Assembly: GCA_965215375.1 (NCBI GenBank)
Contig: CBDCDO010000001.1
Coordinates: forward strand, 146,736 to 210,735
Reading direction: 5' to 3'
Length of the DNA stretch: 64,000 nucleotides
Origin: Dehalococcoidia bacterium
Lineage (GTDB): Bacteria > Chloroflexota > Dehalococcoidia > Bin125
Within the stretch, counting starts at the first letter, position 1. Each line of letters opens with the position of its first letter. The notes under the pieces were generated by a model. That model was not told where the DNA came from. It did not search any database and saw nothing but the letters and a program-made list of their open reading frames with translations. The position numbers and the translations under genes were made by a program. This document shows positions 1-64,000 of this stretch, one piece after another.

Positions 1-1302
1 ACGGGCAGTCCACTGGATAGCGCCGCCGCGCTCGAACACGAGTGGGCGACGAATCCGCGTTGGGCAGGAGTCCAGCGGAACTATACGGCCGCTGACGTGC
101 TCAAGCTGCGCCCCTCGCTGCTGCCCGAGTCGGCACTGGCGCGCAACGGCGCCGAGCGACTCTGGAACGCGATGCAGGACACCGATTTCGTGCGCACCTT
201 CGGCGCCGTAACCGGAGCCCAGGCAGTGCAGATGGCGAAGGCTGGCTTGCAGTCAATCTACGTCTCTGGCTGGCAGGTCGCTGCCGACGCCAACACGTCC
301 GGCCACACCTACCCTGACCAGTCGCTCTACCCGGTGAACAGCGTTCCCTCGTTGGTCAAGCGACTGAACAACGCGCTCATGCGCGCCGACCAGGTCGACC
401 GACTTGAGGGTCGCGCCAGCGTCGACTACTACCTTCCGATCGTCGCCGACGCCGAAGCCGGCTTCGGCGGTCCGATCCACGCCTTCGAGTTGATGCGCAA
501 CATGATCGAAGCTGGTGCCGGCGGCGTCCACTACGAGGACCAGCTCGCGGCCGAGAAGAAGTGCGGCCACATGGGCGGCAAGGTACTCGTCCCGACCGCA
601 CAGCACGTGCGCACGCTCCAGGCGGCACGACTCGCCGCTGACGTGATGGGCGTGCCAACGATTCTCATGGCACGGACCGATGCACTCTCGGCAACCCTGT
701 TGACGACCGACATCGACGAGCGAGATCGCGAGTTCACCACTGGTGAGCGCACCGCCGAAGGCTACTTCTCGGTCACCGGTGGGATCGATTCCGCGATCGC
801 CCGAGGTCTGGCGTTCGCGCCACACGCCGATCTGATCTGGTGTGAGACCTCGGTGCCGGACATCGGTGAGGCGCGTGACTTCGCTCAGGCGGTGCACGCT
901 GAGTACCCAGATAAGATGCTCGCCTACAACTGCTCGCCGTCGTTCAACTGGAAGCGACACCTGGACGACGCGACGATCGCGAACTTCCAGGAGCAGCTCG
1001 CGGACATGGGTTACCGCTTCCAGTTCATCACGCTGGCCGGCTGGCACGGGATCAACTACCACACCTTCAACCTCGCCAGCGGCTACCGCGACCGCGGCAT
1101 GGCCGCCTACGTCGAGCTGCAGGAAGGTGAGTTCGAGGCCGAGGCCTATGGCTACACCGCAACCAAGCACCAGCGAGAAGCGGGCACATCCTACTTCGAC
1201 GAGGTGCTGCTCACGGTCACCGGTGGAGACGCCGCAACAACGGCATTGAGCGGCTCGACCGAGGCCGCCCAGTTCACCGAGGAAGCCGTCGCTGCGCACT
1301 AG
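1..1302 (+). CDS. aceA: isocitrate lyase, 5' end outside the window
   Basis: ORF 97..1302 carries the isocitrate lyase signature KKCGHMGGK. The same frame is open back to nt 1 and reads [20 protein letters not shown], typical of the ICL N-terminal region. Confidence 0.9.
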
Positions 1303-1324
1303 TCCTGACGACCGGTCAAGCAAC

Positions 1325-1355
1325 AACGAAGCCCCGCCATCGGCGGGGCTTCGTT
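1325..1355 (+). terminator. stem-loop downstream of aceA, candidate intrinsic terminator
   Basis: Perfect 14-bp stem aacgaagccccgcc / ggcggggcttcgtt with a 3-nt loop, 23 nt after the aceA stop. No clear U-tract follows. Confidence 0.5.
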
Positions 1356-1376
1356 GTCACAGTGGTGTGAATAGAC

Positions 1377-1714
1377 ATGCCTGAAATCCCATATCGCGGC
1401 GTCACTGGCAATGATGTCAGTGATGAGCATTTGCGGTCGCACGGCCTGACGCTTGACGATGCCAATGACGTCTGGACTGGTCCGGCCAAGTACTTTCCTC
1501 AACCTTCCAGACCTCGATTCGACGAGTTGGGAAACGAGGGTGTACAACCTGAACGAGTCAAATGGTTGGCCCGGATCTTCGTGGCCGTCTTCTGACCTTC
1601 ATTCTCGAAGTGCCAAGTCACGACCAACTGTCCTATGTCGTCACCGGGTGGATATCGACTCCCGGCGAGCAAACTCGCTACCATCAGCCAGGAGGAAGGA
1701 TGCGAATTCGATGA
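1377..1714 (+). pseudogene. BrnT-like (DUF497) toxin interrupted by a frameshift
   Basis: Frame 0 (1377..1595) gives the N-terminal half, ...DEHLRSHGLTLDDANDVW...ERVKWL. Frame 2 (from about 1562 to the TGA at 1712..1714) gives the C-terminal half, GPDLRGRLLTFILEVPSHDQLSYVVTGWISTPGEQTRY. Together they resemble a DUF497 protein. The frame-2 stop overlaps the next ATG (ATGA). Confidence 0.5.
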
Positions 1715-1974
1715 CCACACGACGCTCTCCGGTCCACATTGATACGCCAATCGACGATCTGGAAGAGATTCCCTATGACCCAGCCAAGAAGGGTCCTGGG
1801 GTCATGCGTCTTGAGATCGAGTTCGATCGGGACGAAATCAACCGACTCAAAACGAGACATCCTCGCGGACCACTGATTCGCTTCATCAAACAGGCGGCGA
1901 TGGAGAAGGCAGAGGCCCAGGCGAAGCAGCACGCCGATCAACAATCGGGTCAGTCCGTGGAAGCTGCCGACTGA
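1711..1974 (+). CDS. BrnA/ribbon-helix-helix-like antitoxin candidate
   Basis: ATG at 1711 is preceded by aggaggaagga. The C-terminal part reads MRLEIEFDRDEINRLK...IRFIKQAAMEKAEA, an RHH-like layout. It is coupled to the upstream toxin remnant by an ATGA overlap. Confidence 0.5.
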   Translation: MTTRRSPVHIDTPIDDLEEIPYDPAKKGPGVMRLEIEFDRDEINRLKTRHPRGPLIRFIKQAAMEKAEAQAKQHADQQSGQSVEAAD

Positions 1975-1978
1975 GCGC

Positions 1979-2218
1979 ATGCCCGCGCACGTTGATGTCC
2001 CCATTCCGGAAGATGATCCCGGAATCGAAGTGGCTAACCGATTGCCACCAAGTTGGCGCTTCGTTCTCGACTTTGATCCCAATGAGGTTCAACGCCTACG
2101 CGACGGGTTGCCGCTGGACGACAAACGGGCGACCCGCTTCATCAAACAGGCGGCGTTGGAGAAGGCGGATGCTGAGGCGGCGCGTCGGGCCGAGACGAGT
2201 GTTGAGGCCGCTGACTGA
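1979..2218 (+). CDS. second paralogous RHH-like small protein
   Basis: Starts 4 nt after the previous stop. Shares the C-terminal segment RFIKQAALEKADAEA...SVEAAD with the 1711..1974 product. Confidence 0.5.
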   Translation: MPAHVDVPIPEDDPGIEVANRLPPSWRFVLDFDPNEVQRLRDGLPLDDKRATRFIKQAALEKADAEAARRAETSVEAAD

Positions 2219-2289
2219 GGTCGTTCTGTCAAGTGGGCGTGTTCTGTCGGTCTAGCCTGCGCGCGTGCATTGGACCGACAGGATGATTG

Positions 2290-4653
2290 ATGCCCCTTCT
2301 GCCCCACCGACTTCGGCTCGTCAGTAAGTCAAGGCTGCTGATTGGACTGCTGGCCACGGCCGCTGTTCTGCTGGCATTTGGTCTCTTCCCTTCCGACGCT
2401 CGTGCTGCTGACGCACCGACCGAGACCCTGGAATTGCATCCCGGCGACAACTTCGTCGGCTGGGTCGCCGAGCCGATCGCGGTCGCTGACATCTTCGAGC
2501 AGATCTCTGCCGCGACGCTGATCTACACCTGGAATGCGGACTCGCGCACATATCGATACGCCATCCGCGACATCGGAGGCACGCTCGAGCGTCTCGACCC
2601 GGGGATGTCCGCGAGAATTCGCATCGAGGGCCGCAAAACGGTCAAGTGGGAGCGCCCACTGACGCCAGCCAAAGGGATGGTCACGCTCTATTCGGGGGTC
2701 AACTGGGTCGCATGGAATGGTCGCGACGAATGGCCGCTCGACCAGGTAGCACGCGGGATCGGGACGTCATTAGTCAGCATCGAGGTCGAGGAACGCGGAA
2801 TCTTCTATCAGCCCAGCGGCAACATCGCCGAGGCAATCGAGCCGCTAAGCGGGCAGTCCACCCTGCGTCGGGGCGACGCGCTGAGAGTCACGGTCAACCG
2901 AGACCTGCGCTGGCTCCAACCGACGGGGATCATCCCCAACATCGTCTGGATTGGCGACTTCCCGCAAGCTCTACAGGACAAAATCACCACCGATTTCGAG
3001 CGTGTTACTGACTTCTTTGCTGAGGAGTTTGGAGTCGAGACAGACTTCTCGGAGACCAATGTGTTGATTTGGAGTACCGTCGATGCGGCTGTGGAGTACC
3101 AGGCATCTGGTGCTCTACCCCGTTTTCCTGGTACGCCGTCAGGGCTTCGCGTCACATTAGAGAACTACGCGCTTGCTGGAGCAGGGCCAGGGTTGTTTTG
3201 GGTACCGGCGTGTGGATGGATGCCACCATGTCCGTTCGCACATGGTCGTGAGGGTGGAGGGATTCTCACGTCGACTCACGAGTCGTTTCACGCCCTTCAG
3301 GACCAGTTGACCGCGCGATCAGTGCTCGACCTGCCAATATGGTTGATAGAGGGAGCCGCCGTCTGGGCAGAATGGCAGTTGCCCTCGGATTTGCAGATTG
3401 GGTCGGTCCAAAGCGAGCGTGACTGGAGGCTCAGCGCTACGGCGCGAACGACTGTGACGCTACAGAGCGCCGAAGGGCGCAACACGCCATGGGAATACAG
3501 GCTTGGAGTCTTGGCGGCTGAGCGTTTGGTCGAGCTGAGCGGCGTGGATGCGCAGCTTGAGTTTCTACGCCGGCTATATCCACAAATCACAGGCAGTGAG
3601 CGACGCTGGGAGCGATCCGTAGCTTGGGAAGAAGCCTTTCGCGAGGCGTTTGGTTTGACACCTGCTGCCTTCTATGAAGAGTTTGAAGCTTGGCGTGAGA
3701 CACTGCCCACTCCTCGACAGCAGTATGACTACGACCAAGACGATCTAACGCTGTCGGGGACACTTCACTATAGCGACAGTGCCCCTGCTTCGGGGTTCCG
3801 CGTCAGCGCGGCTCCCTATCAAGGCGAAGAAAAGGCCGGACTCGAGCGAGCAACCATCGTCGACGGCGAGGGCAACTTTGCGATCGACCTGGCGCCGGAA
3901 ACTACGCAACGCATATGGTTCACGCAAGGCGGCTGTGCGCTCTGGCTCACCAACGATGGCTTGACAGTGGCGAGGCCTCAGCAAGGTTGGTATCGCGACT
4001 TGGACACGCGTGATTTACCAGTGCTGAACTTAACTCTGCCCGAAGATGCCTGCGAAAACGAGCTTCGCGTCAGGGTTGCTACATTGCGCGGCGATCAGCG
4101 CAGATTGGAGGCGCTGTTGATTGACGAAACTAATATGTGGAGTCGTCTGGATAAGGCTACCGCAGATGAGTATGTCACTTTTGCGCCAGAGCCAGGCAAA
4201 TATGGACTAGGACTAAGACTCGGCAACTGTAGCCTGTGGTACTCCGAAGGCGGATTGGTCGCTTCAAACCAAGATGCCGATGTGCTTGAGTTGTCCGATC
4301 AGCCGCTCTCTATCGAGCTTCGCATTCCTCACGACCTTTGTGTGCATCGGATCAGCGGGACACTGCTCTACGAGGACGGTACTGCCGTTAGCGACGTTTG
4401 GCTACATGTGGGACGTGGCGATGCATCTAGTGCCCTACTGACTTCTGCTGATGGCGAGTTCATCGTCGCGGTTCCTGATTCGGGCGACTACACTCTCAGC
4501 TTCGGGACGGACGTGCCAGGCTGCAGAATCGGCTACAGCGAGTCAGGCGCTACCACCGACTCGCATCGAGAAACCCCAATCACCGTCACCGACTCCGATG
4601 TCACCGGCATTGAGTTCGTCGTCCCTAACGACCCGGCCAGCCTCTGCGAGTGA
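2290..4653 (+). CDS. secreted HExxH (MA-clan-like) metallopeptidase-like protein with C-terminal beta-sandwich repeats
   Basis: Signal-peptide-like N-terminus ending in ARA/AD. HESFH at nt 3277..3291 is followed about 20 aa later by WLIEGAAVWAE. It is a paralog of 5664..8528. C-terminal modules contain ISGTLLYEDG-type carboxypeptidase-regulatory-like motifs. Confidence 0.65.
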   Translation: MPLLPHRLRLVSKSRLLIGLLATAAVLLAFGLFPSDARAADAPTETLELHPGDNFVGWVAEPIAVADIFEQISAATLIYTWNADSRTYRYAIRDIGGTLERLDPGMSARIRIEGRKTVKWERPLTPAKGMVTLYSGVNWVAWNGRDEWPLDQVARGIGTSLVSIEVEERGIFYQPSGNIAEAIEPLSGQSTLRRGDALRVTVNRDLRWLQPTGIIPNIVWIGDFPQALQDKITTDFERVTDFFAEEFGVETDFSETNVLIWSTVDAAVEYQASGALPRFPGTPSGLRVTLENYALAGAGPGLFWVPACGWMPPCPFAHGREGGGILTSTHESFHALQDQLTARSVLDLPIWLIEGAAVWAEWQLPSDLQIGSVQSERDWRLSATARTTVTLQSAEGRNTPWEYRLGVLAAERLVELSGVDAQLEFLRRLYPQITGSERRWERSVAWEEAFREAFGLTPAAFYEEFEAWRETLPTPRQQYDYDQDDLTLSGTLHYSDSAPASGFRVSAAPYQGEEKAGLERATIVDGEGNFAIDLAPETTQRIWFTQGGCALWLTNDGLTVARPQQGWYRDLDTRDLPVLNLTLPEDACENELRVRVATLRGDQRRLEALLIDETNMWSRLDKATADEYVTFAPEPGKYGLGLRLGNCSLWYSEGGLVASNQDADVLELSDQPLSIELRIPHDLCVHRISGTLLYEDGTAVSDVWLHVGRGDASSALLTSADGEFIVAVPDSGDYTLSFGTDVPGCRIGYSESGATTDSHRETPITVTDSDVTGIEFVVPNDPASLCE

Positions 4654-4718
4654 CCCTGCGCTACCCTGCTCTCACTTGTTGCAACATTTGACCGCTCCGG
4701 CGGCGAAAGGACATTCCG

Positions 4719-5660
4719 ATGACCAACAGCCCTCACTTTGGCGTGATGGTTCCGCAGATCAAACGCACTTGGCAAGAGACCCGGCGCGCAGCCTTGGCCT
4801 TTGAGGAGATGGGCTTCGACTCGCTCTGGGTCAATGACCATCTCTACGGTCCGCAGTCGCCTGCGATTCCGATGCTCGAGGCGTGGACCCTGGCAGCCGG
4901 CATCGCCGCGGCGACCGAGAAGCCCGAAATCGGCACGCTGGTCACGCCTGTCGGCATGCGCAACCCGGCCCACACCGGCAAGATGATCGCCACCGTCGAC
5001 AACATCGCCGGCGGGCGCGTGATCCCCGGCTTCGGCTCCGGTTGGATGCCCCGCGAGTTCACCGACTTCGGCATGCCCTTCGTCAGCACCCGCGACCGAC
5101 TGCGCCAGCTCGAAGAGGGCTTGCAAATCTTCAAGGGCATGTTCGACGCCGATCAGGACGAGTTCTCCTTCGAGGGCGAGTTCTTCCACACCGAGAACCT
5201 CGTCACGCAGCCCAAGCCGCCGCGCGACATGCCAATCCTCGTTGGTGGCGGCGGCGAGAAGGTCACGATGCGCATCGCCGCGCAGTACGCCGACATCTGG
5301 AACAACTCGGCCGGCGCCCAGGACGACCTCGAGCACAAAGTCTCGGTCCTGCACGGCCACGCCAAGGCACTGGGTCGCGACCCGTCCGAACTGCGCGTCT
5401 CGCAGCAGTGCCTGGTCACGATCGTCGAGGACGACGCCAAGGTCGGTCCGATGGTCGAACGAGCCCAGAAGATCTTCGGTGGTCACATGGGCAACCCGGC
5501 CGGCGACATGGCGCTCACGGGTACCCCGGCGATGATCAAAGAGAGAATCGAAAAGCACGTCGAGCTCGGCTGCGACATGTTCATGATCGAATTCTTCGGT
5601 CGTGACACCATCGAGCCAGCCCAGATGTTCGCAGAGACGGTCATCCCCGAGTTCCGCTAG
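4719..5660 (+). CDS. LLM-class (luciferase-like) F420-dependent oxidoreductase
   Basis: N-terminus FGVMVPQ...FEEMGFDSLWVNDHLYGP plus the overall luciferase-like monooxygenase pattern. Confidence 0.8.
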   Translation: MTNSPHFGVMVPQIKRTWQETRRAALAFEEMGFDSLWVNDHLYGPQSPAIPMLEAWTLAAGIAAATEKPEIGTLVTPVGMRNPAHTGKMIATVDNIAGGRVIPGFGSGWMPREFTDFGMPFVSTRDRLRQLEEGLQIFKGMFDADQDEFSFEGEFFHTENLVTQPKPPRDMPILVGGGGEKVTMRIAAQYADIWNNSAGAQDDLEHKVSVLHGHAKALGRDPSELRVSQQCLVTIVEDDAKVGPMVERAQKIFGGHMGNPAGDMALTGTPAMIKERIEKHVELGCDMFMIEFFGRDTIEPAQMFAETVIPEFR

Positions 5661-5663
5661 ACG

Positions 5664-8528
5664 ATGCGCCTGCCTCGGCTGCTGCCGATCGGGCTAATCC
5701 TCGGCCTCGTCGCCTGCTTGGCGGCGGGGCTCGGTCCACTGTCGGCGGATGAGTCGACTGAGACGACTGGGCCCGTTGATCCGGCCGTCGTCACTCTGCA
5801 GCCAGGCGAAAACCTCGTCGGTTGGCTCGGCGAGCCGCTGCCGGTTGCGCAGTTGAAGCAGCGAATCTCTGCGATTGAATCGGTTTCGGCATGGGAGCCG
5901 TTAACTGGCCAGTTCTACGAGCCAGCCAGCCTATTGGCGGGTCAGGGATACATCGTCACGCTGGCCGGTACCGAGGCTGTGCAATGGCGCCGTCCAATGA
6001 TGCCGGTCAAGGGCAAAGTCACGCTACATCGAGGTCGCAATCTCGTAACGTGGTTGGGACCTGACGATTGGGCCATTGACCGTGTTGCCCTGGGCATCGG
6101 TCGCGCGTTGGTCAGAGCAGAATGGGAGGGTGGTGAGTACACACCGGCAGAAACCACGACCGCAGAGTCTCTGCCAACTTTGAAGCGAGGCGCCGCAATC
6201 TGGGTTGAAGTCTCACGCACTGTCAACTGGCTCCAGCCCGCCGGGGTGATGCCCCAGATCAAGTTCGCCGGCGCAGTGTCGTCGGAGGTACGTGCAGAGG
6301 TGCGTCGAGACTCGGTCGACGTGATGAACCACTTCGCCAATAGATTCAGTTTGCAGCCAGACGGATCGATCCTGACGGTCTACGTCGCGGCCGACGTGGA
6401 GTCCTTGGTCGAGGTGTTTGAGGCTGATGGTCTCGAGACACGAGGTGTTCATGAAACCTGGTACAAGTCAGGAGGATGGGCGAATTCGGCTGGGTACATC
6501 GTACTCAAGACGGAACAATGGAAGCCCGACTACGGAAGTAGGCGACTTTGCGAACACGGAGAGTGCGCCAAAGGTCGAGCCGTCATGGCACATGAGTATT
6601 TCCATTCCATCCAACAGCAGTTGAGCGATACAGAGGCGCCAACTTGGTTGGTTGAAGGAGGCGCGGACTGGGCCGAGGCAGGTCTGATACTTCAAGATGC
6701 AGACTCGACCTACGACAGTGAACTGGTATCGAACCGAACAACAACATATGGCGGGTATAGCTGGGCAGACGGTCCACCGCTTGACCACACCGAACGAAGG
6801 CATGATAAGCCGTGGGCCTATACTCTCGGCGCAATCGCTTCCCAGCGGTTAGCATTGCGCAGCGGCGAACAGTCGTTGGTCGAATTTTGGCGAGCGCTAC
6901 TGCCGGTGCCGTTGGGGCCGCTCGGACGCTGGAGCTCAGATCCACCCTGGCAAAGCGTCTTCTTCAATGTCTTCGACATCACGGTCGATGACTTCTATGG
7001 TGAGTTTGCTGAATGGCGCGGGGGCCTCGCGGCGAACTCAGTCAAAGGGCGCGTCATCGGACCAGACGGCGAGGGCCTGCCGTACGTTAAAGTCGTCGGT
7101 CGTAGTCAACACTTGCCTGACGAATATCACTATGACTACACCGAGACGCTTACAGACGGACATGGAAACTTTGATTTGGCAGTGAACGAACTCGGCGTGA
7201 TCCAAGTTGGCGTAGACCTCGGCGGCTGCGCGGTCTACTACTCGGACGGTGGGATAGTGAGTCTTTGGTCGGACGCTGACGAAGTGGATGCATCGACCAC
7301 GTCCTCCCAGAATCTGCGGCTGCGGTTATCCGAGCAGCACTGTGTCTGGCAGATCAGCGGACGTGTGGTTGACCGTGGAAACGTGCTGCCAGCCAACCAA
7401 CAGATCAACGTAGATACCGGTTACGCAAATGGCAACGCGCGTATCGGTAGCGACGGAACGTTTTCCATCACTGTGCCAGTATCGGGTGTGTATCTCATGC
7501 GCGTGTACATCGACGAATGCGGCTACTACTACAACGAAGCGGCGACGAGCGGAAGTCGGGACAACGCAACTGACATTGTCGTGGTTGATTCGGACGTTGA
7601 TGGAATCAACTTTGTGATCTCAGAGACGGCTTGCTCGGCGGGCATCTCAGGGAGGCTGTTGGATGCCGACGGACAGCCGATGTCAGACGTCTGGGTAAAC
7701 GTGCGCACCGAATCGAGTTGGGGACCTGGAGACTACACTGATGCTGATGGTACATTCGAGATTTCCATCGCGGATTCAGGACAATATTTTGTCCAGGCCC
7801 ATATCAACGGATGTTCGACTTACTATCGTCGCGGCAGCGCAACGCCAAACCAGAAACAGGCATCCTGGATCTCGGTCGATGATGAAGTTGTTCGGGTTGC
7901 CTACAGGCTGCCACGCGGATTGTGCTCGATCAATATCACCGGAAAAGTATTAGATGCCAACGGAGACCCAATCACGAAAGCTCAGGTGTTCGCGGAAAGC
8001 AACGATAAGCACGCTTGGGGTGATGTCATGCCCAACGGCTCCTTCTCTGTGACTGTTCCAGAGTCCGGTCGGTATCGAGTGACCGCCCGTATTGATGGTT
8101 GCGACGTTCGTTATCGGCGTGGCGGAGTGACAGGAAGGTGGGATCTGGCAACGCAAGTGCGTGTGTCCGATGAGGATGTGACCGGCCTGACGATTCAACT
8201 TGCCGAGGGTATGTGTGAACATCGCATCTCGGGCAGATTGCTGAACGCTGATGGAAGCCCGCACGTTGAACGTTGGACACACGTAAGCGGACCCAGTGGA
8301 GCTGGCGGGGCGGAGTCGAGTGCTGATGGTTCCTTCTCGATAGTTGTGACGACCAATGGAACTTACCGTTTGTCGGTAGGGACCGAGTTCGGTGATTGTC
8401 GTATTCGCTACCGTAAGTCAGGTCCGACGAAGGTTTGGGAGAGTGCGACAGGTATCACGATCTCCAACAAGGACGTGTCGGACATTGAGTTCCGATTGCC
8501 TGCCGACGAAGAGTCGTTCTGTCGGTAA
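5664..8528 (+). CDS. secreted HExxH metallopeptidase-like protein with five Cys-delimited repeat modules
   Basis: Signal peptide. HEYFH at nt 6591..6605 is followed by WLVEGGADWAE. Five ~97-aa modules (aa ~461-953) each start with C-x-x-ISG[RK] and contain an internal GC..YY motif. Starts 3 nt after the LLM stop. Confidence 0.65.
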   Translation: MRLPRLLPIGLILGLVACLAAGLGPLSADESTETTGPVDPAVVTLQPGENLVGWLGEPLPVAQLKQRISAIESVSAWEPLTGQFYEPASLLAGQGYIVTLAGTEAVQWRRPMMPVKGKVTLHRGRNLVTWLGPDDWAIDRVALGIGRALVRAEWEGGEYTPAETTTAESLPTLKRGAAIWVEVSRTVNWLQPAGVMPQIKFAGAVSSEVRAEVRRDSVDVMNHFANRFSLQPDGSILTVYVAADVESLVEVFEADGLETRGVHETWYKSGGWANSAGYIVLKTEQWKPDYGSRRLCEHGECAKGRAVMAHEYFHSIQQQLSDTEAPTWLVEGGADWAEAGLILQDADSTYDSELVSNRTTTYGGYSWADGPPLDHTERRHDKPWAYTLGAIASQRLALRSGEQSLVEFWRALLPVPLGPLGRWSSDPPWQSVFFNVFDITVDDFYGEFAEWRGGLAANSVKGRVIGPDGEGLPYVKVVGRSQHLPDEYHYDYTETLTDGHGNFDLAVNELGVIQVGVDLGGCAVYYSDGGIVSLWSDADEVDASTTSSQNLRLRLSEQHCVWQISGRVVDRGNVLPANQQINVDTGYANGNARIGSDGTFSITVPVSGVYLMRVYIDECGYYYNEAATSGSRDNATDIVVVDSDVDGINFVISETACSAGISGRLLDADGQPMSDVWVNVRTESSWGPGDYTDADGTFEISIADSGQYFVQAHINGCSTYYRRGSATPNQKQASWISVDDEVVRVAYRLPRGLCSINITGKVLDANGDPITKAQVFAESNDKHAWGDVMPNGSFSVTVPESGRYRVTARIDGCDVRYRRGGVTGRWDLATQVRVSDEDVTGLTIQLAEGMCEHRISGRLLNADGSPHVERWTHVSGPSGAGGAESSADGSFSIVVTTNGTYRLSVGTEFGDCRIRYRKSGPTKVWESATGITISNKDVSDIEFRLPADEESFCR

Positions 8529-8654
8529 CGTCTTGCGTGCCAAGTGTGCGATCTATCGTCACTCTGCGAATGATGCGTCGTCGATTGGACAACGCACTTC
8601 AGAGCTCACGCCGCCGAGCTAAGGATTCGCGCCTGCGGCAAGTGGTTGGGAAGT

Positions 8655-8663
8655 TGGTAGAAT
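8655..8663 (+). promoter_or_regulatory. possible extended -10 element (tggtagaat) upstream of hicB
   Basis: TGnTAGAAT lies about 19 nt upstream of the ATG at 8682, with a ggaggg RBS at 8671..8676. No convincing -35 element. Confidence 0.25.
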
Positions 8664-8681
8664 CGGTCCAGGAGGGTCCGG

Positions 8682-8918
8682 ATGACCAAGCAATACCGAC
8701 TGGCCTATACGATGCGGGAACCGTGCGAGGACACCGGGGAGATGTTCCTGGCCGAAGTGCCCAGTCTTCCGGGATGTTGCGCCTGGGCCGAGACGCCGGA
8801 GGAAGCGCACTGGATTTTGGAGGGTGTCGCCGAGGCGTTCATCGCCTCCCACATCAAGCATGGTGAGCCACTGCCTCCTGAAATCGCTCAGGTAGGCGAG
8901 TTGCTGGTGTCGGCTTGA
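8682..8918 (+). CDS. hicB: HicB-family antitoxin
   Basis: FLAEVPSLPGCCAWAETPEEAHWILEGVAEAFIASHIKHGEPLP matches the HicB/UPF0150 N-terminal fold pattern. Confidence 0.8.
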   Translation: MTKQYRLAYTMREPCEDTGEMFLAEVPSLPGCCAWAETPEEAHWILEGVAEAFIASHIKHGEPLPPEIAQVGELLVSA

Positions 8919-9124
8919 ACTACAGGCAAGTGACGAAGAAGCTGCGGGCACTCGGTTGCTATCTTGACGAGCAGGGACGAGGTTCGCACGAGACTTGGCG
9001 AAACCCCGCAACGTAGAAGCGGGCGACGATTCCCAACTGGCGCAGCAAGGATCTCAAGCCGGGCACGTTACGGAAGATCTTACGTGATCAGAAGATCGAT
9101 CGGCGCGACTTCGATCAGGCCTGA
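8915..9124 (+). pseudogene. hicA: HicA-family toxin with an in-frame TAG
   Basis: Frame from TTG 8915 (overlapping the hicB stop) reads LNYRQVTKKLRALGCYLDEQGRGSHETWRNPAT-TAG(9014..9016)-KRATIPNWRSKDLKPGTLRKILRDQKIDRRDFDQA. It has the GSH catalytic motif and the conserved C-terminal half on either side of the stop. Confidence 0.7.
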
Positions 9125-9759
9125 GGCGTTCTTGACTGGACGACGTACATTGGATCGCTTTGGCCCTTGGCGGGGGAGATGTCGTGCCACTGGGGTGGGT
9201 CGAAGGCTCCCGAGTAGTGGAAGTAGGCCCCGACGATCTGGACGTGGCCTTCATCTCCCATTCCTTGCCAGAGACTGACGGCTTTGGTTGGGAAGCAACG
9301 GTTTGAGAAGGAGACGATGCAGCCTCCGCCGGGACGCAGGACACGGCCGATCTCCCGGAAGACATCGAGCGGCTGCTTCAGGTATTGGACAGAGACGGCG
9401 ATAGTGACGACATCGAATTCGCCGTCGCCGTAGGGCAGGATGGGATCAGCGTTGAGGTCGTGAACGACCCACTCAGTGAGCTGAGGGTTCTCAGCCAACT
9501 CCTCGGCGTTCATGCCGAGGCCGGCGACGCGCTGGGACTCGAGGTCGTCGGGGTAGTGGGAGATCCACGACGACATCAGGTCGAGCAGGCGGCCCTGCTT
9601 GGGTAGGGACTTGGAATAATGTTCGCGCAGCGCACCGATCGCCGCGTCATCGATGTGGGCAACGAGTCTCGGCTGGGCGTAGAAGTTCGTGTCGGCGGAC
9701 TCGTCGACACGTTGGAAGTGGGCATCTCCAAAGGGGGCGTCAGTGGGTTGGTCGGTCAT
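9115..9759 (-). CDS. class I SAM-dependent methyltransferase
   Basis: LLDLMSSWISHYP ... FDVVTIAVSVQYLKQP ... LRPGGGCIVSFSN, a Methyltransf_11-like pattern. Confidence 0.75.
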   Translation of the reverse strand: MTDQPTDAPFGDAHFQRVDESADTNFYAQPRLVAHIDDAAIGALREHYSKSLPKQGRLLDLMSSWISHYPDDLESQRVAGLGMNAEELAENPQLTEWVVHDLNADPILPYGDGEFDVVTIAVSVQYLKQPLDVFREIGRVLRPGGGCIVSFSNRCFPTKAVSLWQGMGDEGHVQIVGAYFHYSGAFDPPQWHDISPAKGQSDPMYVVQSRTPQA

Positions 9760-9781
9760 GGGCGAGCGCCCCTCACCCTAG

Positions 9782-9802
9782 CCCTCTCCCCCAGGGAGAG
9801 GG
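9782..9802. repeat. GC-rich hairpin ccctctccc-cca-gggagaggg
   Basis: 9-bp perfect stem between two minus-strand genes. Related CCTC/GAGG hairpins occur at 37003 and 63961. Confidence 0.6.
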
Positions 9803-9828
9803 GACCGGAACCGCTTCGTGCGGAGCGG

Positions 9829-10026
9829 CTAGAACTTTGGTGGCTTGGGCAGGATGTAGGCGGCAGAGAGGCCGACCAGGATCGCAGCCATCGCGATACC
9901 GACCGCGATAGCCACGATCTGTCCGACGTGGAGTCCGCCGCCGCTCTCGCCACCAGCCGCCATCGCGACGCCGCCCGCGAGGACGGCGACGATTAGCGCG
10001 GTAGCGATGCTAGCGGTGCGCAACAT
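9829..10026 (-). CDS. small two-helix membrane protein (hypothetical)
   Basis: The internal ATG at 10026 gives MLRTASIATALIVAVLAGGVAMAAGG...IAVGIAMAAILVGLSAAYILPKPPKF. A GGAG lies upstream. The longer 180-aa ORF has an Arg-rich, non-protein-like extension. Confidence 0.35.
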   Translation of the reverse strand: MLRTASIATALIVAVLAGGVAMAAGGESGGGLHVGQIVAIAVGIAMAAILVGLSAAYILPKPPKF

Positions 10027-10055
10027 CGGAGGGTCTCCTTCAGCGAAGCAGACGA

Positions 10056-10496
10056 CTAGAAGGGGTTGCTCATCTGAGCGGCGTGGTCGACGAAGTGCCA
10101 CATGGCACCCTGCATCAGCATGGAGACCGGCGCTGCGCCCAGGCCTTCGCCGCCAGCCGACTTGCCCAGTTCGTCGTCCTGGACGTGCTTGACCTTGCTT
10201 TCGGCGGCGGAGATGACGGCGTCGAGCGCGGCCAGCGCGTCGGCCGGGGTCTCGAAGTCGGTGCTGCTCAGCGGATTCTCGGGGCCTTCGTAGCCACAGG
10301 CGGCGCAGATGCCGTTGGCGAACATCAGCGTCGAGGGAATCACATGCTCGGCGACCTGGCGCGGCGACCATCCGGCTTCGCCGTCGTCAGCGGTGCCCTT
10401 CGGCGTGTCCCAGTTGGCTTCGGAAACCTGGATGGATGCTCGCAGCGCAGCCACGCCTCCGTGGATTCCGGCTCGCAGTTCGTCAGCGGTTGGCAT
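10056..10496 (-). CDS. DinB-family (DinB_2-like) protein
   Basis: Four-helix pattern with spaced His residues (QVAEHVI ... WHFVDHAAQM). Confidence 0.55.
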   Translation of the reverse strand: MPTADELRAGIHGGVAALRASIQVSEANWDTPKGTADDGEAGWSPRQVAEHVIPSTLMFANGICAACGYEGPENPLSSTDFETPADALAALDAVISAAESKVKHVQDDELGKSAGGEGLGAAPVSMLMQGAMWHFVDHAAQMSNPF

Positions 10497-10623
10497 CGTG
10501 GATTCTCCTTCAAAAGTTCATGCTTGGTTGGCGCCGATCTCGTCGGGCGCCGGTCTCCGCAGCATAGGACAGCAGCGGGATAGCCTGTATCAGAATCGGC
10601 ACAGAGACAGAGGGGTCGACATT

Positions 10624-11664
10624 ATGGCATTCGGAATCGGACTGATCGGCGCGGGCGGAAATCAGAAGCTGCGACATATTCCGGGATTTCGCGAGATTCC
10701 CGATGTGGAGATCGTGAACGTGGTCAATCGCTCGCGCGAGTCGGGTGAGCGAGTTGCGGCCGAGTGGGATATTCCGCGAGTGTCGGAGTCGGTCGAGGAA
10801 CTGCTGTCGGATCCGGCGGTGGACGCGGTCAGCATTGGCACGTGGCCATACAAGCACCTTGAGTACACGACCGCGGCGCTCGAGGCGGGCAAGCACGTGC
10901 TCTGCGAAGCGCGGATGGCGCGGAACGCCGATGAGGGCGAGCAGATGCTCGCGGCGAGCCGTGCGCATCCCGATCTGGTGTCGCAGCTGGTACCGGCGCC
11001 GTTCGATTTCCGTTTGGGTCAGACGATCAAGCGGCTCTGTGAGGACGGTTCGCTGGGCAGCATCATTGAGGTCCATCTGACGTTGCTCAACGGATCGGGT
11101 TTGGACGAGGCGGGCCCGCTGCATTGGCGACATCGGAGCGACTACTCCGGACATAACATGATGCAGTTGGGCATCTTCAATGAGACGATCCAACGCTGGC
11201 TTGGCGATACGGCACGTGTCACGGCCCACGCTCGGACGTTTGTGCCCAGCCGTGTCGACGAGGAAACCGGTGAGCGCTACAGCATCGTGATTCCCGACAG
11301 CCTGGGCATCTTCGCCGACATGGCCAACGGGGCGCGTTGCACGTATCGGGTCAGCGCCGTGACGGCCGGTGCACCGCAGCCGCCAAGCATTGACATCTAC
11401 GGCTCCGAGGGTCGGCTGCACTGGCGCTTCGGTGACACCGGTGAGTGGGGCAAGCACGGCGATGACGTAGCCCCAATCGTCGCCGATCCCGGCACCGCGC
11501 ACGACTGGCAGGTCGAGTATGACTTCATGCGCTCAGTCCGAGACGGAGCCCCAGTCACCCTGACCAGCTTCGCCGACGGAGTCCGGTACATGCGCTTCAC
11601 CGACGCGGTCTGGGAGTCTTGGAACACGGGTCAAAGCCGCGACATCGAACCATTGACAGAGTAA
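10624..11664 (+). CDS. Gfo/Idh/MocA family oxidoreductase
   Basis: MAFGIGLIGAGGNQ Rossmann N-terminus and the EKP-like region (CEARMA). The upstream part of ORF 10309..11664 overlaps the divergent gene and is not protein-like. Confidence 0.85.
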   Translation: MAFGIGLIGAGGNQKLRHIPGFREIPDVEIVNVVNRSRESGERVAAEWDIPRVSESVEELLSDPAVDAVSIGTWPYKHLEYTTAALEAGKHVLCEARMARNADEGEQMLAASRAHPDLVSQLVPAPFDFRLGQTIKRLCEDGSLGSIIEVHLTLLNGSGLDEAGPLHWRHRSDYSGHNMMQLGIFNETIQRWLGDTARVTAHARTFVPSRVDEETGERYSIVIPDSLGIFADMANGARCTYRVSAVTAGAPQPPSIDIYGSEGRLHWRFGDTGEWGKHGDDVAPIVADPGTAHDWQVEYDFMRSVRDGAPVTLTSFADGVRYMRFTDAVWESWNTGQSRDIEPLTE

Positions 11665-11673
11665 GGACGAGTC

Positions 11674-12597
11674 ATGGCACGGATCGTCTCGCTACTGCCG
11701 AGCGCCACCGAGATCGTCTGCGCGTTGGGCGCTGGCGACGATCTGGTGGGTCGGTCGCACGAGTGTGACTATCCACCCGAAGCGCAACATCTGCCGGTGC
11801 TGACCAGTCCCAGGTTTCTACCAGGCGCTGCCAGTGGAGCGATCGATCGGCAGGTGCGTGAGCTGGCGCTTGCAGCTCGATCCGAGGATGCCTTGGGCGT
11901 CTACGCGATTGACATGGACCTGTTGCAGGAGCTTGCGCCGACGCACATCGTCACGCAAACGCAGTGCGAGGTCTGCGCCGTCAGCCTGCGCGACGTGGAG
12001 CGAGCCGTCGAGCAACTCACCGGATTCGACACGAAACTGATTCCGCTCGCTCCCAACTCACTCAGTGACATCTTCGACGACATGACGCGAACCGCCGACG
12101 CGCTTGGGATTGCTGAGCGTGGAACGGCGCTGGTCTCGGAACTGCAACGCCAGATCGCACAGGTTCCGGCAACGTTGAACTCACCACGCGTCGCAGTCGT
12201 GGAGTGGGCCGATCCGCTGATGACAGCGGGTCATTGGACAATGGAGCTGATCGTGCGAGCAGGCGGTGTCCCGGTGATCGGCGAACCTGCTGGTCCGTCG
12301 TTGCACTTCGAGATGTCTGATCTGGCTGTGGCGGACCCGGATGTGATCATCATCGCACCATGCGGCTATGACCTGGAGAGAACGCGTGAGGATGCGAAGC
12401 TGTTACACGAGCGCGAGGACTGGCGACAACTCCGAGCGGTGCGCGAAGATCGCATCGCGTTGATTGACGGAAATCAGTACGTCAATCGACCTGGGCCAAG
12501 AGTCGTGGAGACGCTTGAGATCATCGCGGAAATCATCAATCCCGATGTCGATGAGCATCGACATGAAGGAATCGGTTGGGAACGCTTTGCTGGCTGA
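11674..12597 (+). CDS. periplasmic-binding-protein fold, cobalamin/siderophore-binding-like (BtuF-like), no signal peptide
   Basis: RIVSLLPSATEIVCALGAGDDLVGRSHECDYP is the typical BtuF-like N-terminal motif. Confidence 0.7.
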   Translation: MARIVSLLPSATEIVCALGAGDDLVGRSHECDYPPEAQHLPVLTSPRFLPGAASGAIDRQVRELALAARSEDALGVYAIDMDLLQELAPTHIVTQTQCEVCAVSLRDVERAVEQLTGFDTKLIPLAPNSLSDIFDDMTRTADALGIAERGTALVSELQRQIAQVPATLNSPRVAVVEWADPLMTAGHWTMELIVRAGGVPVIGEPAGPSLHFEMSDLAVADPDVIIIAPCGYDLERTREDAKLLHEREDWRQLRAVREDRIALIDGNQYVNRPGPRVVETLEIIAEIINPDVDEHRHEGIGWERFAG

Positions 12598-12620
12598 GTA
12601 GAAGCCATCAATCCTGTGTC

Positions 12621-13016
12621 GTCATATCCGCGCTAGTGGGTCCGACTACTCTCGCTCGTGAGTCCGTCATACCCGCGCTTGCCGGAGGCCTTTGCGTAAT
12701 CCACCAACTCCGTCTTTCCTGCCCTACCACTCCGTCATTCCTGCGCGCAGCGCGGGAATCTCGATCCGTTTGGTAACGCCGATGTGCAGCTACGGTCGTG
12801 TCACCAGCGTCGACTCTGGTGCTGGCCTCAGCGAGATACCCGCGGCAAGCGCGGGTATGACGAATAATTCAAAGGTCTCCGCTTGCGGCGGGTGTACCGC
12901 GATTTGCACCAAAGAACGACAACGGAGTTGGTCTCCTCATGGGAAACCCTTCTCTTCGAATTGGCGTCTGATGCCTATTGCGTCGAGATTCCCGCGACGG
13001 AGCGCGGGAATGACGG
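12621..13016. repeat. cluster of REP-like palindromic elements (GTCAT-[AT]-[CT]CCGCG ... CGCGGG-[AT]-ATGAC)
   Basis: Complete hairpin copies at 12734..12760 (inverted orientation), 12833..12862 and 12985..13016. Truncated half-copies at 12621 and 12666. All lie in a 478-bp non-coding gap. Confidence 0.7.
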
Positions 13017-13075
13017 AAACCGGATCGGAGCGCTCAGGCAGCCATTTGGGATTCGGCGAACCTGTTGCAGCCCTG

Positions 13076-14029
13076 TTACAGCGTGGCTAGCCAACCCACG
13101 AGGATGCGGTTCAGTTCCTCTGGTTCTTCCTGCTGGGTCCAGTGGCCGCAGTCTTCGATGTGGCCTCGACTGAGGTTGGGAATCCAGTCTTCCATGCCTT
13201 CGGTCATTGAGGGGAGCAGAACTCCGTCTTTGCCGGCGGTGACCATCAGGGCTGGCTGCTCGATATTGTTGCCGTCGACAGCGGCGTCCCATTCCCAGTT
13301 TCGGCCGTGATTGCGATACCAGTTCAGTCCGCCGCGGAATCCGGACTTCTCGAACGCACTGACGAAGGTGTCGAGGTCAGCCTCGGTGAGCATGATTGAG
13401 CGCTCGGCGTCGTCGGGCAGGCCGACGAGGAGGCCGCCGCGCTCGCGGACGCCCGAAGTCATGCCGATTACATCGAGCCGGTCCTCGGGCTTGGAGGTGC
13501 GCAGCATCAGACTCATCGTCCGGCGGACATTGCCGCCCAACTCGGCCTCGGCAACTCCTTCGTCCTGGAAGTAGAGCTGGTAGTCGAAGCGGCCCGGATC
13601 CATCTTCATCGCCTCGAGCGGGTTGATTGGCGGTCGACGGCCAGCCGGCGTGTTGATCCCGGCGACGGCGCGGACGCGGGTTGGGTGATGCTTGGCCATG
13701 TTCCAAATGACCGCGCCGCCCCAGTCGTGGCCAACGAAGACGGCGTCGTCGATGCCCAAGGCGTCGAGCAACGCAACCATGTCGGCGCAGATCAGTTCCT
13801 GGGTGAAATCCTCGGCGTTGGGCGGCGAGTCGGTGCCGCCGTAGCCGCGCATGTCCGGTGCGATGGCGCGGAATCCAGCCTCGGCGACGACGGGAATCTG
13901 ATGTCGCCACGAATACCAGAGCTCGGGAAAGCCGTGGCAGAAGACGACGGCCGGGCCATCGCCGGCCTCGGCGATGTGCATGTTGATGCCGGTGGAGAGA
14001 TCGATCTGGGAGTGAGTGATGTCGGTCAT
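13076..14029 (-). CDS. alpha/beta hydrolase, epoxide-hydrolase-like
   Basis: HGFPELWYSWRHQ (HGxP oxyanion motif) and VGHDWGG (Asp nucleophile motif). The start was chosen at MTDITHSQ (ATG 14029). Confidence 0.85.
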   Translation of the reverse strand: MTDITHSQIDLSTGINMHIAEAGDGPAVVFCHGFPELWYSWRHQIPVVAEAGFRAIAPDMRGYGGTDSPPNAEDFTQELICADMVALLDALGIDDAVFVGHDWGGAVIWNMAKHHPTRVRAVAGINTPAGRRPPINPLEAMKMDPGRFDYQLYFQDEGVAEAELGGNVRRTMSLMLRTSKPEDRLDVIGMTSGVRERGGLLVGLPDDAERSIMLTEADLDTFVSAFEKSGFRGGLNWYRNHGRNWEWDAAVDGNNIEQPALMVTAGKDGVLLPSMTEGMEDWIPNLSRGHIEDCGHWTQQEEPEELNRILVGWLATL

Positions 14030-14138
14030 GGCAACCCTCGGATGAGTACGCGAGTGGGTGGAGTGTTGACTCAGCGCTCGCACGATCATACGCACTGTCC
14101 AAGACTGCGGGTACCGTAGCCGCAACAGGAGAGCGCTG

Positions 14139-16112
14139 ATGAGCATCGAGACACCAAATTGGGCTACGACGACGACAGCAGACATCGAACGCGGCGTCGA
14201 TGATGCCATGCGGACTGTGGACCGACTGGCGGATGAACTGGTCTCTGTCCCCGATGGTCAGCGCACCTTCGACAACACGGTGTTGCCGCTTGATGAGATT
14301 GGCAACGTGCTGAACCAGGCCTCGGGGCGGTTTGGCTTTCTCTCTCAGGTCGCAGCCGACGATGAACTGCGGGCCGCGGCCCATCAGCACGAAGAGCGAT
14401 TGAACGTCTTCGCTGCGGGGATCGGGTTTCGCGAGGACATCGATCGTGCCCTCAAGGCCTACGCGACGAGAGCCGAGTTGGAGGCGTTGCCCGATGACGC
14501 GCGACGGCTGTTGGAGTTTGCGCTGCGCGACTATCGACGCAACGGACTCGAACTGCCCAAGCAGACGCGCGACGAACTCAAGGCGCTGCAGGAACGGCTT
14601 GTCGGCCTGGGCATTCAGTTTCGCAAGAACATCGATGACTACGAAGACTTCGTCGAACTGAGCCGCGACGAACTCGACGGTTTGCCCGACGGATACATCG
14701 AGCGATTGCGGACGATCGAGGTGGATGGGGGCGTCCGCTACAAGGTCGGGCTGGACTATCCCGAGCTGCATCCCTTCCTGGACAGCGCCCACGACGCCGA
14801 ACGACGGCGGGAGCTGTTTCATAAGAACCACAACAAGGCGTCCGAGGCCAACATCGAGATTCTCGAGGAAGCACTCGGCGTCCGCGCGGATATGGCGCAA
14901 CGACTGGGATTCGAGTCATGGGCCGCGTACGCGCTTGAGGTGAAGATGGCCAAGCAGACCCATGCCGTTCTCGACTTCCTCACTGACCTCGAGGAGCGGT
15001 TGCAGCCGAAGCTGGCGGCCGACCTGGACAGACTTGCGCAGGAGCAAGCGCGCCGTACTGGTGAGCAGGGGCCAGTCAACATCGCCGATTGGCGTTACTA
15101 CACCAATCAGGTGGTTCAGGAGCAATACCAGGTCGATCCGTTTGACGTCGCTGCATACTTCCCACTCGACGCTGTGCTGGACGGGATGTTCAGGATCTAC
15201 GAGGAGTTGGTGGGCGTCAGGTTTGTTGCACGCCCGGATGCAACGGATGCTGCCTGGCACGAGGATGCGCAACCGTTTGACATCGTTGATCCGTCCTCAG
15301 GGGAAGCGCTGGCACGCTTCTACATGGACCTGTATCCGCGACCAGGAAAGTTCGGACATGCCGCGGCGTTCACGCTGCGCGGCGGTCGTCGGTTGGGCGA
15401 TGAGTACCAGCGCCCGATTTCCTCAATCGTGGCCAACTTCACGAAGCCGACCGAGACGTCGCCGTCGCTGTTGCGACACACGGAGGTGGTGACACTCTTC
15501 CACGAGTTCGGACACATTCTGCACCAGACCTTGACGACCTCTCGTTTCACACGCTTCAGCGGAACGCGTGTTGAGCGTGACTTTGTCGAGGCGCCGTCGC
15601 AAATGCTCGAGCACTGGTGCTGGCAGCCGGCGATGTTGGGCAGTTTCAGCCGACATTATGAATCGGGCGATCCACTGCCGACCTCGCTGATCAATCGGAT
15701 GATTGAGGCGAAACATACGTCATCGGCGATTGCCACATTGCGGCAGGTGTACTTCTCGCGGTTGGACTTGGCGTATCACTCGGAGTCGGGCAAGAGCACT
15801 GACGATATGGCCCGCGAATTGCATCCGATTACTGGGTTCCCGTTCCCAGAGGACACGCACTTCCAGGCTGGTTTCGGTCATCTCTTCGGCTACGACGCGG
15901 GCTACTACGGCTACCTGTGGTCGCGTGTGTTTGGCGATGACATGTTTACGCGGTTTGAAGCGCCAGGTGCGTCGGTGTCAAGCATCGGCGCCGAGTATCG
16001 GCAGCACATCCTCGAGCCGGGCGGAACAGCGGATGCCGAGCACTTGATCCAGCAGTTCCTCGGTCGGGAACCCAACGCCGACGCGTTCCTGCGAGAACTG
16101 GGCCTAAGCTGA
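14139..16112 (+). CDS. M3-family zinc metallopeptidase (oligopeptidase A / thimet-like)
   Basis: HEFGHILH zinc motif, size and the overall M3 pattern. Confidence 0.9.
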   Translation: MSIETPNWATTTTADIERGVDDAMRTVDRLADELVSVPDGQRTFDNTVLPLDEIGNVLNQASGRFGFLSQVAADDELRAAAHQHEERLNVFAAGIGFREDIDRALKAYATRAELEALPDDARRLLEFALRDYRRNGLELPKQTRDELKALQERLVGLGIQFRKNIDDYEDFVELSRDELDGLPDGYIERLRTIEVDGGVRYKVGLDYPELHPFLDSAHDAERRRELFHKNHNKASEANIEILEEALGVRADMAQRLGFESWAAYALEVKMAKQTHAVLDFLTDLEERLQPKLAADLDRLAQEQARRTGEQGPVNIADWRYYTNQVVQEQYQVDPFDVAAYFPLDAVLDGMFRIYEELVGVRFVARPDATDAAWHEDAQPFDIVDPSSGEALARFYMDLYPRPGKFGHAAAFTLRGGRRLGDEYQRPISSIVANFTKPTETSPSLLRHTEVVTLFHEFGHILHQTLTTSRFTRFSGTRVERDFVEAPSQMLEHWCWQPAMLGSFSRHYESGDPLPTSLINRMIEAKHTSSAIATLRQVYFSRLDLAYHSESGKSTDDMARELHPITGFPFPEDTHFQAGFGHLFGYDAGYYGYLWSRVFGDDMFTRFEAPGASVSSIGAEYRQHILEPGGTADAEHLIQQFLGREPNADAFLRELGLS

Positions 16113-16179
16113 GAAACTTACCTGCCCCCGCTGGACGAAGACTGCCAGGGGGCGCTGAAACCGTGGGGGAGACAACGGC

Positions 16180-16257
16180 CGGTCCAGCGCCAGCCTCGGC
16201 GACGTGCATGTTGATGCCGGTGGAGAGGTCAAGTTGTCGGTGGGTGATTTGTGTCAT
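16180..16257 (-). pseudogene. 5' remnant of a paralogous epoxide-hydrolase-like gene
   Basis: MTQITHRQLDLSTGINMHVAEAGAGPAVV aligns with the first 29 aa of 13076..14029 (MTDITHSQIDLSTGINMHIAEAGDGPAVV), and the nucleotide sequences are also similar. Similarity stops abruptly before the HGFP motif. Confidence 0.6.
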
Positions 16258-16556
16258 GGTTCTCACTCCGCCTTGCAGCTGTGCGGCTGTGCTGTCTCAG
16301 GATGTTGCCAGCTATGATAAACGCTACCAAGCTTTAGCGAGAGGCAGATGAAAATGGTTTTCAAAGTATACGCTCCGAAGTCAGGACCAGTCACGCCGTG
16401 GATCGTGTCTCGTGACAGATGTTACCATAGAGATTGCAGTTCCTCATCCAAGCCTCTGATGGTCCATACGATGAACCAGAGTCTGCACCGCCACCAGAAA
16501 TGGGAGGCTGGTACGTAACCACCAACACGGCTCTCTTCTGGAAGTGATAGAATGCT

Positions 16557-17579
16557 ATGTGGGCAGTTGTCTTTTCGGCATTGGCAATCATCTTTGCCGC
16601 ATTGGTATCTGGGACGGAATATACAGTTGAGGCAACACAACGACAAGTTGCGCTCAGGGTGGGTTCGAGTGTCCCCTGTTTTGTCGACGTAGTGAGTGCT
16701 CAAGGGGAGATTGTGGCGTCATGGGTGGGTGGTAGAAATGGCGCGTGCCAAATCGGCTGGTTGCAAGATCCACCGCTCTTGTTGTTTTATGGTCACACAA
16801 CCAAGGGAGAAACAATTGTCGGCGGAGATCCATGGACTGGCGTAGCATATGAGCTTGTAGATCTCACGGGTGTTGATGGCATGCTGATCCGAGACGATGG
16901 TCGCCGATTCGTGCTCCGCAAGGATAATGCAGTGCGGGATGTGAAGGTGCCTGGCCGTATCGTTCAGGAAGATCCTGTGTCCGCGGAAGAGCGAGCAGTC
17001 GAAATGGGCTTCGAGACTTCACAGCGGCGAGGAATCGTGCACCGAGGTGTCGTGGTGATCCCGAATCGCAACTCTATGTTTCGATTGTTGCCATCACCGG
17101 ATGAAAGGTGGCTAGCGGTGTTTCAAAGACAAGATCTGTTCTCACAAGCGCATTATCGTGCGACACCCGCGTTTGGTGATGTTACGATGCTCGGCGATGC
17201 GCAGTACGACTTACATAGTGTAGGTGTCGAAGTGGACGGACATGGTAGTGTTGAATCACCGAATGGGAAGTGGCGCGCAGAGATCAGCGACAAGATTCGC
17301 TTAGTGCACGAGGAGGGAACGCACGTCACGGTTGATCCCCTCTGGACGAAGTGGTTGCATAGCGATGATTCGTCGGAAACTGAGTTTCAATTGCCGGTTT
17401 GGAATCCTGAGAGCACGGCGTTCGCGATGCGTGGCGGATGGCTTGGCGTCTATGGTTTGACCGTGATCAGCGTCGACGGGACGGTGAGGCCGGTGTTCGA
17501 TGGCGGAGTCAGTCTGGTTGTGGATTGGACAGAAGAGGGTATGAGCTGGGTGTCTTGGGGAGGTGGTGACGGCCACTGA
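16557..17579 (+). CDS. hypothetical membrane-anchored protein, possibly beta-propeller (PD40-like)
   Basis: N-terminal hydrophobic helix. Recurrent SPDERW / SPNGKW / NPEST motifs. Visibly AT-richer than its neighbours. Confidence 0.45.
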   Translation: MWAVVFSALAIIFAALVSGTEYTVEATQRQVALRVGSSVPCFVDVVSAQGEIVASWVGGRNGACQIGWLQDPPLLLFYGHTTKGETIVGGDPWTGVAYELVDLTGVDGMLIRDDGRRFVLRKDNAVRDVKVPGRIVQEDPVSAEERAVEMGFETSQRRGIVHRGVVVIPNRNSMFRLLPSPDERWLAVFQRQDLFSQAHYRATPAFGDVTMLGDAQYDLHSVGVEVDGHGSVESPNGKWRAEISDKIRLVHEEGTHVTVDPLWTKWLHSDDSSETEFQLPVWNPESTAFAMRGGWLGVYGLTVISVDGTVRPVFDGGVSLVVDWTEEGMSWVSWGGGDGH

Positions 17580-17651
17580 GACCGTCTCGCAGGCAGCAGG
17601 TAGACTGCCTGAGGATGCGCCGTTGCCGTTTGGCCGTTGAGGAGAGTGACC

Positions 17652-18866
17652 ATGCCCACGATCGATTCCATTGAACAGGCGAAGAGCCGATTTGGTGAGC
17701 TGTTGGAGGCTCAGCAGACCCGCGTCGACGCGATCAAGTCCGAGGGAGAGCCGACCGATTTCACGGCGCTCGACCATATTGAGATCGGCGTGCTCGGCGG
17801 CGACGGGATTGGCCCGTCGATCGCGCACGAGTCCCAGCGCGTGCTCGAGGCGCTGCTCGAAGACGAAGTGTCGTCCGGTCGCGTCAGCTTCCGCACGATC
17901 GATGGGCTCACGATTGAGCGTCGGGCTGAGGAGATGGCAGCAATCCCTGAGGGAGTGCTGAAGGAGATCAATGAGTGCGACGTGACGCTCAAGGGTCCGA
18001 CCACCACGCCCGAGCAAGGCGATGGATGGCCCAACATCGAGTCGGCCAATGTGGCGATGCGGAAGGTGCTCGACCTGTTCGCCAACGTGAGGCCCGTGCG
18101 CGTGCCGGCGGAAGGGATCGACTGGACCTTCTTCCGCGAGAACACCGAAGACCTGTATGCCGTCGGATCCGAGGGATTCTCGATCGGCGACCTGAACATC
18201 GACTTCAAGATTCTCTCGAACCCCGGCTCGGAGCGGATTATCCGCGCGGCGTTCGAGTATGCCAAGAACAACGGCAAGGACTCGGTCACGGTCGTGACCA
18301 AGGCGAATGTGGTCAAGACGACCGATGGCGCGTTCCTCGACGCGGCGCGTCGGGTGGCGGAGGACTTCGAGGGGATCGAGTGGGAGGGTTGGTACATCGA
18401 CATCATGACCGCGAAGCTGGTCGACCCCAAGCGTCGGACGAACTTCCAGGTCTTCGCGTTGCCCAACCTCTACGGCGACATTTTGACCGACGAGGCGGCC
18501 GAGTTCCAGGGTGGCGTCGGCACGGCCGGCGCGGCCAATATCGGCACGAAGACGGCGATGTTTGAGGCGATCCACGGCTCGGCGCCGCGGATGGTGCGCG
18601 AAGGTCGCGACATCTACGCTGACCCGTCGTCGATGCTGCGCGCGGGTGGGATGTTGCTTTCCCACATCGGCTTCCCCGAGCTCGGTGGCAAACTGGACAA
18701 GGCGATGGATCTCTGTGGCCAGTATGAGAAGGAGCTGGTGATGACCGGTCGGAACACTGGCGCCACGACCGCCGAATTCGGCGACTACGTGCTGGCGACG
18801 GTGAACGACTCCACGCTCGACGATCGGTGGACGGCGGCCATCGAGGCCGTTCGGTCTGGGTCGTAG
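17652..18866 (+). CDS. isocitrate/isopropylmalate dehydrogenase family protein
   Basis: LGGDGIGPSI near the N-terminus and NLYGDILTDEAA...GGVGTAGAANIG. The ATG at 17652 is preceded by ggagag. Confidence 0.85.
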   Translation: MPTIDSIEQAKSRFGELLEAQQTRVDAIKSEGEPTDFTALDHIEIGVLGGDGIGPSIAHESQRVLEALLEDEVSSGRVSFRTIDGLTIERRAEEMAAIPEGVLKEINECDVTLKGPTTTPEQGDGWPNIESANVAMRKVLDLFANVRPVRVPAEGIDWTFFRENTEDLYAVGSEGFSIGDLNIDFKILSNPGSERIIRAAFEYAKNNGKDSVTVVTKANVVKTTDGAFLDAARRVAEDFEGIEWEGWYIDIMTAKLVDPKRRTNFQVFALPNLYGDILTDEAAEFQGGVGTAGAANIGTKTAMFEAIHGSAPRMVREGRDIYADPSSMLRAGGMLLSHIGFPELGGKLDKAMDLCGQYEKELVMTGRNTGATTAEFGDYVLATVNDSTLDDRWTAAIEAVRSGS

Positions 18867-18873
18867 GTCGACG

Positions 18874-19500
18874 ATGGCCGATCCACTTCGGGTTGAACGA
18901 GCCAGAGCTGAGCGCGCCGAGGCCGGTCGTAACGCGGCCGTTGCTCGGGCTGACACACTGGAGGATCGCGCGAAGAAGGCGGAGAAGCAGTCGCGCGAAC
19001 TTCGCGCGCATCTGGACAAGCTGGCCGCTCGCTTGTCCAAGTCGGGCGAGGAGGTCGAACCGCTGCGAGCGGAGCTCCGTCAGGTCAGGGCCGAGCGCGA
19101 CGAGCTTCAGGCGACGGCCGAGGCCGCGTCGAAGTCGGCTGAGTCCGCACAAGCGCAGCTTGCGGAGCTGCTCGCGCGAGCGGAATCGGCTGAGCGCGAG
19201 CGTGACCGTCTGCAGGGCGAACACCAGGCACTGACCGAGAAGTCGACCTTCTACGAGCAAGCAGCGAAGGAGGCGTCGTCCTCGCTCGCTGCGGCGTCTG
19301 CAGCGCAGACGGAGGCGGAGACTCGCGCGACGGAGCTGCAATCGACGCTCGACGCTCGGCATGACGAATTCCGTCAGGAACGCAATCGGATGAGCCGCGA
19401 GAACGAACGTCTGCAGAAGCGCGTGGACCAGCTCGAAACGGAGCTGGAGCAGGCGCAACAAGGGCTCGGTGGGGCGTTACGCCGACGACTCGGTCGGTAG
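18874..19500 (+). CDS. coiled-coil hypothetical protein
   Basis: Ala/Glu/Arg/Leu-rich heptad-like sequence throughout. No recognisable catalytic motif. Confidence 0.45.
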   Translation: MADPLRVERARAERAEAGRNAAVARADTLEDRAKKAEKQSRELRAHLDKLAARLSKSGEEVEPLRAELRQVRAERDELQATAEAASKSAESAQAQLAELLARAESAERERDRLQGEHQALTEKSTFYEQAAKEASSSLAAASAAQTEAETRATELQSTLDARHDEFRQERNRMSRENERLQKRVDQLETELEQAQQGLGGALRRRLGR

Positions 19501-19544
19501 CGCGGTTCACCGTCGTGGTGTCGGATCCGCGATACGATCTGAGC

Positions 19545-22500
19545 ATGGCGAGTACACAGGCAAGTTCACAGCGACCGGATCTCCTGGCATTGGCGACCGA
19601 ACGGGTCATCGTGCTCGATGGTGCCACGGGTACGGGTCTGCAGTTGTTGGACCTCTCGCTCGACGACTTCGACGGGCTCGAAGGTTGCAATGAGATCCTG
19701 AATGTCTCGCGGCCCGACGCGGTCGCGGCGCTGCATGAGTCGTACTTCGAGGCTGGTGCCGACGCGGTGCTGACGAATACTTTCGGCGGCTCCACGATCA
19801 CGCTCGGTGAGTACGACCTCGCGGAGCGGACGCGGGAGATCAATCGGGAGTCGTCCAGGATTGCGCGTGAGGTTGCGGATCGATTCTCCACGCTCGAGCG
19901 TCCGCGATACGTGATTGGATCGTTGGGGCCGGGGACGAAGCTGCCGTCGCTTGGGCATGTCGAGTTCGACGAGGTCCATGCGGCGTATCTGGAGCAGGCC
20001 CGAGGGCTGCTCGACGGTGGGGTCGACGCGCTGCTGGTGGAGACGGTCTATGACCTACTGCAGGGGAAGGCGGCGATTTTGGCGTGTCGGGACGCGCTCG
20101 CCGAACGGCAGCTCCGCACGCCGCTGTTTGGCACGGTCACGATCGAGACGACGGGACAGATGCTGGTCGGCAGCGAGATCGGCGCGGCGTTGACCTCGTT
20201 GGCGACGCTGGGGCTCGACGGGATCGGTCTGAACTGCGCGACGGGGCCCGATCTGATGCACGAGCCGCTTCGCTATCTGTCGCAACAGTGGGAGTCGACG
20301 CTGCTCTGCTCGCCCAATGCTGGATTGCCGCGCACCGAAGATGGACAGATGGTCTACGACCTCACGGCCTCGGAGTTGGCGGACGCGCATCGGACATTCG
20401 TGAGTGAGTACGGCGTGGGAATCGTCGGAGGATGCTGCGGGACGACGCCAGAGTACGTGCGTGCGGTTCGTGAGGCTGTGGATGGTCTGGCACCGAGGAA
20501 GCGGGTCGCCGAGCCAGAAGCGGCTGCCTCTTCGCTGTTTGTGTCGACGCCGTATCGACAGGAGACCTCGTTCCTGATTGTCGGCGAGCGCGCCAACGCG
20601 AACGGCTCGAGACGATTTAAGCGACTGCTCCAGAACGAGGAATGGGAGCAGATGGCGAACGTGATCCGCGATCAGGCGGCTGAGGGCGCGCACGTTGCAG
20701 ATGTGTGCGTCGACTTCGTCGGTCGGGACGGCGTGCCTGACATGGCTGAGCTGGTCGCGCGCGCACGCGGACTGTCGACGCTGCCCTTGATGCTGGACTC
20801 GACCGAGCCGGCGGTACTGGAGGCGGGGCTGAAGCAACTCGGCGGGAAGGCGCTCGTCAACTCGATCAATCTCGAGGATGGCGGCGCGAGGCTCGATCAG
20901 ACGCTGTCTTCGGCGATCCGATTTGGCGCCGGTGTGGTCGCGCTGGTAATCGACGAGGAAGGCCAGGCGCGGACCTGCGAGCGGAAGTTGGAGATTGCGC
21001 GTCGGCTGTATCGGATTGCGACCGAGGACTATGGTCTCGCACCTGAGGATCTATTCTTCGACGCGCTCACACTGCCCGTCAGTACGGGTCAAGAAGACCT
21101 GCGGCGCGACGGACTCGAGACGCTCGACGCAGTCGAGGCGATCACACGAGAGTTCCCTCGCGCGCAGACGATCCTGGGGATCTCGAACATTTCATTCGGG
21201 CTCAATCCGGCTGCTCGACAGGTGCTGAACTCGGTGTTCTTGCACGACGCCGTCGCGCGAGGCCTCAAAGCCGCGATCGTGCATGCTGCGCAAATTCTGC
21301 CGCTCAACCGGATTCCAGAAGAGCAACTGATCGCGGCACGACGACTGATCCTCAATGAATGGGTCGATGGTCCTGAAGGGCCGATCGATCCGCTGCCCGC
21401 GTTCATGGCGCTGTTTGAGAACGTCGAAGCGTCGACGCAGGAGCGTGAGAGCCTTGACAGCCTTCCGCTGGAGCAGCGATTGCATCGACGGATCGTCGAC
21501 GGTCAGCGGGAGGGTTTGGAATCCGACCTCGATGAGGCGTTGGTCAAGCGTGAGGCGATTCCGATCATCAATGACGTGCTCTTACCGGCGATGCAGGAAG
21601 TAGGCGACCTGTTCGGCGCGGGCGAGATGCAGTTGCCGTTTGTGCTGCAATCGGCGGAGACGATGAAGCGCGCGGTGGCGCATCTTGAGCCGCATATGGA
21701 TCGTCTGGAGTCGACGAGCAAGGGCTCAATCGTCTTGGCGACGGTGCGCGGAGATGTGCACGATATCGGCAAGAACTTGGTTGAGATTATCCTCTCGAAC
21801 AACGGCTTCACGACGATCAATTTGGGGATCAAGCAGCCGATCGCCAACGTGATCGAGGCGGCGATCGAACACAACGCCGATGCGATTGGATTGTCGGGAC
21901 TGCTGGTCAAGTCGACGCTGGTGATGAAGGAAGATCTGGAGGAGCTGAATCGTCGTGAGCTGGCGAATCGCTGGCCGGTGCTCTTGGGCGGCGCGGCGCT
22001 GACGCGGAAGTACGTCGAGTGGGATTTACGCAATACGTTCCACGGCGATGTCTTCTACGGACAGGACGCGTTTGCTGGCCTCAAAATCATGAATGCGCTG
22101 AGCGACGGGGTCGAACTCGATCGTGCGCCGGTCGAGCCGGTCGCCAAGGCTGCTCCTGGGAAGAAGGCGTCACCGACGGCGACACTGGCTCGCTCGCGGC
22201 TGGCTCCGTCGGAGCTGATTCCTCAGGCGCCATTCCTGGGCACGCGCGTGATTCGCGGACTGCCATTGACCGAGGTGTTTCCGTACATCAATCGCAAGGC
22301 GCTATTGCTCGGGCAATGGGGATTCAAAGGTCAGGATGCAGAGACGGCCGCTCGGGCGGAACAGGCATTGTCGGAAATTCAGCAACAGGCCTTGCGCGAT
22401 GGGGTGCTGGAGCCGGCGGTGGTCTATGGCTACTTTCCGGCGCAGTCGGACGGCGATCAGCTGATCGTGTATGAGCCGGACGACTCGGGAACCGAGTCAG

Positions 22501-22991
22501 TCCGATTCTCCTTCCCGCGTCAGACGAAGGGTCAGGGTCGTTGCTTGGCCGACTACTTCCGCTCGGTCGATTCGGGTGAGATGGACGTGATCGGCTTCCA
22601 CGTGGTGACGATGGGTTCGAGTGTGGGCGAGTACGCGCAGGAGTTGTACGCCGAGAATCGGTATCAGGACTACCTCTACTGGCACGGATTCGGCGTGGAA
22701 ACCGCCGAGGCCTTGGCCGAGTACTGGCATCGACGGATCCGTCAGGAGCTCAAAATCGACGGCTCAGATGGCGAGACGCCCTCGGAGCTGTTCAAGACGA
22801 ACTATCAGGGAGCGCGGTACTCGTTTGGCTATCCGGCCTGTCCCAATCTTGAGGATCAGGCGCTCCTCTGGCAGCTGCTGCAGCCAGAGCGAATCGGTGT
22901 CAGGCTGAGCGATGAGTTCCAGATGGATCCCGAGCAGTCGACGTCGGCGATGATTGTGCATCATCCGGAGGCGGGGTACTTCAACATCTAG
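19545..22991 (+). CDS. metH: cobalamin-dependent methionine synthase
   Basis: N-terminal VLDGATGT, the B12-binding motif GDVHDIGKN and a C-terminal activation domain (RYSFGYPACPNLEDQ). Start chosen at MASTQ. Confidence 0.95.
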   Translation: MASTQASSQRPDLLALATERVIVLDGATGTGLQLLDLSLDDFDGLEGCNEILNVSRPDAVAALHESYFEAGADAVLTNTFGGSTITLGEYDLAERTREINRESSRIAREVADRFSTLERPRYVIGSLGPGTKLPSLGHVEFDEVHAAYLEQARGLLDGGVDALLVETVYDLLQGKAAILACRDALAERQLRTPLFGTVTIETTGQMLVGSEIGAALTSLATLGLDGIGLNCATGPDLMHEPLRYLSQQWESTLLCSPNAGLPRTEDGQMVYDLTASELADAHRTFVSEYGVGIVGGCCGTTPEYVRAVREAVDGLAPRKRVAEPEAAASSLFVSTPYRQETSFLIVGERANANGSRRFKRLLQNEEWEQMANVIRDQAAEGAHVADVCVDFVGRDGVPDMAELVARARGLSTLPLMLDSTEPAVLEAGLKQLGGKALVNSINLEDGGARLDQTLSSAIRFGAGVVALVIDEEGQARTCERKLEIARRLYRIATEDYGLAPEDLFFDALTLPVSTGQEDLRRDGLETLDAVEAITREFPRAQTILGISNISFGLNPAARQVLNSVFLHDAVARGLKAAIVHAAQILPLNRIPEEQLIAARRLILNEWVDGPEGPIDPLPAFMALFENVEASTQERESLDSLPLEQRLHRRIVDGQREGLESDLDEALVKREAIPIINDVLLPAMQEVGDLFGAGEMQLPFVLQSAETMKRAVAHLEPHMDRLESTSKGSIVLATVRGDVHDIGKNLVEIILSNNGFTTINLGIKQPIANVIEAAIEHNADAIGLSGLLVKSTLVMKEDLEELNRRELANRWPVLLGGAALTRKYVEWDLRNTFHGDVFYGQDAFAGLKIMNALSDGVELDRAPVEPVAKAAPGKKASPTATLARSRLAPSELIPQAPFLGTRVIRGLPLTEVFPYINRKALLLGQWGFKGQDAETAARAEQALSEIQQQALRDGVLEPAVVYGYFPAQSDGDQLIVYEPDDSGTESVRFSFPRQTKGQGRCLADYFRSVDSGEMDVIGFHVVTMGSSVGEYAQELYAENRYQDYLYWHGFGVETAEALAEYWHRRIRQELKIDGSDGETPSELFKTNYQGARYSFGYPACPNLEDQALLWQLLQPERIGVRLSDEFQMDPEQSTSAMIVHHPEAGYFNI

Positions 22992-23102
22992 AGTGCCGTT
23001 GAGGGCTCGTTTGAGCGGGTGGGGCGATACGCTGCTTGAGATCGCTGTTCCAACAGGGAGCCTCGGGGCGATCAAGTCATGGTCAGGTGAAGTCGCAGGC
23101 GT

Positions 23103-24458
23103 TTGATGAGTGATCTCTTCCGACCTCGCTGGCGTGAAGGCAACGATCCGTTCCGTCGGCTTGTGGTCCAGACGACGTTGCGGTTCATGGAGGTCGAAGC
23201 GGCGGGTGGCGTCGTATTGGTCGTCGCGGCGGTGATCGCGATGGTTTGGGCGAACCTGGACTTCCACTCCTACGACTCCTTCTGGCACGCGCATATCGAG
23301 ATCGATTTGGCGATCTGGTCATTCGATCAGTCGTTGCAGCATGTCGTCAACGACGTGCTGATGGTGGTGTTCTTCCTCGTCGTCGGGGCAGAAATCAAGC
23401 GCGAGGTGACGCACGGCGAGCTGCGCGATCCACGACAGGCAGCCTTGCCGATCTTCGCCGCGCTGGGCGGCATGCTGGTGCCGGCGGGATTCTATGCCGT
23501 GCTCACCGCTGGAGGCGAGGGCAGCTCTGGCTGGGGTATCCCGGTGGCGACGGATATCGCGTTCGCGCTCGGAGTGCTGGCACTCGTCGGACGCGGGGTG
23601 CCGGTGCAGCTGAAGGTGTTTCTGCTCACCCTGGCGGTCGCCGACGATGTCGGTGGCATTCTGATCATCGCGATCTTCTATTCGGAATCGATTCAGTTCG
23701 AGTGGTTGCTCGGCATGGTCGGCGCGGTCGGATTCTTGCTGCTCTTGAAGCGGCTCGGCTTCCGACACTTCGGAATTCACGCGATCGGCGGGGTGTTCCT
23801 TTGGCTGACACTCTGGGAAGCGGGCGTCCACGCGACGCTTGCCGGGGTGATTCTGGGGCTGATCGTGCCCGCGGACGCGCTCTATGACGGCGCAGGGACC
23901 ACTCGACGGATTGATTACCTGCTTCAACGCTTGCGCTATGTCCAGGAGGACCCAGACCCCGCGGTTCGCGAGCACGACTCGGATGAGGCGTTACGCAATA
24001 TCGAGCACGTCGCTCGAGAAGGGGTGAGCCCGCTGGAGCGGGTCGAAGAGTCGATTGCGCCGATCTCGGCCTTTGGCGTGGTGCCGATTTTCGCGCTCGC
24101 CAACGCAGGCATACTGATCACTGGCGACAGCATCGACGCGGCGCTCAGTTCAAACGTCGCCTGGGGCATCTTCTTGGGTCTAATCGTGGGCAAATTTGTG
24201 GGCATCATTGGAGCGTCGGCGTTGGCGATCAAGCTGGGCATCGCGTTCAAACCGGAGCAGATGCGCTGGGGACATTTCGCAGGAGCGGCGCTGCTCGCAG
24301 GGATTGGATTCACGGTTGCGATCTTCATCGCCAACCTCAGTTTCGACTCGGCAGAGGCGGAACTCCTGGAAGCCGCGAAGATCGGCATCTTTGCGGCCTC
24401 GATCGTGGCGGCGGTGCTGGGGTACGTCGTGCTGCGACGAGTCAGTCCGCGGTATTGA
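23103..24458 (+). CDS. nhaA: Na+/H+ antiporter NhaA
   Basis: Multi-TM protein with NhaA motifs (GWGIPVATDIAFALGVL, VPIFALANAG). Confidence 0.9.
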   Translation: MMSDLFRPRWREGNDPFRRLVVQTTLRFMEVEAAGGVVLVVAAVIAMVWANLDFHSYDSFWHAHIEIDLAIWSFDQSLQHVVNDVLMVVFFLVVGAEIKREVTHGELRDPRQAALPIFAALGGMLVPAGFYAVLTAGGEGSSGWGIPVATDIAFALGVLALVGRGVPVQLKVFLLTLAVADDVGGILIIAIFYSESIQFEWLLGMVGAVGFLLLLKRLGFRHFGIHAIGGVFLWLTLWEAGVHATLAGVILGLIVPADALYDGAGTTRRIDYLLQRLRYVQEDPDPAVREHDSDEALRNIEHVAREGVSPLERVEESIAPISAFGVVPIFALANAGILITGDSIDAALSSNVAWGIFLGLIVGKFVGIIGASALAIKLGIAFKPEQMRWGHFAGAALLAGIGFTVAIFIANLSFDSAEAELLEAAKIGIFAASIVAAVLGYVVLRRVSPRY

Positions 24459-24608
24459 TCGCTCCGAGGTGAGCAGCGACAGCCTGACTGTGCGCTACAC
24501 TTTCATCAGTTGTGTGTCGCCCCTGCATGCGTGGGCGACCTGGCCAAACAGATTGTGGAATTGAAACATGGGCGCTCGGAAGGCCCACATGTTGAGGAGG
24601 CGGCATAC

Positions 24609-25475
24609 GTGCAAGCGGTGAAATACGCCCGCGCCGAGAGCGTGGAAGAGGCAGTCAGCCTGTTGCAAGATGGTGGCGACGGCGCTCGGCCGTTGGCCGG
24701 CGGAACCGATGTGATCGTGCAAGCCAGAGAGCGCACGCGAGACATCGACCTGTTCGTCGACATCAAGCACATCCCTGAAGTCATGGCCATCGAGCATGGC
24801 GACGATGGCAGCCTGACGATCGGCGCGGCGACGCCGTGCTACCAGATCTATGGCGACTCGTCGATCCAGGAGCGATTCCCGATTCTGGTCGATTCGACGT
24901 CCCTGATCGGCGGTACCGCAATCCAGGGCCGAGCATCGCTCGGCGGGAACCTGTGTAACTCCTCGCCAGCGGCGGATGGGATCCCATCGCTAATCGTGCT
25001 TGAGGCGCAGGTGGAAATTGCCGGAGCGAACGGTCGGCGGACGGTTGCGGTGGAGGACTTCTGCACTGCCCCTGGTCGGAATGTGCTTGAGGACGGCGAA
25101 TTCGCGGTCAAGCTGCACTTCCCGGCGCCGGCTGAGGGTTCTGGGGCTCGCTTCCTGAGGTTTATCCCGCGGAACGAGATGGATATCGCGGTGACGAACG
25201 CGGCGACGCAGCTGCGGCTCGACAGCGATGGTTCGGTGAGCTGGGCTCGAGTGTCCGTGGGCGCCGTAGCGCCGACACCGCTGCTCGTTGCGGGCGCGGC
25301 TGAGGCGTTGGTCGGTCAGCCGTTGAGCGAAGATTCGATCGCCGCTGCTGCGGCAGCATCGAGCGCCGCCGCACGACCGATCACCGACATGCGCGGCAGC
25401 ATCAAACAGCGAGTGCATCTCGCTGGTGTGCTCACCGAGCGCACGATTCGCCAAGCCGCCGAACGCGCGAGCTAA
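24609..25475 (+). CDS. xanthine dehydrogenase family, FAD-binding (medium) subunit
   Basis: LAGGTDVIV and GGTAIQGRASLGGNLCNSSPAAD motifs. GTG 24609 follows gaggagg, but the start is uncertain (the ORF opens at 24510). Confidence 0.8.
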   Translation: MQAVKYARAESVEEAVSLLQDGGDGARPLAGGTDVIVQARERTRDIDLFVDIKHIPEVMAIEHGDDGSLTIGAATPCYQIYGDSSIQERFPILVDSTSLIGGTAIQGRASLGGNLCNSSPAADGIPSLIVLEAQVEIAGANGRRTVAVEDFCTAPGRNVLEDGEFAVKLHFPAPAEGSGARFLRFIPRNEMDIAVTNAATQLRLDSDGSVSWARVSVGAVAPTPLLVAGAAEALVGQPLSEDSIAAAAAASSAAARPITDMRGSIKQRVHLAGVLTERTIRQAAERAS

Positions 25476-25523
25476 GCGCAAGAAGCTGATCTACAAACCG
25501 TATTCAACGGAGGAATCTCTCCC

Positions 25524-26003
25524 ATGGCAAGTGAACACATCGTCGTTAGCTGCGAAATCAACGGGGAACAGCAAGTGTTTCTCGCGAACGAGCGGGACTC
25601 GCTGCTCGAGGCGTTGCGCGATCGGATCGGTCTGACGGGCGCCAAAGAGGGCTGCAACAACGGCAACTGCGGAGCCTGCTGCGTCAACATGGACGGCCGA
25701 ATTGTCAATAGCTGTCTGGTCATGGCAGCCGAGTGCGAGGGCGCTGAAATTCGTACGGTCGAGGGTCTCGCCAGCGGCGACCAGTTGTCGCCGTTGCAGA
25801 ATGCGTTCCTCGAGCAGGCCGCTCTCCAATGCGGCATCTGCACGCCCGGCTTCCTCGTCGCGGCCGAGTCGCTGCTGGAGCAGAACCCGGACCCGACCGA
25901 GCATGAAATCCGCTATTGGCTGGCGGGTAACCTCTGTCGCTGCACGGGATACGACAAGATCGTCAAGGCGGTCCAACAGGCTGCCGGTCAGAGCGTCGTT
26001 TAG
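25524..26003 (+). CDS. (2Fe-2S)-binding small subunit of the xanthine dehydrogenase family
   Basis: Cys clusters CNNGNCGACC and QCGICTPG ... CRCTGY. Confidence 0.9.
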   Translation: MASEHIVVSCEINGEQQVFLANERDSLLEALRDRIGLTGAKEGCNNGNCGACCVNMDGRIVNSCLVMAAECEGAEIRTVEGLASGDQLSPLQNAFLEQAALQCGICTPGFLVAAESLLEQNPDPTEHEIRYWLAGNLCRCTGYDKIVKAVQQAAGQSVV

Positions 26004-26057
26004 CGACGACCACCACTCACGCCCACACCCGCACATACGCCCGAAAGGACTCTTCAC

Positions 26058-28361
26058 ATGGTTACAGCGCAGTCGCAACCACAGTCAACAGAGACCGAGC
26101 AGTACAACGTCATCGGCACGCGTCCGATTCGTCACGATGGGGTCGACAAAGTCACCGGCATCGCGCAATACGGTGCGGACCTGCAGTTGCCGGGGATGGT
26201 CGCCGGACGTGTCCTACGCAGTCCGCACGCTCACGCGCGGATTGTCAGCGTTGACACCTCCAAGGCCGAGGCGCTACCGGGCGTGCTCGCCGTGATCACC
26301 AACGCGGACTTCCCCAGGGCGAGCGATGAGGTGATCGACACGGGCGAGGGCACGGCCCAGCTCAACTGGGTGCTCGACAACGTGATCGCTTCGACCAAGG
26401 TGCTCTACAAGGGGCACGCCGTCGCAGCGGTCGCCGCGACCGACCATCACATCGCCGAGGATGCGCTCGAGCTGATTGAGGTCGAGTACGACCTCCTGCC
26501 GCCGGTGCTGAGTGTGCGGGACGCGATGGTCGACGGCTCGCCGTTGCTGCACGAGAGTCTGCACACGGGCGAGATGGACGGCTCGAAGAGCGACAACGCG
26601 AGCAATACGGCGTCGCACCTGCAATTCACCAAGGGCGATCTCGATGCAGGGTTCGCCGAGGCGGATGTGGTGATCGAGCGCGAGTTCGAGACATCGATGG
26701 CGCATCAGGGCTACATCGAGCCGCACAACGGCACCGCCTATTGGCGCGCCGACGAAACGCTGGACGTCTGGACCTCAACGCAGGGTGCGTTCGTAGTGCG
26801 CGACTCAGTCGCGCCGTTGCTGCAGCTTTCACCGTCTCAGGTTAAGGTCACGCCGATGGAGATCGGCGGCGGATTCGGCGGGAAGATTCCCGTGTACCTG
26901 GAGCCGTTGGCGGCGTTGCTGTCGCAGAAGACGGGTCGACCGGTCAAGCTCACGATGAACCGCGAAGAGGTGCTGCTCGCGACCGGCCCGACGTCCGGTA
27001 CCTACATGCGCGTCCGGATGGGCGCCAAGCGCGACGGCACGATTACCGCGGCCGACGTTCACCTCGCATTTGAGGCTGGCGCGTATCCGGGCTCGCCGGT
27101 TGGCGCTGGCGCGATGTGCGCGCTCGCGCCATACGACATTCCCAATCAGCGGATTGATGGCTACGACGTGGTCGTGAACAAGCCCAAGACCGCTGCCTAC
27201 CGAGCGCCGGGCGCGCCGCAGTCTGAGTTCGCCACCGAGTCGGTGCTGAACGAGCTCGCGGAAGAGCTCGGTTTGGACCCGCTCGAGATGCGAATGCAGA
27301 ACGCGTGCGTCGAAGGGGCGCAGCGTGCTGACGGCTTCACCTACGGCGTGATCGGCAACGTGGAATGTCTCCAGGCAGCGCAAGATTCGCCGCACTGGCA
27401 GTCGGAGCTGGAAGGTCCCAACCGTGGTCGTGGGATCGCCCAGGGATTCTGGTTCAATATCGGCTTTGAGTCCTCGGCCTTCGCGCAGGTCAATGGCGAT
27501 GGCACTGTTCCTTTGTCACTCGGTTCTACCGATATCGGTGGTACGCGTGCGTCGATCGCGATGCAACTTGCGGAGACCTTGGGGATCTCCTCCGATGACG
27601 TGCGCCCGCAGGTGCTCGACACGAACTCGGTTGGCTACACACAGGTGACCGGTGGGTCTCGAACAACGTTCGCCGGCGGCTGGGCCGCCTACGAGTGCGC
27701 GATGGATATCCGTCGCCAAATGGAAACGCGAGCGGCGCAGATCTGGGAGTGCGACGCGGCAGATGTCACCTATGGCGACGACGCGATCATCCGTGGTCCT
27801 GCCGACGAGGATGGGAACGAGCAGTCGTTCACCTTCCGTCAGCTCGCTGGTCAGTTGGCATCCTCTGGCGGACACATTGTCGGCCGCGCAGACGTGAACA
27901 AGACATCGAGTGGTCCGGCCTTCGCGACGCACATCGTTGATGTCGAGGTGGATCCTGACACCGGCAAGGTGGAGATCCTGCGCTACACAGCGGTGCAGGA
28001 CGCAGGCACGGCGATTCACCCGGCATACGTCGAGGGACAGATGCAGGGTGGCGTTGCGCAGGGCGTCGGCATGGCGCTCAACGAGGAGTACTACTACGAC
28101 GAGAGTGGGGATCTGAAGAACGCCAGCTTGCTCGATTACCGCATGCCCACAGCGCTCGACTTGCCGATGATCGAAACGAACATCGTTGAGGTGCCGAATC
28201 CCGGTCACCCGTATGGTGTCCGCGGAGTCGGCGAGGTGCCGATCATTCCGCCGGCGCCAGCGGTGCGTGCTGCGATTGCGAACGCGATCGGTGTGCACAT
28301 GAGCGAGCTGCCGATGTCGCCGCGTGCGATCCTCGACGCGACCGTGTTGGGCGGCGACTAA
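26058..28361 (+). CDS. xanthine dehydrogenase family, molybdopterin-binding (large) subunit
   Basis: Size and motifs (GGGFGGK, AYRAPGAPQ). Follows the M and S subunits. Confidence 0.9.
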   Translation: MVTAQSQPQSTETEQYNVIGTRPIRHDGVDKVTGIAQYGADLQLPGMVAGRVLRSPHAHARIVSVDTSKAEALPGVLAVITNADFPRASDEVIDTGEGTAQLNWVLDNVIASTKVLYKGHAVAAVAATDHHIAEDALELIEVEYDLLPPVLSVRDAMVDGSPLLHESLHTGEMDGSKSDNASNTASHLQFTKGDLDAGFAEADVVIEREFETSMAHQGYIEPHNGTAYWRADETLDVWTSTQGAFVVRDSVAPLLQLSPSQVKVTPMEIGGGFGGKIPVYLEPLAALLSQKTGRPVKLTMNREEVLLATGPTSGTYMRVRMGAKRDGTITAADVHLAFEAGAYPGSPVGAGAMCALAPYDIPNQRIDGYDVVVNKPKTAAYRAPGAPQSEFATESVLNELAEELGLDPLEMRMQNACVEGAQRADGFTYGVIGNVECLQAAQDSPHWQSELEGPNRGRGIAQGFWFNIGFESSAFAQVNGDGTVPLSLGSTDIGGTRASIAMQLAETLGISSDDVRPQVLDTNSVGYTQVTGGSRTTFAGGWAAYECAMDIRRQMETRAAQIWECDAADVTYGDDAIIRGPADEDGNEQSFTFRQLAGQLASSGGHIVGRADVNKTSSGPAFATHIVDVEVDPDTGKVEILRYTAVQDAGTAIHPAYVEGQMQGGVAQGVGMALNEEYYYDESGDLKNASLLDYRMPTALDLPMIETNIVEVPNPGHPYGVRGVGEVPIIPPAPAVRAAIANAIGVHMSELPMSPRAILDATVLGGD

Positions 28362-28399
28362 GTCTCGATCCTGTCCGTCGACATAATGGACGGCAGTCG

Positions 28400-28663
28400 A
28401 TGGTCACCGTCCTCATTCCTCAGCCGCTCAGGACCCTTACCGATGGTGAGGCGGTCCTGACGGCTGACGGACATAACATCCGGGCAGTCATCCGAGACCT
28501 GAAGCTGCGCTACCCCGAGCTCGCGGATCGTCTGGTTGAGAACGGGCGGATCGGTCGCGGGCTGTCGCTAGCGATCAACGGGGACGTAGTGTCGACAGGT
28601 CTGATCACCAAGGTGCCAGAGGGAGCAGAGATCGCAGTGGTGCCACAGATCAGCGGCGGCTGA
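28400..28663 (+). CDS. MoaD/ThiS-family ubiquitin-like small protein
   Basis: 87 aa with a beta-grasp-like pattern, ending in the C-terminal diglycine ...VVPQISGG. Confidence 0.7.
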   Translation: MVTVLIPQPLRTLTDGEAVLTADGHNIRAVIRDLKLRYPELADRLVENGRIGRGLSLAINGDVVSTGLITKVPEGAEIAVVPQISGG

Positions 28664-28667
28664 TCGG

Positions 28668-28997
28668 TTAGAGGTCCAGGAACAGGCGGAGTGACTGATT
28701 CAGGCGTCGGGTTTCACTTGGCCCGAGCATCCCAATCTGCGTCCGCAGCCGGTTCCTGTGTACGGTCTGGATTTTGTCGACCATGATCTCGGACGGTTCT
28801 TCGATCCCGTTTTGTTCACTAGGGATAACAATCACTCTGGTGAACGTTGGTTCGTCATACAGACGGGTGAGTCCACATATGGTTACAGACTTGCTCGGGT
28901 CGGGAAGGTCTCTCTGAACAACAACGACGGGACGAGGCTTGCTCATGTAGTCGCCTCCGCCAGCTGCTGTCCAGATTTCCCCTCGCCTCATGCTCAT
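28668..28997 (-). CDS. PemK/MazF-family toxin
   Basis: RRGEIWTA...KPRPVVVVQ...ICGLT...IMVDKIQTV pattern. Its ATG overlaps the stop of the upstream antitoxin gene (ATGA). Confidence 0.8.
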   Translation of the reverse strand: MSMRRGEIWTAAGGGDYMSKPRPVVVVQRDLPDPSKSVTICGLTRLYDEPTFTRVIVIPSEQNGIEEPSEIMVDKIQTVHRNRLRTQIGMLGPSETRRLNQSLRLFLDL

Positions 28998-29377
28998 TCC
29001 TGGTCGTCAACTGGTTCCGCCAGAGCATCCATCCAAGCTTGATCTTCTTGCTCAGTTGGGCGTCGAGATAGCGTGTCGAAGTGGCGGGCAAGTTCCTCTA
29101 CGAAATCAGGGGAACGCGGATCGGCATCCCAGATTGGCATCGAGTCCCACTCGCGGGCCAACTGTTCGGCGCTATGAGATTCAACCCAGGCCAAGGCGTC
29201 GCGCTCGTCCTTCGATGCTGCTATGAGCGCCGTTGTCTGGCGGTGCGCCTCGTCGGCGAAGTGTTCTGAGCCGAGGGGAGGAAGCCACAGCACCACAGGA
29301 AAGAAGCCCTGATCTCGGTACGAGCAGACCTCGTCCTCCGACGGCAAATCCAATCTGGGACGTGGTTGTTCCGGCAT
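28994..29377 (-). CDS. MazE-like antitoxin (DUF3018-like) with internal duplication
   Basis: YRDQGFFPVVLWLPPLGSEHFADEAHRQTTALIAAS...ALAWVE resembles DUF3018. A second related segment, IWDADPRSPDFVEELARHF...QAWMDAL, follows. Confidence 0.55.
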   Translation of the reverse strand: MPEQPRPRLDLPSEDEVCSYRDQGFFPVVLWLPPLGSEHFADEAHRQTTALIAASKDERDALAWVESHSAEQLAREWDSMPIWDADPRSPDFVEELARHFDTLSRRPTEQEDQAWMDALAEPVDDQE

Positions 29378-29421
29378 CTGATCGTCTCCGTGGATTCACT
29401 TCTCTCAACTTTACATGCGCA

Positions 29422-30666
29422 CTACTGCCCACTTGCCGTCACCACCGCGATGGAGGCGGTGAAGCCGTGGAGGTAGTTTTGTCCTCCGACGGGGCCGATT
29501 TCTCCGTTGCAGAAGAAGCCAGCGGTGGGCACGGGACCGAAGACCTCGGCCAGAGCGGAAGCGTCGTGGTCGGGCTCGCCGAAGAGACCGCGTCCGCGCC
29601 CGTTGCAGGAACAGAGCAGTGCGCCGAGGACTTCTTCTCCAGGGCTCAAGGTCGAGCGCAGGTCGGTGAGACGAGTGCGAAGGTCGTCGTCGGCCGCTTG
29701 AGCGTCGCGGAACTGAAACTGGAAGGTCTGGCCGACTCGCGGGATGGCGTTGATGGCGATGGTTCCAGCATCTCGGTCGGCACCCATGACGTTGCGGATC
29801 AGGAAATCGCCGCGCTCGTGGGACTCCCGGTACTCGTCCATGGCCAAACCGACCAGCAGATTTTGCGCTGCACGGACGCGGGTCGCCTCGTCGAGCTCCG
29901 CGAAGGTCTCTTGTAAGACTTCCAACGCCGGTCGTGAACCGAGCGTCTTGATGATGTTGGTCTCACACTCGGTCACAATCCATGGCTGACCGAGCGGTTC
30001 CGCTCCCTGCGCGACGACTGGTCGGATTGACACCCCTTGGATGCCCATCATCGCCGCGCCGCCCATGAGGACCGCGTCGTCGATGAAGACGGCGCAGCCC
30101 TGCTGTTGGCGGTGGGAAGAAGCCATGCCGCCGAGCAGCGTGATTTCCGGTCGCAACTGTTCGAGATGCGAGACGAGCTGGTCGGTCATGATCGAGAACG
30201 GATTGCTAAACAGGAGCCAGACATCGGGGCCGTCCTGGACTGGCGCGAAGAGGTCATCGGTCATGGATTGTGGGTCGATCGCGATCGGCGTGAACTCCGC
30301 GTTGGGCAAGGTGAGGGCGAGGACGGCGATCGCCGATCCCTCTTCGGCTTCGAGGGACGAGCCGATCACGCTTTGGCCCGATGCGCCAATGAGGTGTCGA
30401 GCGCCGGTTCGCTCTTTGAGGCGCGTCACAATCTCTGCGTAGTGGCCGGTGAAGCGCGAGTCGACGAAGACCATCAGGAGGTCGGGCGTTGTCGGCAGGT
30501 CGACGCCGCGCAGTGCTGTTTCGCAAGCCGTCTCCCATTCCCCCTCGAACCCGACGGCCGCTGAGGCGCTGGTGTCGGTGATTTGGACGGTGGCTTGTCC
30601 TGGTCCGCTGGAGCGACGGCTCGAGCGCTGACTTGCAGTGTCAGATGTTTCAGAATGCTTACTCAT
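29422..30666 (-). CDS. FIST N/C domain sensor-like protein
   Basis: The C-terminal GFFCNGEIGPVGGQNYLHGFTASIAVV is the typical FIST_C ending. Confidence 0.75.
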   Translation of the reverse strand: MSKHSETSDTASQRSSRRSSGPGQATVQITDTSASAAVGFEGEWETACETALRGVDLPTTPDLLMVFVDSRFTGHYAEIVTRLKERTGARHLIGASGQSVIGSSLEAEEGSAIAVLALTLPNAEFTPIAIDPQSMTDDLFAPVQDGPDVWLLFSNPFSIMTDQLVSHLEQLRPEITLLGGMASSHRQQQGCAVFIDDAVLMGGAAMMGIQGVSIRPVVAQGAEPLGQPWIVTECETNIIKTLGSRPALEVLQETFAELDEATRVRAAQNLLVGLAMDEYRESHERGDFLIRNVMGADRDAGTIAINAIPRVGQTFQFQFRDAQAADDDLRTRLTDLRSTLSPGEEVLGALLCSCNGRGRGLFGEPDHDASALAEVFGPVPTAGFFCNGEIGPVGGQNYLHGFTASIAVVTASGQ

Positions 30667-30721
30667 TTGAGCCGTTCCTTCGCGATACTAGGGTGAGCAA
30701 TGCAAAGGGTAACCTGCACGA

Positions 30722-31720
30722 ATGCCACACATGAATGGTTCCACACAACACACTGACACATCTGCATTACTCGAGTCGATTGACCTCGGCGAGGACGAGA
30801 TTGCAGAATTCGCGGAAACGGCCCGATCGCTCGCGCAGCGTGGCGGCGACATTCTCATGGATCGCTTTCACGCCACGATTGAGATCTCGTTCAAAGGCCA
30901 GAATGCGCACGATCCGGTCACAGAAGTCGACCACGCGATCGAGGATCTCATCCGAGACGAAGTGCATCGTCGATATCCGGCGCACGGCGTGCTCGGCGAA
31001 GAGCGCGAGAATGGCGGACCAAGCGACGCGGACGTGGTCTGGGTGATCGATCCGCTGGATGGTACATCGAACTTTATCAATGGCATCGGGATGTTTGCCT
31101 GCTCGATTGGCATTCTGTTCCGCGGTGTGCCTGTCGCGGGCGCGATGTGGCTGCCGACGAATCGATTTCTCGCCCCCGGCGTGTATCACGCGCGTGCCGG
31201 TCACGGATTGATGTTCAACGATGACGAGGTCGACTGCGGCGCACCGTCACTCCAGGCGGCGTCACGACTGAGTACCGTGCCAGCGGGCACTGGTGGCGTG
31301 ACCGGTCCGGCCGGCCGACGATTTGGGATTGCGCGAACGTTTGGCTCCACAGCGACCGAGCTCGCGCTCGCGGCCGAGGGGTCGGTGCAGATGGCGCTCT
31401 TCGATAGCTCGAGGATCTGGGACGTCGCAGGAGGCGTGTCGCTCTGCTTGTCGGCAGGTCGAGTGGTCTACACGAAGTCCAGGAGTAGCGACTCTGGGTG
31501 GCGACCGTTCACGAAGTTCTGCGAGCGGGTCGACGGACCGATCACGATGACTCGGCTCCGCGCGTGGCGCGATCCGCTCGTGGCGGGAGACGCGACGGTC
31601 CTGCCTGAGTCGGCGCGAGACCTCAAGCGAGAACAGACAATGGCAGCGACGGCCAAGCGCGCAGCAGTGAAGAGCGTGAAGCGCGCATTTCCGAATCTGC
31701 CGTTGCCGTCGTATCCGTAG
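30722..31720 (+). CDS. inositol monophosphatase family protein
   Basis: WVIDPLDGTSNF motif and the upstream GEE region. Confidence 0.85.
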   Translation: MPHMNGSTQHTDTSALLESIDLGEDEIAEFAETARSLAQRGGDILMDRFHATIEISFKGQNAHDPVTEVDHAIEDLIRDEVHRRYPAHGVLGEERENGGPSDADVVWVIDPLDGTSNFINGIGMFACSIGILFRGVPVAGAMWLPTNRFLAPGVYHARAGHGLMFNDDEVDCGAPSLQAASRLSTVPAGTGGVTGPAGRRFGIARTFGSTATELALAAEGSVQMALFDSSRIWDVAGGVSLCLSAGRVVYTKSRSSDSGWRPFTKFCERVDGPITMTRLRAWRDPLVAGDATVLPESARDLKREQTMAATAKRAAVKSVKRAFPNLPLPSYP

Positions 31721-31834
31721 GGCGGCAGTCCTCTTGCGCTACGAGGGTGCGTGAGCTTGCGCTCGCTGCGTCCGGCAGTGGCTGGGGCTCAGTCGATGTG
31801 CTTGCGGCAGCACGTCAGCCATGCCGAACGGATC

Positions 31835-31867
31835 GAAATTCCCGCGGCTCTGCCGCGGGAATGACGG
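31835..31867. repeat. REP-like palindrome, same family as 12621..13016
   Basis: gaaattcccgcggctctgccgcgggaatgacgg, in the gap between convergent genes. Confidence 0.7.
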
Positions 31868-31885
31868 GGGTTGGTGCGATGCTAG

Positions 31886-32809
31886 TCAGGCGTGGACGAC
31901 GGGGAGTACTTCGTCGAAGAGGCGCTGCGACTGGTACATGATCGCGTCGTCGCCTCGAGCCATGGGCCGCATGATGAACTTGCTCACGCCGGCCGATCGG
32001 TACTCGTTGACCCGCTTGAGGATCTCTTCGGCGTCGCCGACCGCGAAGTAGGTATCGGGGTCGACCTCCGTCAAGCGCGCTTTGATGCCTCGGATTGTGG
32101 CCTGGACATCTGGGTCGTCCCACGAGCCGAAGTGATAGCCGAATCCGGCACCGAAATGGTCGGGCTCGTAGTCGGTTCGACCGGCTTCGGCCAGCGCGGC
32201 GCGGATTTGGTGGATGATCGGCCCGATCTCGGGAGCGGACTGTACGCCTGCGACCCAACCGGTGCCGATGCGCGCGGTGCGACGGATGGCTGCCTTGCTG
32301 TGCCCACCGATCCAAAGCGGCAGCGGACTCTGTACCGGTCGGGGCGAGATTGTGGCGTTGTCGTAGGTGAAGTGTTCGCCGTGGTACGTGAACGATTCCT
32401 CGTTCCACAGCCCGTGGATGATGTCCAGCATCTCGTCGGCGATCGGGGCGCGGCCTCGAAGCTGACGATGGGTGACGTTCCACTCGGGCGCGAATCCGCC
32501 ACCGACGCCAAATGCGGGCAGCATGCGGCCGTTCGAGAGGAAGTCGATCGTGGCGCATTGCTTGGCCAGGACGAGCGGGTCGCGGAAACCGACGACGACG
32601 ACATTCATCCCAAACTTCAGCTTCTCGGTGCGCGCGGCGAGCGCGGCCATGAAGGTCATTGACTCCAAGATCGGCTCGCGAGAGATGAGTCGGTCGGTCT
32701 GCCAGATGGAGTCGACGTTGTTCTCTTCGCAGAGGTCGATCCAACGCCACATGGTGTCAACGTCGGAGAAGGGGAAGTTGGCGAGTCCCATTCCGATGCG
32801 GTCGCTCAT
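31886..32809 (-). CDS. LLM-class F420-dependent oxidoreductase
   Basis: Luciferase-like pattern (VDSIWQTDRL..., FGVGGGF). Confidence 0.85.
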   Translation of the reverse strand: MSDRIGMGLANFPFSDVDTMWRWIDLCEENNVDSIWQTDRLISREPILESMTFMAALAARTEKLKFGMNVVVVGFRDPLVLAKQCATIDFLSNGRMLPAFGVGGGFAPEWNVTHRQLRGRAPIADEMLDIIHGLWNEESFTYHGEHFTYDNATISPRPVQSPLPLWIGGHSKAAIRRTARIGTGWVAGVQSAPEIGPIIHQIRAALAEAGRTDYEPDHFGAGFGYHFGSWDDPDVQATIRGIKARLTEVDPDTYFAVGDAEEILKRVNEYRSAGVSKFIMRPMARGDDAIMYQSQRLFDEVLPVVHA

Positions 32810-32837
32810 GGTTGGTTCCTCCAGATGCTGAGACTGT

Positions 32838-33485
32838 CTATGGCTTCAGACTAAACGGTGGGTAGCGGTCGGTGATCAGCAGGAATCCATACGCGGAGAT
32901 GCGCAGGATCCATCGGTTCACGCCGACGACATAGTCGAAGAGTAGCGGTGGGTAGCGTCCGCGGATGAGAATGGCGAACCAAGCGAGGATCAGCGCAAAG
33001 ACCCAGCCGATCAGGAGGAACACCATGGCGATGTAGTGCGGAATGAGGAGTATCCACTTGACGATGGGAAGCACCGGGTGGAGCTGTGCAGCGTCGGGAT
33101 AGTCGAGCTCGAGATGGACGTCCTGCTCTTCGTCGGTCGAGGGGTACTTGTCCGTAAGGAGGTCGAAGTACGCCGAGATGCGGAACTGGAAGCGGGTCAG
33201 CTCGAGGAGGAAGTCGAACCACCAACGAGGGTACTTTCGCCGAAAGAGGATCATCAGGATTAGCGGGAGGAAAAAGGCGGCGCCAACGAATCCGCCAGAG
33301 GCGTCACCGTCGATGATCCCCTCGGCAGCGAGTGAGACCGCCACAATCGGCGCGACCGGGATCAGCGCTTGGATGATGACGATGGGGATGATGAACGGAA
33401 TGCGGAGGAACGTGGTCAGTCGGTCGAGGGATTCGGGATAGTCGATCTCGATTCGGGCAGGGTACTGGTCTGTCGGCCGTTCCAT
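32838..33485 (-). CDS. DUF4389-like membrane protein
   Basis: ARIEIDYPESLDRLTTFLRIPFIIPIVII and a second YPP...RISAY half. Start chosen at ATG 33485, which follows ggagga. Confidence 0.6.
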   Translation of the reverse strand: MERPTDQYPARIEIDYPESLDRLTTFLRIPFIIPIVIIQALIPVAPIVAVSLAAEGIIDGDASGGFVGAAFFLPLILMILFRRKYPRWWFDFLLELTRFQFRISAYFDLLTDKYPSTDEEQDVHLELDYPDAAQLHPVLPIVKWILLIPHYIAMVFLLIGWVFALILAWFAILIRGRYPPLLFDYVVGVNRWILRISAYGFLLITDRYPPFSLKP

Positions 33486-33543
33486 CGCATTCCTCCGAAT
33501 CATGTATGCGGTCAGCCTACCGTTTCACAAGTCGTCGTCAGCT

Positions 33544-33936
33544 CTAGAAGCGAATAATCCGCATGAGTTGAAGTCGCCACGAGTGCTCCGATGTGGGACA
33601 GTGAAGAAACGGCATCGCTCGCTCGATGACTTGGGACAGCTCTTCTGCCGTGAGCCGTCCGAGCTCTCGCTTCAGCCTCGTGAGTCTTACGGCCTGCAGC
33701 TTGTTGATCATGAGCCAGCTCTTTGTCATCAGTCCATTCAGTGGCGAATCTTCGAATGGCATTCGGATGAGCGGGTCAAGGTCTGAGCTCGAGTTCGTGG
33801 TGAGTGGAACCACCACGATCGAGTCCAGGTCTTGGAATTCGTCGTTCTGAAGGACTAGTACCGGACGACCCTTTCCGGGATAGCCTCCACCTCCTTGGGC
33901 GTACCAGATCTGACCGCAACGAGGCTCCATCTTCAC
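33544..33936 (-). CDS. PemK/MazF-family toxin (second copy)
   Basis: CGQIWYA...GRPVLVLQND...VVVPLTT...MINKLQAV pattern. Confidence 0.75.
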   Translation of the reverse strand: MKMEPRCGQIWYAQGGGGYPGKGRPVLVLQNDEFQDLDSIVVVPLTTNSSSDLDPLIRMPFEDSPLNGLMTKSWLMINKLQAVRLTRLKRELGRLTAEELSQVIERAMPFLHCPTSEHSWRLQLMRIIRF

Positions 33937-33939
33937 GGG

Positions 33940-34146
33940 CTAGTCCTGATGCAGACTTTCCATGAAGGCGATGTCATCCGCCTCGCCGGGGCTCTGGGCA
34001 ATCAGTGCGGTTTGGCGACGCATCTCTTGCTCCCACTCGCGAGTGCCGGGCTTGGGCAGTCGTGGATCGCTGGGCTTGCGACGAAACAGACTTGGCAGTC
34101 GGAATCGTCGTCGGACGGGTTGTGCGAGGTCTGCGATGGAAGTCAT
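33940..34146 (-). CDS. MazE-like (DUF3018-like) antitoxin
   Basis: REWEQEMRRQTALIAQSPGEADDIAFMESL resembles the antitoxin at 28994..29377. Ends 3 nt before the toxin ATG. Confidence 0.55.
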   Translation of the reverse strand: MTSIADLAQPVRRRFRLPSLFRRKPSDPRLPKPGTREWEQEMRRQTALIAQSPGEADDIAFMESLHQD

Positions 34147-34190
34147 TGGATCGCTCCGATTCCCCGATCATATCGCGATGGCGCGCCAGA

Positions 34191-34718
34191 CTAGGGCCGC
34201 AGCGGACGTTGCCAGATGCCGACGTCCCAGTATTGGTCGAACTTTCGACCGCACTCTTTCCATACGCCGGAGAGGGTGTAGCCAACCCTCTCGGTCATCG
34301 CGACGGAGGCGTCGTTGGGGAGGGTGATCAGGGCGAAGAGCTGGTGGAGATCGTCAACCTGGAGCAGCTCCTCGTAGAGGGCGTGCCAGAGCCGCGTGCC
34401 GAGACCTCGGCGGACTTCGCCGGGGAGGAGGTACACGCTCGTGGCGACGCTGCTGTCGTAGGCGGCCTTGGGATAGAGCGCGCTGGAGTAGGAGTGTCCA
34501 ACGATGCGACCGTCGGGCTCGACCGCGACCATGACTCGATAGGGGCCGGAATCTGAGTACTTGGAGAACCACTCGCGCTTGGCCTCGACGGTGTGAGGCT
34601 CGGTGTCGAATGTGGCAGAACTGGTGAGAATGTAGTGGTTGTAGAGATCGGCGAGCTGCGGCACGTCGTCGGGCACGGCAGGACGGATGGTGAGGTTGTC
34701 GGTCATGGAATCGTCCAT
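34191..34718 (-). CDS. GNAT N-acetyltransferase (phosphinothricin-acetyltransferase-like)
   Basis: IRPAVPDD...IYNHYILTSSATFDTEP...SVYLLPGEVRRGLGTRL...KFDQYWDVGIWQ. Confidence 0.85.
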   Translation of the reverse strand: MDDSMTDNLTIRPAVPDDVPQLADLYNHYILTSSATFDTEPHTVEAKREWFSKYSDSGPYRVMVAVEPDGRIVGHSYSSALYPKAAYDSSVATSVYLLPGEVRRGLGTRLWHALYEELLQVDDLHQLFALITLPNDASVAMTERVGYTLSGVWKECGRKFDQYWDVGIWQRPLRP

Positions 34719-34787
34719 CGCTGGTTAAACGCGAAACGGCGGACCGTGAGGTCCGCCGTCAGCGTATGCGAAACGATTGCGGCCGAG

Positions 34788-35696
34788 TTAGCCGCCGACC
34801 ACGTTGCCGGCTTCGATTGCCGGTCGGAAGACGCGTTCCATCTCTTCGGCGGCGCGCTCGACGGTCCACATTTCGGTACCGCTGAGCTCGCGGATCAGCT
34901 TGTACTGGCTGTAGAGGCCGATGTCGAAGCCCATTGCGCGGATGACTTGGCCGTTCATCCAGTCCGAATGCTCGGACGCCATGTAGACGATCGGCACTGC
35001 GACGTTCGCTGGCGAGCGACGCGGGTCCACGATGGCCTCGGAGTCTTCGTCGAAACCGCGGCTGCGGCGCTCTTGCGGCACGGTGTCGGTCATTCGCGTG
35101 GATGCGCCGGGGCCGATCGCGTTGGCGGTGACGCCATAGCGTCCGAGCGCGTTGGCGCAGCTATAGGTGAATCCGACGATGCCGAGCTTCGCGGCGGCGT
35201 AGTTGGGCTGTCCCGGTGCGCCGTGAAGGCCGGAGCCTGAGGTGAAGTTGATTAGTCGGTAGTGACCCTCGCGACTGGCGCGCCAGTAGATCGAGGCGTA
35301 CTTGGACGTGTTGAAGGTGCCCTTCATGTGCACCGCGACGACGGCGTCCCATTCCTCTTCGGTCATGTTGAAGACCATGCGGTCGCGCAGGTTGCCAGCG
35401 ACATTGACGAGGATGTCGAGGCGACCGTACTCGTCGAGCGCCTGCTGGATGATGCCTTCGGCACCGTCGTAGTCGGCGACCGAGGTGTAGTTGGCGACTG
35501 CGTTGCCGCCGGCGTCGCGGATCGCGGCGACGGTGTCGTCGGCCGGGCCGGATTCGGCGCCGGAGCCATCGACGGCACCGCCGAGGTCGTTGACGACCAC
35601 GTTGGCGCCATTGGCTGCGAATAGCTGGGCGACTTCGGAGCCGATCCCTCGGCCAGCGCCGGTCACGATTGCGACACGATTGTCAAGCATTCCCAT
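34788..35696 (-). CDS. SDR-family oxidoreductase
   Basis: TGAGRGIG cofactor motif and the YAAAKLG catalytic motif. Confidence 0.85.
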   Translation of the reverse strand: MGMLDNRVAIVTGAGRGIGSEVAQLFAANGANVVVNDLGGAVDGSGAESGPADDTVAAIRDAGGNAVANYTSVADYDGAEGIIQQALDEYGRLDILVNVAGNLRDRMVFNMTEEEWDAVVAVHMKGTFNTSKYASIYWRASREGHYRLINFTSGSGLHGAPGQPNYAAAKLGIVGFTYSCANALGRYGVTANAIGPGASTRMTDTVPQERRSRGFDEDSEAIVDPRRSPANVAVPIVYMASEHSDWMNGQVIRAMGFDIGLYSQYKLIRELSGTEMWTVERAAEEMERVFRPAIEAGNVVGG

Positions 35697-35868
35697 GGTG
35701 GTGTGTCCTTTCGTTGTTTCGACCTCCCCCCCTCCAGGGAGAGGTGTGATTCGGTGAAGCAGGCGGCGCGCGGGGATATGGTCGCGGCTCGTGCCCGCCC
35801 ATATGGGACCGTAGGAGTCCCACTCGGCCGCGTCGCGGCAGCTCCCTCAGACAGGGAGCTCGAAGCGG

Positions 35869-36774
35869 CTAGCCGAAGAATCCGCCACCGGTGACGGCGG
35901 GCTTGAACAGTTCTTCGATCTGGTTTGCCGCGCCCTCGGGGGTCCAGCGCTCGGTGCCGCGCACCTGGCGAATGACGGCCGGCTTGTTGAAGAGCTGCAG
36001 CTCGTAGCCGGACGCGCCGACGATTTGGCCCGTGAGCCAATCGGACTGCTCGGAGGCCATGTAGACCAGCGGCACGGCGACGTTGGCCGGCGAGCGCTGC
36101 GGGTCTTCCTCGGCGGAGTCGCCGACGTCGCTGCCAGCGCGGCGCCGATCTTCCGGCACGGTGTCGGTCATCCGAGTCGAGGCGCCGGGCGAGATCGCGT
36201 TGGCGGTCGCGCCGTAACGGCCGAGCGCGTTGGCGCAGCTATAGGTGAAGCCGACGATGCCCATCTTCGCCGCGGCGTAGTTGGGCTGACCGGGCGCGCC
36301 AAAGATGCCCGAAACCGACGAGAAGTTGATCAGTCGGTAGTGGCCCTTGCGCTCGGAGCGCCAGTGGATCGAGGCGTACTTGGTCAGGTTGAAGTGGCCT
36401 TTGAGGTGCACGTCGAGGACGGCGTCCCACTCCGCTTCGGTCATGTTGAAGATCATGCGGTCGCGGAGGATGCCGGCGGTGTTGACGACGATGTCGAGGT
36501 CGCCGAAGTTGTCGAGCGCGTCCTTGACGATGCCTTCAGCGGCGTCGTAGTCGGAGACGGAGGAGTAGTTGGCAACGGCTTCGCCACCGGCGTCGCGGAT
36601 AGCGGCGACGACCTCGTCGGCCGGTGTCGAGGCGGAGCCACTGCCGTCGACGGCGCCACCAAGGTCGTTGACGACGACTTTGGCGCCTTCAGAGGCGAAC
36701 AATCTGGCGGTCTCGGCACCGATTCCGCGTCCAGCGCCGGTGACGATTGCCACTCGGCCATCAAGCATTCCCAT
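35869..36774 (-). CDS. SDR-family oxidoreductase, tandem paralog of 34788..35696
   Basis: Same motifs (TGAGRGIG, YAAAKMG) and collinear similarity over the full length. Confidence 0.85.
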   Translation of the reverse strand: MGMLDGRVAIVTGAGRGIGAETARLFASEGAKVVVNDLGGAVDGSGSASTPADEVVAAIRDAGGEAVANYSSVSDYDAAEGIVKDALDNFGDLDIVVNTAGILRDRMIFNMTEAEWDAVLDVHLKGHFNLTKYASIHWRSERKGHYRLINFSSVSGIFGAPGQPNYAAAKMGIVGFTYSCANALGRYGATANAISPGASTRMTDTVPEDRRRAGSDVGDSAEEDPQRSPANVAVPLVYMASEQSDWLTGQIVGASGYELQLFNKPAVIRQVRGTERWTPEGAANQIEELFKPAVTGGGFFG

Positions 36775-36960
36775 GTGTGGTGTCCTCTCGGCCCGCGACG
36801 CTACATTAGGAGTCGTGCGGGAAATTTTTCACAGGTGGCCGTAGGTTATCACTGAGTCTCGATTGGTGACTATGGCGTGGTTTCTCGGGTGTGGGCGGAT
36901 GCGGGGGTCTGCTCGGGTCGGCGGTACGGATCAGCGTTGTGCGCTGGTTCTGAGCTCGGC

Positions 36961-37190
36961 GAGATACCCGCGGCGGAGCGGAGACCGTTGCATAATCTCT
37001 TTCCTCCCCCTGCAGGGGGAGGTGCCGAAGGCGGAGGGGGGGGTCTGCTCCGTCAAGCCCTATCTGCTACCTGCGCCAGCAGGACCCCCTTAGTCGCTCC
37101 GCGACAGCTCCCTCCCCGCCTACGCGAGGACAGGCTCTGCGAGGGGGAGCAAATTAATCGAAGGCCTCCGGCGGAGCGCGGGGATAACGG
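36961..37190. repeat. REP-like element split into two halves by an insertion
   Basis: The left half gagatacccgcggcggagcg and right half cggcggagcgcggggataacgg join to give gagatacccgcggcggagcgcggggataacgg. This is close to the intact copy at 12985..13016. Confidence 0.5.
36981..37168. mobile_element. about 188-bp MITE-like insert flanked by a 10-bp direct repeat
   Basis: The direct repeat cggcggagcg occurs at 36971..36980 and 37169..37178. The ends gagaccgttgcataatctc and gaggccttcgattaatttg (reverse complement) match at 12 of 19 positions. The interior contains the palindrome cctccccctgcagggggagg (37003..37022). Confidence 0.4.
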
Positions 37191-37262
37191 AATTGTTGGA
37201 GTGGAGGAGTGCAGGTGCGTCGGAACGCGGGTAGGACGGATCTGACTGGCGCTAGTTGTTCG

Positions 37263-37622
37263 TTAGTGGCGGGGGCCTCGGCGATTGGGGTTTGGTTCAG
37301 AGTCGATCACGTCTCGCGAGGTTGCGGTCTCGGCGATGACGGGCTCGTAGAGACCGAGCTGTGGCGGTCCTTCAAGAACTCCTGCCACCGTGCCCTGCGC
37401 GTGGCCTCGACGGAATGCCTCGGACTGCGTCCAGGCATGGAACGCATCGGCGTCCTCCCAGGCCGAGTAGGAGATGTAGTCGCCCGGCTCGGCGCCTCGG
37501 AGCAGCATGAACTGGACGAATCCTGGTACCTCCTGCAGATAGGTTTCGCGTTCTTTCCAGATCGTTTCCCACTCTGCTTCCCGCTCGACATTGACCTTGA
37601 AGCGGTTCATGGCGAGATACAT
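37263..37622 (-). CDS. antibiotic-biosynthesis-monooxygenase (ABM/Dabb) fold protein
   Basis: MYLAMNRFKV...GFVQFMLLRG...YISYSAWEDADAFHAWTQSEAF. Start chosen at ATG 37622. Confidence 0.7.
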   Translation of the reverse strand: MYLAMNRFKVNVEREAEWETIWKERETYLQEVPGFVQFMLLRGAEPGDYISYSAWEDADAFHAWTQSEAFRRGHAQGTVAGVLEGPPQLGLYEPVIAETATSRDVIDSEPNPNRRGPRH

Positions 37623-37690
37623 GTTGTCGTCCCTACATTCTGATTGGATTGGATGTCGCGCCGTGCGATTCAGACATATGCTGAGTTTAG

Positions 37691-38260
37691 ATGACAAGAC
37701 GAGCCCTCTCCCTGAGATTTCTGTTCGCTGTGCTCGTGTTGGCAGGTTTGCTGAGCGCGTGTACGCCACCCTTCGAAGACGACATTGAGCAGGCCCAGAT
37801 CGATGCCGCGCGAGCCGAGGAGGCTGCGCAGCGGGCGCAAGTCATCGCTGCGCTCGAGCCGCTGGATCCGCTCCGATATCACCACCTCGACCCGATTGTC
37901 AGAGACGAGCAGCGCATCCCGGCCGACGCAGTGATCTGGGCGACGCGAGCTCGTGAGGTGCTTGGCTGGGTGAGCTGGCCGCTGGAGCTGGAAGCGCATG
38001 TCGCGCAGTACTCCGAGTGGCTTGATGCACTCTTGGCAGCCTTCCGAGATGATGATGCCGAGGCAGCGTCGGAGCCATCGAAGATTGTCCACGCGCTGGC
38101 GCATACGTTTGAGTCGACACTGGAAGCATGGCTGGACAATGAGTCGCTGCCGGCAGTGCCGCCCTTGGCGGGGCTCGAGCCACCGTCGCATGATGAGCAC
38201 GACCAGCACGAGGGCATGAGCGAAGATCAGATGCAGGATGAGCACTCCGCGCACGAATAG
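37691..38260 (+). CDS. lipoprotein with His/Asp/Glu/Met-rich tail (possible metal binding)
   Basis: Lipobox LLSAC after a signal peptide. C-terminal PPSHDEHDQHEGMSEDQMQDEHSAHE. Confidence 0.55.
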   Translation: MTRRALSLRFLFAVLVLAGLLSACTPPFEDDIEQAQIDAARAEEAAQRAQVIAALEPLDPLRYHHLDPIVRDEQRIPADAVIWATRAREVLGWVSWPLELEAHVAQYSEWLDALLAAFRDDDAEAASEPSKIVHALAHTFESTLEAWLDNESLPAVPPLAGLEPPSHDEHDQHEGMSEDQMQDEHSAHE

Positions 38261-38921
38261 GTTGTGGCACTGCCTCATCATTGTGAGCGTGACGTCAGCA
38301 GTGTGGCTGAGCGGATGGCTGGATGCGCCATCAGCATCGGCGCACGCGGCGTATGCGTCGTCGGCGCCTGAGTTCGGTGAGGTGCTTGCGGAATCGCCCA
38401 CAACGATTCAGATTCGCTTTTCGCAGGAGCTGTTTCGTCGAGATGGGGCGAACGAAATCGCCCTCTGGCACGTTGATTCTGAGTCCGCGATTCCGCTGGG
38501 TGCGCTGACCATTCGCAACGAGGATCGTCGGGAGATGTCGGTCGAGGTTGCCGACCAATTGGCTGCGGGACGATATCTGGTGTCGTGGACCAATCTCTCG
38601 GCCGAGGACGGCGACGAGGACATGGGATCGTATCCGTTCTACGTGGAGCGCGAGCCGTCGTCGGCGGAGCGGGATGAGGATCGCGAGATGGCATCGGAGT
38701 TGCTCATTGCGTATCCCGGCGACGAACCAGTGTCAGAGGCCGATGATGAAACAACGCCACTCGCGCCGACCGTGGTTCGCACCGATCGTGGCGACACAGC
38801 AACGCTCAGCGTGGGGCCGATTCTCTGGCTCGCAGTGGGGTTGGTGGCCGCGCTTGGATTGGTCGGTGCGATGGGGTATTCGGTCGGCGCGCGAAGGCAG
38901 GAAGTGGATCGGGAGCGATGA
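38238..38921 (+). CDS. copC: CopC-domain copper-binding protein with C-terminal membrane anchor
   Basis: The signal peptide ends ASA-HAAY, giving a mature N-terminal His. YLVSWTNLSAEDGDEDMGSYPF is CopC-like. The start could instead be TTG 38262. Confidence 0.75.
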   Translation: MSTPRTNRLWHCLIIVSVTSAVWLSGWLDAPSASAHAAYASSAPEFGEVLAESPTTIQIRFSQELFRRDGANEIALWHVDSESAIPLGALTIRNEDRREMSVEVADQLAAGRYLVSWTNLSAEDGDEDMGSYPFYVEREPSSAERDEDREMASELLIAYPGDEPVSEADDETTPLAPTVVRTDRGDTATLSVGPILWLAVGLVAALGLVGAMGYSVGARRQEVDRER

Positions 38922-39946
38922 TGCGAGACGTCCTGGTCCGCGTTGCTCCGACGTTTCTGCTGCTCGCTTCGCTGTTGGCGGTCTCCTGCGGCGGTGGATC
39001 GGACGAGGAGAATCGTCGGATTCCCGCTCCGGGGATGTTCGTCTACACGCAAGGGGTCGATCTGTGGATTCAGGATTCGGACGGCGGCCGGTTGCTGATC
39101 GCAGCAGGTCAGGACCAGCAGCTCCTGCAACCGTCGATCTCGCCCGACGGCACGCGCGTGGCCTATGTGGTCTTTCAACAGACACCAGCAGATGACAAGA
39201 CGATCGGGACTGATCTCGCGGTCTCCACACTGGCCGATCCGGAACTGGAGATCGTGGTTCGGCACACCAAACAGGCAGAGTTCGTCTGGACGCCGCGGTG
39301 GTCGCCCGACGGTGAGTCGCTGATCTTCACGCATGAGCCTGGCGAGCTGGCGATCCGTGTGGTGCGGCTCCACCTGTCGAGTGGTGAGGTGGAGATCCTG
39401 CGCGAGGACGCGCGCGATGCTGACATTTCCGCGGATGGGTCGGAGATTGTGTTTGTCAGTGATCCGTACAGCGGCGATCCGCATTTGGTGGTGAGGACGC
39501 TGTCTGACGGAACAGAGACGGTTCTTGATCCAAAACGAGAGTGGCAGCCTCGGCCGTTTCGGATTCCCCGATTCGCGCTCGATGGCGATGCGGTGATCTT
39601 CTCGGCGGGACAGTATCTGCCGCAGGCGTCGAGTCGAGTGATGGGACGGAACGGCCCAGAGGACATCTGGCGCTACGACCGCGCGACGGGAACACTGATT
39701 CAGTTGGCCGCAGTCGGGGAGGATCAGCCGGACTTCGCCCTCTCGGATGACGGTCGGCACGTGCTGGTTCTGGGCGCGTTTGGTGTGTATCTCGTTGGAG
39801 TGCCGCCGACCGACCCACCGTTCGCGATCGCGCCAGGAGAGTTTCACGGCGGGATCGACTGGGTCGGCAGCGTGAGCGAGTCGGAGTGGGCGGAGATCAA
39901 GTCGTCCGTGATCGACAGCCTCGACACGTCGTACACGTCGCCGTGA
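38918..39946 (+). CDS. lipoprotein with TolB-like (PD40) beta-propeller repeats
   Basis: Lipobox LLAVSC. Repeated SPDGTRVAY / SPDGESLIF / SADGSEIVF / SDDGRHVL motifs. Confidence 0.6.
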   Translation: MMRDVLVRVAPTFLLLASLLAVSCGGGSDEENRRIPAPGMFVYTQGVDLWIQDSDGGRLLIAAGQDQQLLQPSISPDGTRVAYVVFQQTPADDKTIGTDLAVSTLADPELEIVVRHTKQAEFVWTPRWSPDGESLIFTHEPGELAIRVVRLHLSSGEVEILREDARDADISADGSEIVFVSDPYSGDPHLVVRTLSDGTETVLDPKREWQPRPFRIPRFALDGDAVIFSAGQYLPQASSRVMGRNGPEDIWRYDRATGTLIQLAAVGEDQPDFALSDDGRHVLVLGAFGVYLVGVPPTDPPFAIAPGEFHGGIDWVGSVSESEWAEIKSSVIDSLDTSYTSP

Positions 39947-39951
39947 TCGCC

Positions 39952-42192
39952 ATGAACAGGTTGCTAGTTGGTGGCGCCTCCCTCCTGATTGCGGGTGTGG
40001 TGTTGCTGGTCGCGCTCTGGCCGAGCGATGCCGCGGCACACGCTCTGTTGGCCCGATCGGACCCTCCGATCAACGCCTCGCTGCGCGAGTCGCCGACGCG
40101 GATCACCTTGTTCATGACCGAGCAGCTACAGCGCGGGCATAGCTCGGTGCAGGTGCTGGACAGCGCGGGACAACGGCGCGACATCGGCGAGACCGAGTTC
40201 TCGGACGACGTGCCGACACAGATGAGCGTCCGCGTGTTGCAGCTCGAGTCCGGTGTCTACACCGTCGTTTGGGAGACGCTGTCGGAGGTTGACGGTCATA
40301 CGTGGACAGGCTCGTACGTGTTCTCGGTCTTGAACCCCGATGGTTCTGCACCGGCCGGTAGCGGAATCGAGATTGAACTGGACCGTCCGGGTCCGCCGGT
40401 CGCGCTTGATGCGGCGATCAAGGCGCTCGGGCTTGGTGCCTTGGTGTTGTTTGTCGGCACGGTGATGATCTCGTGGCTGCTGCGACCGATTGCAGGTGGG
40501 CTCTCAGGGTTGAATCCGGTCCCAATTCTGTTGCCGCTGATCGCGGCAAGCGTGGTTGTTGGCATCGGGACGACTGCGTATGAGGCGATTGCCGCGGCGC
40601 TCCGACTTGGGGATGTCGGATACCTCGGCGACATCCTGTTCGACACGCGAAACGGTCTGTGGTTGCAACAGCGCTGGTACGCGTTGATCATCGCAGCCGC
40701 GGCGATCTGCGCACTGATTTGGCGTGCCGAGTGGGCGTCTCGTCGAGCGGTACTGACGGTCTGCTCGGTGTTGGCGGTCGTGTGGTTGGCTTCAGCCTCG
40801 GCGATCTCGCATGGCGCGGCGATCGGGTCTGGTTGGATTTGGGGCACATTGTTCGACGCGCTGCATCTGTCGGCGGTCGCATTATGGATCGGTGGACTGG
40901 TCGGTCTGATCGCTTGGATCAGAGCGTCGCGAGTCGGCTCAGCGTTCCGACTCGAGGCGGTGCGTCGATTTTCCGTGATCGCTGCCCTGTCGGTGCCGAT
41001 ATTGGCAGCCGCGGGACTGCTCTCGGCGCTGATTCAGATTCCCAACGCGAGCGGCATTATCGAGACCGACTGGGGCATCGCGTTTCTGATCAAGATCGTG
41101 CTCATGGTCGGGCTGTTCCTGACGGCGGGAGCGAATGCGTTCTTGCTACGACCTCGCGACGCCGCGACCGAAGGCCGCGATGAGGCGTTGGTGGCGCGGT
41201 TCGATCGGCTAATGCGCGTCGAGGCGGCGCTCGGTCTGGTGGTGATTTTGGTGTCAGCGGTGCTGACACAGTTGCCCTCGCCGGCGAGCGCGCAACCTGA
41301 GGTCGAGCAAAAGGACAACACCGTCGTCGAGTCGGTGGTCCGCGGCGAGATCGTCGCGTCGCTTGAGATCTCGCCAAACTTGGTCGGATTCAACACGTGG
41401 ATCGCAACGATCGATGGCGCAGAGATGAATCCCGTCGAGGCGCTGCTCTTCCGATTCCGCTACGCCGATCCGAGCGTCGGGCCGGTCACCGTCGCGGCGA
41501 CCTCGATCGGTGCCAATCAGTTTGAGTTGGAGGGCGCCTACTTCGGCCTACCTGGCGAGTGGACGGTGGAGATGGAGCTCCGTCGAGCGTCGGGCGACGA
41601 TCTGATCGCTCCAGTTCGGACGGAGGTGGAATCGGGCTATCAGGCATCGCCGTTTGCCGTCGACAGCGGCGGAGCGCTGGGATTGCCATTGACGCAGATG
41701 GACTGGAACGGCGTCGGCGCGCTCTGGGCGTTCGTGTTGGCCGGACTGGCGTGGATCAATCGCCCCAGAATCCGAGACAAGTGGGGACCACGCGGCAGCG
41801 ACATTGCATTCGTGTCGGGGGTCCTGGGACTGATCGTGGCAGTCGTTCTGTTGACTGGTTTACATGTCGAGCCGGGTCGGACGCTGGCCAATCCGGTCGA
41901 GCGGTCGGCGCAGTCGGTTGAGCGTGGATCGGGGCTGTTCGCGATGCACTGCGCCGCTTGCCACGGCGATACCGGCGCGGGCGACGGTCCGCTCGCCGAC
42001 TCGTTACCTGCTCCGCCCGCAAATTTCACGGTGCACGTGCCGTTTCATCCCGATGGTGTGCTCTACGCATGGATTAGCGACGGTATTCGGGGCACCGGGA
42101 TGCCAGCATGGTCGCCTCAATTGTCGGATCAGGAGCGTTGGGACCTGGTCAACTTCTTGCGCGCCAATTTCGACCTGTCGCCTGCACGATGA
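39952..42192 (+). CDS. CopC-CopD fusion protein with C-terminal c-type cytochrome domain
   Basis: Signal peptide plus AAAHALLARSDPP (CopC). Multi-TM CopD-like core. C-terminal CAACHGD heme-binding motif with a downstream MPAW. Confidence 0.8.
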   Translation: MNRLLVGGASLLIAGVVLLVALWPSDAAAHALLARSDPPINASLRESPTRITLFMTEQLQRGHSSVQVLDSAGQRRDIGETEFSDDVPTQMSVRVLQLESGVYTVVWETLSEVDGHTWTGSYVFSVLNPDGSAPAGSGIEIELDRPGPPVALDAAIKALGLGALVLFVGTVMISWLLRPIAGGLSGLNPVPILLPLIAASVVVGIGTTAYEAIAAALRLGDVGYLGDILFDTRNGLWLQQRWYALIIAAAAICALIWRAEWASRRAVLTVCSVLAVVWLASASAISHGAAIGSGWIWGTLFDALHLSAVALWIGGLVGLIAWIRASRVGSAFRLEAVRRFSVIAALSVPILAAAGLLSALIQIPNASGIIETDWGIAFLIKIVLMVGLFLTAGANAFLLRPRDAATEGRDEALVARFDRLMRVEAALGLVVILVSAVLTQLPSPASAQPEVEQKDNTVVESVVRGEIVASLEISPNLVGFNTWIATIDGAEMNPVEALLFRFRYADPSVGPVTVAATSIGANQFELEGAYFGLPGEWTVEMELRRASGDDLIAPVRTEVESGYQASPFAVDSGGALGLPLTQMDWNGVGALWAFVLAGLAWINRPRIRDKWGPRGSDIAFVSGVLGLIVAVVLLTGLHVEPGRTLANPVERSAQSVERGSGLFAMHCAACHGDTGAGDGPLADSLPAPPANFTVHVPFHPDGVLYAWISDGIRGTGMPAWSPQLSDQERWDLVNFLRANFDLSPAR

Positions 42193-42277
42193 TCCGTGCG
42201 TAGCTGGTAGGATAGTTCGGAATACAGTGTGCGACTTCCGAACCTCGGTGGGAGTCGTTGCGAGATTGGAATCCACC

Positions 42278-43312
42278 ATGGTGACCGCGATTGAGAACCC
42301 GGGTTTGAACCTTGACTGGTTGAACTTGGAAACCGATGAGGAGTTCGACGTCCAGGCGGGTCGCAAAGGCGTGACGCTGCAGTCGATCAATCAGCGCATG
42401 GCTGGTGTCGACGGCGTCGACGCGGCGGATGCGCGATCGTTCGCACCCCGCGGCATCGAAGCGGATCCGCGCTCGAACGCACACGCGCGACAGTACCGCG
42501 ACAAGGGCGATGTGTGGTCTGAGTCGGCGATGCTGCTCTACGAAGAGGCGCTGCAGCGGCAGTGGTCATCGGCGCGCGACATTCCCTGGGACACCATTGG
42601 CGACCAGCCGGACGACATCGAGAAGGCGATGTGCACGCTGTGCACCTTCCTCACTCAGGTTGAATTCATCGCTGGCGACGTTCCGGGCCGCTTCCTCGAG
42701 TCAGTCCACCCTGACTTCTTCGAGTCGCAGCTATTCCTCGGCACCCAGCTCATGGACGAGGCGCGACACCTCGACGTCTTCCGCAAGCGCGTGCTCGTCA
42801 ACGGTGGTGGGATGTCTCCCGCTGGACTCGGGGCGGTTGGCCTGCTCGCAATCGATGACTTCACGGAGATGACCGCGATCCTGCACCTCTTCGCAGAGGG
42901 TCTGGTGCAGTCGCTGTTCCGCATGGGCGAGTTGATCGGTCAGAACGAAGCTGAGAAGCGGATGTTCCGACTGTCCGCGCAGGATGAGTCTCGACACCTG
43001 GCGTTCGGTGTTACGCACACCAAGTACACGGTCGAGACGCAGCCCTGGCGCAAGGAAGAGCTGCACCACTACCTCGACATCAACGAGACCGTGCAGAACA
43101 CGCAGGCCGGTCTGACGACCAACCCGATCACGGGTGAGGCGCTGGCCGTGCTCGCCGGTGGTGGAATCGAATACCTCGACGATGGCTACAACTTGGTCAT
43201 GCTGATGCGCAAGAAGCAGATCAACGAGTACTACCACCGCTTGCAGGTCGTGGGGCTGGGCGATCGGATTGATCGCATGGCGCCCGAGATGCGCGAGCTG
43301 ATCACCCTGTAA
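42278..43312 (+). CDS. ferritin-like di-iron carboxylate protein (complete ligand set)
   Basis: Ligand pattern E (LTQVEF), ExxH (MDEARH), E (LFAEGL), ExxH (QDESRH). Start chosen at ATG 42278 because the longer ORF overlaps the preceding gene. Confidence 0.6.
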   Translation: MVTAIENPGLNLDWLNLETDEEFDVQAGRKGVTLQSINQRMAGVDGVDAADARSFAPRGIEADPRSNAHARQYRDKGDVWSESAMLLYEEALQRQWSSARDIPWDTIGDQPDDIEKAMCTLCTFLTQVEFIAGDVPGRFLESVHPDFFESQLFLGTQLMDEARHLDVFRKRVLVNGGGMSPAGLGAVGLLAIDDFTEMTAILHLFAEGLVQSLFRMGELIGQNEAEKRMFRLSAQDESRHLAFGVTHTKYTVETQPWRKEELHHYLDINETVQNTQAGLTTNPITGEALAVLAGGGIEYLDDGYNLVMLMRKKQINEYYHRLQVVGLGDRIDRMAPEMRELITL

Positions 43313-43383
43313 CGCAGTCACCGGACGTCCACCGTTCGATACTGGGCGCGAGTTTTCTGAGGATCATCAGAGGAGAGTGAGCC

Positions 43384-44661
43384 ATGCCGCCACTGTCATC
43401 GGCGCAGCGGATGCGGGCGCAAGTCCGCGGTTGGCCAACGGAACTGATCGAACGAGCGGAAGCATCACCGACGAGCGGTCGACAGATCGACAACGTGCTC
43501 AACATTTCGATTGAGCCCGATCGGATCGCCAAGTGGCTCGACTTCGTCGAGTCGCAGCCGGAGCACCCGTTCGCGAATGCACAGTTCATCATGTTCGAGG
43601 ACGGTGGCGAGACCGGGCTCAAGCCGACGCCGTCTGAGGACGGAATGCGGCTGACCGATGTCGACATTGGGTCGTACGGTCACGTGCCCGACGTCTGGAA
43701 GTACCGCAACGACCTCCCACGTGGGACGCGACCGGTCGCGGGGCTGTACATGCCCGCGGGATACGCCATCTACGACCGCACCGAGGTCTGGGCCGAAGGT
43801 GTGGGCGACCTCTACGAAGACGCCATTCGTGATCGTTGGGTGCCCGCGACCGACCTCGATTGGGAAGGTCGCGAGGAGCTCTCGCCAGAGGTGGAGCGAG
43901 CCACAGGTCAGCTGTGCGCAATCTACTCAACCTATGGAATCGCCGAGCAGAAGGTGATTTCGAAGTGGCTCGAGGATATCTCGTACGGATTCCACGAGGT
44001 CAAACTCTTCCTCGCGACGCAGGTCTATGACGCCGGTCGCAAGGTGGAAGCGCTGCGCAAGCGCGCGTTGCATGGCTCCGGGATCATCGGCAAGGCACCG
44101 CTCTCTGATGTCAGCGAGTCCTGGTACAACGCCCTGACGTTCACCGACATGATGGTGGCGCTCAATGTGGTCTACAAGTCGTATGAGGTGACCGCGTTTG
44201 AGTGTGCGGCCGACTGGGCGCGTTCGGACTTCGACCGCGATCTCTTCGCGCGTCTGGCGGGGGACAGTCATCGCCACCTTGAGTACGGACTCAAGCATCT
44301 CGATTGGTACATGCGCTATGGCGAGCGAGCCGAGGAAGAGATGGGAATCTTCCTGGCCAAGGCCGAGGGCGGCCTGGCGTCGGAGATGGCCCAGTCGCCG
44401 CTCGAGCGTGAGGCGCTCGCGGTCCTCTACGCGGATGGCATTGAGCGTCTCGACACGGGTGTCGAAGGTCTGCGCCAGCTCCGCGAGAAGCAGTATCACG
44501 ACTACCTCCACCGGTTGGCCGAACACGGGGTCAACCGGATTGGTGAGGCGATCGGGATTCTTGGTCTCGCCACGCAGGACCCGCTGTTGCAGGCGCTGAA
44601 CCCTGAGGCATTGGTCGAGGGTCAGGCCGCCGGCGGCAGCGATATGATTCGCGACAACTAG
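43384..44661 (+). CDS. ferritin-like paralog with degenerate metal ligands
   Basis: Collinear with 42278..43312, but the equivalent sites read IAEQ, YDAGRK, SYEV and GDSHRH, so three of the six ligands are lost. Confidence 0.55.
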   Translation: MPPLSSAQRMRAQVRGWPTELIERAEASPTSGRQIDNVLNISIEPDRIAKWLDFVESQPEHPFANAQFIMFEDGGETGLKPTPSEDGMRLTDVDIGSYGHVPDVWKYRNDLPRGTRPVAGLYMPAGYAIYDRTEVWAEGVGDLYEDAIRDRWVPATDLDWEGREELSPEVERATGQLCAIYSTYGIAEQKVISKWLEDISYGFHEVKLFLATQVYDAGRKVEALRKRALHGSGIIGKAPLSDVSESWYNALTFTDMMVALNVVYKSYEVTAFECAADWARSDFDRDLFARLAGDSHRHLEYGLKHLDWYMRYGERAEEEMGIFLAKAEGGLASEMAQSPLEREALAVLYADGIERLDTGVEGLRQLREKQYHDYLHRLAEHGVNRIGEAIGILGLATQDPLLQALNPEALVEGQAAGGSDMIRDN

Positions 44662-44692
44662 ACGCCACATCGAGCGCACAGGTCAAACGTCA

Positions 44693-45505
44693 GTGGCAAC
44701 GCCTGTGTCCGAGTCAGCGACTGAGATCGATATCAACTACACCGTCGGCGGTCCCGATTCGGGGCCGCCGGTGTTGTTTGTGCACGGAATCCTCACTTGC
44801 GAGGCGCACTGGCAGCTCAACCTTCCGGCGTTTCACGAGGCAGGTTTTCGCACGGTCACCGTGGAGTTGCTGGGGCATGGAGCCTCGCCCGCTCCGGAGG
44901 ACGAGGCTGCCTATCATCCCGACCGCTACGCGGACCGCTTCTCGGCGCTCCGAGAGTTGGTTGGTGCGGAGCGTTGGTTTGTCGTTGGGCAGTCGCTCGG
45001 TGCCGCGTTGACACTGAACTACGCAATGTCTCGGCCCGACGAAGTGAACGCCCATGTGGTCACGAACTCGCACTCGGCATTCGGCGATCCCATCCGCATC
45101 GGGAATCCTGAGGCCGCGCAGGAGCGAGCGCAGATGATGATCGACGGCGGAATCGATGCCGTGATGCGACATCCGCTGAACCCTCGGCGAGCGCGAGCGT
45201 TTGATGCGTCGCACCGAGCAGTGTTTGATGACGCCATGCTGCTCAGTACGCCAGCAGGAATCGCTCGGACGATGCTGCACACGTCGCCGTTCACTCCGCT
45301 CAGAGATCGGCTGCCGTCCAATCCGGTTTCGACCTTGCTGATCGCTGGCGATCGCGAGGAAGGGTTCACTGCCGCTCGAGAGTGGGTGGAGGAGCACGCG
45401 GCAAATTTCCGCGTCGAGCGCGTTTCCGCTTCGCACGCGGTGAATATCAGCGCGGCGGAGGATTTCAATAGAATCGCGTTAGAGTACTTGACAGGTTATC
45501 TCTAG
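44693..45505 (+). CDS. alpha/beta hydrolase
   Basis: HGIL oxyanion region, GQSLG nucleophile elbow and a C-terminal His. Confidence 0.8.
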   Translation: MATPVSESATEIDINYTVGGPDSGPPVLFVHGILTCEAHWQLNLPAFHEAGFRTVTVELLGHGASPAPEDEAAYHPDRYADRFSALRELVGAERWFVVGQSLGAALTLNYAMSRPDEVNAHVVTNSHSAFGDPIRIGNPEAAQERAQMMIDGGIDAVMRHPLNPRRARAFDASHRAVFDDAMLLSTPAGIARTMLHTSPFTPLRDRLPSNPVSTLLIAGDREEGFTAAREWVEEHAANFRVERVSASHAVNISAAEDFNRIALEYLTGYL

Positions 45506-45539
45506 AGCCAACAAGGCTGTATCAAGTCGAAGGTGAACA

Positions 45540-47474
45540 GTGGAGCACTCACTGGACTTCAGTCCGCTTCTGTTGGTCAGTTTGCTTGCAGTGGTGGTTC
45601 CGTTCGTTGCCTGGCGGCTGACCGGTGGGTTGGTGCCGGCGGTGATCGGCGAAGTCTTGGTTGGGATCATCTTTGGCGAGCCGCTGCTGGGCATCATCAC
45701 GCACCAGAATGAGTGGCTGAACTTCCTCGGGCTGTTCGGATTCGCGTACCTGATGTTCCTGTCGGGGTTGGAGATCAACCTCAGCTTGCTCGGTCAGTCG
45801 CCTGGTCGACAGTGGTACATGCCACAAGTGGCGCTCCGCCACCCGATGATCTCAGGATCCGTGCTCCTGATTCTGACCGTCGTCTTCACATATGTGGGTC
45901 TGTACATGATGGAGTCGGTCGGGCTGATCACGACCGGTCAGATTCCGATGCTGCTGTTCATCCTGATCGCAACCGCGGTGGGCGTGATGGTGCCGGTGCT
46001 GAAAGACCGTCCCGACTTGGGTCGGATCGGGCAGTGTCTCTTGGTCGGCGGGTTCCTGCTGGAGTTCTTGGCGATCGTCGGCGTTGGCGTGGTCGCTGCG
46101 CTCGAGCGCGAAGGGATTAGCTGGAGAATCTTCCTGATTCTCTCGGTTCCTGCCGCACTGGTGCTGATGGTCTGGTTGTCGAGAGTGGGCAGTGTGCAGG
46201 TTCCGATCATTCCTCGGACCATGCACGAGCTCTCGCAGACTTCCTCGCAGCTCAAGATTCGGGTCACGCTCGCCTTGTTGGTGATTTTCGTGGCGCTCGC
46301 ACAGGTGGCAGGCACCGAGATGGTGCTCGGGGCATTCGTCGCTGGCCTCGCCGTGACGGTCGTCTCGCCCCGACACGGCTCATCGCTCCGAGGCAAACTA
46401 GACGCTCTCGGCTACGGATTCTTCGTCCCGATCTTCTTCATTCATGCCGGTGCGACGCTCAATCTGGGAGGCGTATTCGACTCGGCGGACTCGCTGATTC
46501 TCGTTCCCGCCCTGCTGTTGGTCGCATTCGGGGCCAAGCTCTTGCCGTCGCTGCTGAGCCTCGCTCCAGCCTGGGGACTGAAGCCGGCTCTGGCGGGTGG
46601 ATCGCTGCTCAGTGCCAATCTGTCACTCGTTTTGGCGGCCGGCGCGATCGCGGAGGATTTGGGAATCATCGACGACGGCCTGCACGGCGCCCTGTTGCTG
46701 ATGGCGCTGGTGACGACGGTGGCCGCGCCGCTGATGTTCTCCACCATCGCCGGTCGTGCGCCAGAGCGTGAGGACGGACACACCCTCATTGTCGGAGGCG
46801 GTTCTCTCGCCCAAACGCTCGTGGAACGATTGATGGCGGCTGGACGCCGGGTGATCGTGCTCGATCGCGATCCGAATGCCATCACACGGTGGGGACAGCT
46901 CGGCGTGGAAGGCGTGAGCGGTGACCCGCTTGATGCCTTAGCGCTCATCCGGGTGAGGCTGCTGCAGACCGATGTCGCGGTGATCGTCGACGATGAGCGC
47001 ACAGAAGAGGTCGCCGACTACGCCCGCTCGATGCGCCGCATTCATCCGACGCTGCGAGTGGTGACCTGGGTTTCGGAGCAAGACATGGAGCTTGAGCAGC
47101 TCGGTGTGGAGACCTACTCGCTCGCCGATGTCACGGCGCTCGCGCTGGAAGAGGCCATCCTGCGACCGGCACTGCACGCAGCGCGGAGCGACCCTGAGTC
47201 GGGCCTGGTTGAGGTGTCGATGCTCAATCCCGACTGGGACGGACACGTCCTGAGCGACATCGATTTCGAGGGCGACGTGCGGGTGCTCGTGGTCATGCGG
47301 GAAGGCGAACCGAATGTCGCCTCCGGCGACACCGCAGTGTTCCTCCACGATCGCTTGACGCTCGCTGGCGAACCCGCGGCGGTGGCACAGATGAGTAGTC
47401 GGTTCCAGCAACGCGACCGTCAGCGCTGGCTGATCGATGTGCGGACTGGGACGAGGTTCGACGGGAACGTGTAG
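45540..47474 (+). CDS. cation:proton antiporter (CPA2/Kef-like) with C-terminal TrkA-N/TrkA-C domains
   Basis: About 12 TM segments followed by the Rossmann-like LIVGGGSLAQTL and an RCK C-terminal domain. Confidence 0.85.
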   Translation: MEHSLDFSPLLLVSLLAVVVPFVAWRLTGGLVPAVIGEVLVGIIFGEPLLGIITHQNEWLNFLGLFGFAYLMFLSGLEINLSLLGQSPGRQWYMPQVALRHPMISGSVLLILTVVFTYVGLYMMESVGLITTGQIPMLLFILIATAVGVMVPVLKDRPDLGRIGQCLLVGGFLLEFLAIVGVGVVAALEREGISWRIFLILSVPAALVLMVWLSRVGSVQVPIIPRTMHELSQTSSQLKIRVTLALLVIFVALAQVAGTEMVLGAFVAGLAVTVVSPRHGSSLRGKLDALGYGFFVPIFFIHAGATLNLGGVFDSADSLILVPALLLVAFGAKLLPSLLSLAPAWGLKPALAGGSLLSANLSLVLAAGAIAEDLGIIDDGLHGALLLMALVTTVAAPLMFSTIAGRAPEREDGHTLIVGGGSLAQTLVERLMAAGRRVIVLDRDPNAITRWGQLGVEGVSGDPLDALALIRVRLLQTDVAVIVDDERTEEVADYARSMRRIHPTLRVVTWVSEQDMELEQLGVETYSLADVTALALEEAILRPALHAARSDPESGLVEVSMLNPDWDGHVLSDIDFEGDVRVLVVMREGEPNVASGDTAVFLHDRLTLAGEPAAVAQMSSRFQQRDRQRWLIDVRTGTRFDGNV

Positions 47475-47515
47475 GCGGCTGGGCAGGGAAGGTCGAAGCG
47501 AGTGGCTGGGAGGAG

Positions 47516-48358
47516 CTAGGCGGAGCGAATCGTTGCTTGCTCAGAGCCGATGCCTGCGAGGTGTCCAAGGTAGATCGGAACCAGCGGGAGCACGCACGGA
47601 CTGATAAAGCTGACGAATCCGCCGGCAAACGCGAGCGCTGCTGAGCCGGCGTTGAGGTCGAGCATCTCGGTCGATGAGCCGTCGCCGCCCGCGATGACGT
47701 CCACGCCGATACTTCCGAGCGCCTCGTTCAGCACGACGACGCGGTCAAGCGCGATCAGCATGCCGACAAAGACAAGCAACACGCCTGAAACGACGCCAAT
47801 CACCGGCATCCAGCGATTGAGCTTGCGCAGGAACTTGGTCGACGCGCCGAATGTCGCGCCGACCAGGAGGAATGGAATTCCGAGACCGGCTGCGTAGCAG
47901 ATGAGCAGGATGATCGCCTGGAAGAGCGAAGCGGAATCGAGCGCCAGCACGAGGATGCCAGCCAGGATCGGTCCGACGCATGGCGTCCAACCGACCGAGA
48001 ATGCAACACCGACGACGACCGAGCGTCCGTAGTCGGCGATTGCGCGCGCTCGCGAGGCATCGCCGACGGGGGCTGCCGAGGCAGACGGTCCGCCGGGTCC
48101 TCCGACCTGGAAGCTGCGATAGAGCAGGGGAATAGTGATCACCTCGGCGAGGTGGAGCCCCAGGACAACGAGCATGACGCCGGCGACTCGCTGGAACCAG
48201 ATCAGCTCGTCCTGGAATGCGGAACCCAGCGCGCCGAGCAGGGCTCCCAAGGCGACGAAGACCACGCTGAACCCGAGCACAAACGAAGCGGCGTGGAAAA
48301 ACACGACGCGTCGTGCCGTATCGGAACCACTTCCAACCGTGCCAGTTGCGATCGCCAT
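47516..48358 (-). CDS. ccdA: CcdA/DsbD-family thiol-disulfide transporter, apparently circularly permuted
   Basis: Contains both signature Cys helices, but the usual TM1 motif (FVSFISPCVLPLVPIYLGHLAG) is at the extreme C-terminus and GWTPCVGPIL is central. There is an in-frame TAG 4 codons upstream of the ATG. Confidence 0.75.
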   Translation of the reverse strand: MAIATGTVGSGSDTARRVVFFHAASFVLGFSVVFVALGALLGALGSAFQDELIWFQRVAGVMLVVLGLHLAEVITIPLLYRSFQVGGPGGPSASAAPVGDASRARAIADYGRSVVVGVAFSVGWTPCVGPILAGILVLALDSASLFQAIILLICYAAGLGIPFLLVGATFGASTKFLRKLNRWMPVIGVVSGVLLVFVGMLIALDRVVVLNEALGSIGVDVIAGGDGSSTEMLDLNAGSAALAFAGGFVSFISPCVLPLVPIYLGHLAGIGSEQATIRSA

Positions 48359-48419
48359 ATGCGTAGTCTACATCAGTTGTTGCCGATGGTTCAGTACTTG
48401 TCCCACTCTCGAGAGGCGA

Positions 48420-49298
48420 TCAGCCCGAAACACCGGCGTCTTCTTCGGCCGAGAGCAGGGTGGCCAAGACGGACTTCGTGTCGTGTCCGCGATTCTTGGC
48501 GCGGTTGAGCATATCGCTGGCGGCCGACGCGAGCGGCGACGGAATGCCCTGCTCGAGGGCGACCTGTACGGCCAAAGAGACATCCTTGGCAGCCCACTTG
48601 AGGTAGAAGGGGGGATCGTCGAAGTCGCGTTGGAGGAGGGTCGGCATGTTGCGGACGTAGTTCTGGGCGGAGGCGACGCTCATCACTTCGTAAGCGCGCT
48701 CGGGATCGAGGCCCGAGGCTTCAGCGATCACCGTGGCCTCGATCAGAACCTGTGAGGAGGTGATCCCGACCATATTGTTGATGATCTTGGTCAGCGCGCC
48801 CATGCCCAGCTCGCCCATGTGAAAGACGTTGCTGCCGATACATTCCAGGACCGGCTTGTACTTCTCGAAGGCTGCTTCGTCGCCGCCGACCATGACGGCA
48901 AGCGTCGCGTCGATGGCACCCTGGACACCGTTTGAGACTGGTGAGTCGAGGAATGTCACGCCATGTTCGGCCGCGCGCTCGGCGAGGATCTTCACGGTCG
49001 TGGGAAGGTTGGTGGAGAGGTCGAAGCAGACGAGCCCGGGCTCGGCGCCCTCGAGGATGCCGCTCGCGCCGCGCAGCACGGCCGTGACTTCAGGCGGTCC
49101 GGGGAGAGACGTGAGGACGACCTCCGACTGAGCGGCGACCTCGGCAGGAGTATCCGCCCAGATGGCACCGAGCTCGATCAGGTTGGCAGCGTGTTCTTCG
49201 ACGAGGTCGTTCACGACGACTCGGTGCCCGCCCTTGATCACGTTTGCGCACATCGGATTGCCGATGTTTCCTACTCCGATGAATCCAACGTCTGACAT
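48420..49298 (-). CDS. NAD(P)-dependent beta-hydroxyacid dehydrogenase (3-hydroxyisobutyrate dehydrogenase family)
   Basis: GFIGVGNIGNPM Rossmann motif and overall family pattern. Confidence 0.85.
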   Translation of the reverse strand: MSDVGFIGVGNIGNPMCANVIKGGHRVVVNDLVEEHAANLIELGAIWADTPAEVAAQSEVVLTSLPGPPEVTAVLRGASGILEGAEPGLVCFDLSTNLPTTVKILAERAAEHGVTFLDSPVSNGVQGAIDATLAVMVGGDEAAFEKYKPVLECIGSNVFHMGELGMGALTKIINNMVGITSSQVLIEATVIAEASGLDPERAYEVMSVASAQNYVRNMPTLLQRDFDDPPFYLKWAAKDVSLAVQVALEQGIPSPLASAASDMLNRAKNRGHDTKSVLATLLSAEEDAGVSG

Positions 49299-49337
49299 GG
49301 CGAGTTGTTCCTTCCTGTTCGTGTCGGTTCGTGGGCG

Positions 49338-49778
49338 TTATCGCTCGTCGATCAAAGGATCAGCGAAATGTCGATTGCGATAGTGGCGATCATCGGGCAT
49401 GGGCAAGTCCGAGGGAAGCGTTCGATCCGCCTCATCGAGGAGTCGGATCAGCTCGGTGATTGCCTCAAGCCGCAGCTCTAGGTCGTCGAGCTGAAGTCGA
49501 TCCTCGTAGAAGTTCTGGTGTGTCTCGTTGGCAACCGCATACAACACCGCGATTGTCGGATTCTGGGCCTGTCTGGACAAATGTCTGATGATCGAGTAGC
49601 CGTCGGTGTGGCTCGTGTTCGGCCAGCCGCGAGCGGCGGCGATTGTCTTGCCTTGGTGAGCTGCGGCGCCCCAGATTTTCTCCGATGCCTGGATACGGTC
49701 GCCTTGGGCGAGCATCTCTGCGGCATGATCGAGGAGTCGCTGACTATGGACTGCATGGGTTTCGATTGGTGTGGTCAT
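49338..49778 (-). CDS. PaREP1/HEPN-like small helical protein, array copy 1 (most downstream)
   Basis: 146-147 aa. SEKIWGAAAHQ, RGWPNTSH (R-x6-H), THQNFYED and the PMPDDRHYRNRH tail. The ATG at 49778 shares its A with the stop of copy 2. Confidence 0.7.
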   Translation of the reverse strand: MTTPIETHAVHSQRLLDHAAEMLAQGDRIQASEKIWGAAAHQGKTIAAARGWPNTSHTDGYSIIRHLSRQAQNPTIAVLYAVANETHQNFYEDRLQLDDLELRLEAITELIRLLDEADRTLPSDLPMPDDRHYRNRHFADPLIDER

Positions 49779-50206
49779 CAAACAGCCTCACCTGCGTGTC
49801 GGCGGCGATAGTGACGATCGTCGGGCATGGGTAAGTCCGAGGGGAGGGCGCGGTCAGCCTCGTCGAGGAGTCGGATCAGCTCGGTGATTCGTTCGAGGCG
49901 AGCTTCAAGCTCCTCGATCTGCAGGCGATCTTCGTAAGAGTTCTGATGTGTGTCGCTTGCGACGGCGTAGAGGTCCGCGATCAGCCGAGTGCCGGTCTGT
50001 CTAGACAGGTAGCCAACAATCGAGAATCCATCGGCGTGGCTGGCATTGGGCCAGCCGCGGGAGGCGGCGATTGCTTTGACCTGGTGAGCGGCTGCGCCCC
50101 AGATTTTCTCCGATGCCTGAATGCGGTCGCCTTGGGCGAGCATCTCTGCGGCATGATCGAGCAATCGCTGTCTGTGGACCGCATGGGTCTCGATTGGTGC
50201 GGTCAT
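49778..50206 (-). CDS. PaREP1/HEPN-like small helical protein, array copy 2
   Basis: Same motifs (RGWPNASH, THQNSYED). TGATG junctions on both sides. Confidence 0.7.
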   Translation of the reverse strand: MTAPIETHAVHRQRLLDHAAEMLAQGDRIQASEKIWGAAAHQVKAIAASRGWPNASHADGFSIVGYLSRQTGTRLIADLYAVASDTHQNSYEDRLQIEELEARLERITELIRLLDEADRALPSDLPMPDDRHYRRRHAGEAV

Positions 50207-50634
50207 CAAACAGCCTCACCTGCGTGTCGGCGGCGATAGTGACGATCGTCGGGCATGGGTAAGTCCGAGGGGAGGGCGCGGTCGGCCTCGTCCAAGAGCG
50301 CGATGAGTTGGGTGATTGCCTCGAATCGTTCCTGCAGATCATCGAGCAGAAGGCGGTCCTCGTAGAAGTTCTGGTGAGTCTCATTGGCGATGGCATAGAG
50401 CTCCCAGATGCGAGCGTTGCCGGTAAGCCTCCGAATGTACCTCACGATCGAGTAGCCGTCAGTGTGGCTGGTATTGGGCCAGCCGCGAGCGGCGGCGATC
50501 GCTTTGACTTGGTGAGCGGCCGCACCCCAGATTTTCTCGGATGCTTGGATGCGGTCGCCTTGGGCGAGCATCTCTGCGGCGTGATCGAGTAGTCGCTGGC
50601 TGTGGACCGCATGGGTCTCGATTGGTGTGGTCAT
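50206..50634 (-). CDS. PaREP1/HEPN-like small helical protein, array copy 3
   Basis: Same motifs. TGATG junctions on both sides. Confidence 0.7.
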   Translation of the reverse strand: MTTPIETHAVHSQRLLDHAAEMLAQGDRIQASEKIWGAAAHQVKAIAAARGWPNTSHTDGYSIVRYIRRLTGNARIWELYAIANETHQNFYEDRLLLDDLQERFEAITQLIALLDEADRALPSDLPMPDDRHYRRRHAGEAV

Positions 50635-51062
50635 CAATCAATCTCACTTGCGTGTCGGCGACGGTAGTGGCGATCGTCGGGCATCGGCAGATCCTTCGGC
50701 AGTGCCCGATCTGCAGCATCTAGGAGCTCGATCAGCTCAGTGATGGCTTCGAGACGCGTTTCTAGCATGTCGAGAGTGAGTTGATCCTCGTAGAAGTTCT
50801 GGTGAGTCTCGTTCGCCAATCCGAAGAGTATGTCGATATCTCGGTTCCCGATGTGTCTTGTAATGTGATGCACGATCGAGTAGCCGTCAGTGTGGCTCGT
50901 GTTGGGCCAACCGCGGGAGGTGGCGATTGCCTTGACCTGGTGAGCGGCCGCACCCCAGATTTTCTCCGATGCCTGGATACGGTCGCCTTGGGCGAGCATC
51001 TCTGCGGCGTGATCGAGTAATCGCTGACTATGGACCGCATGGGTCTCGATTGGTGTGGTCAT
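50634..51062 (-). CDS. PaREP1/HEPN-like small helical protein, array copy 4
   Basis: Same motifs. TGATG junctions on both sides. Confidence 0.7.
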   Translation of the reverse strand: MTTPIETHAVHSQRLLDHAAEMLAQGDRIQASEKIWGAAAHQVKAIATSRGWPNTSHTDGYSIVHHITRHIGNRDIDILFGLANETHQNFYEDQLTLDMLETRLEAITELIELLDAADRALPKDLPMPDDRHYRRRHASEID

Positions 51063-51490
51063 CAATCAATCTCACTTGCGTGTCGGCGGCGGTAGTGGCG
51101 ATCGTCGGGCATAGACAAGTCCGAGGGAAGCGTTCGATCTGCCTCGTCGAGGAGACGGATCAGCTCGGTGATTGCGGCAAGCCGATCCTGCAGTATGTCG
51201 ATGCTCAATCGGTCTTCGTAGAAGTTCTGATGTGTGTCGCTGGCCAGTCCGAATAAGTCGCCAACTTGTCGATTTCCAATATGGCGCGATATGTGCTGGA
51301 CGATTGAGAAGCCGTCGGTGTGGCTCGTGTTGGGCCAACCGCGAGCGGCGGCGATCGCTTTGACTTGGTGAGCGGCTGCGCCCCAGATTTTCTCCGATGC
51401 CTGGATACGGTCGCCTTGGGCGAGCATCTCTGCGGCATGATCGAGTAGTCGCTGGCTGTGGACCGCGTGGGTCTCGATTGGTGTGGTCAT
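51062..51490 (-). CDS. PaREP1/HEPN-like small helical protein, array copy 5 (first in transcription order)
   Basis: Same motifs. A GAGG lies about 10 nt upstream of the start. Confidence 0.7.
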   Translation of the reverse strand: MTTPIETHAVHSQRLLDHAAEMLAQGDRIQASEKIWGAAAHQVKAIAAARGWPNTSHTDGFSIVQHISRHIGNRQVGDLFGLASDTHQNFYEDRLSIDILQDRLAAITELIRLLDEADRTLPSDLSMPDDRHYRRRHASEID

Positions 51491-51576
51491 CAATCAGCCT
51501 CATTCGACTCGAGCGGTCTGAAACCTACGATAGGCGATATCAGAGATCGCTCGGATGCAGGACTATCCTCTCTTTC

Positions 51577-52776
51577 GTGACATCTGAACATGAAGAGTCC
51601 CAGTCTGGCGCCCTGAGCGGCTTGCGCGTGATTTCGTTGTCGGAGACATCGTCCGGCGCCTATTGCGGTCGATTGTTGGCCGGACTCGGTGCTTCGGTGA
51701 CGATGGTGGAGTCCGCCGATGGCTCTCCGTTGAGGCGCAGAGGGCCATTTCGTGATGACGTTCCGGACGTCGAGGGCGGCGCGACGCATTTGCATCTCGA
51801 TCGTGGCAAACGCTCGATCAGGCTGAATCTGGCCACCGTCGCTGGGCGACGACTGCTCGATGCGCTGTTGGCTGAGGTTGATGTGCTGATCGTCGATGTG
51901 GATCGTCGACGCTGGAGTGAGGTCGGGCTAGATGCGGAGGTGATTCGTCAACGACATCCGAGCCTGTTGTTCTGCGCGATCACTCCGTATGGAATGTCGG
52001 GTCCGAAATCGGACTGGCTCGGATCGGAGCTGACGCTCTATGCCGCTGGCGGCTACCTGCGAATCGGTGGAGAGCCCGACCGAGAGCCAGTCAAGGCCTG
52101 GGGCGAGCAGGGACACTTGCAGGCAGGTCTCCATGCAGCATTGGGGATTGTCTCGGCGTACTTCGCCGGCGATGGCCAGCAGGTGGACGCTGCCGTCTTT
52201 GAGGCGTTGGCGTTCCTGCTGGGTGGCGGCTACCAGCATGCGTGGTTCTCCGATACAGAGCCCGTGCGCAACGGCGCTCGACTTGTGGGCTTTGGTCCTG
52301 GTCACTTGTATCCCTCGACGATTCGTCCATGTCTCGATGGCTGGGTGCATGCGCACTGCAACAATCGATATCCCGAGGCGATGGCGGTGTTGTTCGAGCA
52401 GCCGCGGTTAGCCGCGCCAGATCTGTTGTCCACGCTGATGGGACACGCCGATGAAGTCGATGAATTGATGGCTCCTGTGCTCTCAGCGACACCTCGGCGT
52501 GAGGTGGTCAAGCGCGCACAGGAGCTGCGGATTCCGTTCACCGAGGTGCTCGCGCCATCGGAGGTGATGGCGGACGCGGATGGACACCATGCCTCGCGCG
52601 ACTTCTGGCAGCGCACGCCGCATCCACGCGGAGGGATGTACCAAGCGCCAGGACCGGCGGTCCGCTTTGGCTCGACCGCGTGGACGGACGACTCGGCTCC
52701 AACGTTAGGTCAGGACAACGAACGACTCGGCACGCGTGAAGAATTGGTCCGCTGGAGGCGCGCCGGTGTTGCCTGA
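51577..52776 (+). CDS. CaiB/BaiF-family CoA-transferase
   Basis: LSGLRVISLSETSSGAYCGRLLAGLGASV N-terminal motif. The start is uncertain (GTG 51577 is the first plausible in-frame start outside the divergent array). Confidence 0.8.
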   Translation: MTSEHEESQSGALSGLRVISLSETSSGAYCGRLLAGLGASVTMVESADGSPLRRRGPFRDDVPDVEGGATHLHLDRGKRSIRLNLATVAGRRLLDALLAEVDVLIVDVDRRRWSEVGLDAEVIRQRHPSLLFCAITPYGMSGPKSDWLGSELTLYAAGGYLRIGGEPDREPVKAWGEQGHLQAGLHAALGIVSAYFAGDGQQVDAAVFEALAFLLGGGYQHAWFSDTEPVRNGARLVGFGPGHLYPSTIRPCLDGWVHAHCNNRYPEAMAVLFEQPRLAAPDLLSTLMGHADEVDELMAPVLSATPRREVVKRAQELRIPFTEVLAPSEVMADADGHHASRDFWQRTPHPRGGMYQAPGPAVRFGSTAWTDDSAPTLGQDNERLGTREELVRWRRAGVA

Positions 52777-54052
52777 GCCCAACCTCACTGAGTATCAGGA
52801 TTCGCCCCGACGGCCGCTGTCGGGAGTGCGTGTGTTGGACCTCACCACGGCAGTTGCCGGGCCGGTCGCGGCGCTGTTGCTCGGAGCGCTCGGCGCGGAG
52901 GTGTTGCGAATCGAGACCCCCTGGGCGCGACCCAGGCATCCGGCGTCGGCGCTTCCCAATCAGGGCGTTGGCCCTGATGAGCCTTGGAATCGGGAAGCGC
53001 GATTGAACGAGTTGGCCAATAGCAAGCGGTCGGTCGCGCTCAATCTCACCACTGAAGCGGGCCGAGATGTGTTCCTCGACCTGGTCGAGCGCTCTGACGT
53101 TGTGCTCGAGAACTTCTCACCGCGGGTGATGGGAAACTTCAATCTCGAGTGGGATGTCCTGCATCGCCGCAATCCAGAGATCATCTACGTCGCGATGCCT
53201 GCGTTCGGCAAGTCGGGTCCGTGGCGCGATCGGATCTCCTACGGGCCAGGCATCGATGCGATGAGCGGGCTGTCGTGGTTGACGGGCTATGCCGATGGCT
53301 CGCCGCTCAAACCTGGCAACTTCTATTGCGACCAGAACGCTGGGTTGCACGCCGCGTTGGCGACAATCGCTGCGCTCGTCGCTCGCAATCGCGTCGGCGG
53401 CCAGAGCGTCGAGCTGGCCATGCTGGAAGGTGAGCTTCAGCTCATCGGCGACGCGATGGTAGGCCAACAGTTGTCCGGTCGTGAGCCGACACGAATCGGC
53501 AATGAGCACTCCTCGGCCGCCCCGCATGGTGTCTATCCCGCAACCCCGATGCTCGGCGATCCCGATTCCTGGATTGCGATCGCGTGTCGGAACGATCAGG
53601 AGTGGGCCGGGCTGCTCAGTGTTTGGGGCGAGCAGTCGGTCGCTCAGGATCGGCGATTCGCCACAGGACTGCGACGCTGGCGACATCGAGCAGAGCTCGA
53701 TGAGCGGATGCAGGATTGGACATCGGGTTGCGATCCCGTGGACCTTGCCGAGCGACTGCAGGCCGCTGGGGTGCCGGCGTCGCCCGTGATGGGCGCCCGC
53801 TCGCTCTTGCGAGACGAGCAGGTATTGTCGCGGCAGTCGGTCGGTGGGCTGATGCATCCACAGGTTGGCTTGTCGCCGGCACCGCAAGCGGCATTCCGCC
53901 TGTCCGACACGCCGGCGCCGCCGAAGAATGCTGCGCCGTTGTTCGGCGTTGATACGGTGCCCGTAATGGGTGAGATATTGGGATACTCCGAGGAACGCAT
54001 TACCGAGATACTGGAATCGGGCGCGGCCAGTGATTCTCTACGCGAGCGCTGA
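52736..54052 (+). CDS. CaiB/BaiF-family CoA-transferase (second copy)
   Basis: LSGVRVLDLTTAVAGPVAALLLGALGAEV. The start is uncertain because it overlaps the previous gene by about 40 nt. Confidence 0.8.
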   Translation: MKNWSAGGAPVLPEPNLTEYQDSPRRPLSGVRVLDLTTAVAGPVAALLLGALGAEVLRIETPWARPRHPASALPNQGVGPDEPWNREARLNELANSKRSVALNLTTEAGRDVFLDLVERSDVVLENFSPRVMGNFNLEWDVLHRRNPEIIYVAMPAFGKSGPWRDRISYGPGIDAMSGLSWLTGYADGSPLKPGNFYCDQNAGLHAALATIAALVARNRVGGQSVELAMLEGELQLIGDAMVGQQLSGREPTRIGNEHSSAAPHGVYPATPMLGDPDSWIAIACRNDQEWAGLLSVWGEQSVAQDRRFATGLRRWRHRAELDERMQDWTSGCDPVDLAERLQAAGVPASPVMGARSLLRDEQVLSRQSVGGLMHPQVGLSPAPQAAFRLSDTPAPPKNAAPLFGVDTVPVMGEILGYSEERITEILESGAASDSLRER

Positions 54053-54109
54053 TGCGTCGCGCCAGTGCATCTACTGATGCGTCGCGCCAGTGCATCTACT
54101 GATGCGTCG
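54050..54109. repeat. 25-bp tandem direct repeat, 2.4 copies
   Basis: The unit tgatgcgtcgcgccagtgcatctac occurs at 54050..54074 and 54075..54099, with a partial copy at 54100..54109. The first unit contains the CoA-transferase stop codon. Confidence 0.85.
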
Positions 54110-54128
54110 ACCGAAAAGTGAGGTGAGC

Positions 54129-54515
54129 ATGCCGATCCGAAAACCATGGAATCAGCCGACTGCGGAATCAATCCGGGCAATACCGGCTGTCGTCGGTGTG
54201 TACGAAATCGCCGATGCCGACGGCACACTGTTGTACATCGGTCAGGCGGGCGGTCGTGAGCCGTTCGGTCTGCGGACTCGGATTGGGCGGCATTTTGGCT
54301 TCGATCCGTCGGGCGACGATCCCAACCCCGTGCTGCGGGAGCAGGCGGCGCAGTATCGCTGGGAGGCGAACCAGCAGTACACGACCAAGCGATTGGAAAT
54401 GCTCATGCAGTACCAGCGCGACGAACGAGTCGAGTGGCCGCCCGCGCATCCCGCAGGAGACTGGACAGATCGGCCGCAACTCGGTCGGCTGCGTCGTTCT
54501 CAGCAAGTCGGCTAA
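54129..54515 (+). CDS. small GIY-YIG-like domain protein
   Basis: GVYEIADADGTLLYIGQAG...GLRTRIGRH matches the GIY-(x9-11)-YIG...R..H layout, with downstream Glu residues. The ATG at 54129 follows gaggtgag. Confidence 0.45.
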   Translation: MPIRKPWNQPTAESIRAIPAVVGVYEIADADGTLLYIGQAGGREPFGLRTRIGRHFGFDPSGDDPNPVLREQAAQYRWEANQQYTTKRLEMLMQYQRDERVEWPPAHPAGDWTDRPQLGRLRRSQQVG

Positions 54516-54537
54516 CACACTGTCGGAGGAGGTTCAC

Positions 54538-55707
54538 ATGGAAGTCCTAATGTCCGAAGAGCAGCGGATGATCACGCAGGCCGTGAGACGGTTTGTACGT
54601 GAGGAAGTGCAACCGCTCGAACGTGACTTGGACCCCGACGCGGTCGAGCTTCCTCCGGGCGAGCTCGACCGGCTCAAGGGGATCGTCCAGCAGATGGGGC
54701 TGTACCACATCGACGTGCCCGAGGACTATGGCGGCCCAGGTCTTCCGCTGACGACCCGCGGATTGGTAGCGGAAGAGATGGCGCAGCATCGCGCAGGACT
54801 TTATCTGCCTTGCTATGGCGCGTTCGGGTCGGCTGGGCTGGCACAGCTCTATGCCGCGTCTGACGACCAGAAAGAGCGATACCTGTACCCAATGCTCGAG
54901 GGCGAAAAGCGAGCGTTCTTTGGTCTGACCGAGCCGTCGGGCGGTTCAGACCCGGCTCGGGCAATCCAGACCAAAGCGGTCAAGGACGGCGACGACTGGA
55001 TCCTCAACGGATCGAAGCTGTTCAGCTCTGGCGCCGATCGTGCGGACTTCGGCCTCGTCTTTGCTCGCACGGATCCGAGCAAGGGTCGTCGCGGTATCTC
55101 CGCCTTCCTGGTCGATACGGATTCACCTGGCTTCGAGGTGCGACGCGTCGTCCATACGCTGAGGTCGGCGAACTATGGGACTGAGCTCTCGTTCGACGAT
55201 GTGCGGGTGCCGGCCGCCAACCTCGTCGGCGAGGAAGGTGGCGGGTTCGCCCTCGCCAACAACAATCTGACGCGACAGCGGATTCCGTACTCGGCGACCT
55301 GTGTCGGCATTGCCGTGGCAGCGCAGGAGATGGCGATTTCATACTCGCAACAACGTGAGACGTTCGGGGCTGCATTGGCCTCGCGTCAGGCGATTCAGTG
55401 GATGATCGTCGACAACGAGATTGATATTCGTACGGGTCGGATGATGTACCTCGCCGCGGCTGAGAAGGCCGAGCAGGACGAGCCGTTCCGATTCGAGGCG
55501 GCGATGGCAAAGCTCACAACGACCGAGGGCGCGAGTCGCGTCGTCGATCGGGCGATTCAGATTCACGGCGGCATCGGCGTGACCAAGGACCTGCCGCTCG
55601 AGCGTTGGTATCGGGAGATGCGGATTCGCAGAATCGGCGAGGGTCCGTCCGAGGTGCAGCGAATCATCATGGCGCGCGACCTCCTCGGTCGCGGAAGCAG
55701 CGGCTAG
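54538..55707 (+). CDS. acyl-CoA dehydrogenase
   Basis: Typical ACAD pattern (FGLTEPSGGSDP, QIHGGIG, EGPSEVQR). The ATG at 54538 follows ggaggagg. Confidence 0.9.
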   Translation: MEVLMSEEQRMITQAVRRFVREEVQPLERDLDPDAVELPPGELDRLKGIVQQMGLYHIDVPEDYGGPGLPLTTRGLVAEEMAQHRAGLYLPCYGAFGSAGLAQLYAASDDQKERYLYPMLEGEKRAFFGLTEPSGGSDPARAIQTKAVKDGDDWILNGSKLFSSGADRADFGLVFARTDPSKGRRGISAFLVDTDSPGFEVRRVVHTLRSANYGTELSFDDVRVPAANLVGEEGGGFALANNNLTRQRIPYSATCVGIAVAAQEMAISYSQQRETFGAALASRQAIQWMIVDNEIDIRTGRMMYLAAAEKAEQDEPFRFEAAMAKLTTTEGASRVVDRAIQIHGGIGVTKDLPLERWYREMRIRRIGEGPSEVQRIIMARDLLGRGSSG

Positions 55708-55786
55708 GCGAATGGTCCCTCCCCTCACTGGAGGACGGGACAGGGTTTGGGCGATTAGCCTGAGCCGAGTGAAGAGGAGCTGAACG

Positions 55787-56548
55787 ATGAGCGAGATAAT
55801 CGATGTCGCAGTGGACGGCGCAGTTCGCACGGTGACACTAAACCGACCCGAAAAGCGCAATGCGCTGAACTCGGAAATGCTGACCCGTCTGCATGCGGCG
55901 TTCAGCGGAGAGCCGTCGTCCGAGGAGCGTGTCGCCGTAATTCGCGCCAATGGACCGGTCTTCTGCGCCGGGCTCGACCTGCGCGAGCGTGAGGAAGGCT
56001 TGCCAGGCGTTGAGGTCAGCATTGAGCAGATGCTCGACGCCATCCAACATTGGCCGCTGCCAGTGGTTGCGGTGGTTCAGGGTGACGCCATCGCTGGTGG
56101 CAATGAGCTCGCCCTGCATTGCGACTTCGTCGTCGCCGATGTCGAGGCCAAGTTTGGGATGTCGCTCGCGCAAATCGGATTGGCGCCGACCTGGTTCCTC
56201 GCGAAGAAGCTCCTCGAAATCGGCGGGCCAGTGGCAACTCGAGAAATGCTCCTCTTAGGAGATCGGATTCCTGCCTGGCGGATGCACGAGTGGGGCATGA
56301 TCTCGAGGGTCGCCTCGACCGAGGAACTTGAGGACACAGCCCATGCGATCGTCGATCGACTGAGTCGCAACGCACCGCTCAGCCTGCGTGCGATGAAGGC
56401 CCTAATCGTCCGCGAGATGGACTTCCGCGACCAGATCGAGCACGACGACGTCGACGCGCTGGTCGAAAGGGCAAGGTCATCGCAAGACGCCAGAGAGGGA
56501 ATCCGAGCCCTCTTCGAGCGTCGACCAGCCCAGTTCGCGGGGGAGTAA
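55787..56548 (+). CDS. enoyl-CoA hydratase/isomerase (crotonase) family
   Basis: TLNRPEKRNAL, FCAGLDL and GDAIAGGNELALHCD. Confidence 0.9.
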   Translation: MSEIIDVAVDGAVRTVTLNRPEKRNALNSEMLTRLHAAFSGEPSSEERVAVIRANGPVFCAGLDLREREEGLPGVEVSIEQMLDAIQHWPLPVVAVVQGDAIAGGNELALHCDFVVADVEAKFGMSLAQIGLAPTWFLAKKLLEIGGPVATREMLLLGDRIPAWRMHEWGMISRVASTEELEDTAHAIVDRLSRNAPLSLRAMKALIVREMDFRDQIEHDDVDALVERARSSQDAREGIRALFERRPAQFAGE

Positions 56549-56738
56549 CGTTCAGTTGACACCCCCAGGAGACTATGAGTACGATGATTGTGCGCTGGTG
56601 GGGTCTGCTCCCGAATCATGCCAGGCAGGCGAGGCATGTCCTAGCTAGTCATGATAGGGCAAGGATAGGCGCCCGCACACTTGTTTGCCTCGCTCTCCGG
56701 CGTAGCGCACCGGACGGCGGGGCCTCCTCCAACGAGTC

Positions 56739-57377
56739 ATGGCTCCATTACGTCTTGTAGTCTTTATCGACTATCAGAATGTGCACAACGGGGCTCGCGA
56801 CTCCTTCCATGAATCTGATGCCAAGGCTTCAGACGGTCAAATCTCGCCGAGAGCACTTGGTGAGCTACTGACTTCTCGAACCACACCATTTCGGCGAATG
56901 CAGCCAATTTCCCTAAGTCAAGTTCGAGTCTACCGAGGGAGACCGACACGGAAGCACGCAAACCATGACGCATGGCAACGGCAGGTCGGCTCGTGGAGTG
57001 ATCCGAAAGTCATAGTGGTATCTCGAGAACTCCGAGGTAGCGGTAAGCGTTGGCGAGAAAAAGGCATTGACATTGAGTTAGCTCTGGACTTCTATAGTAT
57101 GGCACGAAATGGGGAGTTCGATATCGGCGCGATCTTCAGTATGGATCACGACTTCGCCCCAGCGATCGAGCGGGTAAGCAAGGAAACATCGGAGCCAACA
57201 ATCGAGACCGTGGTCTGGCGTAAACGCAATGTCGAGAGGGCTCCTACGATTGTTGGAGACGACTTTCGCCAACGTCATTCCATATGGAATCATGAGCTGA
57301 CTGAAAGTGATTACAACGACGTTAGAGATTCGACGAATTACACCCTCAGCAGGGCGGCAAGAGGTAGGAGGCGATAG
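56739..57377 (+). CDS. NYN (LabA-like) domain protein
   Basis: VVFIDYQNVH at the N-terminus and EKGIDIELALDF centrally, the acidic motifs of the NYN/PIN-like fold. AT-richer than the flanks. Confidence 0.65.
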   Translation: MAPLRLVVFIDYQNVHNGARDSFHESDAKASDGQISPRALGELLTSRTTPFRRMQPISLSQVRVYRGRPTRKHANHDAWQRQVGSWSDPKVIVVSRELRGSGKRWREKGIDIELALDFYSMARNGEFDIGAIFSMDHDFAPAIERVSKETSEPTIETVVWRKRNVERAPTIVGDDFRQRHSIWNHELTESDYNDVRDSTNYTLSRAARGRRR

Positions 57378-57675
57378 TACTTCATTCCCATGCTTACCTG
57401 CTCACCCCTGCGTTTGCCTGTTAGGCCCGAGTTTCCCGCAGCCTGTGTGGGACTGACAGGTTGGTGGAAGGCGAATCCATCGAGAACATCATTAGCTCGA
57501 GGATCATAGAGTACGGCTTGGTTGGGTGAGACCTCCAAGGATGGGCTGCTGCTCAGCTGACGAATGGTGGGTCGTTGGGACGGCGGAAGGCGAAGTTTCC
57601 GTTTCCTCCCTCGAAGGCTCCTTCGACCACGCTCGCCGTTGGTACGACCGCCGGATTCACGATTGGTAACGTCAG

Positions 57676-59445
57676 CTAGGCGGCGCGCTCTCCGCCGACC
57701 GTGATGGTGAGCGTTGCTTCGTCTCCCTCGGTCGGGACGACGAGGTTGTCTGCGTCGGCAGCGGCGATGGTCAGTCGGATCCGTTCGCCGGCGCGCACGA
57801 TGGATGAGATTGGGTAGAGCTCGACCTCGAGGTCCATCGGCGTGTTGGGCTCGACGTCGGCGAGGTCACCCTTGCTCCAGCTGTGCCACACGGGACCCTC
57901 GTGCCCGCCCGGATCGTCGCCGACGCGGCGATGGGCGAAGTTGAGAAACCCCTCCGAGAGGTAGGCGGCTGATCCATCCTCGGCGATTTGCTCGAGCGTG
58001 AGCACTACCGCGCCACGGTCGGAGCTGGTCGTAACTTCGAGTTGGACCGCTGGCCAACCAGTGATCTCAACATCGGCGGGCAGCGGATCGGTCGTGAAGC
58101 TGAGGCACTGCTCGGCTCGAGTATTGAGGTCGATGGTGTTGATGAAGGGGTCGTACAAGTAGTAGCTGTGCCGAGTGAGGGGACCGAGCGTCACGTCGTG
58201 GTCGACCTCATACTGAAAGGTGGATGACTCACGAGCCGGGACATCCGAGAGGCCACCGTCGACCGCGAGCCACAGGGTCCGTTCTCGCGCCTCGGGCAGC
58301 GGCAGCCGAGGTGCAGATTTCCAGGTGGTCTCGCCGCTCGGATGGCTGGCGCCGTAGTGGACTGCCGATTCATCCATCACACCGTTGTCGACATCGCGAA
58401 GCCAATAGTCGAACCAGCGCAGGAGCTCCGGATCACCGCCCTGGCCGTGATTCCAGGGGCCAACGATCAGCTTCTTGGGCACGTCAAGGCGGTTGAATGC
58501 GTCGATCAGGTAGCCGGGGAAGGTGAGGTCCCACCAACCGGTGACGATGTAGGTCGGCACACCGCTCTCATTGATCAGGTCGCAGGAGTCGAACCAGCCA
58601 CTGGCCACGTCGCCCAGACCGAGATCAGGACGAGGGCGTCGGCGATTCAGTCCGTCGAAGGACGACATCCGCGTGACATCGCGGGGGTCCATTTCCGAGA
58701 AGGTTTCGACCCAGCGGTAACTATCGGGCGAGTGGGAGGCGATGGCATCGTCGCGGAGCGTCTCGGCATCGGATCCCTCGACGGGTGCGGCGGGCTCATT
58801 CTCTGAGATTCCTTTGTGGAGCTGCTCCCAGACTCGGGCGAAGCTGCTGATCGCCAGGCCGCCGTCGACATAACAGTGTGGCAGTCCCGGATATTGCGGC
58901 GCGATGCACTTGAGTCCCGCGGGCTGTTGGGCCGCGGTGAAGAACTGCATCATGCCTTCGTAGGAGATGCCGACCATGCCGACGCGGCCACTGGACCACT
59001 CCTGGTCGCAGATCCAATCGATCACAGCCGCGAGGTCGTGGCCGGCGAGCCAGGAATCGTTGTAGAGCTCGCCAAACGATGCGCCGGTGCCTCGGATGTC
59101 GACGGAAGCGAAGCGATAGCCATGGTGGATGAGGTCGCGGGCGATCGGTCGCTCCTCATACTGGGTCACCAGTTGTCCAGGTTCCACCGCGCTGAGCTCG
59201 TCCGCGTAGCGCGCGGTCGAGGTTCCCAGCCCGGTTCGGACGAAGGAGCGACGATAGGGCGTGGCGTGCAGCACGGTCGGCGACGGTGTCGCAATCCGCT
59301 GGCCCGACTTGGTGGGATGCAGCACATCGATCGCAATCCGACAGCCGTCGCCCATGGTGAGGTAGCGCGACTCGCGCTCGTAGCCATCGGCGACCTCCTC
59401 GGTGAAGTGTTCGTAGACGCCGAGCAGTGATCGCTGGTCTGACAT
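57676..59445 (-). CDS. CocE/NonD-family (S15 X-Pro dipeptidyl-peptidase-like) hydrolase
   Basis: GMVGISYEG nucleophile motif plus a C-terminal beta-sandwich region. Start chosen at ATG 59445, which follows gaggag. Confidence 0.8.
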   Translation of the reverse strand: MSDQRSLLGVYEHFTEEVADGYERESRYLTMGDGCRIAIDVLHPTKSGQRIATPSPTVLHATPYRRSFVRTGLGTSTARYADELSAVEPGQLVTQYEERPIARDLIHHGYRFASVDIRGTGASFGELYNDSWLAGHDLAAVIDWICDQEWSSGRVGMVGISYEGMMQFFTAAQQPAGLKCIAPQYPGLPHCYVDGGLAISSFARVWEQLHKGISENEPAAPVEGSDAETLRDDAIASHSPDSYRWVETFSEMDPRDVTRMSSFDGLNRRRPRPDLGLGDVASGWFDSCDLINESGVPTYIVTGWWDLTFPGYLIDAFNRLDVPKKLIVGPWNHGQGGDPELLRWFDYWLRDVDNGVMDESAVHYGASHPSGETTWKSAPRLPLPEARERTLWLAVDGGLSDVPARESSTFQYEVDHDVTLGPLTRHSYYLYDPFINTIDLNTRAEQCLSFTTDPLPADVEITGWPAVQLEVTTSSDRGAVVLTLEQIAEDGSAAYLSEGFLNFAHRRVGDDPGGHEGPVWHSWSKGDLADVEPNTPMDLEVELYPISSIVRAGERIRLTIAAADADNLVVPTEGDEATLTITVGGERAA

Positions 59446-59611
59446 TGGTCTCCTCACATCCAGATCTCGTTCGGATTGCGCGAGATTGCTACCCTCGGAG
59501 CTGATCGTAGGGCTCGTGGTGGGAATACTCTGAACAGAGTAACTGTGTAGTGGTTCGGTGCGAGATGCCACGTCGCACCGAGAGTGATCGGCGAGCGAAG
59601 GGTGTCTCCAA

Positions 59612-60007
59612 ATGGCAGATTCAGAAGAGCTACGAGGGACCTTGACCGGTGCGGAACGACGAATGTTGCTGAGCGACCTGCGAGTCTCCAACGAGCTCAG
59701 CTACATCTATCGGCGGTTGTTCCAGGCGTGCCTGATCCGAGCTGAGGCTCAGGATGAAGAGGTCATGGAGATGAATGTGCTGCTGACCGCGGTGATCGCG
59801 GCGCAGGTTCGGCTCAACGCCACGATCAATGAGCTGATGGAAGAGGTCGAACCGGAAGCGGTGAAAGCGTTGTTGCCCAAGGAGATCGTGCCGCTCAACG
59901 ACGAAGAGAATGACCCTGAGGCCGAAGATCTGCGCAAACAGCTTCTCGACCTCGCCGACTCCTTGGCGCCGCTGCGTCACCATCTGCTCTCGATCGGGGA
60001 GGAGTGA
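59612..60007 (+). CDS. hypothetical acidic helical protein
   Basis: 131-aa ORF upstream of the P450, predicted helical and Glu/Leu-rich. No recognisable motif. Confidence 0.35.
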   Translation: MADSEELRGTLTGAERRMLLSDLRVSNELSYIYRRLFQACLIRAEAQDEEVMEMNVLLTAVIAAQVRLNATINELMEEVEPEAVKALLPKEIVPLNDEENDPEAEDLRKQLLDLADSLAPLRHHLLSIGEE

Positions 60008-60062
60008 GGCACCGGTTTGAGACAGACTGGAGTGTGAGTTCGATACGCTGAGTCTTGAGCCG

Positions 60063-61358
60063 ATGCAGCCTGGGAGAGGACCGATCATGACGACGACCAT
60101 CACCCGCCTCGAACAGATCGACTTGGTCAGTCCTGAGCGCTATGCCACTGAGGGCTACCCGTGGGACGACTGGGCCCTGCTGCGTCGCGAGGCGCCGGTG
60201 TATCGGTGCGAGCAGCAGGGGGTCGCTCCGTTCTGGGCGATCACCAAGTATGACGACATTCAGGAAATCTCGCGAGACCCACAGACGTTCATCAGCAGTC
60301 AGCGACTGGTGATTCGCTCCGCAGGCGCGGGCGATGGCGGTGCCAACGATCCATCGTTGACCATCCCCAACTTGATCAACATGGATCCGCCCGAGCACGG
60401 CAAGTATCGCAACGCGACAAGTCGACGCTTCTCACCCCGTGGCATGCGTCTGCTCGAGGACCGGATCGACGAGATTGCCGAGGACGTGATCGACGATGCG
60501 GCAGCGCACCTGGTCAGCCAACTGACGAATCGGCGTGAGATGGATTTTGTGCGCGACGTCGCCGCGAAGATGCCGATGGCCGCGATCTGCGAGCTGCTGG
60601 CCGTCGAACGGGACTCGTGGGAGGACATCTTCGCCTACACGAACGAGTTCCTCGGCTCCGAAGATCCTGAGTATCAGAAGGGGCGGACACGTCGGGAAAC
60701 ATGGCAGTCGGGAATGCGCGGCCTGCAATCGTACTTCACGGCGCACATCGAGCGAAAGCGTCGGGAGCCCGACAACAGCGTGATGACGACGTTGGTCCAG
60801 GCCGAGATCGACGGCGAGCCGATGCCCGATCAGGAGATTCTCTCGTACGCGGTTCTGCTCATCCTGGCCGGCAATGAGACGACGCGGAACGCTACCTCGG
60901 GCGGGATGCAGGCATTGATTGAGCATCCCGAGGAGTTTGAACGGCTGCGGAATGATCCAGCAATGCTGGACAGCGCCGTCGAGGAGATGTTGCGCTGGAC
61001 GTCGCCGGTGGTGCACTTCGCTCGGACGGTGACGCAAGACACCGAGATTCGCGGCGTCCCAATCCGCGCTGGGGAAACTCTGGCGATGTGGTATCCATCG
61101 GCGAATCGTGACGAGGATGTCTTCGACGACCCTGACGCGTTCGACATTGGACGAAGTCCGAACGAGCACCTCGCATTCGGAGGCTTCGGCGAGCACTTCT
61201 GTCTGGGAGCCAACCTCGCAAGGCTCGAGATGCGCTCCGTCTTCCGTCACCTGATCGAGAAGCTAGAAGACTTCCAAGTCGAAGGAGAAGTCGAGCGCCT
61301 AGCATCCGGCCTCATCGGAGGAATCAAGCGTCTACCCGTAAGCTACCGGTCGGTGTGA
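60063..61358 (+). CDS. cytochrome P450
   Basis: Heme-thiolate motif FGGFGEHFCLG, EMLRW (ExxR) and AGNETT (I-helix). The start may be ATG 60087. Confidence 0.9.
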   Translation: MQPGRGPIMTTTITRLEQIDLVSPERYATEGYPWDDWALLRREAPVYRCEQQGVAPFWAITKYDDIQEISRDPQTFISSQRLVIRSAGAGDGGANDPSLTIPNLINMDPPEHGKYRNATSRRFSPRGMRLLEDRIDEIAEDVIDDAAAHLVSQLTNRREMDFVRDVAAKMPMAAICELLAVERDSWEDIFAYTNEFLGSEDPEYQKGRTRRETWQSGMRGLQSYFTAHIERKRREPDNSVMTTLVQAEIDGEPMPDQEILSYAVLLILAGNETTRNATSGGMQALIEHPEEFERLRNDPAMLDSAVEEMLRWTSPVVHFARTVTQDTEIRGVPIRAGETLAMWYPSANRDEDVFDDPDAFDIGRSPNEHLAFGGFGEHFCLGANLARLEMRSVFRHLIEKLEDFQVEGEVERLASGLIGGIKRLPVSYRSV

Positions 61359-61380
61359 TGCGACGGTCCACATTAGAGCA

Positions 61381-62952
61381 CTAACGACTGTTGTCGTTCG
61401 TCCAGTGAAGATCGTCAAGGACTGAGATGAGCGTGTTGGGCATAGAGTGTCCGGCGATGTTGAGGCTGATGGCAGTCACGATCGTCTCCATGAGGATTGC
61501 ATCCTGGTGTTCCGCGTCACGCAGCAGAGGGTGTTCGCTGTTGAGCTGCAATTCCTGCTTCCCTGACTCGTTGGCGACCCACTGATATCTGGGCTGCTGA
61601 CTCCCAAGTCGCTTCAGCGTGATGGGAGGCAAACGTGTACCAGCTAGTTGGTCAATGAGCGACTGCGACTCTGGCGTGCGCACAGTGTCTTCTTCGTGAA
61701 GACTTGTTAGCGACGCTTCGACGCGTGCTTGTGCTTGGGTGATCAGTTCGTCTCCGGTGAACCACCCGATCAGTTTGGAAGACGATGACTTTGATGGAGG
61801 GGAACCTGTCCTTCCAGTCGCGCCTCTTCGCTCCTTTGGTTTAGTCGGCTTGGACGGCGTGTTCGGCTGGGCGGGTTTGGGCTGGCTGGACCTCGCGCCT
61901 CTACTTGTTTGACTTTGCTTGTCGCTGCTCGTACCCTCCAGCTCCTTGATCGTTTCGCGAATCAGTGGTTCCATCAGGGTATGTATACCCCGCCAACCTG
62001 GACTATCGGTGTCCCAACCCTCCTTGTTCTGTGTCGGTACGAGTCCGCTTCCAGTGATTGAGATTTCTCCGTAAAGGCGCTGACTTGGTCCTCTTCCAGC
62101 GAGATGGTGGCCGAAGGACTCGCCATACGTGATTGTACGGCCGTTGAAGTCTGTGCGTATACCCATGTAACTGTGTGTTTTGGTCTTCGCGCGCAATCTG
62201 TTTCGGTCGATTCCACCAATTCTCCCTGAGATGATGACATCTTCTGCGACTTCGGTCGAGGGGATCTCGTGCGGTTCCGTTCCGCTCAACCACGGGATGT
62301 CGGGAGCGGAAATTGATTCGCTCTCATTTTCGCTACGGACGTTGATGGTCAGTACGCCCTTTCGCAGGAGGGTCTGATAGGTCTCCGCGATGTTGACCTT
62401 AAGTACAGATATATTGTAGCGTCGCTTCTTCAGGCCACTGAGTGTAAACTGTGTGAAGCCCATTCCGTCATCGGGAATGCGGAGCTGACCTGCCGAAGAA
62501 ACATCGGACACGTGTCGACGAGTGATACGTGGCGTTACGATGTCTTTCCGAGTTCCCCACTCAGGGTCTTCAAAGTGCCAAACCTCAGGTTCTTCAGCAC
62601 GTCGGCAATTGATCTGCAAGCTTCTTGCCAGAAAGATGCAAGCTAGCTTTCCACCTAGGTGATACTGGCCAATGTCGGCGGCATCGTGATCATGACCTTC
62701 ACCCCATCTCAACCAGTCGGAAAGCGAGTCGCGGTTCATGCCCTCTCCACCAACGTCTCTGACTATGACCCGATCGTCTTCCTTGTCAACAATCACGTCG
62801 ATACCTAGGTGGCGATTGCCTCTGTAGTCGATTGGATTGTCGATCAGTTCCATCAAGGCCTTCGCGACGGATGTGTAGTTGCTGGCCACGGCTAACATGG
62901 CGCTTCTGCTGATCGATTCCTGTGGTTCCTTGGGCGGCATGGTGTTCTCCAT
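61381..62952 (-). CDS. GHKL-superfamily (HATPase_c_3 / MORC-like) ATPase with disordered linker and unknown C-terminal domain
   Basis: N box ELIDNPIDY, G1 box VRDVGGEGM and a G2-like IGQYHLGGKL. A Ser/Pro/Lys-rich linker is followed by a ~130-aa C-terminal domain. Visibly AT-richer than the flanks. Confidence 0.65.
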   Translation of the reverse strand: MENTMPPKEPQESISRSAMLAVASNYTSVAKALMELIDNPIDYRGNRHLGIDVIVDKEDDRVIVRDVGGEGMNRDSLSDWLRWGEGHDHDAADIGQYHLGGKLACIFLARSLQINCRRAEEPEVWHFEDPEWGTRKDIVTPRITRRHVSDVSSAGQLRIPDDGMGFTQFTLSGLKKRRYNISVLKVNIAETYQTLLRKGVLTINVRSENESESISAPDIPWLSGTEPHEIPSTEVAEDVIISGRIGGIDRNRLRAKTKTHSYMGIRTDFNGRTITYGESFGHHLAGRGPSQRLYGEISITGSGLVPTQNKEGWDTDSPGWRGIHTLMEPLIRETIKELEGTSSDKQSQTSRGARSSQPKPAQPNTPSKPTKPKERRGATGRTGSPPSKSSSSKLIGWFTGDELITQAQARVEASLTSLHEEDTVRTPESQSLIDQLAGTRLPPITLKRLGSQQPRYQWVANESGKQELQLNSEHPLLRDAEHQDAILMETIVTAISLNIAGHSMPNTLISVLDDLHWTNDNSR

Positions 62953-63107
62953 CGCAAACCGGGGTGGCGCCGGGATACTAAACGGATTTTGCCGTTACCG
63001 GAAGAGTGGAGCCTCCGAGCAGGTCCCCGCTCGGGGGCGGGGACGGGACACTGGTTGGACGAGCGTGTGTGTGAGCGAGCGGAGCTGGGGTGGCGACTCG
63101 GTTGGGT

Positions 63108-63869
63108 CTACAGCGTGGCGCCGCCGTCTACGGTGATGGTTTGGCCGGTGACGAAGATGTTTCTTTCGATGAGGGCGATGATGGCGTCGGCGCAGGACTC
63201 GGGGGTGGCGACTCCTCGGAGCGGTGCGGTCTCGCCGAGACGCTTGCGACCGGCCTCGTAGGTGTCTTCGCCTAGACCGCCTCGAAGCCAGCGACCCTCG
63301 ATGAAGCCAGGAGCGATGGTGTTGATCCGGATTTCCGGACCTAGGACTCGGGCCAACGATTTCGTGATCACGTTGACGCCGGCCTTGCTCGCCGCGTAGG
63401 GAATGCTGGAGCCACCGCCGCCTGTGCCGGCGACGCTGGAGACGTTGACCACCGCGCCCTCGCCGGCGGCTCGCATATGTGGTGCGGCGGCTCGAGAGCA
63501 GTTGAAGACGCCGCGCAGATTGGCGCCGATGATGTCGTCCCAGACCTCGTCCGTGACCGCTTCGAGGTCGTCGTGGGCGATGAAGTGCGTCATCCCGGCG
63601 TTGTTCACCAGGATTTCCAGGTGGCCGTACTCGTCGATGGCGGCCTGGATGAGCCGACGGCAGTCAGCGTCGGAGCGGGTGTCGGCCTGGACCGCGATCG
63701 CGGAGCCGCCGTCGGCCTGGATCTCATCAACGACGCGCTGCCCGGCCTCAGCGCCGCGGAAGTAGTTGACGACGACGGAGGCGCCCAGCGAGGCGAGCAA
63801 CTTGGCGGTGGCCTCGCCGACGCCTGAGGATGCGCCGGTGACGACTGCGACTTTGCCGTTGATGTCCAT
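63108..63869 (-). CDS. SDR-family oxidoreductase (FabG-like)
   Basis: TGASSGVG, NNAG and YAASKAG motifs. Confidence 0.9.
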   Translation of the reverse strand: MDINGKVAVVTGASSGVGEATAKLLASLGASVVVNYFRGAEAGQRVVDEIQADGGSAIAVQADTRSDADCRRLIQAAIDEYGHLEILVNNAGMTHFIAHDDLEAVTDEVWDDIIGANLRGVFNCSRAAAPHMRAAGEGAVVNVSSVAGTGGGGSSIPYAASKAGVNVITKSLARVLGPEIRINTIAPGFIEGRWLRGGLGEDTYEAGRKRLGETAPLRGVATPESCADAIIALIERNIFVTGQTITVDGGATL

Positions 63870-63897
63870 GGCTGTTCCTCTTCTCGCTTACATGACG

Positions 63898-63923
63898 AGA
63901 CCGCTCCGATTGGAGCGGTCTCT
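63898..63923. repeat. perfect 11-bp hairpin gagaccgctcc-gatt-ggagcggtctc
   Basis: Lies 29 nt upstream of the minus-strand SDR start. It could be a terminator of a gene beyond the window or a 5' leader structure. Confidence 0.5.
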
Positions 63924-63960
63924 CGTGAATCGCGCGACCCCCTCCGTCGCCCTGCGATAC

Positions 63961-63981
63961 CTCCCCCTGCGAGGGGGAGGT
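63961..63981. repeat. hairpin cctccccc-tgcga-gggggagg
   Basis: Near-identical to the palindrome at 37003..37022 (cctccccctgcagggggagg). Confidence 0.6.
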
Positions 63982-64000
63982 AAGGGGAAGCCGAGCGCTA

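Follow-up and report, generated by a model that had tools for sequence, protein, structure and literature searches.

A tandem array of five predicted PaREP1/HEPN genes with homogenized ends and type-specific cores in a Dehalococcoidia bacterium

Five consecutive genes of a Dehalococcoidia bacterium are almost identical at their 5' ends and differ strongly in two internal patches, which raises the question of how such a mosaic arose and what the differences might serve. We addressed it in a 64,000-nucleotide stretch of genomic DNA (the window) and in related arrays. The explanation that we favor, with a probability of roughly 0.6, is that the locus is a conserved one encoding five stand-alone HEPN isoforms, and that the mosaic reflects purifying selection, gene conversion confined to the gene ends and old cores.

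Layout of the array and family of its products

A preliminary description had reported an array of five copies, and all five open reading frames were found where it had placed them, on the minus strand. The array of PaREP1/HEPN genes, A to E, occupies positions 49338..51490 (-), as delineated by the ORFs, by PF05942 matches and by TRF, which gave a period of 428 nt, 5.0 copies and 79% matches. The genes are transcribed in the order A (copy 5 of the preliminary description) to E (its copy 1). Gene A (51062..51490, -, 142 aa) carries the patch type QHISRHIGNRQVGDLFGL / SIDILQDRLAA; gene B (copy 4; 50634..51062, -, 142 aa), HHITRHIGNRDIDILFGL / TLDMLETRLEA; gene C (copy 3; 50206..50634, -, 142 aa), RYIRRLTGNARIWELYAI / LLDDLQERFEA; gene D (copy 2; 49778..50206, -, 142 aa), GYLSRQTGTRLIADLYAV / QIEELEARLER; and gene E (49338..49778, -, 146 aa), RHLSRQAQNPTIAVLYAV / QLDDLELRLEA. 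The patch peptides quoted previously were exact, as were the groups of C-terminal tails: AGEAV in copies 2 and 3, ASEID in copies 4 and 5 and a longer tail in copy 1. This last tail belongs to E only, the final gene of the array, which has no paralog on its 3' side. Our numbering starts at the likely ATG; the earlier count began at a TTG one codon upstream, so that its residue n is our residue n-1.

At the A/B junction (51060..51078, -, read from the sequence), the TGA stop and the next ATG overlap by one base in TGATG, and a Shine-Dalgarno-like GAGG or GAGA lies 7-8 nt before that ATG, within the last codons of the upstream gene's tail, GTGAGA or GTGAGG. The same layout recurs at 50632-50650, 50204-50222 and 49776-49794. 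These stop/start overlaps of five paralogs suggest translational coupling.

Pfam PF05942 matched all five copies (E values of 1e-14 to 7e-19; 54-68 bits against a cut-off of 24.4). An AF2 model (pLDDT 92.5) showed a four-helix bundle with helices at 8-24, 28-50, 57-87 (kinked) and 97-120, and its top PDB matches with Foldseek were 2hsb and 2q00 (TM 0.66-0.78), followed by 1wol, 1ufb and 1o3u. On this modeling, all five proteins are predicted PaREP1/HEPN four-helix bundles. A PDB sequence search with one copy gave no match; a PDB profile search gave a weak match to 2q00/2jpu only (E=0.007), in which H87 falls opposite the conserved PaREP1 His. Of 77 sequences, 75 have H87, and positions 80-82 are occupied by F/Y, G/A and V/L/I rather than Arg. 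The R-x6-H (R50...H57) of the preliminary description lies in the loop between helices 2 and 3, off the canonical HEPN motif position; the family's conserved His is H87, between the patches.

Two papers describe the PaREP1/PaREP8 family (Anantharaman et al. 2013, PMC3710099; Makarova et al. 2009, PMC2701414); these proteins, of the HEPN-T clade, keep the His at the canonical motif position and lack the Arg of Rx4-6H (PMC3710099). Their genes lie in tandem repeats or beside MNT plus REase genes. The array proteins likewise keep this His without the Arg, and they share with PaREP1/PaREP8 (2q00/2jpu, Sulfolobus solfataricus) the significant Pfam match and the predicted four-helix HEPN bundle, as well as tandem repeats, multi-copy genome expansions and the absence of an MNT operon partner. 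They differ in that their host is bacterial rather than crenarchaeal, in a clade-specific, nearly invariant C-terminal tail outside the Pfam model (LPxDLPMPDDRHYRxRH), in the conserved R50-x6-H57 of the helix 2-3 loop, in having no RHH fusion, in the TGATG overlaps and in a locus that is syntenic among metabolic genes, not situated in variable regions. The close relatives of the array depart from the archaeal distribution originally described for PaREP1: all are Dehalococcoidia/Chloroflexota MAGs, archaeal matches being distant (30-44% identity), and Chloroflexota members are already named 'PaREP1 family protein' by NCBI. Tandem arrays of 2-5 copies occur here and in other Dehalococcoidia, where the family is expanded to several loci per genome. 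A profile search collected about 1,400 PaREP1 clusters at 50% identity, a sizeable HEPN family without known function.

HEPN domains generally act as dimers. Canonical HEPN-MNT RNase toxins (7ae6, 7bxo) share the fold of the array proteins (Foldseek TM 0.45-0.56), for which dimeric action would likewise be expected. Unlike these toxins, the array proteins have no Rx4-6H at the helix 3-4 junction, only the His H87, and no MNT gene adjoins the array. Scans against NCBIfam, PADLOC and PHROGs produced no match of note, and a fold search against viral structures gave nothing significant. The wider family includes at least 10 natural two-domain fusions; its longer members are doubled PaREP1/HEPN domains, and no fusion partner in them was informative beyond this doubling.

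Mosaic divergence and gene conversion between neighboring copies

In line with the preliminary description, residues 1-42 are identical in four of the five copies, copy 2 differing by T3A and S12R. The DNA of copies 3 and 4, estimated before at about nine-tenths identity in the 5' part, is 94.4% identical over codons 1-42; over codons 64-82 and 95-106 the values are 47% and 50%, respectively, which bears out the lower identity reported for the patches. Positions 50389-50445, given for patch 1 of copy 3, are exactly codons 64-82. Over the five copies the variable patches comprise codons 64-85 and 96-106, with variation in 28 of 33 columns compared with 17 of the 101 other columns (Fisher p=2e-12). 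By a scan statistic, one run of 22 codons holds 19 variable columns and one run of 42 only 2; neither extreme was attained in 20,000 permutations (p<5e-5). By both tests divergence is not uniform along the gene, and its clustering is well beyond chance.

Paralog identity, pS and the strain comparison define a type-specific core (codons 64-106) that runs from residue 64 in helix 3 through the loop with H87 into the start of helix 4. It lies at 51173..51301 (-) in gene A, and at 50745-50873, 50317-50445, 49889-50017 and 49461-49589 (-) in B, C, D and E, respectively. Between cores lie homogenized junction blocks, each composed, as in A/B (50874..51172, -), of codons 107-142 of one gene, the TGATG overlap and codons 1-63 of the next; the equivalent blocks are B/C 50446-50744, C/D 50018-50316 and D/E 49590-49888 (-). 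The 5' third of gene A lies at 51302-51490 (-).

The 5' third, about 90% identical in DNA, would by itself suggest young duplicates, and the mosaic could then stem from a recent duplication after which the core evolved at an accelerated rate or underwent programmed hypermutation, by a DGR or a similar system. We regard this as highly improbable. The paralog cores show nucleotide identities of 0.49-0.67 and pS of 0.67-0.77, the amino acid-conserved codons 86-95 included; synonymous sites are thus saturated, which positive selection would not cause, and the cores are stable between strains (see below). A DGR had already been dismissed in the preliminary description, and rightly so: no array-like template DNA was found in the window outside the array, and A accounts for 24% of the substituted positions and 25% of the base composition, i.e., there is no adenine bias.

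Gene conversion had also been proposed, and several lines of evidence agree that it homogenizes parts of the copies. At third positions, silent divergence is half as high in codons 1-63 (0.22) as elsewhere (0.44; p=0.0005). Significant shared tracts were detected between copies 2 and 3 at nt 354-426 (global p<1e-4) and between copies 4 and 5 at nt 403-426 (p=0.005). N-terminal nucleotide identity is 0.89-0.94 within the array versus 0.77-0.82 to the best other genome, and core identity is the same within the array (0.63-0.68) as between genomes (0.61-0.68), so that within-array identity exceeds between-genome identity at the gene ends only. The same mosaic was found in four other arrays. In the arrays of L014, L015 and L018 the types cannot be told apart by the N-terminal region, whereas the cores split them sharply.

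Six related strains whose flanks differ by 1.3-1.9% gave a concordant picture. At the gene ends, variable sites have densities of 0.112 (5' third), 0.074 (codons 107-134) and 0.18 (tail), compared with 0.045 and 0.012 in the two patches and 0.031-0.042 in the flanks; the ends are thus 2-5 times more variable than the flanks. At 75 of the 106 variable sites of the 5' third, strains carry the base of a paralog. Between these strains dS reaches 0.205 in the 5' third, compared with 0.040 and 0.010 in the patches. Strain L002, with four copies, carries a clean D-to-E chimera whose crossover lies between nt 317 and 345, type A is absent from strain L005, and the number of copies ranges from 4 to 5 among strains and from 1 to 5 among species.

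The near-identity of the 5' third noted in the preliminary description does not stem from very recent homogenization: pS there is still 0.33, with a dN/dS of about 0.1, and the protein identity of this segment mainly reflects strong purifying selection.

In our favored explanation, strong purifying selection would act first on helices 1-2, the loops and the clade-specific C-terminal tail (PMPDDRHYRxRH). Second, ongoing non-allelic gene conversion and unequal crossing-over between neighboring copies would be confined to conserved junction blocks of about 300 nt, each running from the 3' quarter of copy n, with the ribosome-binding site inside it, into the 5' third of copy n+1. Third, each copy would keep an old type-specific core, codons 64-106, which conversion leaves untouched and which is inherited stably under relaxed but real purifying selection.

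Segmental concerted evolution is known in tandem multigene families, in which non-allelic conversion or unequal crossover homogenizes the ends and the specificity-bearing cores escape as distinct types. The array resembles such families in its homogenized gene ends and persistent, distinct cores; it differs in that its cores show no antigenic or arms-race turnover and are stable between strains. It is a tidy but conventional case with no new diversification mechanism: ordinary tandem-family evolution, with no sign of ongoing hypervariation.

Age, stability and constraint of the cores

The patches had been called hypervariable, a term that the strain comparison does not support, as each of the five patch types is kept across the six strains with a density of variable sites at or below that of the flanks. 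Between strains, cores of the same type are 98.5% identical and those of different types 60%. All five types stand in the same order in the window and in four of five complete strain arrays, and no pseudogene was found among the strain arrays. Saturation of the core synonymous sites indicates that the five types are old.

The preliminary description had viewed the patches as a recognition surface under diversifying selection, the rest of the gene being homogenized by conversion. Patch dN/dS is indeed raised 3-4 fold over the 5' third (0.27-0.40 in unsaturated pairs versus 0.07-0.13), with few synonymous sites in so short a core (S of about 25 per pair). PaREP1 genes also evolve faster than their neighbors, with amino acid identities of 62-72%; those of the dehydrogenase (73-90%), DsbD (77-91%) and the acyl-CoA dehydrogenase (92-98%) are higher, and nearly all of the excess divergence of the PaREP1 genes falls in the core. 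The HEPN superfamily is moreover rich in conflict systems with lineage-specific expansions (PMC3710099), and the expansion in Dehalococcoidia points the same way. However, the elevated dN/dS remains below 1, and no codon showed a significant nonsynonymous excess among 77 sequences in a SLAC-like parsimony test of low power. Between strains, no part of the gene varies less than the patches. Only some five or six 90%-identity clusters exist near this species, which implies a closed repertoire, and the syntenic locus has a metabolic context with no defense island or PADLOC match. Diversifying selection on the patches is therefore unlikely.

A neutral origin is doubtful but deserves some weight. 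In this view the paralogs are old, the patches are simply those exposed helix faces on which constraint is weakest, their divergence made them refractory to homology-dependent conversion, and the copies are functionally redundant. The positions of the patches are the most variable across the whole family too, many patch sites have dN/dS of 0.7-1.3, and the patch values of 0.3-0.4 also fit a surface that is simply less constrained. Core divergence alone would block homology-dependent conversion, so protection of the core need not involve selection. The variation in copy number, both between species and between strains, and the changed type order and recent duplicates of the L014, L015 and L018 arrays are also in keeping with redundancy. 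Against it, the type cores are kept at or below the flank rate between strains, with a core dN/dS of about 0.3 that is not neutral, the order of the five types is maintained as described above, and redundant copies would be expected to decay, yet no pseudogene was found.

Exposed variable face and genomic neighborhood

The variable residues map to the polar faces of helices 3b and 4. In these helices, the variability moment points 156-178 degrees away from the hydrophobic moment, and the entropy of polar positions is 1.9-2.1 bits versus 0.6-0.8 bits in helices 1-2. By helix topology, on which the position of the patches relative to H87 or to a dimer interface is based, the variable residues flank the conserved His87 on both sides, on solvent-exposed helix faces. 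Of the 'recognition surface' proposed previously, the exposed face is supported, and recognition itself is plausible. In an AF2 model of a natural two-domain fusion, P0116, each domain is confident and their relative orientation is not (pTM 0.53). Compensatory covariation of patch 1 (F80/G81 versus Y80/A81) with residue 99 was considered and set aside, as it was unsupported in the wider family, where MI-APC signals were weak.

Under the favored explanation, we infer that the five isoforms would have a single conserved functional face in common, a second face being specific to each and setting either its binding target or its dimer pairing. The locus is a natural experiment, with isoforms that have an invariant shared face and differ only on an exposed face near the conserved His. 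This set is stably maintained across strains, species that have one, three, four or five copies allow comparison, and the array makes core-swap and pairing designs easy. A more speculative extension, which we hold to be decidedly unlikely, is a combinatorial set of HEPN subunits. Co-translated copies would pair as homo- or heterodimers, with the helix 3b/4 faces as a pairing or target code that yields up to 15 dimer species of differing RNA or protein specificities and is maintained by selection against core conversion; the clade-specific His/Arg-rich pole (H8, H11, R50, H57 and the RHYRxRH tail) would form a new ligand or catalytic site absent from archaeal PaREP1.

The array is set among metabolic genes. 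No defense-island context was found, nor any MNT or REase neighbor of the array genes, and the neighboring ORFs of 80 loci contained no partner gene, only conserved metabolic synteny. Scans for Rfam families, tRNAs and promoters in the window or locus gave no match, and no sigma-70-like consensus was found upstream of the array. A beta-hydroxyacid dehydrogenase-like gene (NAD_binding_2/NAD_binding_11; 48420..49298, -) follows gene E after 39 nt on the same strand. No terminator-like site separates the two, the four matches elsewhere being not above chance expectation, and the dehydrogenase gene may be co-transcribed with the array. CoA-transferases, the dehydrogenase and DsbD form a conserved neighborhood, and dispersed family copies have heterogeneous neighbors. 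The region upstream of the array (51491..51576) separates it from a divergent family III CoA-transferase gene, whose true start sets the extent of this region; in L001 the homologue of that gene is called 212 nt from the array.

Mosaic conservation along the array

The array consists of five head-to-tail PaREP1 genes (ORFs at 49338-51490, minus strand), which TRF reports as 5.0 copies of a 428-nt unit with 79% matches. We named the genes A to E by transcription order, A being copy 5 and E copy 1 of the preliminary description. As listed, the ORFs start at TTG; an ATG is found one codon downstream, and because it is preceded by GAGG or GAGA at 7-8 nt, residues were numbered from this ATG, residue n of the preliminary description becoming n-1. 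The stop codon of each gene overlaps the start of the next (TGATG), and the Shine-Dalgarno-like element of the downstream gene sits within the final tail codons of the preceding one. The five proteins align over 142 codons with no gaps. Within 51397-51703 (plus strand), it is uncertain where the divergent CoA-transferase gene begins. The 357-aa homologue as called in related contigs would remove the conserved N-terminal motif LSGLRVISL; an in-frame GTG near 51577 would retain it and leave only ~86 nt between this gene and the array.

The mosaic pattern noted earlier was confirmed. Residues 1-42 are the same in four copies, with two differences in copy 2, and copies 3 and 4, estimated by eye as nine-tenths identical in their initial DNA, are 94% identical over codons 1-42. 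Their identity drops to 47% over codons 64-82 and 50% over codons 95-106, in the two patches, as had been described; the patch peptides, the tail groups and the position of patch 1 in copy 3 (50389-50445) were all correct. The variable columns are strongly clustered, with 28 of 33 columns variable in the patches (codons 64-85 and 96-106) versus 17 of 101 elsewhere (p=2e-12), and in 20,000 permutations no 22-codon window was as dense and no 42-codon window as empty as those observed.

Homogenization of the gene ends

Gene conversion, the process proposed to homogenize the copies, is supported by four agreeing lines of evidence. At codons with invariant amino acids, silent third-position divergence is 0.22 in codons 1-63 versus 0.44 elsewhere (p=0.0005). 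GENECONV-style permutation of polymorphic sites within the window showed that copies 2 and 3 share a significant tract at their 3' ends (nt 354-426, global p<1e-4), as do copies 4 and 5 (nt 403-426, p=0.005). DNA identity over codons 1-60 is 0.89-0.94 to array-mates versus 0.77-0.82 to the best copy of another genome, whereas over codons 61-110 the within-array values (0.63-0.68) do not exceed those between genomes (0.61-0.68).

We also compared strains using six syntenic arrays, whose flanks differ, on average by 1.3-1.9%, both among themselves and from the window. The five core types are found again in unchanged order; L002 has four copies, and L005 lacks type A. Between strain 'orthologs', the 5' third has a variable-site density of 0.112, codons 107-134 one of 0.074 and the tail one of 0.18; the two patches (0.045 and 0.012) and the flanks (0.031-0.042) are less variable. 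Similarly, dS between strains is 0.205 in the 5' third versus 0.040 and 0.010 in the patches, and at 75 of the 106 variable sites of the 5' third a paralog carries the same base at that position. The final gene of L002 begins as type D and, past a clean changeover between nt 317 and 345, continues as type E; it is the product of an unequal crossover. The homogenized unit is best described as spanning ~300 nt across each gene junction.

The same mosaic was found in four more arrays (L007, L014, L015 and L018). In the last three, the types cannot be told apart at all by the N-terminal region, whereas the cores split them sharply. These three are Dehalococcoidia MAG chromosomes of a second lineage (OZ253504.1, OZ250140.1 and OZ244584.1, respectively), with three to four copies separated by ~38-nt spacers in place of overlaps. 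Their core-type order varies between genomes, and copies 3 and 4 of L014 form a recent duplicate pair (96% core identity), which points to birth-and-death turnover. Another related contig, L004 (ENA ERZ25070900 contig_3, 808 kb), breaks off inside its PaREP1 array, two copies in, at locus end 6449. The repeat is an assembly break point, so MAGs built from short reads may show too few copies.

Age and constraint of the cores

Among the five paralogs, pN/pS (ratio of proportional differences) is ~0.5 for patch codons, compared with 0.1 for the rest of the gene. Synonymous sites of the core are saturated (pS 0.67-0.77), including those of the amino acid-conserved codons 86-95, which argues for old paralogs with homogenized ends and against young duplicates whose cores evolve fast. 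In 30 disjoint unsaturated pairs, the patches gave dN/dS values of 0.27-0.40, compared with 0.07-0.13 for the 5' third and 0.02-0.14 for codons 86-95; the elevation foreseen in the preliminary description was therefore found. Diversifying selection as proposed is not shown: in a SLAC-like count on 77 sequences, nonsynonymous excess did not reach significance at any codon, including those with the top values (~1.3), and many patch sites lie at 0.5-0.9.

Nor are the patches hypervariable in the sense first suggested, as no other part of the gene is so stable between strains. Same-type cores are 98.5% identical between strains. Near the source species there are no more than about five or six clusters at 90% identity; the repertoire is closed. 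The exclusion of a DGR was upheld, with no array-like DNA outside the array in the window and no adenine bias in patch substitutions.

Fold, variable surface and genomic setting

All five copies score far over the threshold of PF05942 (PaREP1/PaREP8, Pfam). In a confident AlphaFold2 model with 108 homologues as input (pLDDT 92.5), residues 8-24, 28-50, 57-71/74-87 and 97-120 are helical and the tail beyond them is ordered. Its top PDB matches are the HEPN proteins 2hsb, 2q00, 1wol, 1ufb and 1o3u, 2q00 being a Sulfolobus PaREP1 relative. A profile search aligned H87 (T-H-Q-N-F-Y-E-D) with the conserved His of 2q00/2jpu. The array proteins resemble the Parep1/8 branch of HEPN-T, in which the His is retained, the Arg of Rx4-6H is gone and tandem repeats are frequent (PMC3710099); they likewise keep the His, lack that Arg and are encoded in tandem. 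The R-x6-H emphasized previously (R50...H57) is almost invariant in the bacterial clade. It is located in the modelled helix 2-3 loop and is therefore not the canonical HEPN motif; judging from bundle topology, this loop would lie at the pole opposite H87.

H87 is bracketed by the patches, patch 1 running along helix 3 from residue 64 to just before H87 and patch 2 forming the beginning of helix 4. The angle between the variability and hydrophobic moments of helices 3b and 4 is 156-178 degrees, in agreement with an exposed variable surface. At polar positions of these two helices entropy is 1.9-2.1 bits, whereas helices 1 and 2 have 0.6-0.8 bits. There are therefore two polar surfaces, one conserved (helices 1-2, loops and tail) and one variable, adjoining H87. 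Positions variable in the array are also variable family-wide. The preliminary interpretation was partly right: conversion and the exposed variable surface hold, but hypervariability, diversifying selection and the significance attached to R-x6-H do not.

HEPN domains generally act as dimers. The wider family contains at least 10 natural fusions of two PaREP1 domains, consistent with this rule, and this suggests that neighbouring array copies may pair. In a model of one such fusion (pTM 0.53), the relative domain orientation is not fixed. The single-chain fusions include the database proteins P0116, P0138, P0140 and at least seven more, from several family sub-clades; the P0116 linker is similar to the tail and N-terminus of adjoining array genes.

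Tandem PaREP1 genes in archaea and Chloroflexota members annotated as PaREP1 were already known, and segmental concerted evolution is itself familiar; the chief value of the array is as a tractable way into a family of unknown function. All close relatives found come from Dehalococcoidia/Chloroflexota MAGs, archaeal matches being distant. About 29 loci of related species share the neighbourhood: family III CoA-transferases are followed by PaREP1 genes, one to five in number, and these by a beta-hydroxyacid dehydrogenase-like gene, DsbD and a cation antiporter. Amino acid identity to the window is 62-72% for PaREP1 genes versus 73-98% for neighbouring genes; the former evolve faster, nearly all of the excess being in the core. 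Many genomes have extra dispersed PaREP1 copies with unrelated neighbours. No MNT or other recurrent partner gene was found in the PaREP1 neighbourhoods surveyed, and a PADLOC scan gave no match.

At the related locus L023, a HicB-like antitoxin gene (6427-6813, minus strand; PF15919, E=7e-15) is convergent to a dispersed PaREP1 copy, 13 nt apart; at L025, an ORF equal in size occupies the corresponding position (6427-6813, minus strand), the domain scan having covered L023. In the window, the second CoA-transferase gene has its stop codon at the start of a perfect 25-nt direct repeat, CTGATGCGTCGCGCCAGTGCATCTA (54049-54109; 2.4 copies, TRF score 122, 100% matches), which extends towards a small gene (54090-54515, plus strand; 128-141 aa) located between a CoA-transferase and an acyl-CoA dehydrogenase gene. 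Homologues of this small gene are recorded as PF24348 (DUF7508), and it is conserved in 16 related loci.
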